Positions 1 through 64,000 of a DNA stretch of 64,000 nucleotides are shown one piece after another. The stretch comes from Vitrella brassicaformis CCMP3155 (taxonomy: Eukaryota; Protista; Chromerida). Made by a program: the position numbers and the translations under genes. Position 1 is the first letter of the stretch. Each line of letters starts with the position of its first letter. The stretch covers positions 1-64,000 of the forward strand of contig CDMY01000249.1 in assembly GCA_001179505.1 (NCBI GenBank), read 5' to 3'. The notes under the pieces are model-generated. The model did no database searches. It was not told the DNA's origin and saw nothing but the letters and a program-made list of their open reading frames with translations.

Positions 1-5
1 TGAGC

Positions 6-3000
6 GTGATCAGCAAGCCAATGCTTGATAAGCTGCGGGCCGAGGGGATTGGAGACATAACGCTGACGCCGGCGTCTGTGAAGCTGAGTATGCTGCATCA
101 TGCCGAGGCGACAGTGAAGAGCGTCGCAAAGGTCGCACTGTGGCCTGATGGAGTCAAGGGAGCAGACACAAGCACGACGTGTTTGCGTCCTCTTCTAGTG
201 GATTTTTGCGTTATTGATGGGCCGAAGAGTGTCATCTTACTTGGGGGAAAAGCCATTCGTGAGGAAGGCATCATTGTCGACTTCCAAATGGGCAAAGTGC
301 GCATCACATCCCGACCAGAATGGTCACCTATAGATATACAAGAGCCGCAAATACGAGAGGCAGATGGGTTCAGCATCACTGCGATTGGCGTAATTCGCTT
401 GAAGCCACGCGCCGGGCACGACAAGGCGAGTTGCCAGGTTCTCGTCACTGCCAGGACGCCCATACCAGCCGCAAAAGAGACATGGGTGCGAGCGCGAGTG
501 AGTGGAACTGAGGGCGAAGAAGGGGACATCATTCGTTTGATCGATCGTCCTGCTCTCACGTACCATGGTGGTGACAGGCTTGCTGTCGCCAACCATATGC
601 TGGAGGTCACGAAGGGTCGTCGTTTGTACGTAAGGCTTCGCAATGAATCGCTGAAGAGGGCCGTGCTGCCAAGGAACTACCTGCTAGGGTATTTCGTCAC
701 ATTGCCAAGCCTGGATGATGCAAGTTCCCTAATGCAGACATCTGACACAGCCAAACATCAAATAGCAGCACTAAGAATGACTGATGACGACCTGCCGATG
801 GCGATTGATACGATACCTGCTGAGATTGATCGAGAGCGCCTTGATCATTTGATGGGGACCGCACCAGAGACGGAAGACGTCTGTAATTACCCTAACGCGA
901 ACGGCATCGAGCACAACATTCATGTCGGCAAGGTCCTGACCGAACAACAGAAGACACGGGCGATCGATGTCATTCGGGAGACACAACAAACAGGGGTCTT
1001 CTCAAAAGACAGCACTGACCTCGCTCATGTCGATCCATCGTTCGGTGTGCATCGAATCTCTGTTAGCGGCAATCCGCCTTACATGGAACCACGGAAGCTG
1101 GCACAGACGGAGTATGAGCAAGCCGTGAAGATAGTGAGTGACCTGGAGGCCAAAGGCATTGTCGAGCCTGCGGATTCCGAATACAATTCTGCGATTGTGA
1201 TGGTCAAGAAGAAGGACGGCACTTGGCGTTTGTGTGTGGATTACCGATGGCTGAACGAGATCACTGAAAAGTCCCGCTAAGCTCCACCATTAATCGATCG
1301 ATGTTTTGAATGCCTCCAAGGCATGTGCTGGTTTACGACGCTAGTCGATGTCCATCCGGATGACCGACACAAGACAGCATTCTCGATCGACGGGCAGACG
1401 CAGAAGCAGTGGACGCGTATGCCGATGGGCTTGTGTAACAGTGTCGCGACATTTCAGCGAGTAATGGACAAGGCGCTGGCACCTGTGCTGTGGAAGAGCA
1501 CATTCGTGTATGTAGACGACATTGTCATCTTCTCGCGTACCTTCGAGGAGCATTGCAAGCACATCCTCGAGACATTCCGTTTGTTTCAAGCAGCCAATGT
1601 CAAAGTGAAGCCGAGCAAATGCACCTTCTTCGCCAGAATCATATCAATTCTCGGCTTCCTCGTGTCTAGCACGGGCTGCAAGCTGATCCGAAGAAGATTG
1701 AAAAGATGGTCCACATGGCTGAGCCGACAGACAAGAAGGAAGTGAGGAGCATCCTAGGTGTCTTCCAGTTCTACAAACGATTTGTAGATGGCTATGCCGA
1801 CTTGGCGAGGCCGCTTACTGACCTGACAAAGAAGAGCAATCCATTCGTGTGGGGAGAAAAAGAGAGGAAGGCATTCCAGTCACTGAAGGACAGGATGATC
1901 CAGGCACCTGTGGTGGCCTTGCCTGATTTCAAGAAGCCATTCATTCTCAAAACGAACGCGAGCGGCTATGCGGTTGGCGCGATTCTCTGCCAGCGAGACG
2001 GCAACGGCAAGGAGAGACCGATCCACTATGCAAGTGCGATTCTCGGTGTCTCTGAGCGAAAGTGGTCAGCAACAGAAAGGGAGGCGCACGCCATCTACTA
2101 TGCCGTTCGTCATTTTCGTCCGTACCTGTTCGGGCATCGATTTGAGCTGGTTTCGGATCATCAAGCATTGAGAGCGCTGCGATTCGCAGAAGAGGGCAAC
2201 CGGAAGCTACAACGATGGTCGCTGATGTTGCAGGACTACGATTTTGTCTTCCGTCATCGACCTGGGAAGGAGCACACAGACGTAGACGCACTCTCGAGAC
2301 CTCCTGGACAAGAAAACGTGGGAGACATCCCTGGTTCGGTCGATGTGCACGAGTACCAACTTGGGGCAATTGACCTTGAGGCCATGGAGGATAGCCCCCT
2401 GTTCCATCTTGACCAGACCATGGAGGCCCAGGACCTGTGTGCTGACGTCTCACGTGTGAAGACGTACCTGAGGGCCAAGGACAACAACACAAGCAAGGGA
2501 GAGCTCGATCAGCTGCGTGACGCCATTCCGAAATCATATTGGTCGAAGCTTGACGATGCTTGCCTACTTGATGGGCTGGTGAGGGTTGTGTCGAAACACC
2601 AGGAGCATCGACCTGTGTTGCTGGTGCCCACGTCGCTACGGTTAGAGGCCATGAAGCTGCATCATCAACACCTTTTGGCTGGCCATCTGGCAATTGAGAG
2701 GGCTTACAAGCGCATGGCGCGAGAATTCTACTGGCCAGGGATGTATGGCGACCTCCGCAAGCATATCGACGCTTGTCCAGCTTGCGAGAGCAAACGAAAC
2801 CTGAGGACAAACAAGAGAGCGAGCATACAGATACCGTCAGCTGAGAGACCATTCCAGAGGGTCGCAATGGACTTCATCGGTCCGTTTCAACCTTCAGAAG
2901 ATGGCAATCAGTGGGCGCTCACCCTTCAGGATGACTTCACGAAATGGCCAGAGGTTGAGCTTTTCCGCAGTGCATCGACCGGTGAAGGCACGGTTAAGGC

Positions 3001-4130
3001 AATCATCAGGGTCATCGCGAGACACGGAGTTCCGGAAGAAATCATCACCGACAATGGGAGCCACTTCGTCAACCAATTGATGCATGAGGTGACGACCAGG
3101 CTGCGGATCAAACATACTCGGGCTTCACCGCTGCATCCACAAGGCAATGGGATGATTGAGCGTTTCAATCGCTCTCTGAAGGATGGCATTCGTCCGCACT
3201 TGGACAAGAAGCAGACGAACTGGGACAGGGCCATCCAGGTCTTCCTCTATGCATATCGCACAACGGAGCACCAATCCACCGGATTCACGCCTTTCAAAAT
3301 GCTGACAGGGCGAGAGGCAGTCCATCCCGGCAGCACTGTGCGGCTCGTTGCTCTTAACGAGTCGGCAGCGAAGGACATTGACCTGCAAGATGCCACCAAG
3401 CTGATAGTCGAGGGCATCCAAGCCATTCATGAGAAGGCCCGCGTGAACATGGATAAAGCCAAACAGCGAGTAGCTGCTCGTGAGAGGGATCTTCCTGCAG
3501 CGAGAGAATTCAAGCCAGGAAACAGGGTTCGCATTTTCAACAACCAGGTGCCCAGGGGCCTCAGCAAGAAACTCATCTCACCTTGGCGGACAGTCGGCAT
3601 CATTGAAAAGAAGACGGGACCCGTCACATACAAGGTCCGTGTGTGCGGCGACCAGACGGCGAAAACCATCAATGTTAATCGACTGATGGCATCCACACCG
3701 CCGTTGGGCGAATGCATCCACGATGGAGCCTTTGAGGTGCCAGAAAGCCACCTGACGAGGGACAGGAGACAGACGGTATTCAATCAGGACGCATTCTTGT
3801 CGCCTGAACAAGAGGATACCTTGAAAGGCTTCGCTCTTGGAGAAGACCACATGCCGACACAGAACAGAGAATCATCACTTGGAGCTGCGTTGGACCCGAT
3901 GGTGAATGATCCGCATCTCAATGACGTCGAGCCGGATGCACGATTTGAGAAGGGCGTTGAGCACGAAGTGGAAGCCATCGTTGGGAAGAGGATCCACAAG
4001 GGGCGTGTCCAATACAAATGCAAATGGCGCTGGCATCCACTCTCGAGCGCGTCATGGGAGGACGAGAGCGACGTGCTCTGCAAACAACTTGTGCAGGACT
4101 ACGAGAACCGTGACGTGGGCTCTGACCTGC
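6..4130 (+). mobile_element. pol: Ty3/Gypsy LTR retrotransposon pol (protease C-term, RT, RNase H, integrase, chromodomain); degenerate copy, 5' part outside the window
   Basis: PR-RT-RH-INT order. Protease C-terminal VDFCVIDGP..ILLG; RT motifs KKDGTWRLCVDYRWLN, HKTAF, MPMGLCNSVATFQRVM, YVDD; RNase H KTNASGYAVGAIL/SDHQAL; integrase HHQHLLAGH..C..C zinc finger, MDFIGP, TDNG, GMIERFNRSLK; chromodomain EVEAIVGKRIHKGRVQYKCKWRW. In-frame TAA at 1278-1280, the usual DL-x-x-G-Y/F-W-Q segment missing after FTTL, and a frameshift near 1680. Confidence 0.95.
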
Positions 4131-4430
4131 NNNNNNNNNNNNNNNNNNNNNNNNNNNNNNNNNNNNNNNNNNNNNNNNNNNNNNNNNNNNNNNNNNNNNN
4201 NNNNNNNNNNNNNNNNNNNNNNNNNNNNNNNNNNNNNNNNNNNNNNNNNNNNNNNNNNNNNNNNNNNNNNNNNNNNNNNNNNNNNNNNNNNNNNNNNNNN
4301 NNNNNNNNNNNNNNNNNNNNNNNNNNNNNNNNNNNNNNNNNNNNNNNNNNNNNNNNNNNNNNNNNNNNNNNNNNNNNNNNNNNNNNNNNNNNNNNNNNNN
4401 NNNNNNNNNNNNNNNNNNNNNNNNNNNNNN
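4131..4430. other. Assembly gap (300 N)
   Basis: Run of N. Confidence 1.
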
Positions 4431-4436
4431 TGGCGG

Positions 4437-6000
4437 AGCTGAGAGACCATTCCAGAGGGTCGCAATGGACTTCATCGGTCCGTTTCGACCTTCAGAAGAT
4501 GGCAATCAGTGGGCGCTTACCATCCAGGATGACTTCACGAAATGGCCAGAGGTTGAGCTTTTCCGCAGTGCACCGACAGGTGAAGACACGGTTAAGGCAA
4601 TCATCAGGGTCATCGCGAGACACGGAGTTCCAGAAGAGATCATCACCGACAATGGGAGCCACTTCGTCAACCAATTGATGCATGAGGTGACGACCAGGCT
4701 GCGGATCAAACATACTCGGGCTCCACCGCTGCATCCACAAGGCAATGGGATGATTGAGCGTTTCAATCGCTCTCTGAAGGATGGCATTCGTCCGTACTTG
4801 GACAAGAAGCAGACGAACTGGGACAGGGCCATCCAGGTCTTCCTCTATGCGTACCGCACAACGGAGCACCAATCCACCGGATTCACGCCTTTCAAAATGC
4901 TGACAGGGCGAGAGGCAGTCCATCCCGGCAGCACTGTGCGGCTCGTTGCCCTTAACGAGTCGGCAGGGAAGGACATTGACCTGCAAGATGCCACCAAGCT
5001 GATAGTCGAGGGCATCCAAGCCATTCATGAGAAGGCCCGCGTGAACATGGATAGAGCCAAACAGCGAGGAGCTGCTCGTGAGAGGGATCTTCCTGCAGCG
5101 AGAGAATTCAAGCCAGGAGACAGGGTGCGCATTTTCAACAACCAGGTGCCCAGGGGCCTCAGTAAGAAAGCCATCTCACCTTGGCGGACAGTCGGCATCG
5201 TCGAGAAGAAGACGGGACCCGTCACATACAAGGTCCGTGTGTGCGGCGACCAGACGGCGAAAACCATCAATGTTGATCGACTGAAGGCATCCACACCGCC
5301 GTTGGGCGAATGCATCCACGATGGAGCCTTTGAGGTGCCAGAAAGCCACCTGACGAGGGACAGGAGACAGACGGTATTCAATCAGGACGCATTCTTGTCG
5401 CCTGAACAAGAGGATACCTTGAAAGGCTTCGCTCTTGGAGAAGACCACATGCCGACACAGAACAGAGAATCATCACTTGGAGCTGCGTTGGACCCGATGG
5501 TGAATGATCCGCATCTCAATGACGTCGAGCCGGATGCACGATTTGAGAAGGGCGTTGAGCACGAAGTGGAAGCCATCGTTGGGAAGAGGATCCACAAGGG
5601 GCGTGTCCAATACAAATGCAAATGGCGCTGGCATCCACTCTCGAGCGCGTCATGGGAGGACGAGAGCGACGTGCTCTGCAAACAACTTGTGCAGGACTAC
5701 GAGAACCGTGACGTGGGCTCTGACCTGCGTTTCGATGATGCGCCATTCCCGCCGTTGTACGCCATTGTGCGCGTGAGGCACTGCAAGGAGCTCAACCGCG
5801 AATACACCGTGAAGGTGACTAAGCTTGACAAGGATGGCATCCAGCTGCATTACCTGAAGGAGCCGACGCGCACAAAGCGGTCAAAGAAGGAGAGCATCGT
5901 GGGGATGAAGAGTGCCATATCGCTGGCCGACTTCCTTCGTTTTTACAAATGGGAGCGAGAAAGGGATGAGTACGAGGACGAACAGGGAGCGGAAGGCTGA
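4437..6000 (+). mobile_element. Second copy of the Gypsy integrase + chromodomain + C-terminal extension
   Basis: 4437-5728 repeats 2839-4130 with scattered substitutions (FQPS/FRPS, TLQD/TIQD, KKLISP/KKAISP). ORF 4465-6000 ends ...EQGAEG*. Confidence 0.93.
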
Positions 6001-6418
6001 ATGACAGGCCGCCGCTGCACTCGCGTTCTTTGCTCAAGCATTGATGTGTACAGTCTTTGCTGAAAGTGCTGTTTTCTTCTGGGGGCCTGCCCACGCTGCA
6101 TGCGCATGTAGTTTACATGCGGATAGGATTATGGCTGCTTTCGCCAGAGACGAGGACTCCCATGCCTAGAAAGGGTGCTGCTCAGCAGCCGGTTCTCATC
6201 TCCAACCACCAGAACACTGAGGGACGGTCATTGATGGGTTGGGCCGTACCGAAGGCGAGGCAGACAAGGAGTTTTTGCTACTGACTGTGGGTTTTCTCCT
6301 TGTATTGTAGTGTATTGTAATGTGCTTACTGTGTATTTTCATCAGCGAGGCATTGATGTGTCATCCTGTGTAGATAGAACGGGTGCTGCTCGGAGCTCAG
6401 CACTCGAAGGGAGGGAAA

Positions 6419-7058
6419 TGTTGCAGGGTGCAAGAAATGACACATCAATGATGAGTCTGTCATGAGGAAAGTGGTGTCTTGCGTGCATGTTGTGGTGTAT
6501 ATCGCTGCGCTGATGAAGGGAGGGAAGGTCCCTCATCGTCAGTGATTCGTCACTCCATCAGCGCACGAGCATTTTCTGGTTACTTTGTGGGGTGTACTGT
6601 CTGCTTTCGCTCCTCTGGGTCTGTATGTGCATGTGTAAGTGTACGTGTGTATGCTCATGCATATGAATGAGACGCGCGGCCTCTACTGCGAGCTTAGCCG
6701 CGTCTTGTAAACTTGGGGGAGACAGGATGGAGTAGACAGGGGAGGAGAGACCGTTGAAGACAGCACAGCGGCAACGGTCTCTCTGTCTTTTTCTTGCGTC
6801 GGCGCCTTCCTTATTCCGACTGGTTGACCTCTGTGTGTTGCTTCGTTTCCCCCTTTCGTGCTTGTTTGAGCATCGGACAGTCCTTTCCATTATCAGTGTC
6901 TGTGTACGGACGCTCACAGCGACTGATATCTTTATCATCGGTCACTCTCACTCAACCACAGCGAAGATCTTTGCCACCAAGCCAATCCGCCTCGTCACTT
7001 CACACATCCATTCTCCACTAAGACCCGCTCGCTGAATAGACACTCGGAAGCTGGAACA
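6419..7058 (+). mobile_element. Putative 3' LTR preceded by a polypurine tract
   Basis: GAAGGGAGGGAAA (6406-6418) is immediately followed by TGTTGCAG. The candidate end AACA at 7055-7058 gives TGTT...AACA termini. The 5' LTR is not in the window, so this is unconfirmed. Confidence 0.5.
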
Positions 7059-7083
7059 GCGAGCCCCCCAAACACCCCACGGC

Positions 7084-7920
7084 CCCAAGCAAAGCAAGCC
7101 AAAGCCAAAGCCAAAGCCAAAGCCAAAGCTGAAGGTGACGAGGGAGAGGAGACACGCAAAGCAAAGCAAAGCAAAGCCATAGCCAAAGGTGACGAGGGAG
7201 AGGAGACACGGAAAGCAAAGCAAAGCAGAGCAGAGCAGAGCAGGGCCCAAGGCGAAAGGCCACGAGGCAGGGGAAGATCAATGCAAAGCAAAGCAGAGCA
7301 GAGCAGGGCCCAAGGTGAATGGCCATGAGGGAGGGGAAAGATCAATGCAAAGCAAAGCAAAGCCAAAGCCAAAGGTGACGAGGGGGAGGAGACAAGCAAA
7401 GCAAAGCAAAGCAAGACATCGGTCCTATCATTCGCCCAACCCGCATGTCTTCCCGGATGTCCATCCATCCATGATTGTGTGCGGCCATGCTTTCGTGTAT
7501 GAGCGTCTTGCCTGTCTGTCTGTCTGTCTGTCTGTCTGTGTGTCTGTGTGTCTGTCCATCCATCCATCCATCCATCATTGTGGTGTATGAGCGTCTTGCC
7601 TGTCTGTCTGTCTGTGTGTCTGTCCATCCATCCATCCATCCATCCATCTGGCTTTGGCTTTGGCTTTGCTTTGCTTTGCTTGTCTCCTCCCCCTCGTCAC
7701 CTGTGGCTTTGCTTTGCTTTGCTTTGCATTGATCTTTCCCCTCCCTCATGGCCATTCACCTTGGGCCCTGCTCTGCTCTGCTTTGCTTTGCTTTGCATTG
7801 ATCTTTCCCCTCCCTCATGGCCTTTCACCTTGGGCCTTGCTCTGCTTTGCTTTGCTTTGCATTGATCTTTCCCCTCCATCATGGCCATTCACCTTGGGCC
7901 TTGCTCTGCTTTGCTTTGTT
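7084..7920. repeat. Foldback-like long inverted repeat with modular arms
   Basis: 7084-7413 is made of (CAAAG)n/(CAGAG)n tracts plus modules GGTGACGAGGGRGAGGAGAC and GGGCCCAAGGTGAATGGCCATGAGGGAGGGGAAAGATCAAT. 7650-7920 carries the reverse complements. The spacer holds two direct copies of GTGTATGAGCGTCTTGCCTGTCTG...(CCAT)n. Confidence 0.88.
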
Positions 7921-8005
7921 GTAGGGTTTCGGTTTGTTTAGGTTTGCTTGGGTTTGCCTAGGGTTGCGTAGGTTTGCTTCGGGGGCTGTACCCGCTGCAT
8001 GCCTC

Positions 8006-8208
8006 CGAGTCCCGACCCCCCGACGGAGGAGGGCAACTCATACCCGAAGTTCGTGTTCGTAATTGGGGCCAAATTGGGGCCTCGAGACTTTTTCATTCGG
8101 TACCGTCTTTTTTGATGAATGCTCATGCGAGCTTGGGGGCTTTGCATGCATTTCGTGACGCGCGAACGCGAGCGAGTCCCGACTCCCCGACGGAGGAGGG
8201 CAACTCAT
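8006..8208 (+). repeat. 36-bp direct repeat pair (8006-8041, 8173-8208)
   Basis: CGAGTCCCGAC(C/T)CCCCGACGGAGGAGGGCAACTCAT, one mismatch. Confidence 0.9.
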
Positions 8209-8318
8209 GCGTGTTTACACACACGGGCGGGCCCCCATGTCTGAGGATCATGACTGAGGATTGTGACACACAGTAGAGCCTTAGCCATTTTGGTCCCAGT
8301 GGTGTGTGCGTTTGTCAT

Positions 8319-8578
8319 GCGATATTGCGTCTTCAACGTGAGTTGCAGGCGGCTGCGTTGGAGAATCGGCGGCTCAAGAGCTGCCTCGACAAGGAGAGGA
8401 CCAGACAGACTGTCAACCAACAGGTGTGTGTGCCAACGACAAAGGCTGCTAATCGGCGTGAGGTGTGTGTCTCCTTATGTCACTGATACAGACCTTCGGC
8501 GCTTTGCAAGAGGAGAATCGCAGCCTCCGTGAGCAGCTGACCAGCAATCAGGGCAGCATCAATGCAGAGAGAAACTGA
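8319..8578 (+). CDS. Two 3' exons of a coiled-coil protein; 5' part not identified
   Basis: ILRLQRELQAAALENRRLKSCLDKERTRQTVNQQ|gt...ag|TFGALQEENRSLREQLTSNQGSINAERN*, heptad-like, canonical splice sites. Confidence 0.45.
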
Positions 8579-8789
8579 GGGCTGCATGCTCACGTGTTGA
8601 TGGACATTTCCAATCAAGTCTTGATGTCTCATTGGCAAACACACAACACCTCACAGCCCCCCGCAGTGGTCCACACGAAGACACAAGAAAGAACCCGAGG
8701 GCTGCCATTCGCCGTGTCATTCACGACGACACATGATCGGTCAGGTCTCACTGTCAGATCACCCACTCACAGTGCCTCATAGCTTCTTA

Positions 8790-11700
8790 TTCGATGCACA
8801 CCCGAGCGACTGACAGACTTTGACTCACATGATCACACAGCAAGGCCCAGAAGCAGGCTTGTACGGCCGCATGATCTTTCTGATCTCCCGGTTCTTCACC
8901 ACTCGCCACGGCGTGTCCCCCTGTTGTGATGAGATGAGATGAGATGAGCACACTACTCAAACCCTCGAAGATGTGAATGTCTGTGGGCACTCACGTCCTC
9001 GTTTTCCATGTCGAGCAGCGCACCGCCGCCCCACTCGAGCCTTTGAGAAGGAGACACATAGAGACAGAGAGTGTGTGGATGAGATGTTCGCGTCAGTCAT
9101 TCATCTGTATTTCACAGCTGGGACACAGCTGCAGATTCGCCTTCGGATGCAGCCCAATGGAGTGCCGTCTCTCCATCCTGTGTGTGTGATGTACACAAAG
9201 GAAAGGCAATCAATCAGATGAGAGAAGACTGTGTTGCCTCACCTTGCTCGTCTGTGTGAGCAGGTCCTTTCGTTTGGCATACAGGGCCTCCATCACATTG
9301 ACATGACCACACCCAGCAGCCAATATAAATAGCGTGCGGCCATGCTGCAACCAACACACACACACACGCACACGCAACACACATACAGAGGCGTCAGAGA
9401 CATGTGTGTGCTCTGTTACCAGTTTGTTGCGTGCATCGATCAGTTTCGGATCCCACTCCATCAACTTATTGACAGCCGCGACCTGGCCCTCCTGGGCAGC
9501 TAAGTGCATGGCATTCGAACCCCACTGCATTCCATCACAGCCAACACACATCTCACTATCACAAACAGCAGCACACAAGATGGTTTGTCTGTGTCGGTAC
9601 CCATCTGTCTGTTTGCTTCAGTACGTCAGGTTTGCTCTCATACATGACCGACATGACATCGACATGTCCCTCCCTAGCAGCCTCCATGAATGGCGTGCTG
9701 CCATACTGCAATCACCACACACACACACACAATCAGCACAGTGAGGCGTCAGAGACATGTGTGTGCTCTGTTACATCGCTGCGTGCGCCGATCAGTTTGG
9801 GATCCCACACCAGCAGCTGCTCGACAGACGCAACATTGCCCTTTTGGCCAGCAAAGTGCAGGGCAGTCAAACCAAGCTGCATTCCATCACACCCAACGCA
9901 CATCTCCTCTTCACAACCAGCACACAAGATGCTTAGGTTGGTACCTCGTCTGTTTGCTGCAGTACGTCAGGTTTGCTCTCATACATGACCAACATGACGC
10001 CCGCGTGACCCTCAGCTGCAGCCAACAGGAAGGGTGTCTTCTGTAGGAATGAGAACACACAGACAGACCACTGAGGGCATTCCTGTCATCTTCAAACTTG
10101 CATACCTTGGAAAGAATTTCGCTCTCGTCTCGTTTGTCGAGTATATCCTTGCCGTCTCGCTCGATGAGCAAATGAACCGACTGCTCATCGCCTTTTCTGA
10201 CGGCATCGAAGATGTCAGCCTGCCACACATCCAGCACAAGAACAGCGTCCCTTTGACGTGTGGGGTTCAGCTGCTGTGTCCCTTACGTGTTTGATCTGTG
10301 GCTGTGGGGCGCTCGGCGGTGTCTTCACTAACGGCTGCTGGGCAGGGAGCGCTGCAACACACAAACCATGGATGACCAGTCGTATGTCTCTCCATGTGTT
10401 GTCTTCGTGCCTTCCACACCGACCTGTCTGCTCTTGAGCAACCACAAGTTCGACCTGTGCTGGATGGACCATAATCGGCGGCCCCGGCACTGTGCTGGCC
10501 ATGCTCGTGTGAACACCCGGTGGAGCGCCAGCGGAAGGCACGTCAACGGGAGACACAGGGGAAGGGGGAACCAACACCGGGTCTGCACACAGTCAAGCAG
10601 TCAAATGGGGGCTTTCTCGTGTCAAAGTGGAGCGTCAGTGGACCTGCACCCTTTGACGGACTCGCTGGAATGCCCAGCTTGGCCAACAACTACCACAGTC
10701 AGGCAAGCAGACACGACATGCCGACGCGTTTGTCCAGTGGTGCGTGTCAGGTACCTCTTTGGCTGTGGGGCGATCTTCCGGCTTGAAGGCAAAACAACTC
10801 TGATCACCGTCACAATCGGAAGGGAAATGCAGCACACGAGAAGAGCTCTCGGTTTACCTTGATGGCACTTTTGATGTGCTCAGGCAGGAAATCGGGGATG
10901 CGGGGGGTCTGACAAAAGTAAGCAGAGAACTTCAGAGGATCTGTGAACATGTGTCAACGTGGCAGGTCACCTGCTTTCGAACGACAGCGGCGGTGATGAT
11001 GATGAGAGGTGCTTGGCCCTCAAAGGGGGGCCCGCTTGGACATTACAAGTGAAGGCTACTGTCTCTGACTGAAAGTGCATCTGCTGACCGCCAAACAGCT
11101 GCGCGATAATGCATCCAACCGCCCATATGTCCGCCTCCATAGAGGGCTTCCCCACTGCACACACCGGCAGTCATTCAAGTTCCCAAGGCGACCGGCTTTT
11201 CTTACACTCACAGTTGTCTGGATCCAATGATTCAGGCGACATGTAATTGGGGGTTCCCTTAATGCCGCCTGCAGTCCAGGGACGGATGCACCAACACACA
11301 CAGACGCACCTCGCTCACCGCATTCCGCCATCCCATGTCTCTTGCTACCTGCAAAAGAGCTCGACGTCACTTGAACATTCCGCGTCATGCCGAAGTCACT
11401 TATCTTGATCACCAAATGCTCGCCCAACTGATAGACACGAGACACGACAAGATGCTGCAGCCATCGACCGAGAGGTGAAGGTTGTCTGCCCTTACGAGAA
11501 TATTGCCCGGCTTCAAGGCTCGATGCACGATGTCGTGGTCGTGCAGATACTGCACCCCCTCACATATCTGACGGCAATCGACACACAAATCTAGATGTGA
11601 CGCTGTCTGCTGTGCTGTACCTTTCTCACGAATCTGTCTCGCACGTCGAGCGGCAGTGGTCTGTTCTTGGCCAAATATTTGTCCAGCGATCCGCCCTTAC

Positions 11701-12220
11701 ACAACTCTGAGAATTATGGACACGCGACACACAGTCAGGAAACAGATGAATGAATCGAGGTGACCTGAGACGATCATGAGGCCGTGCTTGGCGTCCGTGC
11801 AGACACCGAGAAACTGCACTACGTTGGGGTGTCGGAGGCAAAGCATCTCCTGAGCCTCGGATAGAACATCCTCCATCGCCCCAGCCATCAGCTCCTGCAT
11901 CACATGATGCCTGTGTGCCACATGATTTGACACGCCCTGCGATGCTCACGCTGTCGGTAAGCTCCTCCCCGGTAAGTGGGGAGGCCTCCCTCAATTTCTC
12001 CATCTTTGTGATCTTTACAGCCACGTCCAGACCATTCCACTTGCCCTGGTACACTATACCGAATGCTCCGCCCCCTGACACAGACACACATGCAGATGTA
12101 CACAGAGGTCACCCAATCGATGACATCGGGCCAGCAGTTGGTCGTGAGCGCACCAAGCTTCTTGTCACCCACAGTCAGGTCCCTCGCCCTGATCAACAGG
12201 CGAGGGACGGGGGAAGCCAT
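8790..12220 (-). CDS. TKL-like kinase domain (catalytic HRD->HRA) + Pro-rich linker + C-terminal ankyrin repeats; multi-exon, 3' end approximate
   Basis: MASPVPRLLIRARDLTVGDKKLG|GGAFGIVYQGKWNGLDVAVK, EAQEMLCLRHPNVVQFLG, ELCKGGSL, IVHRALKPGNILV, KISDFG, GTPNYMSPE, DIWAVGC, RPTAKE. Ankyrin exons ADIFDAVRKGDEQSV, TPFLLAAAEGH, TALHFAGQKGN, NAMHLAAQEGQ, TLFILAAGCGH, TALHWAASEGE. One C missing at the G6 run 11025-11030. Confidence 0.88.
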
Positions 12221-12354
12221 GAGGAGCGAAGTTACGCACTCGTCACTGGCAGCCCCGCTGTCCGTTCGGCCCCCAATGCCCCCAGGGTTCTCGACCACTG
12301 GCCAAGCACGGCAGATCACGAGCGCTATCCACAGACACAGACACATTTTGGTCC

Positions 12355-13242
12355 ACGTGCGGGTGCTCACTCGCTTTTCGTATCTCAAGTGACTCATTCA
12401 TTCATTCATTTGGGCGTCCTCATGAACACACAAGGCATTCATTCCCAGGGCGGGAGTCCGGCTTACCAAGGTTTCCCTTGGCTACTCCCTGGGTTTCACA
12501 TTCCCCGTATTTTAGAAGCGCGGGGGAAAAGCGCCCGGCCGCTATTTCTATTCCGCAGGGCTGGCGGCTGAAAAACTGGTTGTGCTCGTGTGTTTGTTTG
12601 TGTGTGTGTGAGTCTGGTGTGTGTGGCGTGGGGGTGTGTGTGGGGGGTGCCCCGCCCACAAGGTCCTGGCCCCCATCCGCCGTCTCGCATGCAGCACGCA
12701 GACTGGCTTGAAGACGTACTCGGAGTGGCCAGGGCATGCCTGAGCTTCACCATGCATGTGCACATGTGACCCCGAGTGCCCATCGTTTTGCCCGTCTCAC
12801 CTCCTTACATTTTACCTCACCGTAGACGTTTTCCATCCGTCTCTGGACAGCTCAGAGTCGCTGGAAGCAAGGCACTGCTGCAGCCTCCACCGCCTGAACC
12901 TTCTCCTACCCCTGCGGCGTCTGCTGCCCACGGAAACAGCGGTTGCAGGTACAGCTGGTGTGCTCCACATCGTGCTTCACTGCAAGTCCCACATCATGCG
13001 GACCGGGCTGATGGGGCGGAGGTGTCCTCGGCCTTCTTCAAGCTTGAAAAAGCCTCGTAGAGGACAAAATGAGGGGCATCTAAGCGATGTACATTTTGTG
13101 CATATATATATATATATATATATGTGTTTTATATATTTTTCAAGAACGGTCCGATTCCGAAGGCGAGGCCCGAAGGGCCGGGCCAAGCATGGCCGAGCAA
13201 TGACGTGTGGGTGCTCACTCGCTTTTCGTATCTCAAGTGACT
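12355..13242 (+). repeat. 40-bp direct repeat pair (12355-12394, 13203-13242)
   Basis: ACGTG(C/T)GGGTGCTCACTCGCTTTTCGTATCTCAAGTGACT, one mismatch, 848 bp apart. Confidence 0.92.
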
Positions 13243-14726
13243 GAGACGGTCCTTGTTACATACTATTACATACACACACCCCACCATATCACCCGGCATG
13301 CGTCTGTGTGGATGAATTCCACTCGATGCGATGGAGGAATGTCACTGCATGGTGATGCGACCGGTTAACACGCAACCGCGAAAACACTTCTCATTACAGA
13401 CGCTCATTTCTGACCCTAAAAGTAGCAGTACACAGCTACTTGTGGACCGAGTAGCAGCGCCCACATTAGTCAATCACCACTTCTGTTGGTGTGTGCTATA
13501 CTTGTCAGCCACCGAAACTCATCTCGTTGTCCATCCATCTCAACACCGAAAAACTCACAATGATCGAACCGATGAGCCGTGCCGCCAGAGAGTGCATGTT
13601 GTTTGGTTGTCTGTCTGTCTCATGCGTGTCTCTTGCTTAACTGCACCGCCCTTCCCTGTAAGACATTCGTGATGTTGACCATGTGAGCAGGGAGGGAAGG
13701 CATGAGTGGCAAAACCAGATGGGTAACAGAACCAGCGCGTCTGCATGTGTGTATGTATTGTTACGCAAGTTAGACAAGGCATGTGTGTGGCAAAAAGCGG
13801 TCAGGGTGGCCACGCGAGGGTAGTGGTAGCAAAAAGACGTTCGTCTGTGAGGGTGTTGGATGGTACGTACACAGGTTAAATACATACATACATACACATA
13901 CAGATGGATAGGCACACAACGGTTAGATAAATACATAACACACAGAAACACACACACATCGGTATATACACATCACACACACACACGAACACGAACACAT
14001 AAAAGCAAACGAAATGCATGGTAAGAATAAATCCCCCAACACGCACACGCACACGCAATTGAATTGCCATATCCGTTCTCACGTCGAGGCGAACACAAAC
14101 ACACACACACATAACCCGACCGTACAGTGCTTTGTGTGTGTGTAGTGCTGCTCGCTCCTGGTGTTGTGTGGTTTGTGCGTCCTCGTCGATGCACTCGATG
14201 CTGCGTCGCATCTCACGGCTGGACAAACATGGAGTACATCCACGACAACATACAGACCACACACACAGAGAGCCAGAGTGGGACACATTCGGCTGTGCGC
14301 TTGCCTTGCCAGCCATGTGTTTGCTTTGGTATGTGCTGGTGCCTAGAACTAAACACGCGGAAACCCCGAAAAAACAACGCGCCACATTCACATGCAGGCA
14401 TACGTACGTGCACGTACTTGTTAGAGAGAGCTGAATTCGATCAACTTAATCAACCCGCCCCCAACAGCAGTCGTCACGCCTGTCTCCCATTTCCAGTCCG
14501 AAAGCGTGCCTGCTCAATCGAGCACATCCCTCCAGTCCCTCTTGCCCCACCCATCACGCAATGTCATCCAGTCACGGCGAATTAGAACAGCGCACGTGCA
14601 TGCATCTGCGTATGGAGCCCAGACGAAAAACTGATCGGCAACAGGAGAGGGAAGCGAGGATCCATCACGGCCTCTCCGGCCGGCCGAGGTTTTCGAAAAC
14701 CTCCCTTCCCTCTGCTGTGTCTGTCT

Positions 14727-16951
14727 TCAGGTCACGGCACGGAACACACCAGATGCCGCAATCTCAACCCTGCAGCAAAACACACACACATACACACACA
14801 CACTTTTACGGGTGTACACATTGAGACGATCTACACATGCACTTTTGTACCATGATTCAGGCGGCTTGGCTGGCCCAGTAGCAGCACCAGCGGCAGCAGT
14901 CTTCTCCCTCTCCCTCTCCGTCTCCCCCCCCTCCCCATGTGCTGCAGCTGTGTCGATGGCCATGACCTTGCCCACAAACCGCTCAGCGTCCCTCTCGTTT
15001 TGCTCCCGCTGCTGCCGCTCGGCCCGCAGCTGCTTGGCGTGCAGGTACAGCTGCCACAGCTGGTGGTACATGACGATCGATGACTTGAGACGCTCGTCGA
15101 ACCGAGTGGTGTGGCCGGCGGCGGTGGTTGTGGCGGCGGTGTGGGGGGACGACGGCGGGGAGAGTGTGTTGTGAGTGGATGTGGGTGTGAGTCCGGCCGT
15201 GATGGAGAGGGGCGAGTTGGACGAGTAATCCACATGGTGGATGCCGCCTATCGGTTGCGACACAGGATGACACAACACAGCACAGGGGAGGGATTTCTCG
15301 TGTTGCGTCGTGTCAGCTAAGGCTTCGTGTGTACCTGTAAAGCGTGTGGTGTCGATGGGCGACGGCCGACTCGTGCCCGAGCAAGAACTCACAGGCCCAG
15401 CTGCACACACATAGCCACGCATCATGTCTGCGCGTGACGGATATGTATGCCCATGGGCGTCTCACCGAGTTCGTCAAGTGTGGTTCCCCCCACCCACGGC
15501 GCGTCTTTGGGTGATGCTTCCTCGAGAGCCTTCTGCTCCTCCTGCAGCTGTCGGCACTCCTCGTAGTAACGCACACGGTCCTGCGCAGCGGCCTCGTCAT
15601 AGATCTGCAGACAGACAGGCAGGCAGTCATGAGACAGACCGACGAAGATCCATTCAGTCGCAGATGGACACATGGATGGTTGTGTGCAGTGGTGTGTGTG
15701 GGGCGAGTGTGTGATGGGGCATGGTCTCACCCTTTTTTCCTCCTTGGTCATGCGCCGCCATCGCTCGCCCAGCGCCACCAAAATCTGCTTGTACGACAAC
15801 TCTACACACACAGACACACAGACGAGCATCGGTCGGTGCACACCTCATCTTCGGTGTGTGTGGTGTTGTGACCCACCAGGGTGCAGTTCCTCCATGGCAG
15901 GTCTCTCAGCGGCTTGGAAGAAGAGGAAGGGCGAGAGGGGCATCTTAGGGCGTAAGGGGCCTCCCGCCTGACGGTCAGTCCTGCGCCGCTTGTACCTGGT
16001 GCTGCGGTTCCTGACCTCTCTCTTGGTGTCACCCCTGAACACACACATGCACGCAGATGGATGGACGGATGGATGGATGGATGGTGTGCGTGTAAGGCCT
16101 CTGACTGACCTTCGAAGTCTCTTCACACCGGCGTGGTGGTCACACTCCCGCATCGGTGGGTCGTTCATCGCTGGTGCTTCCTCCTCGTCACACGCCGCTG
16201 CCTCCAGCCCCTCCATCCCCATCCACCGCTCGTCGTCGTCGTCATCCTGCGCGCACTCCAGACCCTCACACATGGGGTGGTCCACGCCGCCACACCAATA
16301 CGACCCCACACCACCACAACCACCACCACCACCAGTGGCGTCGACCTGGAGCAGCTCGTCGTCGTGTGAGCCGGTCTGGTACCAATCCTGGTCGTACTCG
16401 GCATCAGGAGCAGCAGAAGCAGGAGGATGAGGATGGCGTTTCCTGGGTCTGCCTCGCCCTCTGCGTGGTAGCCTGGGCTCTGGGGAGTTGACGGAGGACT
16501 CATAGTGGTGGTTGCGTGTGGCGCCGCTGCGTGTGCGGATGGGTGAGGTGGGGCGGGGGGAGGGTGTTGTGCTGGTGGCCGCGTCGGCGTCGAGTCGGGC
16601 AGCCTCCTTCCACAACTGACGGCGAAAAGGGAACGATACCAGACAAAGGGAGTGCGCACCATGTCTGTATGTATGTGTGGGTGGGCAATGGTCTGTGTGT
16701 CAGTCACCTCTTTGGTGTGTTGATCGAGTTGTTGCCACTCGTCGCCAGCGATGCAGGCCATCTGCTTCGAGTCGGCACCTGCACCAATACAACACAGAAA
16801 CACACACAGAACACAAACCGCATCTTTCAATGCCTGTTGATTGATGGCCGCCTCCCCTCACTCACTCACTCACCGGGGTAGATCTGTTTGAGCTCCGGTC
16901 GTCTGTGGTTCAGGTACTTGAAGAAGGCCGTAGCCGACGACTGACGCCGAC
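14727..16951 (-). CDS. HMG-box protein (two boxes) with an AT-hook; true start lies upstream and is unresolved
   Basis: Box 1: SSATAFFKYLNHRRPELKQIYPG|ADSKQMACIAGDEWQQLDQHTKE|..LWKEAA. AT-hook RRGRGRPRKR. Box 2: PLRPKMPLSPFLFFQAAERPAMEELHPG|ELSYKQILVALGERWRRMTKEEK|IYDEAAAQDRVRYYEE. Confidence 0.85.
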
Positions 16952-17763
16952 CCTGAAAGAACCACACACACAAGCACACAATCACACGCACAATCACACA
17001 ATCACAATCAGTCAGCAGACAGATGTCGTTCCAGCGTGTGGTGACGTACCATCGTTTTGGTAGATGTGAGACAGCCTCAACACGCAAACAGATAAAGACG
17101 GTCTCGGTGCGATACGGGAAAAAGACACTGCACAGACAGGCTCTCTCTGCTGTCGCTATCTGACTGACTGACTGACAGACACTGCTCTGCTCTACAGACA
17201 GGTGGTGTGCAAAACCTCGCGCACGAGGACACACCCAGACAGACAGTCAGCCGATGGCTGTCTCGCCTTACTCACACACGACACGCAGCACACACATACA
17301 CATCACACGCAGGAGCGCTAATTGCACAGCCACACACACAAACACACACACAGACAGACAGACAGACAGGCAGACAGCCAACTCACAGCACACGATACAG
17401 ACAAGGCAGGCAGGCAGTCAGAGAGAAGAAAAGAGGCAGTCCGGGGATAAGCAAGGACAGAAATAGCCAGCAGCAGGCCTCCGGGGCCTCTGTCCCGGCG
17501 CACAGCACAGCACGAGTAATGAAGCAGAAATGTCGTCCTGCAACCAGCAGTGTTGCCAGCAGATCAAGGCAGGCTCTCAGCAGCAGCAGCACTTGCCCCT
17601 GCTTTGCTGCCCTCTCCCTTCTTTTTCTCCTCCTCGTTCTTGCGAGCTTTGTCGATCGCAATTGGAGGGGAATTTCGCAGCCTTTTCGTGGTTTCGTGCC
17701 CTTGCCTTGTAGCCACGGCTGTGTGGAGGTGATGTTTGAGCCCGCAATACCGGCCTGCAGCAG

Positions 17764-19056
17764 ATGGCGGCTGCTGCAGCAGCCGGCGCGTCGTCCAAGA
17801 AGCGCAAGCGCGGCGGCGGCGCATCTGATGAGCCTCTCACATCGATTCTCGAGGGCGTGAGGACCGGCCTGGCGTCTGCGGATCAGCACGTTGCAATGGA
17901 GGCACGCGACACATCATCGCTACTGGGATGCCTGCAGCATCTGCAGTCACTGAAGGAGGCCTCATCGAGGAAGGTCGAGCAGCTGGCCCACCATTCTGCA
18001 GAATGGCGGCAAGCTCAGCGATGAAGTCGATGCGGACGCCCCTGCCATCCAGCTCAACGTCGGCGGGCAGGTCATCGCCATCTCCCCTCGGGCCCTGCTC
18101 CACCCCTTCATGCGCACCACCTACATCTCCACCCTCCTGCTGCAGTTCGGCTCCCGGCTGCCCACTGCTGACCAGGACAACAGGCCCTACCTCGAGGCCT
18201 CACCCGACTACATGGGATGGCTGCCCGACGAGCTGGCCCGGCAGCTCAGCCGTGCAGCGGGTCAGCATCATGCAGCGCACACATGCCCTTCTCGGTCCCA
18301 GCAACCTGGCCCAGCGCTTCTCACCGTGAGCAAACACACGCACACGCACACGCACACGGGAAGCCGTGTGACCAACACCCACTTACACTTGTGTGTTCCT
18401 TGTAGGCAGCATCCTTTGGGCAGTACCGTCCTGCAAATATCAGCTGCACACTTCTCCAAGATAGTCGGTGAGGGCACCCACATCCGCCTGTCCACACATG
18501 GCACACACACTCAGTTGACGCACCGAACTGTCTGTCTGTGTTGGTGCTCATGTAGACTACGCCCGTCGCACCGTCACGATGCCCAGCTGGATTACGGTGC
18601 ATCGGCCGGTGGTCGAGGCGAGCGAGAGGGCGGCATTCGAGCAGGCCCTCAAGACCTACAGCACGGAGAAGACAGGGTGGGTCAGCGGACTTCAGCGGCG
18701 GACGCTGTTGAACCCACCCTGCTGTGTGTTGTGTTGTGTTATGTTTGGACAGGCGCACCTTTCAGATGTTTGTAAGGGACCTGTGCAACGGCGGGGGCGG
18801 GACACACACCTTCGAGGTTGAGGCCTGCACGACGGTGCGGGAGTTCAAGACAATGATCAAGGACAGACTGAGCACCGATGAGCGGGAGCAGCGCTTCATC
18901 TACGGCGGCAAGCATCTGGAAGACGGAGGCACGATGGCCGATTACAACATCCAGGAGCTGAGCACCGTGACCTTGATGCTGAAGCTCTCAGGCGCTCATG
19001 AGGTCAAACAAGAGAGACTAGAGGAGGAGGGGCAGGTGTTGGGGGAATACAGCTAG
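17764..19056 (+). CDS. BTB/POZ (KCTD/T1-type) domain protein with a C-terminal ubiquitin-like domain; one +1 frameshift
   Basis: N-terminal SKKRKR. IQLNVGGQVIAISPRALLHPFMRTTYISTLLLQFGSRLPTADQDNRPYLEASPDYMGWL (T1-BTB pattern). Last exon FQMFVRDL..THTFEVEACTTVREFKTMIKDRL..EQRFIYGGKHLEDGGTMADYNIQELSTVTLMLKLSGA. An extra C at 17987-17989 separates the first two frames. Confidence 0.78.
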
Positions 19057-19296
19057 CTCGACAGGAGGGGGAGGGCGGACGACGGGGCATGTAATGGTCG
19101 ACTCTTTCGTGTGCATGTCTCTCACGTGCAATTTGACCGACGTGCATTGCAATGTATGTGTGTGCAGAGCATCAGCTGTCCAGCACCAACACACGACACA
19201 CATTACCGTCAACAGGACAGCTCTCGACAAATACCCACACACACCCGCCACTCATAGCAAACGCCCCAGACCAGCAACCACACATGAGTCCGTCCG

Positions 19297-21151
19297 TCAG
19301 TGTGAGGACACTTGCGGCACGAAGCCCAGGTTCTGCCTGTCGATCCCAAACTCTGCCAGACGGGCCTCATACGCCTTAACCATCGCACGGTGACAATCCT
19401 GCAGACATGACACACACACACACAGACACACACAGAAGCAGACAGTGCTCGTGGATGAATGGACGATCCATAGGTAGCGCACCTTGAGCTTCTGTATCTC
19501 ATGTTGTAGTTCTTCGATGGAGTCGTTCTTGTACTGAATGACCCTGTCAAGCTTCTCGCTGATGCCGCCCACCGTGGCCTTGTCGATGTTGGCCGACACG
19601 AGCAGCTCACTGATCTGGGCATCGGCGATCTCCATGGCCTCCTCCAACGCCTCCAACTTGCGCTCCAGCAACAAATTCTGACAGGAAGGGGAGAGAGGGA
19701 GACATGACGACCGATGCAGAGAGGGAGGGAGGGGGGGAGACACAAGCAAGCTCTTTGTGATGACCTGTAGGCCGCTCTTCTGCTGCACGTCATATATGAC
19801 ATTCTGGAACTTCTGATAGAGCTCGTCCCTCTCCTGTCACGCCACGACAGAAGCCATCTGTCTCCCGGCAGATGGACCGTCTGTGTGTGGTGTATGTGTT
19901 GCGCTGACCGCCTGTACTTTCTTCATTTGCTGTTCGAGTATTTCGTGCTGCATTTTGATGCCCGCTATCTGCTCCTCCTTGTCGCCCAACGTGTCCTGCG
20001 CACAAAGAGCAGACAAGAGACACCATCACGAGGGGTGGAAATGCCTACGCGGTCATCTCGATGTCGTTGGTACCTTGACGTTGTGGAGTTTCTTCTTGTC
20101 AATCTCGTAGAGTGCCAGCTCCTCCTGTAACCTCTCCACATCCTGGTGGGCCTTACGCAGAGGCTCTGGGGGTGCCAACAAGAGCAACACACATGCATGG
20201 GAGGTGGCAATGTCTCCCTGACAGACATACAAACGTACCTGAGAGTGCTCTGTTCTTGGCGGTGAGGTCCGCCATGAGTTTGGCGTCCTTGGACTCGCCC
20301 CGTTTCAGCTCCTCGTGATCCTCCTGAACACGAAGCGCCGGGGCAAATGGACCGACATGACTTGTTGTAGCACTCTCCTTGTTTGCTGCTGACCTTCAGT
20401 CTTTTGATGAGGTCGATGTTGGACGAGGTGATGTCGGTGTAGTAGTGCTTGATGCCCTGCAGACTGGCCAAATTCTGCTGCTGGACTCGACTGCAGGCAA
20501 GAAATGACGGACAGGGAGACATTCAAGGAGACGCACATTTGTGCATCGGCCGCTGGCTGCTTACGCGATGTGTTGGTTCTTCTTCTCCTCAATGCGGGAA
20601 ATGTCTTTTTTGCGCTGCTTCTCCATCTCCTCACGCAACTGACAAAGGAATCGATGGCCAATGGCCACACAGACAGACAGAGAGGTCAGCCTGCGCTCTT
20701 TCCCCTTCTTGTTTTCTCCCCGTTTGGGCGTACGGTTTTCATTCTGAGTTGGAACTTCTGCTGGAGGTCTTTGGCTTTCCGCTCGAAGTCCTGCCTGAGT
20801 CCCAGGACCTGCTTGTCCTGCCGCAGCTTGAGCAGCCGCAGAAACTCCTCCTGACTGACCTCCTCCTCCTTCAACTGAACTGACCGTATCGCACACAGAG
20901 AAAGGGAAAGAGATTCCGTTGGCCTCTCTGTCGGATTGAGTACACCAGAATACCTTTGAGTGCTCTCTTGTCAGTGTGCAGCTGCCTGGCGGCCTCTCTG
21001 TGTTCATCCTCCGCGAGTTTCTGCGCCAGTTCTCCGTCGATGCGGAGGTTGACGCTCTCGTCCTGCTGCAGATACCGCAGGTGCTTCACACGCTGCTTGA
21101 ACAACTGCACACAGACACACACAAGTGGACGGAATTGGGAGCGGGACTATG

Positions 21152-21189
<38 letters not shown>

Positions 21190-21662
21190 CCTTGAGTTCG
21201 ATGCCCTGTCGCTCCTCGAGGTCTTGCAGCTCACGTGCCTTGGCACGCAGCTCTGCCTGGCTCCTCTGCAGTGACAAACGCACACACGCACACAGACACA
21301 CACGTGTGGTGAGCGAGATGGCTGTGTATGTGGTACCATGAGTCCCTTCTTTTCGACGATCCAGAAGTAGTTGATCTTTTCCCGCTCGTTCATGAGCTCG
21401 TTCATGAGCCGCTCCTCACTCTCACACTGAGCCTTCAACAGACTCGCCTGCAGAACGGGCACACATACACACACAGGATGAGAGGCCCTTCCCGGTGCGT
21501 GTCGCCAGTAGTCTGCGTCTCCGTGCGCGGTGTTCCAATCATGGGCCATGCCACCTCGATGAGGAGTTCCTGCTTCATCTTTTCCCCCTCGGCCTCTTGT
21601 GCGGCCTGCATGGGGTCCACCGCCTCCTTCTTCTTCCCACCGCCCTTCTTCTTGGGAGCCAT
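19297..21662 (-). CDS. GAS8: Growth arrest-specific 8 / dynein regulatory complex subunit 4
   Basis: MAPKKKGGGKKK start; EERLMNELMNEREKINYFWIVEKK, LFKQRVKHLRY, RQDFERKAKDLQQKFQLRM, IEEKKNQHI, IKHYYTDITSSNIDLIKRLK, KSGLQ|NLLLERKLEAL, AMVKAYEARLAEFGI, all characteristic of DRC4. Confidence 0.93.
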
Positions 21663-21777
21663 CTCGACTGCTTCCGTCCTTGCGTCGAGTCAAAAGTTGC
21701 TCACTGGCATGCAGTCTTTGGCCCCCAGCCCCCAGGCGTTACAGTTGGATGGCGTCTTGTTGTTTAGGCTGCCCGGG

Positions 21778-24418
21778 ATGAGGTCTGGCGCTGTCGGGCT
21801 TATCTTTGCTGCTGTCTTGCAGCTGGCGAGGAGTCAACAACGGATAGAAGCGCCTCAGCCCTCTCTGAATGACATCATCCCCGGCAACACCACCGCTCTC
21901 AGCGTCCAGGGCCTCAAGCGCCTCACCAACTTCCTCCCTGTCGACGATCGGGTCTTCTCGCGCGCGGCAGAGTCGGGCGTCGTCTACATCCACCCGCTGC
22001 CCGACACGGAGGACATCTCACCCAACACGACCATCGCCATCTCTTTCGACAGGCCATTGGCTGCCGAGGCAGTGAAGGGCAATGTGCGGGTGAGGGGCAG
22101 CAAAACGGGCGGCCATGGAGGGACGCTCGATCTCGGCGATGACAAGAAGACCATCGTATTCGAGAGCCGCCGGCCGTTCGCACTTGGCGAGGCTGTGACG
22201 GTGACGGTTGACCCCTTCCAATCGTCACGGCAGGGGCACAGAAGCAACGACATCTACATTGAGGGCTACCAGTGGTCATTCAAGATCGCCGAGGAGATGC
22301 CGGCCGAGCTGACTGAGCGCTTCCCTTTCATCCCGTATGGCGCTCGCGAGGACAAGGACGTCTACGCCCCGCCAGCCCCCGCCCCCGCCCATCCCGACGA
22401 TGGGCGGTCGGAACCACACGGCACACGGGGCATCTTCAAGACTGTCGGCACCGTCCCGGAGATCATGGTCAGAGTGCCCAGGATGGCCAACAGCACCAGC
22501 AGGGGCTACATCTTCACCGAGACCATTGCGGATCCCTCCAACACGATCAGGAGCTCGCTGATGATAATCGACGACAGTGGCCAGCCGGTGTGGGTCAAGA
22601 GGCTGCCGGCTAACCACGGCTGGCGGGGCTGGAGCACGAGAGACCTGAAGGCGCATCCTGCTGGTCTGTTGAGCTTCCACTCACCGCAGAGGGAGGGCTT
22701 TGTGGTGCTGGACAAGACCTACACCGAACTGCGTGTCATCAAAGCAAGAGGGTGAGTGGTGGATTGGACACTGCAGTACGTGCACACACGCACACGGACC
22801 TTATGCCTTGTCATATCCTGTCGTGTCATGCAGATTCCGTACGAATGATCACGATGTGCAGATCCGCGACGACGGCCGCGTGTTGGTCATGGGGCACGCT
22901 CTTCGCCACGGGGTCATAGGGATGATTGTGCAGGAGCACGACTCTCAAGGGCGGGTCGTATTCCAGTGGTCTTCATGGGACCACCTGTGAGCAAGGAAAA
23001 GGCACACACAGCTCAGCTGCCTGTTCATCTCGTGCGGTGTGTGGCGTGTCAGGCCGAATCAGTTTGACGACACCCGTGGGATGCGGACGCCCAACGACTT
23101 CTGGGACCACCTCCATCCCAACGCATGCTCGTGGGCACCCGACGGCGTGAGCACAACCGCACCACACACCAACAAACCCACTCTCTGTTGCTATGTTTTT
23201 CCGTCGCTCAGGACATCGTCATTTCACTGCGGCACACGTCGCAGGTACAGAGACTATGTCATACAGCACAGCACAGGTCGGCCGTACCCCCTGTCTTTCT
23301 CTGTGTGCCCTCCCATCAGGTGGTGAAGATCAACCGCAGGAATGGCAAAGTCCGCTGGCTGCTGGGCGGCCGCTCAAGCCACTTCACCTTCGCCAATGAC
23401 CACGGCTTTACCTACCAGCACGACGCACGGATGCCCAGCCCACACACACTGACTCTATTTGACAACGGCAATTTTCACCGTCCTGAGTTGAGTCGGGCGG
23501 TCGAGTATCGCATCGACGAGGCGAGGATGGTGGCCACCAGGGTGTGGGAGTACAGGAATGACCAGCGCACATTCGGCGCCGCCACGGGCAACGTCCAGGT
23601 GAGCGGAGAAAATGGCTGGCTGCAAAGAAGACGGGCAATCACGTGCTGTTCAATGGTGTCTGTGCTCAGACGCTGGCGAACGGCAACAAGGTCGTATCAT
23701 GGGTGAGGTAACATATATACCTGACATACACCGCACAAGAGGGCCGTCACTTTTGCATTTTTCTTATTCTAGGGGGGATTCTTTGAGTCGTTCCCTGATG
23801 ACGCCCCTTTCTACACGGAGGTCACACGTGGAGGGCAGAAGGTCCTCGAGATGAGTTTCGTCAACAAGAGATTCCAGGTGTGTACTTGTGTTGTTGTTGT
23901 GCAACGCCCATGCCCCTCTGTGTGTGTTGTGTGTGTGTGTGTGTGTGTGTGTGGGCCTCTTGTGCAGCTGCAGGCTTACCGATCGTATCGGTTCCACTGG
24001 GAGGGTGCGCGGCCAAAGACCCCACCCCAGCTGAGACTCACACAGGCCGAAGACAGGCTGTTCTACAGCTGGAACGGAGACACAACCACACGCACATGGA
24101 GGGTCGGTCAGCCTCAAAACAGACACCCACACCCAACGACGCCGGTCATGTGTTGTGGCGCAGGTGATAGCTAATGGTGCAGTTATCGACGTCCACGACA
24201 AGACGCTGTTCGAGCACTCGACCGTCCTGCAGAACGGCAGCCGGGCAGGCCAGTGCATCACCTATCAGGTGGTAGCGCTGGACGCTGCCGGCCAGCGGAT
24301 CAGGGCGTCCAATCTCGTGAAGTCGAGTGCATGCGGCAAGGGCAGCCAACCAGGCGGGAAGGGCAAGGGGCGGCGGGGGCAAGGGCGACAGGAGACAGCC
24401 GAGGGGAAAGGCACGTAG
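21778..24418 (+). CDS. Secreted arylsulfotransferase (ASST-family beta-propeller) with an N-terminal Ig-like domain
   Basis: Signal peptide MRSGAVGLIFAAVLQLARS. Ig-like ISPNTTIAISFDRPL..TIVFESRRPFALGEAVTVTV. ASST motifs NDHDVQI, FQWSSWDHL, DHLHPNA, ISLRH, YQHDAR, TLFDNGN, SRAVEYRID, GNVQ|TLANGNKVVSWG, AYRSYRFHWEG. Split by canonical introns. Confidence 0.88.
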
Positions 24419-25361
24419 AAGAGGGCCAAGACGGCACCAGCACGAACGGCAGACTAGATGATCACTGCACTGAAGGATCATTGGATTGCGCTGTGGATGG
24501 CGGGCGGCTGCCGTATGTCAATGGAGCAGGAGATGATGGGAGAGAAGACACGTATGCAGCTTTGTGTAGGGCCATTTTTGGTGGAAGATGATGAGATTGA
24601 ACTTTTTTGTTGCGATGCGATGCGATGCTGTTTGTGCAGTGAGAAGGCGGGCGCTTTGTTGGTCGCTGCTCTGTACTTGTTTCATCCATTCATGTTTAAT
24701 GGCATTATGTGCTCGGAAGCGCTTCGGTGCCGATAGACAGAGGCTGAGGCAAACAAAGTGAAGTTCTTTTTTTAATCTGTACTCTGCACATAGCTCGATG
24801 CCATGTTTGGTCACGCCTTTTGTAGCCTGTAGTGCACCGCCCCACGCAATATTGATGGGGCACATACACGTCTCGTCCCTGTATTTGTGTGCCTGTGTGC
24901 ATGCTGTCATTCGTTCTTTTTGCGTGTACTAGGCCAGGGTTGGTTAGTGAAAAGTGAGTGTGGCAGTCAACGCCAGCTAAACACATGATGTCTGTGTCTC
25001 CTCCCTCTTTGTCATCAGTGTAGTTGATGCGCGACTAGCTATGCAGAGGCCACTATATTGGTGTGGCCATTGGATAGTCCGTGCTTCAATGACATCTGGT
25101 TACGGATGAATCAAATGCCTGATGTCCTCGGTTCCCTATTCCCACCCGCCCACCCACAGAAACACACAGAAACACACACAGACACACAGACATGAGAATT
25201 TATCCCATGACGAACAACACGGACTCAATCAATCGAGACACACGTTGCTCTTCCGCCCGCACGCAGGCTCTAAGCGACAAGACGGACAAGAGAAACAAAC
25301 ATGTACCCACAGACCTACCAACACAACAGACACTCGATCGACCGCCAAACTAGAAACTCTT

Positions 25362-27000
25362 TCAGCGGTAAAGATCTAGTACGAAAGCAGCGAGGCACAA
25401 CATAGCGCTACAGTTAAGAATGAGCCTTGGGCCTTCAGTCTGCAGCCACGACCGCCACCCTGGGTAGAACAGTATCACTCCGATCACATATGCGAGCAAT
25501 GGCGTTTTTATGAGCTCGCTAGCACATTCTGCCAGCCTCCTGGCTGTCTCTGATATTTCTCCCCAGTCGATCTTGTGAAGCAAGCTCTGGCACTGCCTCA
25601 CGATCTCAACGACAAAGTCGCCGACTTTCTCTGTGAAAATGGAAGAGACCCGAGACATACTTTGAATACGGTAGAGAGGTATACCTTGCAAACCTGATAT
25701 TTTGTCGATGTCTGCCGTCTGAGCAAATGAAGTCATCTGCCTCACTCGAGAATCCAACAAATCACGCGCGTCTGCCTTTTTTCCCTCGATGTCGTCCATC
25801 TGTTCCGCGAGCGACTTGACGCCCATGTCTAACCAAGAGGATGGAAAACCAAGCCGGGCAGTCATCTCCTCGTGATCCTCATGAGGGAGGAGCCAGCTTT
25901 CAATGTCCGCAAGCCCTGAAACACATTATCCACAGGTACATGCTCTCTTCATATGTCTACATACCTTCTGTCACATCCTTTAACTTGGTGTCCGCCTCAT
26001 CTGCATCCCACAGCTCCACGTCTGGCAGCCAGGCTGCTACCATGTCAGGCATTGTTGACGCGTACTCAACTATTTCTGTCAGGTCTTCTTGAGGGACATT
26101 CATCTGCTTGGCGACCTCACGGACTACTTCGAGGCCCTTCGCAACAAGAGCCCCACAGACTGGCTTGATTTCGTCACGATCGCACATGCGCTGTTCAGAA
26201 TCGAATGCGCGCTGCAGAGCGGGAAGCACCAGAATCATGTGAAGAATAGATGAAGAATAATGACCACCTACCAGCAGCTCTCTGGCCAACTCGATTCCAA
26301 GGCAGATGAGTGATTCGAGACTATGATGTAGCGTCTCTTCGCCACTTGTTTGCCAGGCCTCCTCGATTTTGCCACGCGCCTTCAAGGTCAGCTGAACGGG
26401 CATCTGATTGAGATGGCCGAGGTCCTTGCTATCGATCGTAGCGGCAAGTTGCTGTAGTCGGGTGTTGGCTCTACAACAGCTCAGACAATGGGGATATTTG
26501 CTTCCTGCAGTGCAGTGCAGTCCTTAAACACCTGTCGATGATTGAGAGGAACTTCTTTACTACGAACTCAGGATCGAGATTCAGTATGCAGTCCCCTGAA
26601 CCACACAAAGCAAGTCATACACCTACATGGACCTCTATATCGCTTACTGGCGGGTCGCATCGCTTTTCTGAAGAGCTCCTTTGCTGCAGCCTTTGTTTTC
26701 TTCTCATCGAGGTTTGCGAGATAGTCTTGCACGTTCTTCAGGGCGTCCACGACCAGCTCGGCAAGGCGTGCACGACTCTGCATCCACACAGACAGATGGG
26801 CAAGTATGGAAACTATAAATACTGCAGCCGACCTCGCCACTGTCGATCTTCAGTATTGCTGCATTCTCAGCATGTCCAGCACGCTTTTCAGCCATTGAGT
26901 TGCCTTTTGCAGGAACCCCTTTTCGTCGTTCTCCAGCAATTTTGTGTTCATGAATGCCGTCTGTAGCTCCATAAGTATACTCTCAAACCCGTCGAGTACC
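25362..27000 (-). CDS. Hypothetical helical protein with hydrophobic C-terminal segments; possibly the 3' end of the ankyrin-MORN gene
   Basis: Long open frames 25362-25865 and 25957-26403 with protein-like helical composition, ending TPLLAYVIGVILFYPG..LILNCSAMLCLAAFVLDLYR*. Upstream exons LAELVVDALKNVQDYLANLDEKK and VLDGFESILMELQ. No family recognised. Confidence 0.5.
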
Positions 27001-27289
27001 TACAAAAGGGAGAAGAAGATCCTGTGATATCAAAGTATTCTTCTCGCATGCCTTCTGAGCCAATCCGATTGAAGCGAGACTTGCTGCATCCACATGCATA
27101 CAGCACATACAATCGATGCATGAAAAAGCGTCACGTGTCCCTGCCAACTAGTACCTTGCGGTGATTCGCGGCTTTCTAAGCCGTGTATGTTCCCCTGTGC
27201 TGATGTTCTGTACGTCTGCATCAACGTTCGAATCTCGGGCTTTGCTTTTGCCTCATCCCATGGCGTCTCTCCCTGGTGACGGAAAGAGA

Positions 27290-30200
27290 AACATCAAGCT
27301 TCCATTCCTTATAAATCTGAGTACACTTACAAGGTTGTCCTTGATTTCCAGGAGAGATGCATCGCCCACCTCGAGCAAAAATCGCACTGCTGATTCATGA
27401 CCTCTCTTGGCAGCCTCGTGAAGTGCTGTCTCGCCCGTCTGTGTATCTCACAAACGGACAAGAACTGCGATGACAGCCATTCTGTGCACCTGCGTGTCTC
27501 TCACATTGTCCTGATGAACGAGTATGTCTCGGCCCTTTGTGTCAAACATGACCTTCAGCACGTCCACATGACCGTACCGAGCTGCTCTCATAAGAGACGT
27601 CATTCCAAGCTGCATTCCCAATGCACTGACAATCGACACGAGGGTACGATGCATTCCGCTGGTGTCTCCTACCCTGCTTCGTGCATCGAGCAGCTCGGAG
27701 CCGCCGCATCTCAGCAAAAACTCGATGGCTGCAACCTGACTATTGATGGCAGCCAAGTCCATGGCTGTGATACCGATCTACATTTCATGACATTCAAAAC
27801 AGCACTTATTCACCGGCAGCAAAGAGGATTTTTCTCAATTTGGACCTTGTCCGATTGCTGTAGTATCGATTGCTGCTTTTCGTACATGGCTTCCATGACA
27901 GCGACTTGTCCCTTCTCCGCAGCCACGAGAAAGGGTGAGTACCCGAACTCGTTTCGTTTCTCGAGTATGCCCATGTCCTCAATGAGCAAACGAACGACGG
28001 ACTGCGCATCGCCGGCCTTGACGGCTTCGAAGATATTAGTCTGCGGTCGCCAAGGACGCCGACACAGATCCGATGGTCCCTGATTGCATGTGCTCTTGTG
28101 TGTCTGTACGAATTTGATGTTTGGCGGCTGTGGTGACGCCGGTCGGCTGCCGTGCCCTTCCTGGGGTTCTGCACGAAACACAACATTAGATGCTGTACCG
28201 CGTATAGAAGACAGACCTTTTTCCGTCAGCCATTCTTTGAACTGGCCGCATTCCCATATGCCTTCCCTCGTTACACCTGCATGAAGAAATACGTGTCTCC
28301 ATGTAGAGTGCCTTTTGCTGTTGTGTGGATACATACCTTCTTTGTCAGTGTATTTTCCCTTGCCATGCTGCTTGCCATCCTTACACGCCCTGATATACCA
28401 GAAAGGGACGTGTCACATCGAATGGGTTTAGTGACGTATGTGTGTCTCTCATGCACCTCGTAAGAGTTGCAGCCGGGCCACGAGAACTTGCCCCATCCGT
28501 GTTTCTTGTCCTCATTGTACTGACCCTCATGACAACGGCCGTCAGGCCATCTGTAAGTCCCCGATCCGTGCATGTGGTTCTGCGCCCACTGTGCTCATAC
28601 ATGAGAAGACGGCGTAGCTATTGTTTGGATGTATGTGTGTGTGCTGTGTATGACCTGTCCTTTGTAGAGGCGTCCGTCAGCCCATTTGTAGGTGCCCTCT
28701 CCGTGTATGTCGTCGTTAATGAATTGGCCCTCGTATGTCTTGCCATCAGGCCACGTGCACATACCCTTACCGTTCTTCTTGTTGCCCCTGCATCCACGCA
28801 ACCAAACAAAGCACAGCAACAGGCGAAATCGTGTGTGTGTCTAACGTGGCCGGCTGTCTTGTGAGTCGACACATACTTGTAGTATCCCTTGAATGTTTGT
28901 CCGCTGGAATACTTTTCGATGCCATAGCCTTCCTGCTTGTCCTCCACCCAATCGCCCTCGTATCTGCAGCGCTCATGACAAATTTGCCTGCTCCCTTCCC
29001 CTCTATCCTCACGCACTTGAGCTTACCTGGATCCATTGGCATGTGTATATGTGCCCTTGCCATGTCTCTCGCCATCCTTCCACTCGCCCTGATATACCAG
29101 AAAGGGACTTGTCACATCGAATGGGTTTAGTGACGTATGTGTGTCTCTCATGCACCTCGTAAGAGTTGCCGCCGGGCCACGAGAACTTGCCCCATCCGTG
29201 TTTCTTGCCTTCGTGGAAGTGCCCCTTATAACAACCGCCGTCAGGCCAAGTGATGACACCCTCCCCGTTCCTTTTGCCGCCCCTGCACAATCATGTGCGT
29301 CTCTTGTGTCGCTGACTGATTGACTGTGCGTGCCCACTTGAAGCATCCCTTATATATTGATCCGTCTGCCAACGACTCGACACCATAGCCACCGTACATG
29401 TTTTCCGTCCAATCATCTTCATAGCTGCAGTATATACAACAAACCGGCTTGCTGTCTTCTTTCAACTGTCTCTTTCGATCCTTCCTCGCGCACCTTGATC
29501 CGTTAGCATACGTGTATTTGCCCTTTCCATGGTACCGGCCGTCCTTGAAGTCGCCCTCGTACACGAAACCGCTTCTGTCTGTGAGCTTCCCGGTGCCCTG
29601 CGTGCACCACGAAGCACCACTCGTGTCAGCCTATATATCCGTCCTTTGTCAGCAGCTCACGTTGTACTGATTGTCTTTGACTTGTCCTTCGTATTTTTGT
29701 CCATCTGGCCGTTCCAACACACCGTAGCCGTCGAAGACACCACCAACCCACTCGCCCTCGTACTTATCGCCTCCTGCAATACCGAGCATAGTCACAAGCA
29801 TAGCAATCTTGCCCATGAGTGGCATTTTCAAGTACCAGCAAGCACTACAAGAGGGCTCTTTTCCCTTGTCTTTGAGAAGGAGAGCTGCATTCACCGCTTC
29901 ATATGAGTTCATGAGTGTGTACGTGTTTGGTGTCTGGTTGTGGCGCCGGAGCTGGTGTGAGAGTGACTGCATAACCGATCAACGGGCATTCATACACAAG
30001 ATGATCAAGACGTGGTCACTTTGTTCACGTGCAGACCTCCTTGCTGCTTGTACTTCTCCATGACTTTTCTGATGCTCGGCTTCTGCGCTCCTATGTCCCA
30101 CGGGGTCTGCCCCTTTTACATCAATGAACATATCGAGCCATCGAGTCCATTGCGCGGTGGGATAGTTGAACGAACGCTTACATTGTTGTTTTTGACGTCA

Positions 30201-32094
30201 AGTGGGGCACACCAGTCACAACTGACCCATCCAGGAACACAAACACACAGAGACAGACAGAGAGAGAGTGCGGATGAGAAATTCGCCAGTCATTCATGTC
30301 GCTCACAGCTGAGACACAGCTTCAGTGCGGTCCCAGAGTGCAGCCTGATGGAGTGCCGTGTTCCCATGCTGCGTGTCCCATGAATACACAGAGAGGCAAT
30401 CAAGCAGTGAGAGAAGGTCCTCTTGTTTTACATTGTCCTTTTGTGTGAGTAGGTCCTTTCGTTTGGCGAACATAGCTTTCATCGCAGCAACATCACCCTT
30501 GTAGGCAGCATCGATGAATGACGTGCTGCCAAGCTGAAACCAACGCATACAAAATCGACAGGTTTAGGCATCAGAGACATATGCGTGCTCGGTTACCCAA
30601 TCGCGTGCGTCTAGCTGTTTGGGATCCCACGCCAGCAGCTGCCTGACGACTGCGAGTCTACCCCACCCGACAGCCACATGCATTGCAGTAGAATGGCTCT
30701 GTGAAAAATCGTCAAAGTTGTCGCAGCGACAAAGATCCTGTCCTGTATTGGTACCAAGCCTGTCTGCTCCAAAATTGGTGGCCCGTAGCGATCATACATG
30801 ACCGACATAATGTCGACGTCGCCGTTACGTGCAGCTGCTATGAAAGGTGTGTGCTGAGCAGCCATGAGGAATGTACAGACCATTGAGTCCGCTTGTGGGT
30901 CCGACGATTGCTTTTACCCCAAGAACTTTGTCTCGTGTGTTGAGTATCTCTATTTCGCCTTGTGTAATCAGGTGAGCGACGGAGTGCTTGTTGCCTGCCT
31001 CCACGGCCTCGAAGATGCTCTGCATTCATTAATGTTGCTTACTGGAATCCATGTAGGCGGTGGAATCATTCCCTTCTCGTACCCCAATCGTGTATTTCTC
31101 CATAAGCTGTCGAATATCAGGCTTTCCCTCACTAAGATTTCACGCGTTCTTCCCCTTTAGGGACAGAGAAGAAAGGAATGCGCGCTGTCACAGTCTGTGT
31201 GCACTCACCTTGTTGTTCTTGATTTTCAGAATGGACGCCCCGCCGTCCCACTCGAGCCTAGTCCATTCACGCAGGAAGAGAAAGAAAAGATAAGCCATTC
31301 GCATCATTCGCCGGTGTCTCACAGCTGATCCACAGCCGCAGTCTTATTCTCCGTGACAGCCAGATGCAGTGCCGTACAGCCGTCTTTCGTGTTCATGTGT
31401 GTTTGTCATGAACACAATCAAATTAGAGAGGACACGCAGAAGAGCACATGCCGGAATTTCGGTGTTGCTCCGCCCGTGTCTCTTACATTGTCCTACTGTG
31501 TCAGTATCTCTTGCCCCTTTTTGTCAAACATAGCCTTCAAAACATCGACCTTTCCATACATGCCAGCAACGATGAATGGCGTGGCAGCCCACTACAATCA
31601 GCAGGCACATGCACGGCAGTCGAGGGCGTCAGAGACGTGTGTGCTCTATTACCAGTTTCGTGCGTGCATCGATTAGCTTGGGATCCCACTCCATCAGCTG
31701 ATTGACAACGTCAACGTGATCTCTGATGGCGGCCACATGCAGGGCACTCCAACCGGTCTGAATCCGTCGGAGTCAAGGCATCTGATCAGCGTTGGCTCTT
31801 TAGTGTGTTCGTACTCCGTTTGTCTGCTGCACGACTCGCGGCTCTTTGTCATGCATAATCCGCATGATGCCAATGTGGCCTTCACGTGCTGCTACAAGAA
31901 ATGGAAGGTCCTAGGAAAGTGAGGAGACACAGAACACTGAAAACATATCTGTCGTACGCACAATTGTATACCTCTCCGGATCCGCCTCGTCTCTCGAGAA
32001 TCTCGTTGCTATGGCGTGAGAGAAGCTCATCTACAGACCCTTCGTCGCCGGCCTCCACGGCCCCAAAAATGTCAAGCTGGCATATGACCAGCAT
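27290..32094 (-). CDS. Ankyrin repeats - MORN repeats - ankyrin repeats; contains an in-frame TAG, possibly a pseudogene or more than one gene
   Basis: Ankyrin blocks begin LDIFGAVEAGDEGSV (32094), QSIFEAVEAGNKHSV (31025) and TNIFEAVKAGDAQSV (about 28040). More than ten MORN-type units, e.g. YEGEWVGGVFDGYGVLERPDG, YEGDFKDGRYHGKGKYTYANG, YEGQFINDDIHGEGTYKWADG. TAG at 31493-31495 in ILTQ*DN where a sister exon reads LTQKDN. Confidence 0.75.
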
Positions 32095-32417
32095 AGCGAG
32101 AGCTCAACGACGTATGGCACCATGGTGTCTGCCAGACCGTTTGCTTTCTCACGTGTTTGACTTGTGGTTGCTGAGCGGCGAGTGCTGCATTACAGTGATA
32201 GCGAACACAAAATCAAATCTTTGTCTCGTACATACGCACCTGCTTGCTCTGATGGAGGTAGATGCTAACATAACATTGCAGGTCAACCAAACCATTTGGC
32301 ATGTTCTTCTCTCTGACTAGACATAGCGCTTTTCCGTACCATGCTCTTGTGCTCTTGATCTGTGGAGCGTGCGAGCTGCATGGAGGAGATAATGTCTCAT
32401 GCCGCGTGCGTGCCGGA

Positions 32418-34903
32418 TTACATTCTACTCACGGATTTGGCTCTTTGAAGATCGAGTGCAGGCACCACAAGATGTCCCTTTCCGGGGCCCAGACCCGGTC
32501 CTGACCCACGCGGAGAATCTTTGTTCTGTGTGGGGGGCTGACAGACAGAGACGCCGCTGGTCGTCACAGTCGTGTGATGACCCGTTGAGCGATTGCCAGA
32601 TGACACACTCGCAGAAGCGATGGTGGTGGTGCCGATGCTGTTGTTGACGCTCGATGGCGTGCTGTCTGTAAGCGACACCACACACAGGAAACGCTGAATC
32701 TGTAGAGCATGCGAAGCTGTGCGTGAAAACCTCGGCCAATCTTGCGATGGAACGGACGCAGCCATCTTTGCGAGACCGACACTGGGGAGCTAGGGGCAGA
32801 ACGAAGCGAGACGTCACCTATAGGGCAGAACGAGACGACATCGGCAATGTACGGCGTTTGAAGGTATATGGGTTGACTTCGTCGATTGGAGCCACGACGT
32901 AGCCGTGCCCACAACGATTGCAGTGACCCTCCCCTCCCCCTTGTATCTGTGGGCGTGGTAATGTGAACGCCCGATACGGGACTGTCGGCCAGTACTGGGC
33001 AGTCAGGGACGCCAGACGGGGAACAGTCAGATCCCACCGCCGAACGCACACTTCCACGCGTGGTAGGACCTGCATAATAGGACGACCACGAATACACCAG
33101 AGAGCAATCGAATTGACGCTCTGCATCTATATAGACCTGATTTACGACGCCACGTCCAGGGCTTGAGCAGTTTCCGTCCCGGACTTCGTTGTTCACCTGC
33201 AGTCGAGTGCGAGATCCCCAGCTTTCTGAGAACCTGCCGGCAGACATCATGGGTACGTAAGGTCCTCGCTACTTGCCGTCTCTGGTTGTATGTGTGACCT
33301 CTTCGGCTGTGGGACGCTCGGTCGGGTTGTAGGCAAAACAACTCTGATCAACAATCACAATCACAAGGGAAACGCAGCGAGCAAGAAAGACTATCGAGAA
33401 AGGCACACTTGTGGCCTATTTATGGTGCTTTGCCTTGATGGCATTCTTGGTGTGCTTCGGCAGGTTTGCGGGGATGTCAGGGATCTGCAATCCAAAGAAT
33501 GAACACACTCGCACACAAGCACACTCACATGAATGAGATAGCAGCGTACCTTTCTATCATTGACGACTGCCTGACTGATTTGCCAGTCACGTAGGGCTTC
33601 AAACGGTGGCGGACCTACATCAAAACCGCCGTGCCTTGTTGTATCTGGCTTTTTCGTGAATGTGCTGAACCTCCATGAAGCACGACCAGTACTGAAGATA
33701 CGCACACGCACACATACACAAATGCACCAACAGGCGATGCACTAGTTGCACGTCTCGTTTGTATATGGATCACTTACTGCCTCCTAGTGCCCACACATCA
33801 ACCTTGTCCGAATCTGTATTTGTGGACGCAAAAATATATGATGTTGCTGTTTCATCCAGTATTTCGCGCGCACAACTGTTGCGAAATGCTTCGGGGGCCA
33901 TATAGTTGACAGTCCCTACGACTGCAGCCGACGAGGGGGCGTACGCAGGGACGGATTCACTTCTCGTTTCGTGCCTCGTACCGTCATTGAATTGGGACGA
34001 CAAAAAAACGCTTCGCCCTAAACCGAAATCCGCTATCTTGAGATCAAGTTTCTCATCCAACTGTTTAATAGATGAGACACTTTGTAGCCATCCACACTGC
34101 TATTGAGAGCTTTCTGCCTTGACCAACCAGGACGTTATCCGGTTTCAGGTCTCGATGCACGATTCCTTTGTCGTTCATGTATTGGACACCCTCATATTAC
34201 TGACAAAGGCATAACTTTCACATACACTGATGCAAAGGCCCAGGCTTGGCTTGTTTGGTGGATTGTCCGGTGTACCTGTCTAGCAAATTTGTCTCGCACA
34301 TCCTTCGGTAGCGGCCTGTTTTTCTCCAGATAGGACGACAGGTTTCCACCCTCACACAATTCTGATCAATAAGAAGGCACAGGGAGGAGGACACAGATAC
34401 AGATAAGGCTACCGGACCTAGTACCGGTCACAAGCATGAGCACTACGCGGCCATCCTTCACGTGTGGGCAGACACCGAAGATTTTGACTATGTTGGGATG
34501 CCGCAGTGGGAACATCGGCTCAGCCTCCATCAAAGCATCCTCCATCGTCTTAGCTATCAGATCCTGTGGACAAAATCCAGCTGTGTTTCTGCTCACACCT
34601 TCGCTCACTGTGCGTGTGTGCCCTCCGGTTTCTTGCTCACATCTTCGCTCACTTGTTTGCTCATTTCCTCGACAGTTCTCATGCCCCTGTATCTCTCCAT
34701 GTTTAGGATCTTCACCGCGACAGGGTCACCCCTCCACTTAGCGCTGTACACGAGCCCGAAGTTTCCCTCCCCTTGTGCACACACACACACACACACTCCT
34801 TGCTGACTCCCCGCAAGAGCCGACGTCCCTGGAGCTGACCAAATGGCTTCTGTTCCACAACAAGGTCCATCGCCTTTATCACAAAGCGAGGCGTCTTGGC
34901 CAT
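32418..34903 (-). CDS. TKL-like protein kinase, paralogue of the 8.8-12.2 kb kinase; probable premature stop; 3' end uncertain
   Basis: MAKTPRFVIKAMDLVVEQKPFG|EGNFGLVYSAKWRGDPVAVK, LRHPNIVKIFG, ELCEGGNL, IVHRDLKPDNVLV, KIADFG, GTVNYMAPE, KVDVWALG, RPTAEE. Intron positions match the first kinase. TAA at 34197-34199 directly follows the orthologous acceptor. Confidence 0.85.
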
Positions 34904-35376
34904 GACGTTCTCGCGGGAGGGGGGAGGAAGGGGGAGAGGGGAAACAAGGCGATCTCAATTGGGGGCCATTGGGGCCCTGAGGGGGGGGAGGGGGGGGGTA
35001 TTCAATCTATTGTCAACGGTCCATTTGTCTGATCATCATGACTCTGATGTACATACACACTCAGACATACAGGCGCATATTGACATTCATGCTAAGATGG
35101 ATGCAGGGTGCTCGTGCTATAACTGTGCAAGCTTGCCATCAGGTCTGACAGGCATTTGAGTGAGTGATGCAGTGCAATGCAGTGCAGGCAGCGCAATTCA
35201 CACGCCACGACGCCATAGTGGTGTGTAGTGGACACTCAAGCTTAAGTGCATCCATCGATTCGCAACCCTCATTTAACGGCTTAAGGTGTAGTAGCACTCA
35301 GGACCACACCAGACCACCGTGCTGTCTGCCCGCACGCCCGCATCAGCCTGTACGCTCCAGCTCTGTCGTTAAATCC

Positions 35377-38104
35377 TCATGGCCCCTCCACTTTGCCAAA
35401 TCTATCGGCGTCTTCCCCTTTACACACACACACACATACACACACACATACAGCGAGAGAAATTGCTTCGCCATGGCTCTGTGTGTGTATTCTTACGCGT
35501 CTGTTGGTTTTCCTAAGCAGTTCTCTGCCGCCCTCCTTATTGATCATACACATCACCGCCTCCCTATTTCCTTGCAGGCAAGCCAGGTGCATAGGAGTGT
35601 TGCCGAGCTGCATGCAGTGGAAACGGAGGGAAGAGAGTGACAACAGAGACCACTTCTCTCCTGTCTCCGCTGACCGTGTTGGTTTTCTGGAGCAGCGTCA
35701 CTCCTCCTTCCTTCAACAGATATTCTATCGCCTCCACACGATTGCCGCTGGCAGACATGTGGAGGGGGGTCAGGCCGTATTGGTTGAAGCTTTCGAGTGC
35801 CATCGGGGTGCCGGTCCAGTCGACCAGCTGTTGCAACACACTCACATGACCACCGAACGCAGCGTCGTGGAAAATTGTCAGACCCTGAAGAGAGACAGCG
35901 GCAAGATTTGTGTAGGAGACATGATTTGTGCATGAGACGACTATACGTTGGATTCCAGTGAGAGGATAAAGTCGACGCCTTTTCGCTCGACGATGGCCCT
36001 GAGCACCGCCAGCTGTCCCTCCTCCGCAGCAACGCCGACAATCGTGCGACCATACTAAATGCAAGAGACACAGCAGGCACGCGAAAGCTGCATGAACGAT
36101 ACACTTGTCTGTCTGCCTGTCTGTCATTTGAAAACAACCCTGACCTTGTCTTGGATGGTGAGAAAGCGGTCTCCCCCAATGTCTAGCAGCAGATTGACTA
36201 CCGAGACATGCCCTCGTTTCGCTGCAAGATGTATGGGGGTGGGCTCTTCTTGAACCTTCGTCCGTTTCTCAATGAGGTGCTTCCCTCCTCGCTTGACAGT
36301 CTCCTTGACCAACATCTCCTGGCCGTTCTGGGTGCTGTAGTGCAGGGGCGTGAGGCCGTTATCGTCAGTCATTTCGAGACACTCAGGCCCCTCTTCGTTG
36401 GTGATGAATTTGATCAACGCCTTCAGGTCACCCTCGGCACAAAACTGGGAAAAGTCCAAAACGTGAAGGAAGAATGACATGGCCTGAGTCGTAAACTGTC
36501 GGCAGTGTGGGCACCTCAAAGATTCGGTCCTGAGACAAGAGACAAGAGACACGAGTCATAAGACATTTTGCCGACCATGGTTCATCTTCTGCCGACCTTT
36601 TCACTTGCTGTCGTCTTTGCATCTCGATGCGCGCTTTTGCCATCAACACGGGCGATCTGAAAGAGGATATGAAAGGAGATACACGAAACATGATACACAA
36701 ACAGGGGGAAAACACGAGAAGCATATGATTTATGCCCTTGCCTTTCCGCTTGCTCTTCGATCCGTGTCTCGACCTGTACCTCGATCATCGATCGCTGTGG
36801 TATGGCCTGAAAGCAAAACGAGACAAGATTTTGCTGAACTATTGTCTCTCCTGCCAATGCATACTGTCAACGCTGATTGGTTCGCTGGCTTCCCACACGT
36901 AAGCATTCCGCTGCCGCTCCTCCTTCATGACGACCGTGCCGTCGTCCACACACATGAGATGGTCCGACAGGCCCACGCACGACAGAGTCGACAGCTTGCT
37001 GTACGTAGCACTGATCCTCCGCCCCGGGTGTGCTTTTCCGTGCTGATTTCGTCGTCCTTGGACGCCGAGGGCTTACAGCAAGCAGAGCAAGCAGAGAAAG
37101 ACTTGCACAAGTCGAATGGCTTGCCCATGTGGGCAGGCATCATCTCCCAGTGCTCATTCTCCGCCTCCTTCTTTTTGTCAGTCTTGTCGATCCCGATGGT
37201 CGGCTCGTCAGTAGGAATACCAAGTACGAGTACCTTCTTACTCTCGTGCACTCGAAGCGTCAGACGCGGGAAGGCCACTGGCACAATGCGAAAGGTGTCC
37301 CTGGAGCAGAGGGAGTCTTCGTACTTCCTCCAAAGTTGTGAAGTTTTGAATTCAAGACGGCTCGAAAGCCAACTCACTCTGCGACCAGTAGCCGGTTCCA
37401 AGACCACATACACTTCATCAGCAACTCCAGGCTCGGCTGTGAGAAAGCAATCTGTGTAGACGTTGCGGAGCCGAAATGGCTTGGCGTCTCTGTTCTTTTG
37501 CCGACGAATGTATTCATTTCGGGCGATAAATGGTGGGTTGGCCTTGACGAGCACAATGCCACTCTCGTCCTGATACCAATCAGGGTGAATCATCCGGTTG
37601 ACGACCTGGTGTTTGCTGTCCTCGATGAAGATTGAGAGGCGGCATGGGCTGATGGTTTCGAGGTGGGTGTCTTCATTGACGTCAAGCAGCTGCCAGTCCT
37701 CCGCAGCTCAAAAGTATCCGAATTCAATCTCTATGTCCTTCTCTTCGTCTTGTTCGTGACTGAATTAACGAGAATCTGATGCATGCAACCGACGGGCATC
37801 TCTCTCTCCAACGATTCATACCTGATCTCTTTCTGGGGCTCCACCTCCAAGCCAGCATCGACGGGACCAACTCCCACATTGAGCCCCACTCTGAAGGCTC
37901 CCCTGTCATACTCCTTCTCAGCTCTCTTGAGCTGCTTCTTAACCTTCTGTATATCGCCCACAGGTACAAGCTTCACCTGACAGAAGGCACGCCCACTGTC
38001 CCAGCGGAACGGTTACCCCCGGCTTCGCTTACCGATGCGGCGCTGTTGGTCTTGTTGAGGATGCGGAGCGCGGATTTTCTGGCGATTGGCGTGTCCGAAG
38101 CCAT
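35377..38104 (-). pseudogene. Paralogue 1: unrecognised N-terminal domain + beta-trefoil-like region + ankyrin repeats, disrupted
   Basis: MASDTPIARKSALRILNKTNSAAS|VKLVP... aligns exon by exon with 45860-48372. TGA at 37708-37710 where paralogue 2 has Arg, plus a frameshift near 37025. Ankyrin exons GLTPLHYS, PTPIHLAAKRGH, GLTPLHMSA, GNTPMHLAC. Confidence 0.75.
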
Positions 38105-38643
38105 TTCGATTTCTCCTTGCAATTGGGGGCCAGTGGGGGCGCAACAGTCTCGAGCCCGAACGCGTTTGAACAACTGCCTGTGGCCAGACCTCCTGCTGTT
38201 ATCGATAGGGTAAGGGAATGAACTGAGGCAGCGAACAATGATGTGTTCCGCTGTTATGTTGACGCGTGATTCGGATGCAGGCAAGGGGGAGAGTTCGAAG
38301 GGTGGCATCGAATGGGGGATTCGGATGCAGGCAAGGGGCGGCATCGAAGGGTGGTTCTCCGGCTTTTTGTAGCTTTCTCCACGGCTTTCTTTGGGGTTCA
38401 ATGTGAGGCGACGGTGGACCAACGGATGTAAGTAACACAGCTTCACAGAGGCATCATGTGCCTGCCTGTCTGTCTGTCTGTCTGTGTGCAGGTGTGGCTG
38501 TCTGGCTGAGTGGCCGATGGCTTCGCCGCGCTGATGGTGACGATGCGGCCGTCTAGTGGCGCGATGGCCCTCTCCCCACCGCTGCTGAGTGCTGCTCGTC
38601 TCTCTCTCTCTGTGTGTGTGTGTGTGTGGATCCATTATCACTG

Positions 38644-39860
38644 ATGGGCGAGTTCGACAGCGACGAGATGAAGATGCGCCGCCGCCAGGCCGCCTTAGAC
38701 AAGTTTGCAGAGCTCTACGGATACCGATACGCGTACAACCACCGGTGAGTGGGGCAGGGAGAACACACTCGAAGGCGATCGTGTGGTTGGCTGCCTGCGT
38801 GTGTGTGGTGTGGTCTTTGTTTGCAGTGGTGTGGGATATGTGTGTGGCGCGTCGGAGTCGGCCGCTCGCAACCGTGGCTATTCCATTCTCACCCACCCAG
38901 CAGGCACTCAAACCACTGAGAGGGCGGCACAGCCACAGCCACAGCACAGGAGGGGCAGACACAGCCACAGACCGCCTGTACGAGTGTGTTCACTCATTTA
39001 CAGCACAAACCCACGTGAATGTGCGTTTTTTTTTGGTTTTTTTTCGTTCCACAGGTGCCCCAGCGGCACCGGCGGACACATCAGCCGACCGCGCCATGAC
39101 ACGCGCAGAGATCGAGGCCATGGAAGATGCGTCTGCTTCATGTGTATGTGTGCGTGCGCATGGACAACGGCCTCACACACACGTGTGTCCATGTTTCTTG
39201 GCAGCTATTGATGACGAGTTGCGTCAGGCGCTGCTGCTGTCGCTGCAGGAAGACGCTGCACCGCCGGCCGCTGGTAGGCAGGCTGGCAGGGGAGGGAGGG
39301 ATGACGGATGTGAGGTGATGCACACGCTGTTCGTATCTGTGTGTGTGTGCAGACGTCCCGATGGAGCAGGCCAGCAGGAGGAGCAACCCGCTGCACCTGC
39401 CGCTGCCGCTGCTGCCGGTGCGCACACACACATGCGCGGCACTCTCTCTCTCTCTCTCTCGCTCTCTCTCACGACGCTTTGCCTGTGTGTGTGTGTGTCA
39501 TTGGGTCGGCAGGAGCCTCAGCAACTGCTGCTGCAAGTGCTGGTGCTGGGTGCTTCCGCGTTCGTGGAGCGGGTACACACAGAAGCAGACAAGGATGTCA
39601 TCCCGTCGATCCTCTTTGTGTGTGTGTGTGTGTGTGTGTGCGTAAGGTCAGATGTTGGGCAGCCTGGTGGGCGTCGACGTCAACGACCCCCGCATCAGGG
39701 AGGCACTGCAGCAGGTACGCAACTGTCCATGCTTCCATAAGTGTGTGGTGAGATGTGGTGTGCTGTGTGGTTATGTGTGCAGCTGCATGGTGGGCAGGGT
39801 GAGGGTCCGTCTGGTGCCGAGGGTGGCGACAAGAAAGACGACAGTGACAAGAAGCAGTGA
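38644..39860 (+). pseudogene. Rpn10/PSMD4 C-terminal-like fragment (UIM + C-terminal motif) with no vWA domain
   Basis: MTRAEIEAMEDA|IDDELRQALLLSLQE (UIM) and SAFVER|MLGSLVGVDVNDPRIREALQQ|GEGPSGAEGGDKKDDSDKKQ*. Frameshift near 39548-39550. The upstream exon MGEFDSDEMKMRRRQAALDKFAELYGYRYAYNHR is not recognisably Rpn10. Confidence 0.55.
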
Positions 39861-40038
39861 GGGAGGGATGGATGTGTCGGGTGGGGCACACGGCTGGCTG
39901 GTTGCTGTCTTTGCACGTGTGTGAGGGCTGTCTGTCCATCATAGATAGACCCAGACAAAATCTTGAGCCTGTCTGTCTGTATGGTTGTCTGTCCTTGCTT
40001 GACTTGCAACATGGAATGATGCGTTACCTGAAAAGCTG

Positions 40039-42170
40039 TCAACCAACTGGGCATTGCAAAGCACTTGCACAGATGAGACATGAGGAAGCGGCTGTGGGTG
40101 TTTGTTTGTGGGTGTTTGTTTGTGGGTGTGTATGCACAAGCCAACCAATTTGAGTCCGTATCCAATTGTGCTGCACACTAAAGGCTTTCATACGCATACA
40201 CATACACACAAAGTCAGGTCGTCTTTCCCCTCTTCCTCTTCCGTTTCCCTTTCCCTTTCCCTTCCCATACGGTATCCGCTTGACTCTCCACCTACTATCC
40301 GGGGTTATCCTTAACCTGTCAAACCACACCTTGTCGCCTATCGTTCTCGCACGTCTCGCAATGTAAAGAAGAACATCCAGCGAAGACTCAGCGACCTTCT
40401 GTGTGTGCGAATGCAGGTACCGTATGAGTAAAAAAAGAAAGCACAGCGCCTCTTTCTTGTCTCCCTGCTCTAACCAATCCATCTGTGTCATGACCACATC
40501 GCGATCATCTTCTCTGTCGGACCCGCGAAAAAAGTAATCGCATCGAGGAAAACACACACACCACAGCCGCTTCAAGTCAGTGACAATCACAGGAGAGTTC
40601 GATGCACCCCCCTCAAAGGAAGCTTGCTGCAGTAACTTACGAATCTCTTTCGGTGTGCGTGGCTGGAGAAAGCGCCTGCCGCCAACCAACATCCCATGCT
40701 CCTCTACGTTGGGCAAAAACGAGTCTGTTTTGGTTTTCGGTGCCATCTTCGCCTCAGAACAACAAAAAATGACAGAGGCTGCCTGGTCAAACAAAAACGC
40801 CGTGTCCCCTGCCTTGCCCGTGAAGCGCTCGTAAGACAGTTGCTTCTCTCCTTCCTTAAAAGTTTTGAAAAGAAGCCTAGGTACTGGCTTGCCAGTGTCA
40901 TCCGCTTCCACAGCCACAGACACTCCACTGGACAAGCCACACACTTGCAAGAAAGGACCCTTTAAACGACCCAGAGGGTCTCGCACAGCTGGACCTTCCC
41001 TCTTCCCTTCCTGCCTAAGTTCTTCTGACTCAGTCTGCATATCCTCAAATTGCGCCAGCAGGACCGCAGACTGCTTCAGGCCCTCGTCTATCTCGTCATC
41101 AGTGCAGCCAGTGATAGCCTTGATCATCTGACGCCATGTCAGCAGCTCCACAGAAAAATGCTTGACCTTCCCTGTCGTCACTAGTGAGATGATTGCTCCT
41201 GCTGGCGCCTGCGAAAATTCTCCTCCTCCCCGAGCTCTTTCATCTGCATTAGCATGGTGATCAACTGGAGCGTCTTGTCGTTCTCCTCGTTCAACCTCTT
41301 GTTCAAGAACTCCTTGGTCACGGCGTCTGCAGCGCACACGTACACACAGACAGACAAAGACACCCATGTGGCGCGTTATGTCCGTGGCCAGGTCGCTTTC
41401 TCTCTCTCTCTCGCTCTCTCTGTCGTCATATGTGCGCATTTCTCTCTTTCTCTTGTCGTCATCTGTGTGTGTGTGTGTGTCGCTCTCCCTCCCTCCCTCC
41501 TCCCTGCCTCTCTGTGTGTGAGGTGCGAGCGTACCAGGGCGCTGTGTGCTGCCGATTGCTTGGTCCAGGGTATTGAGTCGGTTATCGAGGTCGCTGCGTG
41601 CCTTCATGGTCGCCAGAATGAGCTGGTCGGTGTTGAGGATGCGCTGCTCGAGGAATTTGCGTCTGTCGGGATCCTTCTCCTGCTCGAGCTGCTGCTGCAG
41701 TTCTGCCCTCGCTTGCTCGACTTCTGCCTTTTCCTGCTCGATTTTTGCTTTCTCCTGCTCCAGCGCCGCCTTCTGTTCCCGAAGCTCCTTGATGAGACTG
41801 TCCAGGTCGGCGGCGGAGACGGCGTCGGCGTCCTTGATTACCTGCACCCCGCACACACACACACATTCACGTGCCTGCGTCAGTTATCGGCCGCCTCGCC
41901 TGCCTCCCTCTCCCACCGACCCACCATGAGTGCAGTGGAGCCACGGAGCCGCCGGCGTCGAGGGGGAGTGGACGAAGATGACGGCACCATGACGGTGGGC
42001 AGAGGCCAGGCGGCCATCCACTCAGTCGGCTCGGCTCGCCCCACGTCCAGCTGCTGCTGGCCAGCAGAGTGGACACCCACATGCTGCAGGTGGCGAACGG
42101 CATGGCCGAGAGGAGGCACGAATGCGACGACGGCAGTGGCCCACACTCCCACCAGCAGCGGCAGCAGCAT
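40039..42170 (-). CDS. Signal/transit peptide + coiled coil + putative PD-(D/E)xK (restriction-endonuclease-fold) domain protein; 3' end uncertain
   Basis: Exon 1 MLLPLLVGVWATAVVAFVPP...RRRRLRGSTALM|; coiled coil LIKELREQKAALEQEKAKIEQEKAEVEQARAELQQQLEQ; large exon with GVSVAVEADD..FTGKAGDTAFLFDQAASVIFCCSEAK. A frame change is needed near 41200-41230. Confidence 0.6.
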
Positions 42171-42832
42171 GGTCTGCGTGCCTACAATTGCGTCAGTCAC
42201 ATGCACACACACAGACAGACAGACAGATGGGGACTGATTGATTGATTGGTCGGGTGGCCGGATGCCGCGCGCCTCTCTCGGCCCTGACGTACCTGTACCT
42301 GCGTGAGACACCAGTCTGATTGTTTGAGTCTATCGAGGCGGCGAGCGAACACGTGAGGCAAAATTGACCGATCTGACGCACACACACCGATCCCAGCGAG
42401 GCTCACAGCTCGGTGTGGTCTGCCTCGGTACCTGACGCTGATGGACGGGCGGCAGCGGAGGTCCTCACTGGAGATGCTGCACAGAAATTGAAGCAAAGCG
42501 ACAGCTGAGGAATCCACAAGCATGCTGCCTTCAGATCTTCGAGTTCCTCACCTTCCTGGATGCTCATCAATCAATCAATTCTCCAAACCTTCCTGGATGC
42601 TCAGACGGGCAGATCAGCAGATCACCTCAGACGCTTCCCTGCTGGTCCATGGCATCAGAGCTGACCCCATGGATTCTGCTGGTCTCGGAGGCTGCAGTAA
42701 CAGACGTAGCTCGCACACCTGTTTCACGGTCGTTTCACGCTTCATCTCTAGCCTGTCAGCTTCACCTGTTCACGCTTCATCTCTAGCACGTCAGCTTCAC
42801 CTGTCTGCACAAGCTCCCCCGTCAGATCTGCC

Positions 42833-43884
42833 ATGATGATGGAGTTCGCAGCAGCCCTCGTTGGCCTCGTTGCCCTTGTCAGCAGTGTCATAGCAGAGGA
42901 GGCGTTCGTGTCCCCTCCCGCCGCCCTGCCGGCCCCGCTCCGCCGACTCCGTCAAAGCAGTGTGCCCCGCATGGCTGTCGACATCTCCAAGGGCATCAAC
43001 GGTGCGGTGGCTCCCTTTCCCCTTGGCTGGGACCCCTCTCGGTCTGGCTAGCGGCCCCGATGTCGGTGAGAATGAGGTAGGCATTCGAAAGACGCAAGGC
43101 GAGGGAGGAGACGACTCGGTGTGTCTGTGTGTCTGCATGTGTGTGGCTGTGCTGTGGCTGTCCTCCATGTGCAGATCAAGCGCTGGCGTGAGGCTGAGCT
43201 GAAGCACGGCCGTGTCTGCATGCTCGCCGCCCTCGGCATGCTCGTGCAGGAGAACTTCAATCCGCTCTTCGACGGCAAGATCACTGGACCCGCTATCAGT
43301 ATGTGGCAGCAGCGAGGACACTCAGCAGCCACCTTTCCTGTGCTCACTGTCACTGTGTGATGTCGATGTGTGTGCAGATCATTTCCAGCAGGTGCCCTTC
43401 CCCTTCCAGGCCATTATCGTGGCGGGCATCTTCGGCATTGAGGCCTACAGGTGAGCTCTCGGCCCAGCCACCCACACACACCGATCGACGCAGCATCTCA
43501 TCTATCTGCATTGCGTCTCCGCCCGTGTCCTTCCTGTGTGTATTGGTGTTGGTGCGCAGCATCCGCAGGGGGTGGGCGAAGCCGAGGAGCAACAAACTGT
43601 TCGTACTGAGAAAGGACTACGAGGCGGGCAACCTCGGCTTCGACCCCTTCAACCTCGAGCCAGATACCGAGGATGCCTTCAATGACCTGCGCGCCAAGGA
43701 GCTTAACAACGGCCGCCTGGCCATGATCGCCGTTGCCGGTATCGTTGCCCAGGAGCTCGTCGGTGAGCAGGAAACACGCTCAAGGATCTCTCCACGTGCT
43801 TATTGTCTGTGTGGCCGTGTCTGTGTGTGGCGTCGTCCAGACGGGCAGGAGATTCTTGAGCATTTGGGCGTTACTACTGGCTGA
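42833..43884 (+). CDS. LHCX: Light-harvesting complex protein, LI818/LHCSR/Lhcx-like
   Basis: Presequence ..[13 protein letters not shown]..; WDPLGLA; helix 1 [18 protein letters not shown]; [11 protein letters not shown]|xHFQQ (LI818-type); [14 protein letters not shown]; helix 3 [22 protein letters not shown]|DGQEILEHL. An extra C at 43033-43036 shifts the frame. Confidence 0.9.
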
Positions 43885-45859
43885 GACCGAGGTTTCAGCC
43901 ATCAATTCATTCACGCGACTCCCTTGTCTGACCTGCAATACATGCGGTTTTCGTCAGAGCAGCATTGGAACAGCAGCAGAGAGTGAGAGCGAGAGAGAGC
44001 GCGATGGAATAGATCTGGAGAGTGACAATGGGATCGTCTCAATGAGACGGAGCCCCCATTTTGCATTTCGTCACGGTGTGAGAAGGGAGCATGCAGAGAG
44101 GTGGGCAGGTGGGAGGACTTGGTGAGAGTTTTTCTCAGTCAGAGATTTGATGTTTGCACAGAGAGAGCGTGAGCTGCGTAGACGGGGGCGATGACAAGCT
44201 ATCGTCTTCCCGTACGCACCGACGTGGTGCGCCACGGCATGGCGTAGCGCATTCACCACTGTGTAGGAGCGCAAAAGAGAGCACTTGGGGATATGGCGGG
44301 CTGGTTGGGTCACTGGGTGGATGGATTGAGAAGGGTGGGGCTGTTGATGCCATTGGCGTGGATGCTCTCGGCTCTGGTGCATCTGAGAGCCGAGAGAGAG
44401 AGATCAATTCATCGTCAGATCACAGCACCGAGAGAGGCGAGGCGGTTTTAACCAGCAGCACCACTCGATGACATTCCACATGAGTGTCCAGAACACCATA
44501 CTCGTCTCCTCTGGCAGACAAACAACACCGAAGAGGTCAGCCAACACACACATACGCAAACAGACAGATCTCATCGCACATGTCTGTTGTTTTTGGGCGT
44601 GTGTCTGTCTGGCAGTACTTGGATGCGTGTCTGATAAATAGTCTTGGCTGCCGGGATGGCGGGTGTTTCTCTTGGCTCTCGGGACGCCGAGATGGAGGGA
44701 GACTGGAGAGCTGGTGGGAACTAACGGGAGGCGGCCCAGTGGCACGACCAGTGGCAGGCCTTCAAGCACATGTCAGGGCGGGTCTTCAAGCACATGTCAA
44801 CACTGTCTCTCACTCACACCACCTGTTATAGGCTGCCCATCCTCATGACAACAAGCACGACACGGAGAGGAGCCACAATTTGTCTGTCACTTGTGGGTGT
44901 GTCTTGTCTGTTCCATAGATTTTTCTTCTTTTTGTCACGCGCCGATTGCCGGGGGGTGTTATATAGTGTGTCGGTTGTGAAGCCTTTGTCGGAGACATGT
45001 TGACTCTAGATCTCCCGTGTGTGCACACATACAGACGTATACAGATCGGTGGATGTATGGATGGATCGTGTGAGTGTAAGTGCCGTTTTGCCTAGCTACA
45101 TGAAAGGAAAGATGCCGACCACACAAATGTGAGCTCACTTTGCCATTACTTAAACAATCATTGAGAGAGAGGTCTGTCTTGCCAATGGTGTCGGCGGCAT
45201 CTCTGTCTGTCTCTTGCTATTGAATGGGTCTGATAACTGTCTGACAGACGCCAAAGGAAAGGCGCAATTGTCAGCTCACTCTATGCATGTCCGCCATGGC
45301 AGACACACTCCACCACACAGTCACCGAGAGAGAGAGAGAGGGAGAGAGAGGGAGTTATGGCCGGCAGGTGTCTATGTCTCTCTGTGTCTGTGTCTGAATG
45401 CTTTTTGGGTGTGTCGCTGCATTAGGCTCTGAATCGATCACGAGACAGCTCTCTGGGTGCTGTGCTTCACTCGCCCGTCGTCTCGTCTTGGGTCTAAAGC
45501 AATTATCTGTTCGATATGTCAGCAATGTTACTGTGATGTCCGCCCGCCCGCTCATCTCATGTGCGTCTGGGCCGCACCCACACAGACGCAAGAATGCTTC
45601 TCTCAGCATTGCAATATGCTGCCCAGCTGGAATGCTCAACTGCTCAACTGCTTACGCAGAAGGCTGGGGAGACACAAATTTCACGCCAATTGACGCCTTT
45701 TATACCCCTTGGTCGATTGGCAGGCTTGATTACGGTCTACTAGCAGACACCTGAAACTAAGGCGGGCGTCAGCCTATTTGACAGCATAATGTCAAGTAGA
45801 ACTCACAACGCTATGTCTGTCTCTATTAGACCATACGCTCCAACTCTGTCGCTAGATCC

Positions 45860-48372
45860 TCATGGCCCCTCTCCCTCGCCAAATCGATCGGCGTCTCTCC
45901 CTACACACACACACACACAGAGAGAGACGGGGAGAGAAATTGCTTCGCCGTGGCTCTGTGTCGGCCCACTTACGTGATTGTTGGTTCGCTTGAGGAGCTC
46001 GCGGCCGCCTTGCTTGTTGACCATGCACATGACCGCCTCCCTGTGCCGCTGCATACCCGCCATGTGCATGGGGGTGTTGCCAAACGGGACGCAGAGGGAT
46101 AAAGAGGAAACAGGGATTACGGAAAGTATGTCTCCGGTGTCTTTGCTCACCGTGTTGATTGTCTGGAGCAGCGTCACTCCTCCTTCCTTCAGCAGATACT
46201 CCATCGCCTCCACACGATTGCCAATTGCAGCCATGTGAAGGGGTGTCAAGCCATGCTGGTCGGGGATTTTGAGGGGTTCGGGGCTGCCGTTCCACTCCAC
46301 CAACTGCCGCAACACGTCCACGTGGCCACCGAAGGCAGCGTTGTGAAATATCGTCCGGCACTACAGACACAGATCAGGCGTGTAGCCCTGCTCACACATG
46401 ATGTGTTGTTACATAGGACTCGAGCGAGAGGATGGAGTCGAATTCTTTTCGCTTGACGATGGCCGTGAGCACTTTCAGCTGTCCTTCCTCCGCAGCAACG
46501 CCGGCAATTGTGCGGCCGTACTGAATCAAGAGACACAGACAGACACTGTGTGTGTGCGTCTGTTTGTCTGTTTGTCTGTTTGTTGGAGACACTGACCTTG
46601 TCTTTGATGGTCAAAAGATGCTCTTCCCCCGTGCCCAGCAACAGATTGACCACCGACACATGCCCTCTTTTCGCCGCTAGGTGAATCGGGGTGGGCTCTT
46701 CTCGAACCTTCGTCCGTTTCTCAATCAGATGTGTTCCTCCTTGCTCGACAATCTCCTTGACCAGCTTCTCCCGGCCATTCTGGGCGCTGTAGTGCAAGGG
46801 CGTGAAGCCGTCATCGTCAGCCTCTTCGAGACGCTCGCGGCCCTCTTTTCGATGAAGTTGATCAACGCCTTCAGGTCACCCTCGGCACACGCTTCAAAGA
46901 TGGTTTTGTTCTGGAACGAGAGACAAGAGACATGAAGAGGACTTCAAAGCATTCACGGCAGGGACGGACGCTCCATTCCCTGCTTGACCTCTCCGCTTCC
47001 TGTCGTGTCTGCGTCCTGAGCCGCCCCTTTCCGATCGACTGAGAGCGTTTGGCCTGAGAACAGAAGCGAGACACTATTCAACACAGGCACGACACGTATG
47101 CGAACACACACTAATATACACACCACACGTCTCCTCTCCAGCCCATGAGTACCTTCCATCATGATTGGTTCACCAGCTTGCCACAGGTGGGGCGTCCAGT
47201 CACAACATCCGATCTTCTTCATGACGACAGTGTTTCCCACCGCACACATCAGATGCTCCTTCAGGCCCTTACACGATAATGTCGACGGCTTCGTGTCGTA
47301 CGTGGTGCTGGTGCTGACCCTTCGTTCCGCCTTATGCACAAGCTCGTCGTGCTCCATCGAGACCGAAGGCTTGCAGCATGCGTCAGGGATGAAACGATAC
47401 AAATCGCATGGCTCGTCGGGAGGCAGCATCTCCCATTGCTCATCTTCGGCCTCCTCCTTCTTGTCGTCGGTCGTGCCGGTCTGTTCCCCCGGCGTGTCCA
47501 GCACCAATTTATTGCTCTTGTAGACTCGAAGAGTCTTATCCGGAAACGCCATTGGCACAAGACGACGGGCCACGTCGCTGGTGCAGAAAGAGTCTTTCTT
47601 CCACCTCCACAGCTGGGATGGATCCACAGATTCGCCTTCGTTGCGGCCCGTCCTTTCTTTCAAAAAAATGAAAGTGCGACCGACACCGCTCTCAGCGGTA
47701 AGTACCATGTCACTCCTCCCGGTACGAATGTCGTACATGTGCAGCCGGAAGAATGCAGCCTTGATATTCTCCTGCTGGCGAAGATACTGCTTGTAGGGCA
47801 TGAAGAGCGGATTCGCTTTGACGAGTACTATGCCGTTCTCGTCTTTCAGCAAGCCAGGGTGGATCATGCGGTCGACGACCTGGTGTTTGCTGTCCTCGAT
47901 GAAGATGGAGATGTAGCAGGGGCTGATGGTGTCCTGGGTCGTCTCTGCGCCAGGGACCAGCTCGTGCCATTCCTTTGCCAAGCGGAAGAAGCCAAATTCA
48001 ATTTCTATCTCCTTCTCCTCTTCTTTCTTTTTCCTGCATTGCGTGAGAGAGGAGAAAGTGTCATAATGTCTCCCTCTGCATTGTTCATACCGGGTCTCCC
48101 ATTCGATCGTTGGCTTTGCGCCGACCCCAACGCCGCTGATTTCCCCGCTAAGCTCCAGTCCGATGGCTGTTCTATTGTACTTGCTCTCTTCCTTCTTCAG
48201 CTGCTTCCGAACTTTCTTAGGTGGAGCCGCCGGCACAAGCATCACCTGACATAAGTACATGCTGACGTGCTTTCTCACTTCACGAAACCTGTCCGCTTAC
48301 CCATGCAGGGCTGTTGGCCTTGTTCAGGATCCGGAGAGCAAAGTTTCTCGCCGTTGGCGTTTCTGAGGCCAT
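45860..48372 (-). CDS. Paralogue 2: unrecognised N-terminal domain with an amphipathic beta-hairpin + beta-trefoil-like region + ankyrin repeats
   Basis: MASETPTARNFALRILNKANSPAW|VMLVPAAPPKKV..IGLELSGEISGVGVGAKPTIEWETR|..YISIFIEDSK; SQLWRW and EQWEM (QxW-like). Ankyrin exons TIFEACAEGDL, FTPLHYSAQNG, PTPIHLAAKRGH, GLTPLHMAA, GNTPMHMA. One base missing at the T4 run 46846-46849. Confidence 0.78.
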
Positions 48373-48494
48373 CTCCAAGGCTAGCGCCCGTCTTCTGGGG
48401 GCTGCCGGGGGCCAAGGGCGCGAGCTTGCAAAGGATGCTGTGTTCTGGTGCATCGATGTGTGATTCGGATGCAGGTAAGGGGCGGCACCGAAGG

Positions 48495-51400
48495 ATGATT
48501 CTGCGGCTTTTTGTAGCTTTCTCCCTTTTGGTCGGGGCCCAATGTGAGGCGACGGTGGACCAATGGACGGATGACGGCGCGAACAACTGCGAAGGGACAG
48601 GATGGCTGCCGCTTGCGGAGTACACATTTGGGAGCAACGAAGAAGGCCTGGGTTGGCGAATGTATGTATGTACGCATGCATAAGATGCAAAGAGCCGGCA
48701 ATCATTGCGTGTGTTACTTTGATGTCTGCAGGAAAGGCGGGTTTAGGGGGTCACGATTCGAGACGGGAAGGCGGTCATCTCCACAGCGAAGAATGCCTAC
48801 TTTGACCTTCAGCAGGGCATTGCCAATATGCCCTCATCCACCCGGGCAGCCCTGTCCGCGACAATGGACCTCTCACAGCTCAATCTACCAAATGTGCCGT
48901 CGGAAGACAGGTTCTCGGGCACCGACGGGGTCAGCAAGAACGGTTTCGAGCTTGTCAACATGAAGGGGGAAAGCAATGGACGCGTTGCAAGCCTGGTCGT
49001 GTACAGACATGACAGCACGCTGAAGGGCATGCTCACTTATACGAGTGAGTCTGGGGAGGTGAGAAGCAGCGAAAATGCCTTCAGCCTACAGGATGATGGC
49101 TCGACGCACGAGTACGTTATCGGCTACACGCTGACCAAGGGGACGGGTGGCGAAGGAGGGGTGTTCGTGTGCGAGGACGGCAATCTATTGTTTGAGAAGA
49201 CGCTCCAGGAGCTCATGTTGACAGACACAGACGTGACCAATGTTCGCGTCGGGTAGGTACTTTGCAGAGACAGAGACACATATAATAATGGTGGATTCAT
49301 GGTTTCGTGGTGTGTCTCTGCGTGTGAAATATGTGTCTGTAGGTACGTCACTTGGGGAGCCAACGTGCAAGGACAACTCAGCCTTGATCGCATTTCGATG
49401 TACGTGCCATCCCTCCCTGACGTGTACGTCAACGCACAGACGGGAGCAGACACAAACGAGGGCACTCAAGACAGCCCCCTCGCATCAATAGTCCGAGCAG
49501 CAGAGGTGCGACTGACACAAATGAGAAAACAGAGACGCCTGACGCCATGTATTGTCCCGCGTGTGTCTCATCGATTTCAGATAGCACGGCAGGGCACGAC
49601 CGTCCACATTGCCAAGCGAGTGTATCGAGGAGCATTGAAGCTGAAAGGCAATGGCGAACCCGGCAAGCCCATCCGATTTGTTGGCGAGGAAACCAGGGAC
49701 ACAGCCATTGTCGGGTCGATCCGTGCTGAGTGGGTGCAGCATGGGCGTTGTATGGGGCAACGTGCAATTGTGTTGTCACACAGACAGTTGTTCGTCTCTC
49801 ATCTGTCCTTTTTGCAGTGCGCTCGAGTGGACCTCAGATCAAGCAAGCATCTTCAAAGCTGATGTGACAAAGTTGAAGGACGGAGGAAATTATGTCGGCA
49901 CGTGGAGCCTCAGTCGAGCCCCGAGGTGGCTCTGTGAGACCAAGACAGCTGGCGTCTGCAGCAAGAAGTATCATGTCGCTCGGAGTCCTAACTTTCGTCT
50001 GCCGGACCCTCCAGATGAATACAAATACTTGCAGGCATGCAGCCGCATCAACGAATACAAAGGCTCTGGTTTTGTGGGAGGGGGAGGACGTTTTGCTGTT
50101 TTGTGTCATTCGCAGCATTGGTACGTGGCCGACGGAGGTAGTAGGGTCCCAAGCTGCGATCCATCCGCTGAGGAGGGCCCTGACCGATTTTGTGACGAGA
50201 ATACGTGGTCATTTAACACTATGACCGATGTCGATACGTTTCCCGAGAGCGGAGATCCTCAGCCAAAGGGGAACCTCAAGACGCTACCCGATTTGGTTGG
50301 TGCCATCATAATTGCGGTACGTCAAGTGACTCCCCGCCGAACAACCAGCTGGACAGTCACTTCTGACCCTTTGTTGCCTTTGCTTGTTCGATCATGCAGT
50401 CTAGCGGCAGAAATGGCTTTTGGAACATGCAAGCAGAAGTCAAGACACACGACAAGGAAGCCGGAAAAATCACCATCAGTAAAACATTTACCACCTGTCC
50501 CTCTGTCTCACAAACGGAGAGTCGCTTTTCTTGTTCTGCAGACACCCAAGAAGCAAATTTCTACTGCAGAGACCCAACGTACGCGAAATACATCAAGCAA
50601 TTCGGCTCCCAATATCTGATTCCGTGCGAATAGCTTTCCGGGATTCCGTGCATTTGCCCACTACTATGTTGCAAATAAAATGGCCTTTCTCGACAGCCCT
50701 GGCGAAGTGAGCGTACAACACGGGAAAGAAGTAGGATTTTCATTGTGTCTCCCTCTGTGTGCGGCACTGTGTGCTTGTAGTATTATTCTGACGAGAGTAC
50801 AGGCCTACTGTATGTGTGGAAGCCAGACGACGTCGAATGGAGCGATATAGAGATCGTGGGGGACGCCAGCGATCAGAAGATTGCCCTCGACCTGACCGAC
50901 AAGAGCTTTGTCGAGCTGTCGGGACTCACCTTCTCTTTTTTCGAGGAGATGCTAAAGGAAACCTACCCCACCAGCAGATCCTCTGAGCACATCAATGTCA
51001 ACAACTGCCCCTTCCACAGCGCCGTGAATGGTGTCTGGCTGGTTCGACGGCTGGATCGGTCGAAGCCACACAAGAAGACGCGGTTCTGGAGCTTCACTGC
51101 CAACGAATTTTTTCGACTCCGTTCTTCACTGAGGGCAACAAAAACGAACGAGGCCGCGACCCCGTGAACGGTAAGAGAGACTCGACTCTATGAAGGGTGT
51201 GTGTTGTTTGGTTTGTGCTGTCGTTGTGCAGGCGAAGCTAGTGTGCGCGACTTGTACTTTAGCGGCAACAGATTTCACCACTCCAGCTTCCCCTACGAGT
51301 GAGTGCTCAAATAAGGGCGTGAGTGCCCGTGTGTGTCATCTTGGCAAATGAATGTGTGTGTGCAGGTACCCGCTGTATAAGGTGAATACAGACGCATTGC

Positions 51401-53615
51401 GTATGGTCACGTTTTTACAAATGGGTTTTACAATGCAGGTGGGGAAGCCGTCACACACCCCTGCAGCCGTCACGTTCCATTTCGCAACGAACATCACATT
51501 CGTCCACAACACTATCGAGGTCACGTCGTTCGCAACGCTGAAGAGAGACATAAAGCTGTCTCCTGTGTCCTTTTGCCTCATTAGTTCATGCCTTATTGCA
51601 GGTGGTTGGAGGGTATGCACTTCAATGTAGATACGGACAACATGGAGAAACTTCAGATGCGTTCAAATATCCTGAGATTCACCCATCTGCTCATGGTGAC
51701 AATCTCATCGCGTGGAACACATTCAACAGAGCAGCCGAAATGAAGTCGGATGCGGGTGGGCAGAGAGATGGATGGACCATGGGGCAGGCAGCGCAGAGAT
51801 GGATACACTTACTGCTTTGCAGGCACAGTAGCTGTTAGGTGAGCGAACGACTGAGTGCATATAAGTGGAAGAGCACAGGCAAGAGGGTGGCTGATCCGCT
51901 GCTGCAGTGGAAGAAAGCCCTTTGGGACTCTCTTCATGGTCAGTTGTGTATTGCCCTTCTGCTGTGTGCCTTATTTCATTGTTCGATCTCCTTGTTTGTT
52001 GTCAGGAAAACGTAGGCGCCATAGAAATTCCTGGGGGACTGAGCGAGAAGATTATCGAGCATCGTGTCTCCCTGCACAGACAATCAGCAACACCTTCGGC
52101 TGGACGGGACCCACATCGAGAGGTCGTGTGCTGGAGCTGGTTCAGGCATGTACGCCGAGTACATATACGGCGTGAGCTGGAAGCAATGAAAGCCTCTCGT
52201 GGCCGGATCTATGTCGCCGCGTGCTTGTCTTTTCAGGGAGTCTTTTTCAGAAACGTACGTAGGCCGACCCAAGAAGGTGTGTGCAGGGTTGGACTAATTG
52301 CATGGCATACCTGCTTTCCTCCAGGTTGTCTTCAACATTCACGGTAGGTCAGAGTACGCACACTGCATGTGAATACGTCACTGTCTGTCCTTCTCGCGCA
52401 CTGACCAATAGAAAAGGGCGTGACGTGGCACAGAAACGAGAAACTGGTAAGACGGTCTAAAGAACAGAGCGTGTAGCAGACCTGCTGACGCTCTGTTGTG
52501 TGTGTGCCTGCGCAGGATACTGAGTACATTTTCATGTGAGTACGCTTGGTGTACAACACGGATACATGTGAGAATTCGCATTGTGCGTGGTTGCAGGAAC
52601 AATGTCGTCGTCGGAGCCTCCAAATGTGTCCGGTCAGTCGAGAGACATCTCAAACATCCAGGCAAATTCACCATCGAAAACAAGTAAGCAGCCCAATGCG
52701 TCTCTCTCATGTTCACCTTGTGCGTGTACGCGTACACATTTGTGTCTCGCTGATGTAGCCTGTTTGTGGACTGCGACACCGTGGGTGTGAACGTTGTGGC
52801 ACCTGGCAACCAGCTGTTCCCGCGAGAAGAGTACATCGTCGACTACAACCAATATAAGCTGCCTGCTGCTGCGAAGCTGGTCGATATCGGTCAGGGCAAG
52901 CCCGATGACAGCGAGCGATACAAAACGCTGGCGGAGCTGCGGGCAGCGGCGCGCGGCAGGTGGATCGAGGGGTGGGAGGATCACGGCAGCGACACTGTGC
53001 AGATTGGAGAAGGCTTTCAAGCGAATGAATCCTTCGCTGATTGGAGGAAAGGGGACATCAACCAACACACAATCATCCAATATGACCCATGTAAGCTGCC
53101 ATACCCATCCAAAGGCGGCCATTCATGCCATCTTTCTCCCTGCGCGCAGCATGGTTTGCTCCGACCAGCGATCAGATCGGCGCGTCGAACCCCTCTTTCC
53201 AGCCTGAGGTCGAGCGGTTGCTGAGACACTTCAGTATTTGCGTGCCAATGGCAGCCGGAGAAGATGTAAGCACCACACAGAGAAATGGAAAAGCACCGTA
53301 CAGACTTGTTAGGTTCTCTGTCTGTCTGCCTGTGTCTCACTTCTGTCGCTCCTGATGTATGTGCAGGTGCTGCCTGTGGGTCCTCATTCCTCCGGCAACG
53401 ACAAGTGCTTCAAGGGCATTGGCACAATAGGCGACAACTTCCAGCTGCCCGAAGGGGAACCTCAAGATCAGCCAGAGAACGGCTCGCCAGAGAACGGCTC
53501 GCCATCAGAGCCTACACAGGACGAGCTCGACAGCAAAGCAGCCCCGATGCATTCGATGACGTCTGCAGCAGCTCTAGCGGCTGTTCTGATGGTATTAGCA
53601 GTCTTATTGTCGTAA
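48495..53615 (+). CDS. Secreted right-handed parallel beta-helix protein (DUF1565/pectate-lyase-like, possible glycosidase) with a GPI-anchor-like C-terminus
   Basis: Signal MILRLFVAFSLLVGAQC. VYVNAQTGADTNEGTQDSPLASIVRAAE|IARQGTTVHIAKRVYR..GNGEPGKPIRFVG; YYVANKMAFLDSPGE|..TGLLYVWKP; repeated strand-Asn units (FVHNTIE, IAWNTFN, VFNIH, VRGCRNNVV); hydrophobic end SAAALAAVLMVLAVLLS*. At least one frameshift (50622-50623). Confidence 0.75.
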
Positions 53616-54373
53616 GTAGAGATTTCTTTTAGGAGATATTTTTCCGCAGTTCTTCTGGTCTAAGTCGACAGAGGCACTGATAGATGGGCAGGAGACGGGT
53701 TGGTGGTTCGAACATGACACCCAAACATCCCTATATGTCTCGCCACTCTGCGTTCGTGCGCTCACATTGTTTTCTTTTTTGCACGGACTCTCTGTGACAC
53801 TGTCTCCTTATGCGTGTGTCATGCCATGAGTTTTGAGACGGATATCGAGACATTGAAAGATCGACGAGACAGGCCAGGGGTGCAGCTGTGTCTTGCCTCG
53901 GTGCGCTGACGTGTTGGATTGTTCCCCGTCAGTAATCTTAATAGAATTGACCTACTCATGATCAGCTGCTAGGCGTGTTCAATGATCACAGCAAGGCACG
54001 CGGTGCGCACACACAGACACAATACATACATACAAGGCACGTACACACAGACAAAATGCAACTACATGGTCATCCATACACAAGCCTGTCGACACACATC
54101 CAGGTGCTCGAATTCCGCTACTTGCTTACTCACTGCGATTGACAAAGAACGACCTGCCGACCGACACAAACTGACTGACTGACTACCTTTGATCAGAGGC
54201 GTGCACATTAAATGGCCAGCCGCACATCAGCTCAATGAATGACACACACCGCACAAGGGCGGCTGGCTTTCAAAAACAGACCAGCTGTATAAGTAACTGA
54301 GGGATTGAATGGCCACACACCGCACAGTGGCCACCGAGCCCCCTCTTCCTGTCGATCGGCCGGCCGTCGGCAT

Positions 54374-57300
54374 TCACTTGTTCTTGTCTGCGCGTGGCGG
54401 TGCTGGTGGGCTTGACGCATCAAACGGACGCTCAGCAGCATGTCCGTCGCTGTCGCTGTCGCTGTCCGTCTCGTTACTCGTCCGCCATAGGCGCCATCGG
54501 GAGAACAGAGGGGAGGCGCCGATGGTTGTCTGCGTGTCGCCCATCTCGTCTTGGGTGCGCCGCACACTCGCTGACGGACGCAAGGATGGATGGACACACA
54601 AATGGATGGATGCGGACACGTGTGCGTGTGTGCGTGTGTGTGTGTGTTTTCATCGACGTACCTGCGCGGACGTCGTATGCTGCTAGGGAGGGGCTTGCAA
54701 CCATTCCTCCTTTTTTGCCCGACTTGTCATTGCCCCATGACCGCCCTCCTGACGTGTGGTAGGCAGCCGCACTGAAGTAACATCTGACACGAATGTCCAT
54801 CCATCCACACGTGAATGCAATGAAGGGTCAGTAAGTGCTCCGCTGCTATCTCACCTCGGCAGCCTGTGTGCGTCGGCATCCCAGCAGCAGCCCTTCGCCT
54901 GATCGATCAATGCCGTACACGCACAGACACACAATCGGCGTGTGGCTCACATGATGTATTTTCGTGTATGTGTTGTCACACCATCTCACCTCGCATGCTC
55001 TGCGTCCACCTCCCTCCGGCATGCAGTCAAGCACACGATACTCACCATTGGGGCACACACCTGACGCAAACACACGCACCGGACATTTGTATATGGTATG
55101 ATGCGCGACGATATGAGGGTCTTCCCCTACCAACCACATACCATCAGTGGTTTTGGGTTTGGTCTTGTGGTAGCACCATGGCCGTCCTCTGCTGTTGGGT
55201 TCGTAGCAGCATCCGGCCTGCTCACACTCGGCCTGGCTGGCCTTGTCGGGCAGACAACGGATGTCGTTCGTGGCGCGGTTGGGACACACACCCTCTGCAC
55301 ACAAATATGAACACAGACATAGGTGCGGGTAGAGCAGACAACAGATAAGCGTGTTTGCTGACCTTTCTTGGGCGGTTTAGTGTGGTAGCATCTGAATGGG
55401 TGGCCGTATAGCGATGGGTTGAGAGGGTCCCAGCAGCAGCCCTTGGACTCACTGACACACACACACACAGACACACACACACAATTGAGCGGTTGATAGA
55501 TGGATGGATAGCTTCATGCAGCCACCCGGTGCTGGTTTGTGTGCCCACCAGTCGTGTTTGTTGTCGGCTTTGCATTCAAGGTGGTTCAGCCGAGTGCTGG
55601 GGCACGAACCTACACAGACATATGACACAGATACACTCAGATCCACCCGCAGCCACATGGGTCCCCTTCTCCCACCCACCCACTCACCGGCAGCGAGACA
55701 GTTGCCGTAGTCCTTGACATCGCTGCCACCACCGCCGCCACACTGGAACTCTGGAGAGACCACACACGCATACACGCCCGGCACAGTAACACAGATAGCC
55801 AGCTGTGGGTGTGTGATGGAAGGCGCTAGGCACCACTTTGTGTGTGCTCGCTTACCGTCATCATCCTTCTCCTTGCCGTTCTTGCATTTTTTTTTGTTTT
55901 TGCGGCACTCGTCCTTGTCCGTCTTGTCCTCCTTGCTGCCGTCACACTGGTGTCCCCTGCACTCGTCCGGGCTGCTGCCATCATCTGCAGACACACACAC
56001 ATGCGTCAAATTGCCTTTATGTATGTGTGCGTCATGACGACTGGTTGCTGACCGTCCTTTGTTTGTAGTGAGTGTGGGTACAGCGACGGGTCGTACTTGT
56101 AGTAACACGCCGGGCCCATGCTGTTGCGAGCGTCCCAGCAGCAGCCCATCTCCTCGCTGCACCAAGGTCCCACACACACAGCCAGAGCATTCGTCATCAC
56201 ACACCCACACCATCCCTTCGTGTGCCTCCCCTTTCTGACCAATCGTCCTTCCCCCGCCCTCTAGGAAGACATTCCATCGTCGAGTACATCCTGTTGGGGC
56301 ACTGACCGCCAGACGGCACCAGCAGTGGCGGGGACTCAGTGGTGGTGGTACTGCCGGATGACCGTGGGCTGTCGGTGGTACGTCGTCGCCGTTCGGATCT
56401 TCTCTTCCGGTAGCACCGGATCCGCTTGCCCGCTGCGTCACGGGCTTCATTGCCACGGTCCCAGCAACAACCCATCGCTGCACAAGGCACACAAGGACGG
56501 AGAGCTGACAATACGGATGCGTGTGGATGTGTCTCCGTGTCTTTCTACCTTTGCATTGAGATCTGGAGTCAGCGGGGCATGCCTCTCCGCTGTACAGCAT
56601 GTTGGGGCAGGAATTATCGGCCATCGGGTCCCTCTTGTAGAAGCACGAGGGCAGCCCCTGGCTGGCGGCAGTGGGGTTCCAGCAGCAGTTGCGCCGCTCA
56701 CACGCACGCTCATCGCCGCCATAGGGCAGACAGTTCAAGTGACTAAACTCGCCGCTTTCGCAACGTCCTGACGGCATGCACACACATGAGCAAGTGTGTG
56801 TGGGTGAGTGAGTGGGCGTACCATTGCGACTGGGTGTGACTGTTGGGATTGACAAAGGAGGGCTCTGAGTGGTGGTGGTGGTGGTCGTTGTGGTGGTGGT
56901 TGAAGTGGTTGATGATGTGGTGGGGGTGGTGTCCTGGACAAGAGGTATATATGCGGCATACTTGTAGTAGCACCTGGGCCCCCCTCGCCGGTGCGGCTCC
57001 CAGCAGCAGCCACGCGACTCACACGCAAAGCGATCACCGCCCTCGGGCAGACAGTCATGCAGCCGGCCCAACAGCAGATTCGGACAGCTGCCTGCACACA
57101 GAAAGGAGAGACCAGGAGCGATACACAGCATTGCTGGGGCGCGTGTGTGCGTGTGGTTGTCTGACCGTCTTGGAAAGGGTTATCTTTGTAGAAGCATGCA
57201 GGCAAGTTGGTGTTGGTGTCGTCGCAGCAGCAGCCGTTGGCCTCGCACCTCTCCCGCCCCTCGTGGGCCGCCAGGCAGCTGTAGTCGCGGAACGGGGATG

Positions 57301-59697
57301 CCGTACACGTGTCTTCGGGCACTGAATGACCAAAACACAACACACACAAAGAGAGGGAAGCACGTCTCTCTCTCTTCTCTCACACAGACACACAGACATC
57401 CACTCACCAACAACGGGGGGCATCTCAGTCGTGCTGGTTGTGGTTGTGGTTGTGGTTGTGGTCGTTGTGGTGGTTGTGGTCGTGGTTGTCCCCTCCCCCC
57501 TGAGTCTCTCCACGGCCCTCATGCCGTGCACCAGCCCCCACCCACACGCCCAGTCATGGCCGCCATCGAAGTGCCCCCCACTCATGGGGTCGTCCATGTC
57601 AAGCGCCGTGGCCTTGAGCACACCCACCAGCTCATCGGGCGACAGGGACCGCTGCGCCTCCAGCATGAGTGCCGCCAGGCCGGCCACGTGGGGGGCAGCC
57701 GCAGATGTGCCAAAGAAATTGGGGTGCCTGAAGATATATAGCAAATAACACGTAGGCCGTCGTTGTTCCCCCTCCCCGCGTGTGTGTGTGTTTTACCCAT
57801 CTTCATCGACGTCGGCATTCTCAAACGGGGGGAAGAACGATGTGTTGGCTCCATCAGGGCCGCAGAGATCGGGCTTCTCCCGTAGCACACCGTCGCCGCC
57901 GTTGAGCAGCTGCCCCTCTGTGTCACGGTAGATGCGTGTGCCGCCGACAGAGCTGAAGGCGTTGATCTGTGCGGGGTCGACATCGAACTGAGGCGTGTTG
58001 TAGTAGGCCGCTGCGGCAATGGTGCAGGCGCCCTCGGCATTTGCGTGACCGTACAGCGTCTGGAAAACAGATTTTCCCTCTTTCTGTGTGAGGGCGTGTG
58101 CGTGATATGCATTGTCATTTACCGAGCTTTCTGTATTGAATTCCATGATCTCGACCTGTCCGCCCCTGTCGAAGAGGACGTACTTCATGGCGGTGGGAGG
58201 GTCGCCAGTGTATAGCTCGATGGAGAGATCGAACAGCTCACCGCCGAACGATCCGTCATTGTAAAACTGCAAAACCTCCACTGAATCGCTGGCGATCTGA
58301 CCAAACAAGTACACCACTCGCACATCCCGTGCTTGTCTTTCGCGTAAAAAATGTGGGGGCAAGATAATGCTCACGTTGTCATTGAGCCCCCCAGTGGACA
58401 CGCGCGTGCCCGCCGTGTCCATGAGGACCACATCAAGGTCGCTGGTGCATCCCTTGCCACTCACAGAGAAGAAGTCCTGCTCCCACTGAAACACCAAATA
58501 CACGTGGGTGTTGACGGGGATGCGCAGACGCTGGGATGTCTTGATGGCGTCGGGTGAAGGGTCGAAGTCGTGCTGCTCGCCGCCGAATGTGGCGCCGGTG
58601 ACGTTTGACCTGGCGAAGGCTGCCTCGTATGCTTGTGTGCCCATGTTGCCTGCGGATGAGAAGTAGGGGATGCCCTGAGCTTTGGCCTCGTTGACGGCCT
58701 GGGCGATGATGCCGTCGACATACATTGGCTCTGCGAAATATATCACGTCATCCTGAAGGAAAGAGCATTGCGCGAGTGTGACCAAGGGGGAGGAGTATCG
58801 GTTGCTGTTGCTGACCACAATGATGTCACATCCCTCGTCTGCGAGGTCGAGTATCCCTTGAGCAAAATCTGCACAGAAACCCAAACAACGGATGTGCATC
58901 CAGCGTCCTTCCCTCCCGCCACTCATCCACTCACCGGCCATGCCGCCAAAAGCCGTGTGGAACATCATCTCGCACCGCGGGGCCACGTCATGAATGAGCT
59001 GCATCATCGCACGACCCTCATCGCCGTCAGCCTTGCTGTCATCCAACACTACTATCCCAGCAGGCAAGTCGCCATTCTCAATGTCCTGCGCGTAGTCGGT
59101 CAGCAGAGTCAGGCCCTCAGTCACGTTGTTGAAGCTGTCCGACAAGACGCCCATCTTGACCCCCGCACCAGTGAGGCCATACGTCGCCCGCACGTCGTTA
59201 GTCCACATGGCCTGATCGCCCTGTGACACAGCCGCCCCGGGCCACCCATCTGGCACGAGGGCATCGCCATCATTCCCCAGTTGCTGCATGGTGAGGGCGA
59301 TAGAGGGCGAGGCGAAGTTGAGAGAGGCCAGCTGGCCCAGGAACCGCGACGCCTCCAGCGGCAGCCATCCCGACACCACCCGCCCCTTCTTCCGCCCATT
59401 CATCAGCCCCAGAGCGGTCAGGTCATCCAGCAGCACACCACCATCATCACTGGCAGCCACGGCGTCAATCAGAATCGCACCAGGGCCGCCCACGCGCGTC
59501 GCACCTGGCACATAAGACGGGCTGGCGGCGGAAAGGGTGTGCTTGACAGCGGCGAAGGGCGAAGCCTTGCCGCCGTCGAGTCCCAGGTGCAGCTCCCGGG
59601 GGTTCTGCAGTGTGCCGTCGAGCTTGGGCGAGGGCTTGCGAGAGGGCCGAGCGGATGACATTGCCAATAGCGATAGTAACAAGGTAAGGACGGTCAT
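54374..59697 (-). CDS. Secreted subtilisin-clan (S8/S53-like) serine protease with a Thr-rich linker and about eight trefoil (P-type) domains
   Basis: Signal MTVLTLLLSLLAMSSA; prodomain; GAGVKMGVLSDSF, DEGRAMMQLIHDVAP, YFSSAGN, KPDLCGPDG, NFFGTSAAAPHVAGLAAL; poly-Thr tract; repeats such as DCLPEGGDRFACESRGCCWEPHRRGGPRCYYK and RCLPDKASQAECEQAGCCYEPNSRGRPWCYHK. Confidence 0.9.
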
Positions 59698-60112
59698 CGA
59701 GAGGTGGCAGAGGCGGAGATCTTGAGTCAAATGGATGAATGGACAGGCAGAGGAGGCCCCGTGAGTGAGTCAATAGATCAGTGATGACACGGAAGAAAAA
59801 AGGACGAGAGCAGATGATTACGAGGGCAGATCTCACGTCAGCAGCGGCTAACGAGCACGTCAGAAAGGAGCGTCCTTCCGATTTTCGCACGTCAAGCTCG
59901 CAGATGTCGAGCCATGCCTCCCTCAAACCGCTGCCAAACCGCATCCGACAAACGACGAAGGCCCGTCGAAGCCTCCTCCTACGCCCCATCGCACAGCTCC
60001 ATTGTCGCCTTTCGCCGTCCCTTCGTCCATCGGATCTGCCATCCTGACGACGTGGCTGGCACAATAGCGTTGGCATCAGGGTCAACCCTCTGATCATCGT
60101 GTGACCGCCAGC

Positions 60113-62193
60113 ATGTCCAAGAAGGGCGTCGATTACTCGAAATGGGACAAGCTGGTGGATGACAAGAGTGACGAGGAGGAAGTGACCGCGCCGAGGAGGG
60201 CTCCCCTGGGCCAGCTCCCGTTCAGTCTCAATGCGTCGGATACCCAAGCGGCGGACGTCAGGGCAATCATGCGAGCCGCCGAGCAGGCCCTCAATGCGAT
60301 GAATCTCGACTACACGGGCAGCACCAGCAGCAGCACCCGGGACAGCAGCGCGGCACGTGTCAAGCCCTCGACCAGCTCATCCAGCGGCCCCCCGCCAGCG
60401 GACGGCCGTTTGCCATTCACCAAGGCCGAGATGCACAACTACAAGGTGCGGTTTGATGCGTCGGCGCCCGACCCCTCTCTCGAGCTCCACAAATGCGTCG
60501 TGTGCCGCAAATCGCCAGCAGCGGGCGCACGGTTCCTGCTGTGCCAGCGGTGCCACGCCATGCGGTACTGCAGCATCGATTGCCAGCGGGAGGATTGGGA
60601 CACGCGGCACAGGGGTGAGTGCGGGGACGCCAAGTCGCTGTTTGAGGGCCACCAGTTGAGGGGCAATGAGCATGCTGTGCGCTACGTCAAGGGTCGGCTG
60701 GATCCCGACGCCTTCTACCGGCTGCAGCGGGCCAAGAACGCGGCGATCCAGCGAGAGGTGCCCCGGAGCCCGGCCCTCAACAACACGCGGCTCGTCAATC
60801 TGTCCGCCTACTTCCTGACGCTGCCCAATGCCGCGCAGTACAAGGAGTGGTGCGGCATTCAGCTAAGCCGGGGGCCCAACGGTGACGATGTGCCCGGCCC
60901 GTCAATCGCTGACCCTGCAGTCATGGCGATAGGCCCCACACACTTTCATACCGCCTACCGCATCGCGCCCCTGTCACTGGTCGAGGCCGCTCGTTCCGAT
61001 CTGCCGCTTCCGCTTCATCTGCACACGCGGGGGAGGGGCGTGGCGGTGGTCAAGCGACTTGTCGAGGACATAGTACACGGGCACAGCCGTGACGGAGGGT
61101 TCCTCAAGGCATTTCCTGCTGTGCCCTGGCCCATCATCGAGGGGCATGTCGACATCTTCTTCTGGCGTGGCGACAAAATTCAAGTGCAGATCGGCGAGTA
61201 CGCACTTGGCGGGCGTGGGAGGGACAAACACATGGATACTGCATGTGACGCTGTCTTTGTGTGTGTGTGTGTGGTGGATGTCACCCACAGAGCCCCGTTC
61301 GTCCCGGAGCTCACGATAGAGTGTCTGTTCATCCCCTCGCATAACCTCGTTGTGCGCTCAGCCCTTCTCCACGCAGCCTGTGCCGTGTTTGGCCAGGCAG
61401 GCTACGATGAGATAGACCGGCTGCTGCCCCTCAGTGCTAGCAAAGCCTACAAGATCGTCAGCCTCAAGGCTCAACTCACGCGTAAGGATCCTCACAGCAA
61501 TCCATTCACACACGCCGATGTCCATTCCTTCCCGTGTGTGTGTGTGTGTGTGAGCGATTGATTGCAGGTGGAGAGTGGCAGAGGGACATCATTTACGAGA
61601 TCATGAGCACGGAGGGGCTGCCCGCGGCGCTGATCAAACTATACCACGACCGGGCAAAGGAGGTATGCAGGCCTCAGCACCCCTCAACGTCTACCAAAGC
61701 ATACCTCTCTGTCTCTCTGTCTCTCTCTGGCTGTCTGTCTGTCTGTGCGTTCTGTGTAGTTGGGCGTCGAGGTTGGGGCTGTGCAGCGTGAGTTTCGCAT
61801 GGAAGCATAAAAAATTCACGGATGTGTTCCGGTGAGTGTCTCTCCCCTTCATTGTGTGTTATTGGTTTCTGATCATTGGCCAATCTGTCTGTCTTTCCGT
61901 TTTCCTGTCTGTGTGTACGAAGGTGGCATCTGGTCAACTACGCCAAGGACTTCCGGCCGTTCCCCTTCGGCAAGTCCTTTGCGGAATTCGCCGACGTGAC
62001 CGACGGCGAGCTGCGCCGCATCGAGACGGAGCTAGAGGCGATGAACCTGCAGTACCCGCCCCAGATTCAGGCCATCCGTAGCTGCCAGCCTGCCGACTAC
62101 TACGAGCACATAGATGGCCCTCTGCTGACGACGAGTGACGGCCACAGAGTGTCCGAATTAGATGTCCTGCTGAGCACTCAGGGCCTCGTGTAG
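60113..62193 (+). CDS. zf-MYND domain protein
   Basis: MSKKGVDYSKWDKLVDD start; CVVCRKSPAAGARFLLCQRCHAMRYCSIDCQREDWDTRHRGEC; later exons GGEWQRDIIYEIM and WHLVNYAKDFRPFPFGK..STQGLV*. Confidence 0.85.
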
Positions 62194-62832
62194 AGGAATG
62201 GAGGATGAGTAGACAGGCGGGAATGTCTAGAGGGAGGGAGGGAGGGAGGGAGGGGTGGGATTTGGGTGGTGTGTGCATAGGAGGGGACAGATGGATGGTT
62301 GTGTGGGCCGTCCACATGGAAGGGGGGGATGTGTCAAATGACTCGGCTATCGGTCTACACATGAATCGACGGTGACTGAGCGGCGCGCCCGTCGGTTCGC
62401 GACAGCCGCCGGCCAGAGCAAAGGGAGGGTCTGAGTGTCCTTGAACTCAGCCGTGCATGCACCATTGACCGCACACGCGCACGTACCCGAGAAAGGGCAT
62501 GGAAGGTATCACTCGACTACTAGCTAAGCTCGCAGATCGGGGTGTTCCCCCTTCCAAGTTTCAACACCCGTACGGCTATTGTCTTGTGTGCCCACGTTGT
62601 CATCTTTCTCCGTCAATTTTTCCCCGTCCGGCTCCCCTCTGCACAAGGCTGCGCCATCTGAATGACTCAACCTGACGAAGGTGGACGGCCGGTGCTGTGA
62701 CCATTCACAACGGGCACGCGAAAGCCTGACTCGAAATCAATCGGCCTCAAGCAATGGCGGTGGAGGTGAGGCGAAGGAAAAACCCAAAGCCCCTTTTGTG
62801 TTTATGCCTTCTGGGGGTTCGTTGCTTGTGTC

Positions 62833-64000
62833 CAGGCTGAGTCGGAGATCGACATCTTCGACGCCGTCAAGAAGGGCGACGCGGATTCTGTCACGGCGCT
62901 GATCGACCGGGACGGCACAGCCATACTCAATAAAACGAAACGAGACAAATACAATTCCGATGTATGCAGTCGTGAGGACGACATGAATGCCCTTGTCGTC
63001 TGTATGTGTGTTCTCATTTCTGCGCGCAGGTCACACCCTTCGGCATGGCTGCACAGGAGGGTCACGTGGGCGTCATGTCGGTCATGTATGAACGCAAACC
63101 TGACGTCTTGCAGCAAACAGACACTGTACTGACGCACACAAAGCACCTTCTGTGCCGGTGGAGATGGAAAAAGATGTGTTTGGTGTGACGGAATGTAGCA
63201 TGGTGCGAATGCCCCGCACGAGGCTGCCCAGGAGGGCCAGGTTGCGGCGGTCAATAAGCTGCTGGAGTGGGATCTCAAACTGATCGATGCACGCGACAAG
63301 GTAACAGAGCACACACATGTCTCTGACGCCTCAGTGTGTGCTGGTGTGTTTTGATTGCAGGATGGCAAGATCCCATTCATCGATGCTGCCTGGAAGGGTC
63401 AAATTGATGTGATGGAGACCCTGTATGCCAAAGGAGGGAAGGGCTGCCTCACACAGAAGAGCAAGGTCACAATCGAAGACAAACCATCTTCTGTGCGGCT
63501 GGTGAGGAGAGATGTTCGCTGTGATGGAATGCAGCTTGGTGACTCTGCCGTGCACTGGGCTGCCTTCAATGGTCGTGTTGCGGCTGTCAATCAGCTGCTG
63601 GAGTGGGATCTCAAACTGCTCGATGCACGCACCGAAGTTACAGACCACACACATGGCTCTGACGCCTCAGTGTGTCGATTGTGTGTGTGTCTTGATTGCA
63701 GAATGGCCGCACGCCATTCATGGTGGCTGCCACCTATGGTCATGTCGATGTGATGGAGTTTCTGTATGCCAAACGAAAGGACGTGCTCACAAAGACCGAC
63801 AAGGTGAGACAACACAGTCTTCTCTCACAGCCTGATTGCCTTTCCCTGTGTGCATGACACACACAGAACGGCGACACGGCACTCCATTTGGCTGCACTTT
63901 ATGGCCACTCTGCGGTTGTGTCTCAGCTGTGAGCGACAGAGATGACTGACTGACGCGGACATCTCATCCACACACACTCTCTCTCTCTCTGCGTGTGTGT
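62833..64000 (+). CDS. Ankyrin-repeat gene, truncated by the window end; start uncertain
   Basis: IDIFDAVKKGDADSV, TPFGMAAQEGH, HEAAQEGQVAAVNKLLEWD, IPFIDAAWKGQ, SAVHWAAFNGR, TPFMVAATYGH, TALHLAALYGHSAVVSQL; one repeat per exon. Confidence 0.88.

Follow-up and report, generated by a model that had tools for sequence, protein, structure and literature searches.

Overall, our data identify a protein family of the coral-associated alga Vitrella brassicaformis that is restricted to this organism, modular and new, and that evolves via gain, shuffling and loss of copies. The window, i.e. the whole stretch of 64,000 nucleotides analysed here, carries two of its genes, copy 1 and copy 2, both of which join an N-terminal module (N-module), a domain predicted to fold as a beta-trefoil, and ankyrin repeats. 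The explanation that we prefer, and to which we would give about an even chance, is that this three-module family, of which copy 2 is transcribed but frameshifted, has a binding or adaptor-type role rather than one in pore formation. Chromerids are photosynthetic relatives of the apicomplexan parasites, and to our knowledge the gene families specific to their lineage have hardly been studied.

P0001, the Vitrella database protein of 633 aa annotated as the product of copy 2, fits ten exons exactly, and every junction is GT-AG. This database model, together with exon-wise references, served as the reference for the copy 2 protein. In the gene, the N-module (~150 aa) is followed by the trefoil and then by an array of ~7 ankyrin repeats (Table 1). 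The peptides quoted in the original prediction are present, AIGLELSGEISG from position 48167 in copy 2 and AFRVGLNVGVG from position 37898 in copy 1. P0001 has neither a hydrophobic N-terminal signal nor a transmembrane helix (best 19-residue Kyte-Doolittle mean 1.04), which agrees with the earlier statement that a signal peptide is missing. Because both elements are absent, the family proteins are probably cytosolic, and the location proposed before is hence plausible. A Pfam scan of the neighbouring ORFs in the window returned nothing relevant.

Table 1. Features of the two gene copies in the window, with the evidence used to place them.
Feature	Position	Strand	Evidence
Copy 1, paralogue with the same architecture	35343..38104	-	tblastn with P0002
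Copy 2, 10-exon gene	45826-48372	-	
Copy 2, exons 1-5	48372-48298, 48242-48090, 48032-47151, 47051-46989, 46910-46833	-	P0001 mapping
Copy 2, exons 6-10	46779-46597, 46520-46413, 46360-46151, 46048-45974, 45900-45829, then stop codon	-	P0001 mapping
N-terminal orphan module, aa 1-150	47811..48372	-	family alignment A3; AF2 pLDDT 47
Gly-rich amphipathic hairpin, aa 50-75, end of exon 2	48093..48170	-	column statistics, 12 paralogues
Predicted beta-trefoil, aa 168-375 (span includes intron 3, 47052-47150)	47037..47759	-	AF2, Foldseek, VIA, ESM Atlas
Low-confidence loop between trefoil lobes 2 and 3, aa 294-321	47298..47381	-	model residues 155-182, pLDDT <50
Ankyrin-repeat array in exons 5-10, with ~7 repeats in the DNA	45829..46910	-	Pfam Ank, Ank_2, Ank_3, Ank_4, Ank_5
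Frame-change site, ATCGAAAAGAGGGCC, within first ankyrin repeat	46839..46853	-	three-frame translation against intact paralogue P0002
Annotated 'intron 5', 53 nt	46780..46832	-	kept in transcript contigs

Seven introns of copy 2 (1, 2, 3, 4, 6, 7 and 8) are spliced in transcript contigs, and the 57-nt in-frame intron at 48033-48089, directly after the hairpin, is removed in them. The annotated intron 8 also takes out the start of one ankyrin repeat (GNTPMHMAGMQ). Moreover, we found a genuine frameshift of 1 nt in the first ankyrin repeat. Upstream of the site the frame reads INFIEKRAAS, and downstream the ancestral ankyrin sequence LEEADDDGFTPLHYSAQNGREK... resumes in a different frame; transcript and DNA contigs agree with the genome at this position, with zero gaps. 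The annotated intron 5 holds ankyrin coding sequence in the other frame. No joint is listed for it in the transcript contigs, and two records (X6 record 15, 46597-46887, and X1 record 4, 46597-46837) run unbroken across it, yet have the neighbouring introns spliced. Since the transcript contigs retain these 53 nt, the intron was probably introduced by the annotation to bridge the frameshift. With the segment retained, the ORF stops at the TGA at 46725-46727. Frameshift and retained segment together therefore give an observed mRNA that encodes ~452 aa without ankyrins, the array lying out of frame in the transcripts observed. For the runs that gave the spliced contigs, the library type is not on record, and, as contigs lose rare isoforms, there may be a minor mRNA from which the 53 nt are spliced out. 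Copy 2 is a concrete case of annotation error, in which an apparently invented intron hides a frameshift.

Copy 1, which shares ~40-50% protein identity with copy 2 (75% DNA identity across the 1.1 kb of the ankyrin array, introns included), is a pseudogene. It is interrupted by an in-frame stop (TGA, 37708-37710; FGYF*AAEDW) and changes frame near 37024, and its database entries are fragments only (P0006, P0007 and P0009). The original prediction of two paralogues was right about the second copy but not about the number, since the Vitrella genome contains at least 16 loci of the family on 14 contigs. Other loci are rich in stops, e.g. C743 with six. The modules recombine within the family: P0003 consists of the N-module and two trefoils without ankyrins, and the complete transcript P0004 (369 aa) encodes the N-module and one trefoil only. 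For the exons that encode the hairpin and the trefoil we obtained dN/dS values of 0.12-0.37, apart from a single short pair (0.66), and for copy 2 against its paralogues values of 0.3-0.4; the ankyrin 'ancestral frame' pair was left out of the calculation because of its wrong register. These values point to purifying selection on both exons.

An exhaustive HMMER search of 1.84 billion protein representatives gave only nine matches; apart from one spurious repeat protein, all are Vitrella proteins already known or pieces of copy 1, and two word-index searches returned the same set. In the literature, we found no paper that describes a Vitrella trefoil-ankyrin protein, links Vitrella with gasdermin or mentions the three-part architecture. 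The earlier claim that this architecture is undescribed is thus borne out, with no relatives outside Vitrella among the 1.84 billion proteins.

As had been proposed, the predicted fold of the central domain is that of a beta-trefoil. Its AF2 model has a mean pLDDT of 73 (~90 in the core), and all top Foldseek matches in the PDB are beta-trefoils (E from 2e-4). In VIA, the model matches HA33 with Z 16.7 (rmsd 2.3 over 132 residues) and the lectin domain of the Vibrio vulnificus hemolysin with Z 15.3 (rmsd 2.0-2.1), covering model residues 29-236; MTX and CBM42 are further structural matches. The ESM Atlas neighbours are the RicinB and AbfB families, and AF2, Foldseek, VIA and ESM Atlas together describe the twelve strands and three lobes of a trefoil. 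The lobes carry the motifs SQLW (aa 215-218), EQW (aa 274-276) and HLW (aa 358-360; HLW or ALW in the family). Their Trp (W218, W276 and W360) is invariant, but the Gln has its canonical place in lobe 1 only, so of the predicted QxW motifs only the Trp is kept in every lobe.

The predicted lectin function remains putative. Pfam gave no match of P0001 to a trefoil or lectin model, and just one of 18 family members matches RicinB_lectin_2 (E 0.078). The combination of a Ricin_B_lectin or RicinB_lectin_2 profile with the conserved Asp and aromatic residues of sugar binding, which were judged by eye, was not found; at the level of motifs, LVLTA, TLRV or HLMC stands where we would place the sugar-binding Asp. 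Between lobes 2 and 3, the inserted loop of ~28 residues contains a conserved Cys-Cys pair (ACCKPS), of which C296 is invariant in alignment A1. A PDB profile search with A1 returned cereblon at E 3.2. The ankyrin repeats are genuine and in tandem (P0001 matches Ank_2 at E 7.6e-24 and Ank at E 2.1e-18), but they amount to ~7 at the DNA level rather than the ~5 originally predicted.

The N-module had been described as a domain of ~150 aa with a Gly-rich stretch of alternating polar and hydrophobic residues, kept in both copies, and the family alignment A3 and the column statistics confirm this. Arranged along it are a pair of short strands (aa 11-29), a charged helix at aa 33-50, the Gly-rich hairpin, a K/E-rich stretch (aa 77-84) and the strands IEIEFGFFRL, YISIFIED (from aa 116) and GIVLV; once an insert of ~50 residues is removed, a core of ~100 aa is left. 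In the hairpin of copy 2, aa 52, 54, 56, 58 and 60 are hydrophobic, followed by the turn G61-G62 and hydrophobic residues at aa 63, 65, 67 and 69, and the alternation runs on to W73. Across the 12 paralogues, every residue at positions 56, 60 and 63 is hydrophobic (100%), and Gly accounts for 75-83% at 61, 62 and 66. The alternating stretch is 9 + 7 residues long family-wide and ~11 + 11 only in the subfamily of copy 2.

Searches with 16 N-module sequences against Pfam, NCBIfam and PADLOC gave zero matches at E <=10, and a PDB profile search with A3 returned only GroEL and eL32 (E above 1), which reflects composition and not homology. For the AF2 model, whose pLDDT is just 47 (~32 over the hairpin), the best structural matches are generic Ig-like beta-sandwiches with Z <=4.5; rows for actinoporin and aegerolysin stand at noise level (Z 3.0), and Foldseek found nothing under E 0.4. 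In the ESM Atlas, aa 1-160 of P0001 had no usable match by features, its structural neighbours were assorted beta-sandwiches at TM 0.35-0.45 (model pLDDT 0.55), and the top score of 0.78 for aa 1-150 of P0005 is at chance level. A four-copy homo-oligomer model scored 0.00, which, the fold of the chain itself being uncertain, speaks neither for nor against binding. We also rejected the idea that the N-module is a degenerate second trefoil, as hhalign of A3 against A4 aligned trivially overlapping residues only.

It had been suggested that the N-domain forms pores, with aerolysin, ETX-MTX2, lysenin, monalysin and gasdermin named as folds for comparison. This was neither supported nor refuted: HMM searches (E <=10) and PDB sequences gave no link to any of these, and the structural matches of a model of pLDDT 47 included no aerolysin, lysenin or gasdermin fold. 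A compact beta-hairpin pore former of lysenin-like order, in which the trefoil would target a glycan or lipid and the ankyrins would gate, might act as an effector of cell-autonomous defence or cell death. The hairpin would suit such a protein, since it is amphipathic, conserved and under purifying selection, has a Gly-Gly turn and charged flanks and is left unstructured by AF2, as a refolding segment could be. Moreover, the nearest trefoil structures include those of pore-forming toxins (V. vulnificus hemolysin, 4owk, and Tpp80Aa1, 8bad), and the copy turnover of the family is typical of immune-type genes. However, no pore-former family came up as similar in sequence or fold in the Pfam, NCBIfam, PADLOC, PDB and fold searches. 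The predicted strands of the core are short, and the beta-pore-forming modules known to us are larger than ~100 aa; the 7-9 residues per strand of the conserved hairpin in most paralogues are few for crossing a bilayer. Ordinary beta-sandwiches often contain amphipathic hairpins, and the trefoil likeness is one of general fold, given that designed Symfoil proteins score equally high. The alternating hairpin is suggestive but not specific to pore formers, and we regard this reading as improbable. That the protein would not be a pore former is, in turn, a conclusion from absence of evidence, because the N-module model is poor. A binding or adaptor role is the more likely one, although in its plain form it leaves the strict alternation, the Gly-Gly turn, the charged flanks and the conservation under purifying selection unaccounted for. 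The N-module could also be an unusually small, new class of membrane-inserting beta-hairpin domain, either pore-forming or membrane-disrupting, with a targeting trefoil and regulatory ankyrins, a proposal to which we give quite a low probability. If true, a family of cell-autonomous death or defence effectors would have been invented within the chromerid algae.

A different view is that the locus is functionless, both copies in the window decaying and the transcripts being residual expression of a nascent pseudogene. The premature TGA and frame change of copy 1, the frameshift that, in the transcripts observed, leaves all ankyrins of copy 2 out of frame, the repeat start lost with annotated intron 8 and the many stops at other loci such as C743 would all fit this view. 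On the other hand, copy 2 has an intact ORF for the N-module and trefoil, which is transcribed and spliced and has a dN/dS of 0.3-0.4 against the paralogues. As the complete P0004 transcript likewise encodes only the N-module and trefoil, an ankyrin-less product may be a working form, and we consider loss of function doubtful, albeit to be taken seriously. Finally, the Gly-rich segment (consensus G-G-V-E-I-G) presumably resembles the (I/V)Q(I/V)G core of RHIMs and could act, in place of a membrane hairpin, as a short signalling motif of amyloid or RHIM-like type on which assembly is templated. Its hydrophobic-E-hydrophobic-G core after G-G is conserved in most paralogues and falls within a stretch predicted to lack structure. 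However, Glu replaces the Gln that defines RHIMs, the segment sits between strands inside a folded module and not in a terminal tail, and no partner protein with the same motif was found; such a function seems very unlikely to us.

To return to the binding or adaptor role, the N-module is a beta-rich orphan that carries as inserts a charged helix, a K/E-rich stretch and, between these two, the conserved Gly-rich amphipathic hairpin, and it might be the family-specific output or membrane-facing part. The trefoil, together with the ankyrins in intact members, would be the modules that bind a ligand or partner, and the Cys-Cys loop could tether the protein to a membrane through acylation or palmitoylation. 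Copy 2, although transcribed and correctly spliced, is limited by its 1-nt frameshift to N-module and trefoil in the mRNA observed. The family unites a verified beta-trefoil, ankyrins and a domain for which no relative was detectable among the 1.84 billion proteins searched. Should the N-module act on membranes, it would represent a new type of effector for cell death or cell-autonomous immunity in protists; otherwise, it is still a clean case of an orphan domain under purifying selection.

Among known systems, gasdermins were considered for the N-module, as its first 30 residues (…ARNFALRILNK…LVP) seem to us to resemble the N-terminus of gasdermins, which share Gly-rich amphipathic hairpins with it. 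We dropped this identity, since no Pfam or PADLOC gasdermin match at E <=10 was found in 16 members and the N-module has ~150 aa and one hairpin, whereas the gasdermin N-domain has ~240 aa and two; gasdermins are also absent from the top structural rows for the N-module model (pLDDT 47). Over the whole domain, the Vitrella trefoil has the same predicted fold as the ricin-B/AbfB-type trefoils of botulinum HA33, the MTX holotoxin lectin domains, CBM42, the V. vulnificus hemolysin lectin and fungal CCL2/SSA/PSL (Z 15-16.7, rmsd 2.0-2.8 Å over 122-138 residues). Both have three lobes, each closed by a conserved Trp (SQLW, EQW and HLW in Vitrella), at a sequence identity of just ~10-17%. Unlike these trefoils, the Vitrella domain has the Cys-Cys loop and belongs to a protein without signal peptide.

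Trefoil-bearing beta-pore-forming toxins such as lysenin, Tpp/Toxin_10 proteins like Tpp80Aa1, LSL, CEL-III and the Vibrio cytolysins likewise have a beta-rich module with alternating hairpins adjoining a trefoil. The order and sizes of the modules in lysenin resemble those of the Vitrella N-module and trefoil, and the trefoils of Tpp80Aa1 and the V. vulnificus hemolysin are among the structural matches of the Vitrella domain. The N-module, in contrast, has no detectable sequence or fold similarity to the pore-forming modules of these toxins, as far as a model of pLDDT 47 allows the comparison, and its core is much smaller. Unlike the lysenin-type toxins, the Vitrella family adds a C-terminal ankyrin array and is confined to one alga.

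We have found that copy 2, the gene under study, encodes a protein of three parts, in which an N-module (aa 1-150) precedes a beta-trefoil and an ankyrin array. The top database match of its long open frame was P0001, an unnamed protein of 633 aa from V. brassicaformis CCMP3155, which maps to the window with zero mismatches, GT-AG at every exon junction and introns of 52-102 nt. The coordinates given in the original prediction were correct, as was the absence of a signal peptide in sequence analysis of P0001; a TM signal is likewise absent. P0001, exon-wise references and unaltered translations served as queries in our searches.

Coordinates of copy 2, its paralogue copy 1 and related features (window positions unless a contig or locus is named)
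Feature	Position	Strand	Remark
Copy 2	45826-48372	-	ten exons between 48372 and 45829; ATG at 48372, stop just after 45829
Intron after hairpin	48033-48089	-	57 nt, in frame
Loop between lobes 2 and 3	47298-47381	-	aa 294-321
Frame switch	46853-46839	-	inside ATCGAAAAGAGGGCC
Annotated intron 5	46780-46832	-	retained
Contig X6 record 15	46597-46887		contiguous and gapless across intron 5
Contig X1 record 4	46597-46837		contiguous and gapless across intron 5
TGA of transcribed frame	46725-46727	-	after ~452 codons
Intron 8	46049-46150	-	102 nt
Non-canonical joint	46081/46151		69 nt
Non-canonical joint	46889/47855		skips 965 nt
Copy 1	35343-38104	-
In-frame TGA, copy 1	37708-37710	-	in IEIEFG-F-RLAEDW strand
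Frame change, copy 1	near 37024	-
Duplicated DNA	~45.83-48.57 kb and 35.35-38.43 kb
Similar upstream stretch	48450-48567 and 38305-38426		~120 nt
Ig-like ORF	21328-22752	+	475 aa
P0003	L012, C541:6130-9891
Cys-rich loop paralogue	L013:1887-3347		contig C297

The central domain had zero matches in Pfam, NCBIfam or PDB sequences. Its AF2 model from an 18-row family alignment reached a mean pLDDT of 73, with a core of ~90, and Foldseek against the PDB returned exclusively beta-trefoils (E from 2e-4, TM by target ≤0.78): MTX holotoxin, V. vulnificus hemolysin lectin, CBM42, HA33, CCL2, SSA and ThreeFoil. VIA-align gave Z 16.7 to HA33 (rmsd 2.3 Å, 132 residues) and Z ~15 to many further structures, designed Symfoils among them, and the ESM Atlas neighbours were RicinB and AbfB families. 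These model comparisons confirm the predicted beta-trefoil for aa 168-375, the fold that had been expected. An invariant Trp closes each lobe (SQLW, EQW, HLW). Since the Gln of the lobe motif is retained in the first lobe only and no lectin profile matched, the domain is at most a putative sugar binder. Between lobes 2 and 3 lies a low-confidence loop of ~28 residues with a conserved Cys-Cys pair, and the equivalent loop of the C297 paralogue has a far richer Cys cluster (CSICTFCCCACCKHC). This loop may be a candidate S-acylation site for membrane anchoring.

Transcript evidence came from Logan contigs of four public runs of unrecorded library type, covering 45800-48400. Contigs with joints were present in three of the four runs, with ends CT..AC on the plus strand, equal to GT..AG for copy 2. 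Because these joints coincide exactly with annotated introns 1, 2, 3, 4, 6, 7 and 8, copy 2 is transcribed and spliced; the short intron immediately after the hairpin is truly removed. Intron 5 is retained in contigs that bear the adjacent joints. In a three-frame translation, the conserved first ankyrin repeat (LEEADDDGFTPLHYSAQNGREK…; cf. P0002) proved to be encoded by this intron together with the preceding bases, in a frame differing from that of exon 5. Together with its retention, this indicates that the annotation probably invents an intron to get past a genuine frameshift of 1 nt within this repeat; the case is either a concrete error of the gene model or a young pseudogenising lesion. 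The frame as transcribed gives a product of N-module and trefoil, without the ankyrin array. A minor isoform with intron 5 spliced out may exist, since contigs lose rare isoforms.

Two further joints, both non-canonical, were seen. Intron 8 ends just past the in-frame start of an ankyrin repeat (GNTPMHMAGMQ), and its joint is present in X1; the 69-nt joint, found in three runs, lacks canonical ends, shows base differences at 46028 and 46048, and probably derives from a near-identical paralogous exon. The 965-nt joint has CG..GC ends, with loose ends at the same positions in several runs; chimeric contigs that fuse paralogues are the probable source.

Copy 1 has the exon layout and architecture of copy 2. 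It contains an in-frame TGA within a conserved strand and a second lesion, a frame change, and is represented in databases by three fragments only (P0006, P0007, P0009); both window copies thus carry lesions. DNA identity between the copies is higher in the ankyrin part (75% over 1.1 kb including introns) than in the N-module and trefoil part (64-73%). The upstream stretch (promoter or 5' UTR) shows 84% identity, exceeding the coding N-module; either conservation of a regulatory element or gene conversion may account for this. Elsewhere in the window, an ORF matching Big_5, a family of bacterial Ig-like domains (E 3.9e-6), is unrelated to this family.

The original prediction spoke of two paralogues; the second copy exists, but the family is larger. 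Searching the genome (72.7 Mb, 1064 contigs), we found at least 16 trefoil-bearing loci on 14 contigs; in most of them the trefoil is also preceded by an N-module and followed by ankyrin exons. When aa 1-415 were searched exhaustively with HMMER against 1.84 billion representative proteins, nine matches emerged: the family proteins P0002-P0005, four short fragments, of which three belong to copy 1, and a single spurious repeat protein. Two word-index searches returned an identical small set, in which the source-named matches were all Vitrella brassicaformis and the fourth was an MMETSP transcript. The family is confined to Vitrella. Its modules are shuffled: P0003 has an N-module, a trefoil, an acidic D/E/K-rich linker and a second trefoil without ankyrins, and P0004, an ORF derived from a transcript and marked as complete, consists of N-module and trefoil only. 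In the P0005 subfamily, pairwise dN/dS was 0.12-0.32 for the first exon, which bears the hairpin, and likewise for the trefoil exon; it was 0.27-0.37 for the large exon of copy 2 against its paralogues. The family encodes constrained proteins although single copies decay, and its copies turn over.

In the family alignment, the N-module consists of two short alternating strands (…LRILNK…, V-LVP), a charged helix, a Gly-rich segment, a K/E-rich stretch and three to four further strands (IEIEFGFFRL, YISIFIED, GIVLV). The Gly-rich alternating stretch with charged flanks that had been described was borne out by column statistics over 12 paralogues, in which the alternation is strict: hydrophobic residues occupy aa 52, 54, 56, 58, 60 and then 63, 65, 67, 69, around a Gly-Gly turn (61-62), with Gly, Glu, Ser or Thr between them. 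The alternation extends to W73 in copy 2 and its C374 relative (~11 + 11 residues) and spans 9 + 7 in other members. The conserved amphipathic hairpin is real.

That this hairpin belongs to a pore former, as originally proposed, draws on its conservation and constraint, but none of the features that define a pore-former family could be matched in the N-module, and we consider the proposal an improbable, minority possibility. Profile, PDB-sequence, fold and language-model searches linked the module to no known pore former: Pfam, NCBIfam, PADLOC and PDB sequences gave nothing at E ≤10, and language-model look-alikes were at chance level. The AF2 model was of low confidence (pLDDT 47, hairpin ~32) and equally yielded no confident non-pore fold that would speak against the proposal. 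With this model, Foldseek had no match below E 0.4, and VIA against 48,161 chains reached Z ≤4.5 (PepT1 ECD, TssJ, VHL, MSP, PapD, Fn3-type sandwiches), with actinoporin and aegerolysin at only Z 3.0. A hidden trefoil in the N-module was ruled out by comparison with the trefoil. We infer instead that the family members reside in the cytosol as binding or adaptor-type proteins, of which the N-module would be the family-specific output. In size, which is an argument and not a test, its core of ~100 aa with short strands differs from the larger pore-forming modules of aerolysin-type toxins, lysenin and gasdermin.
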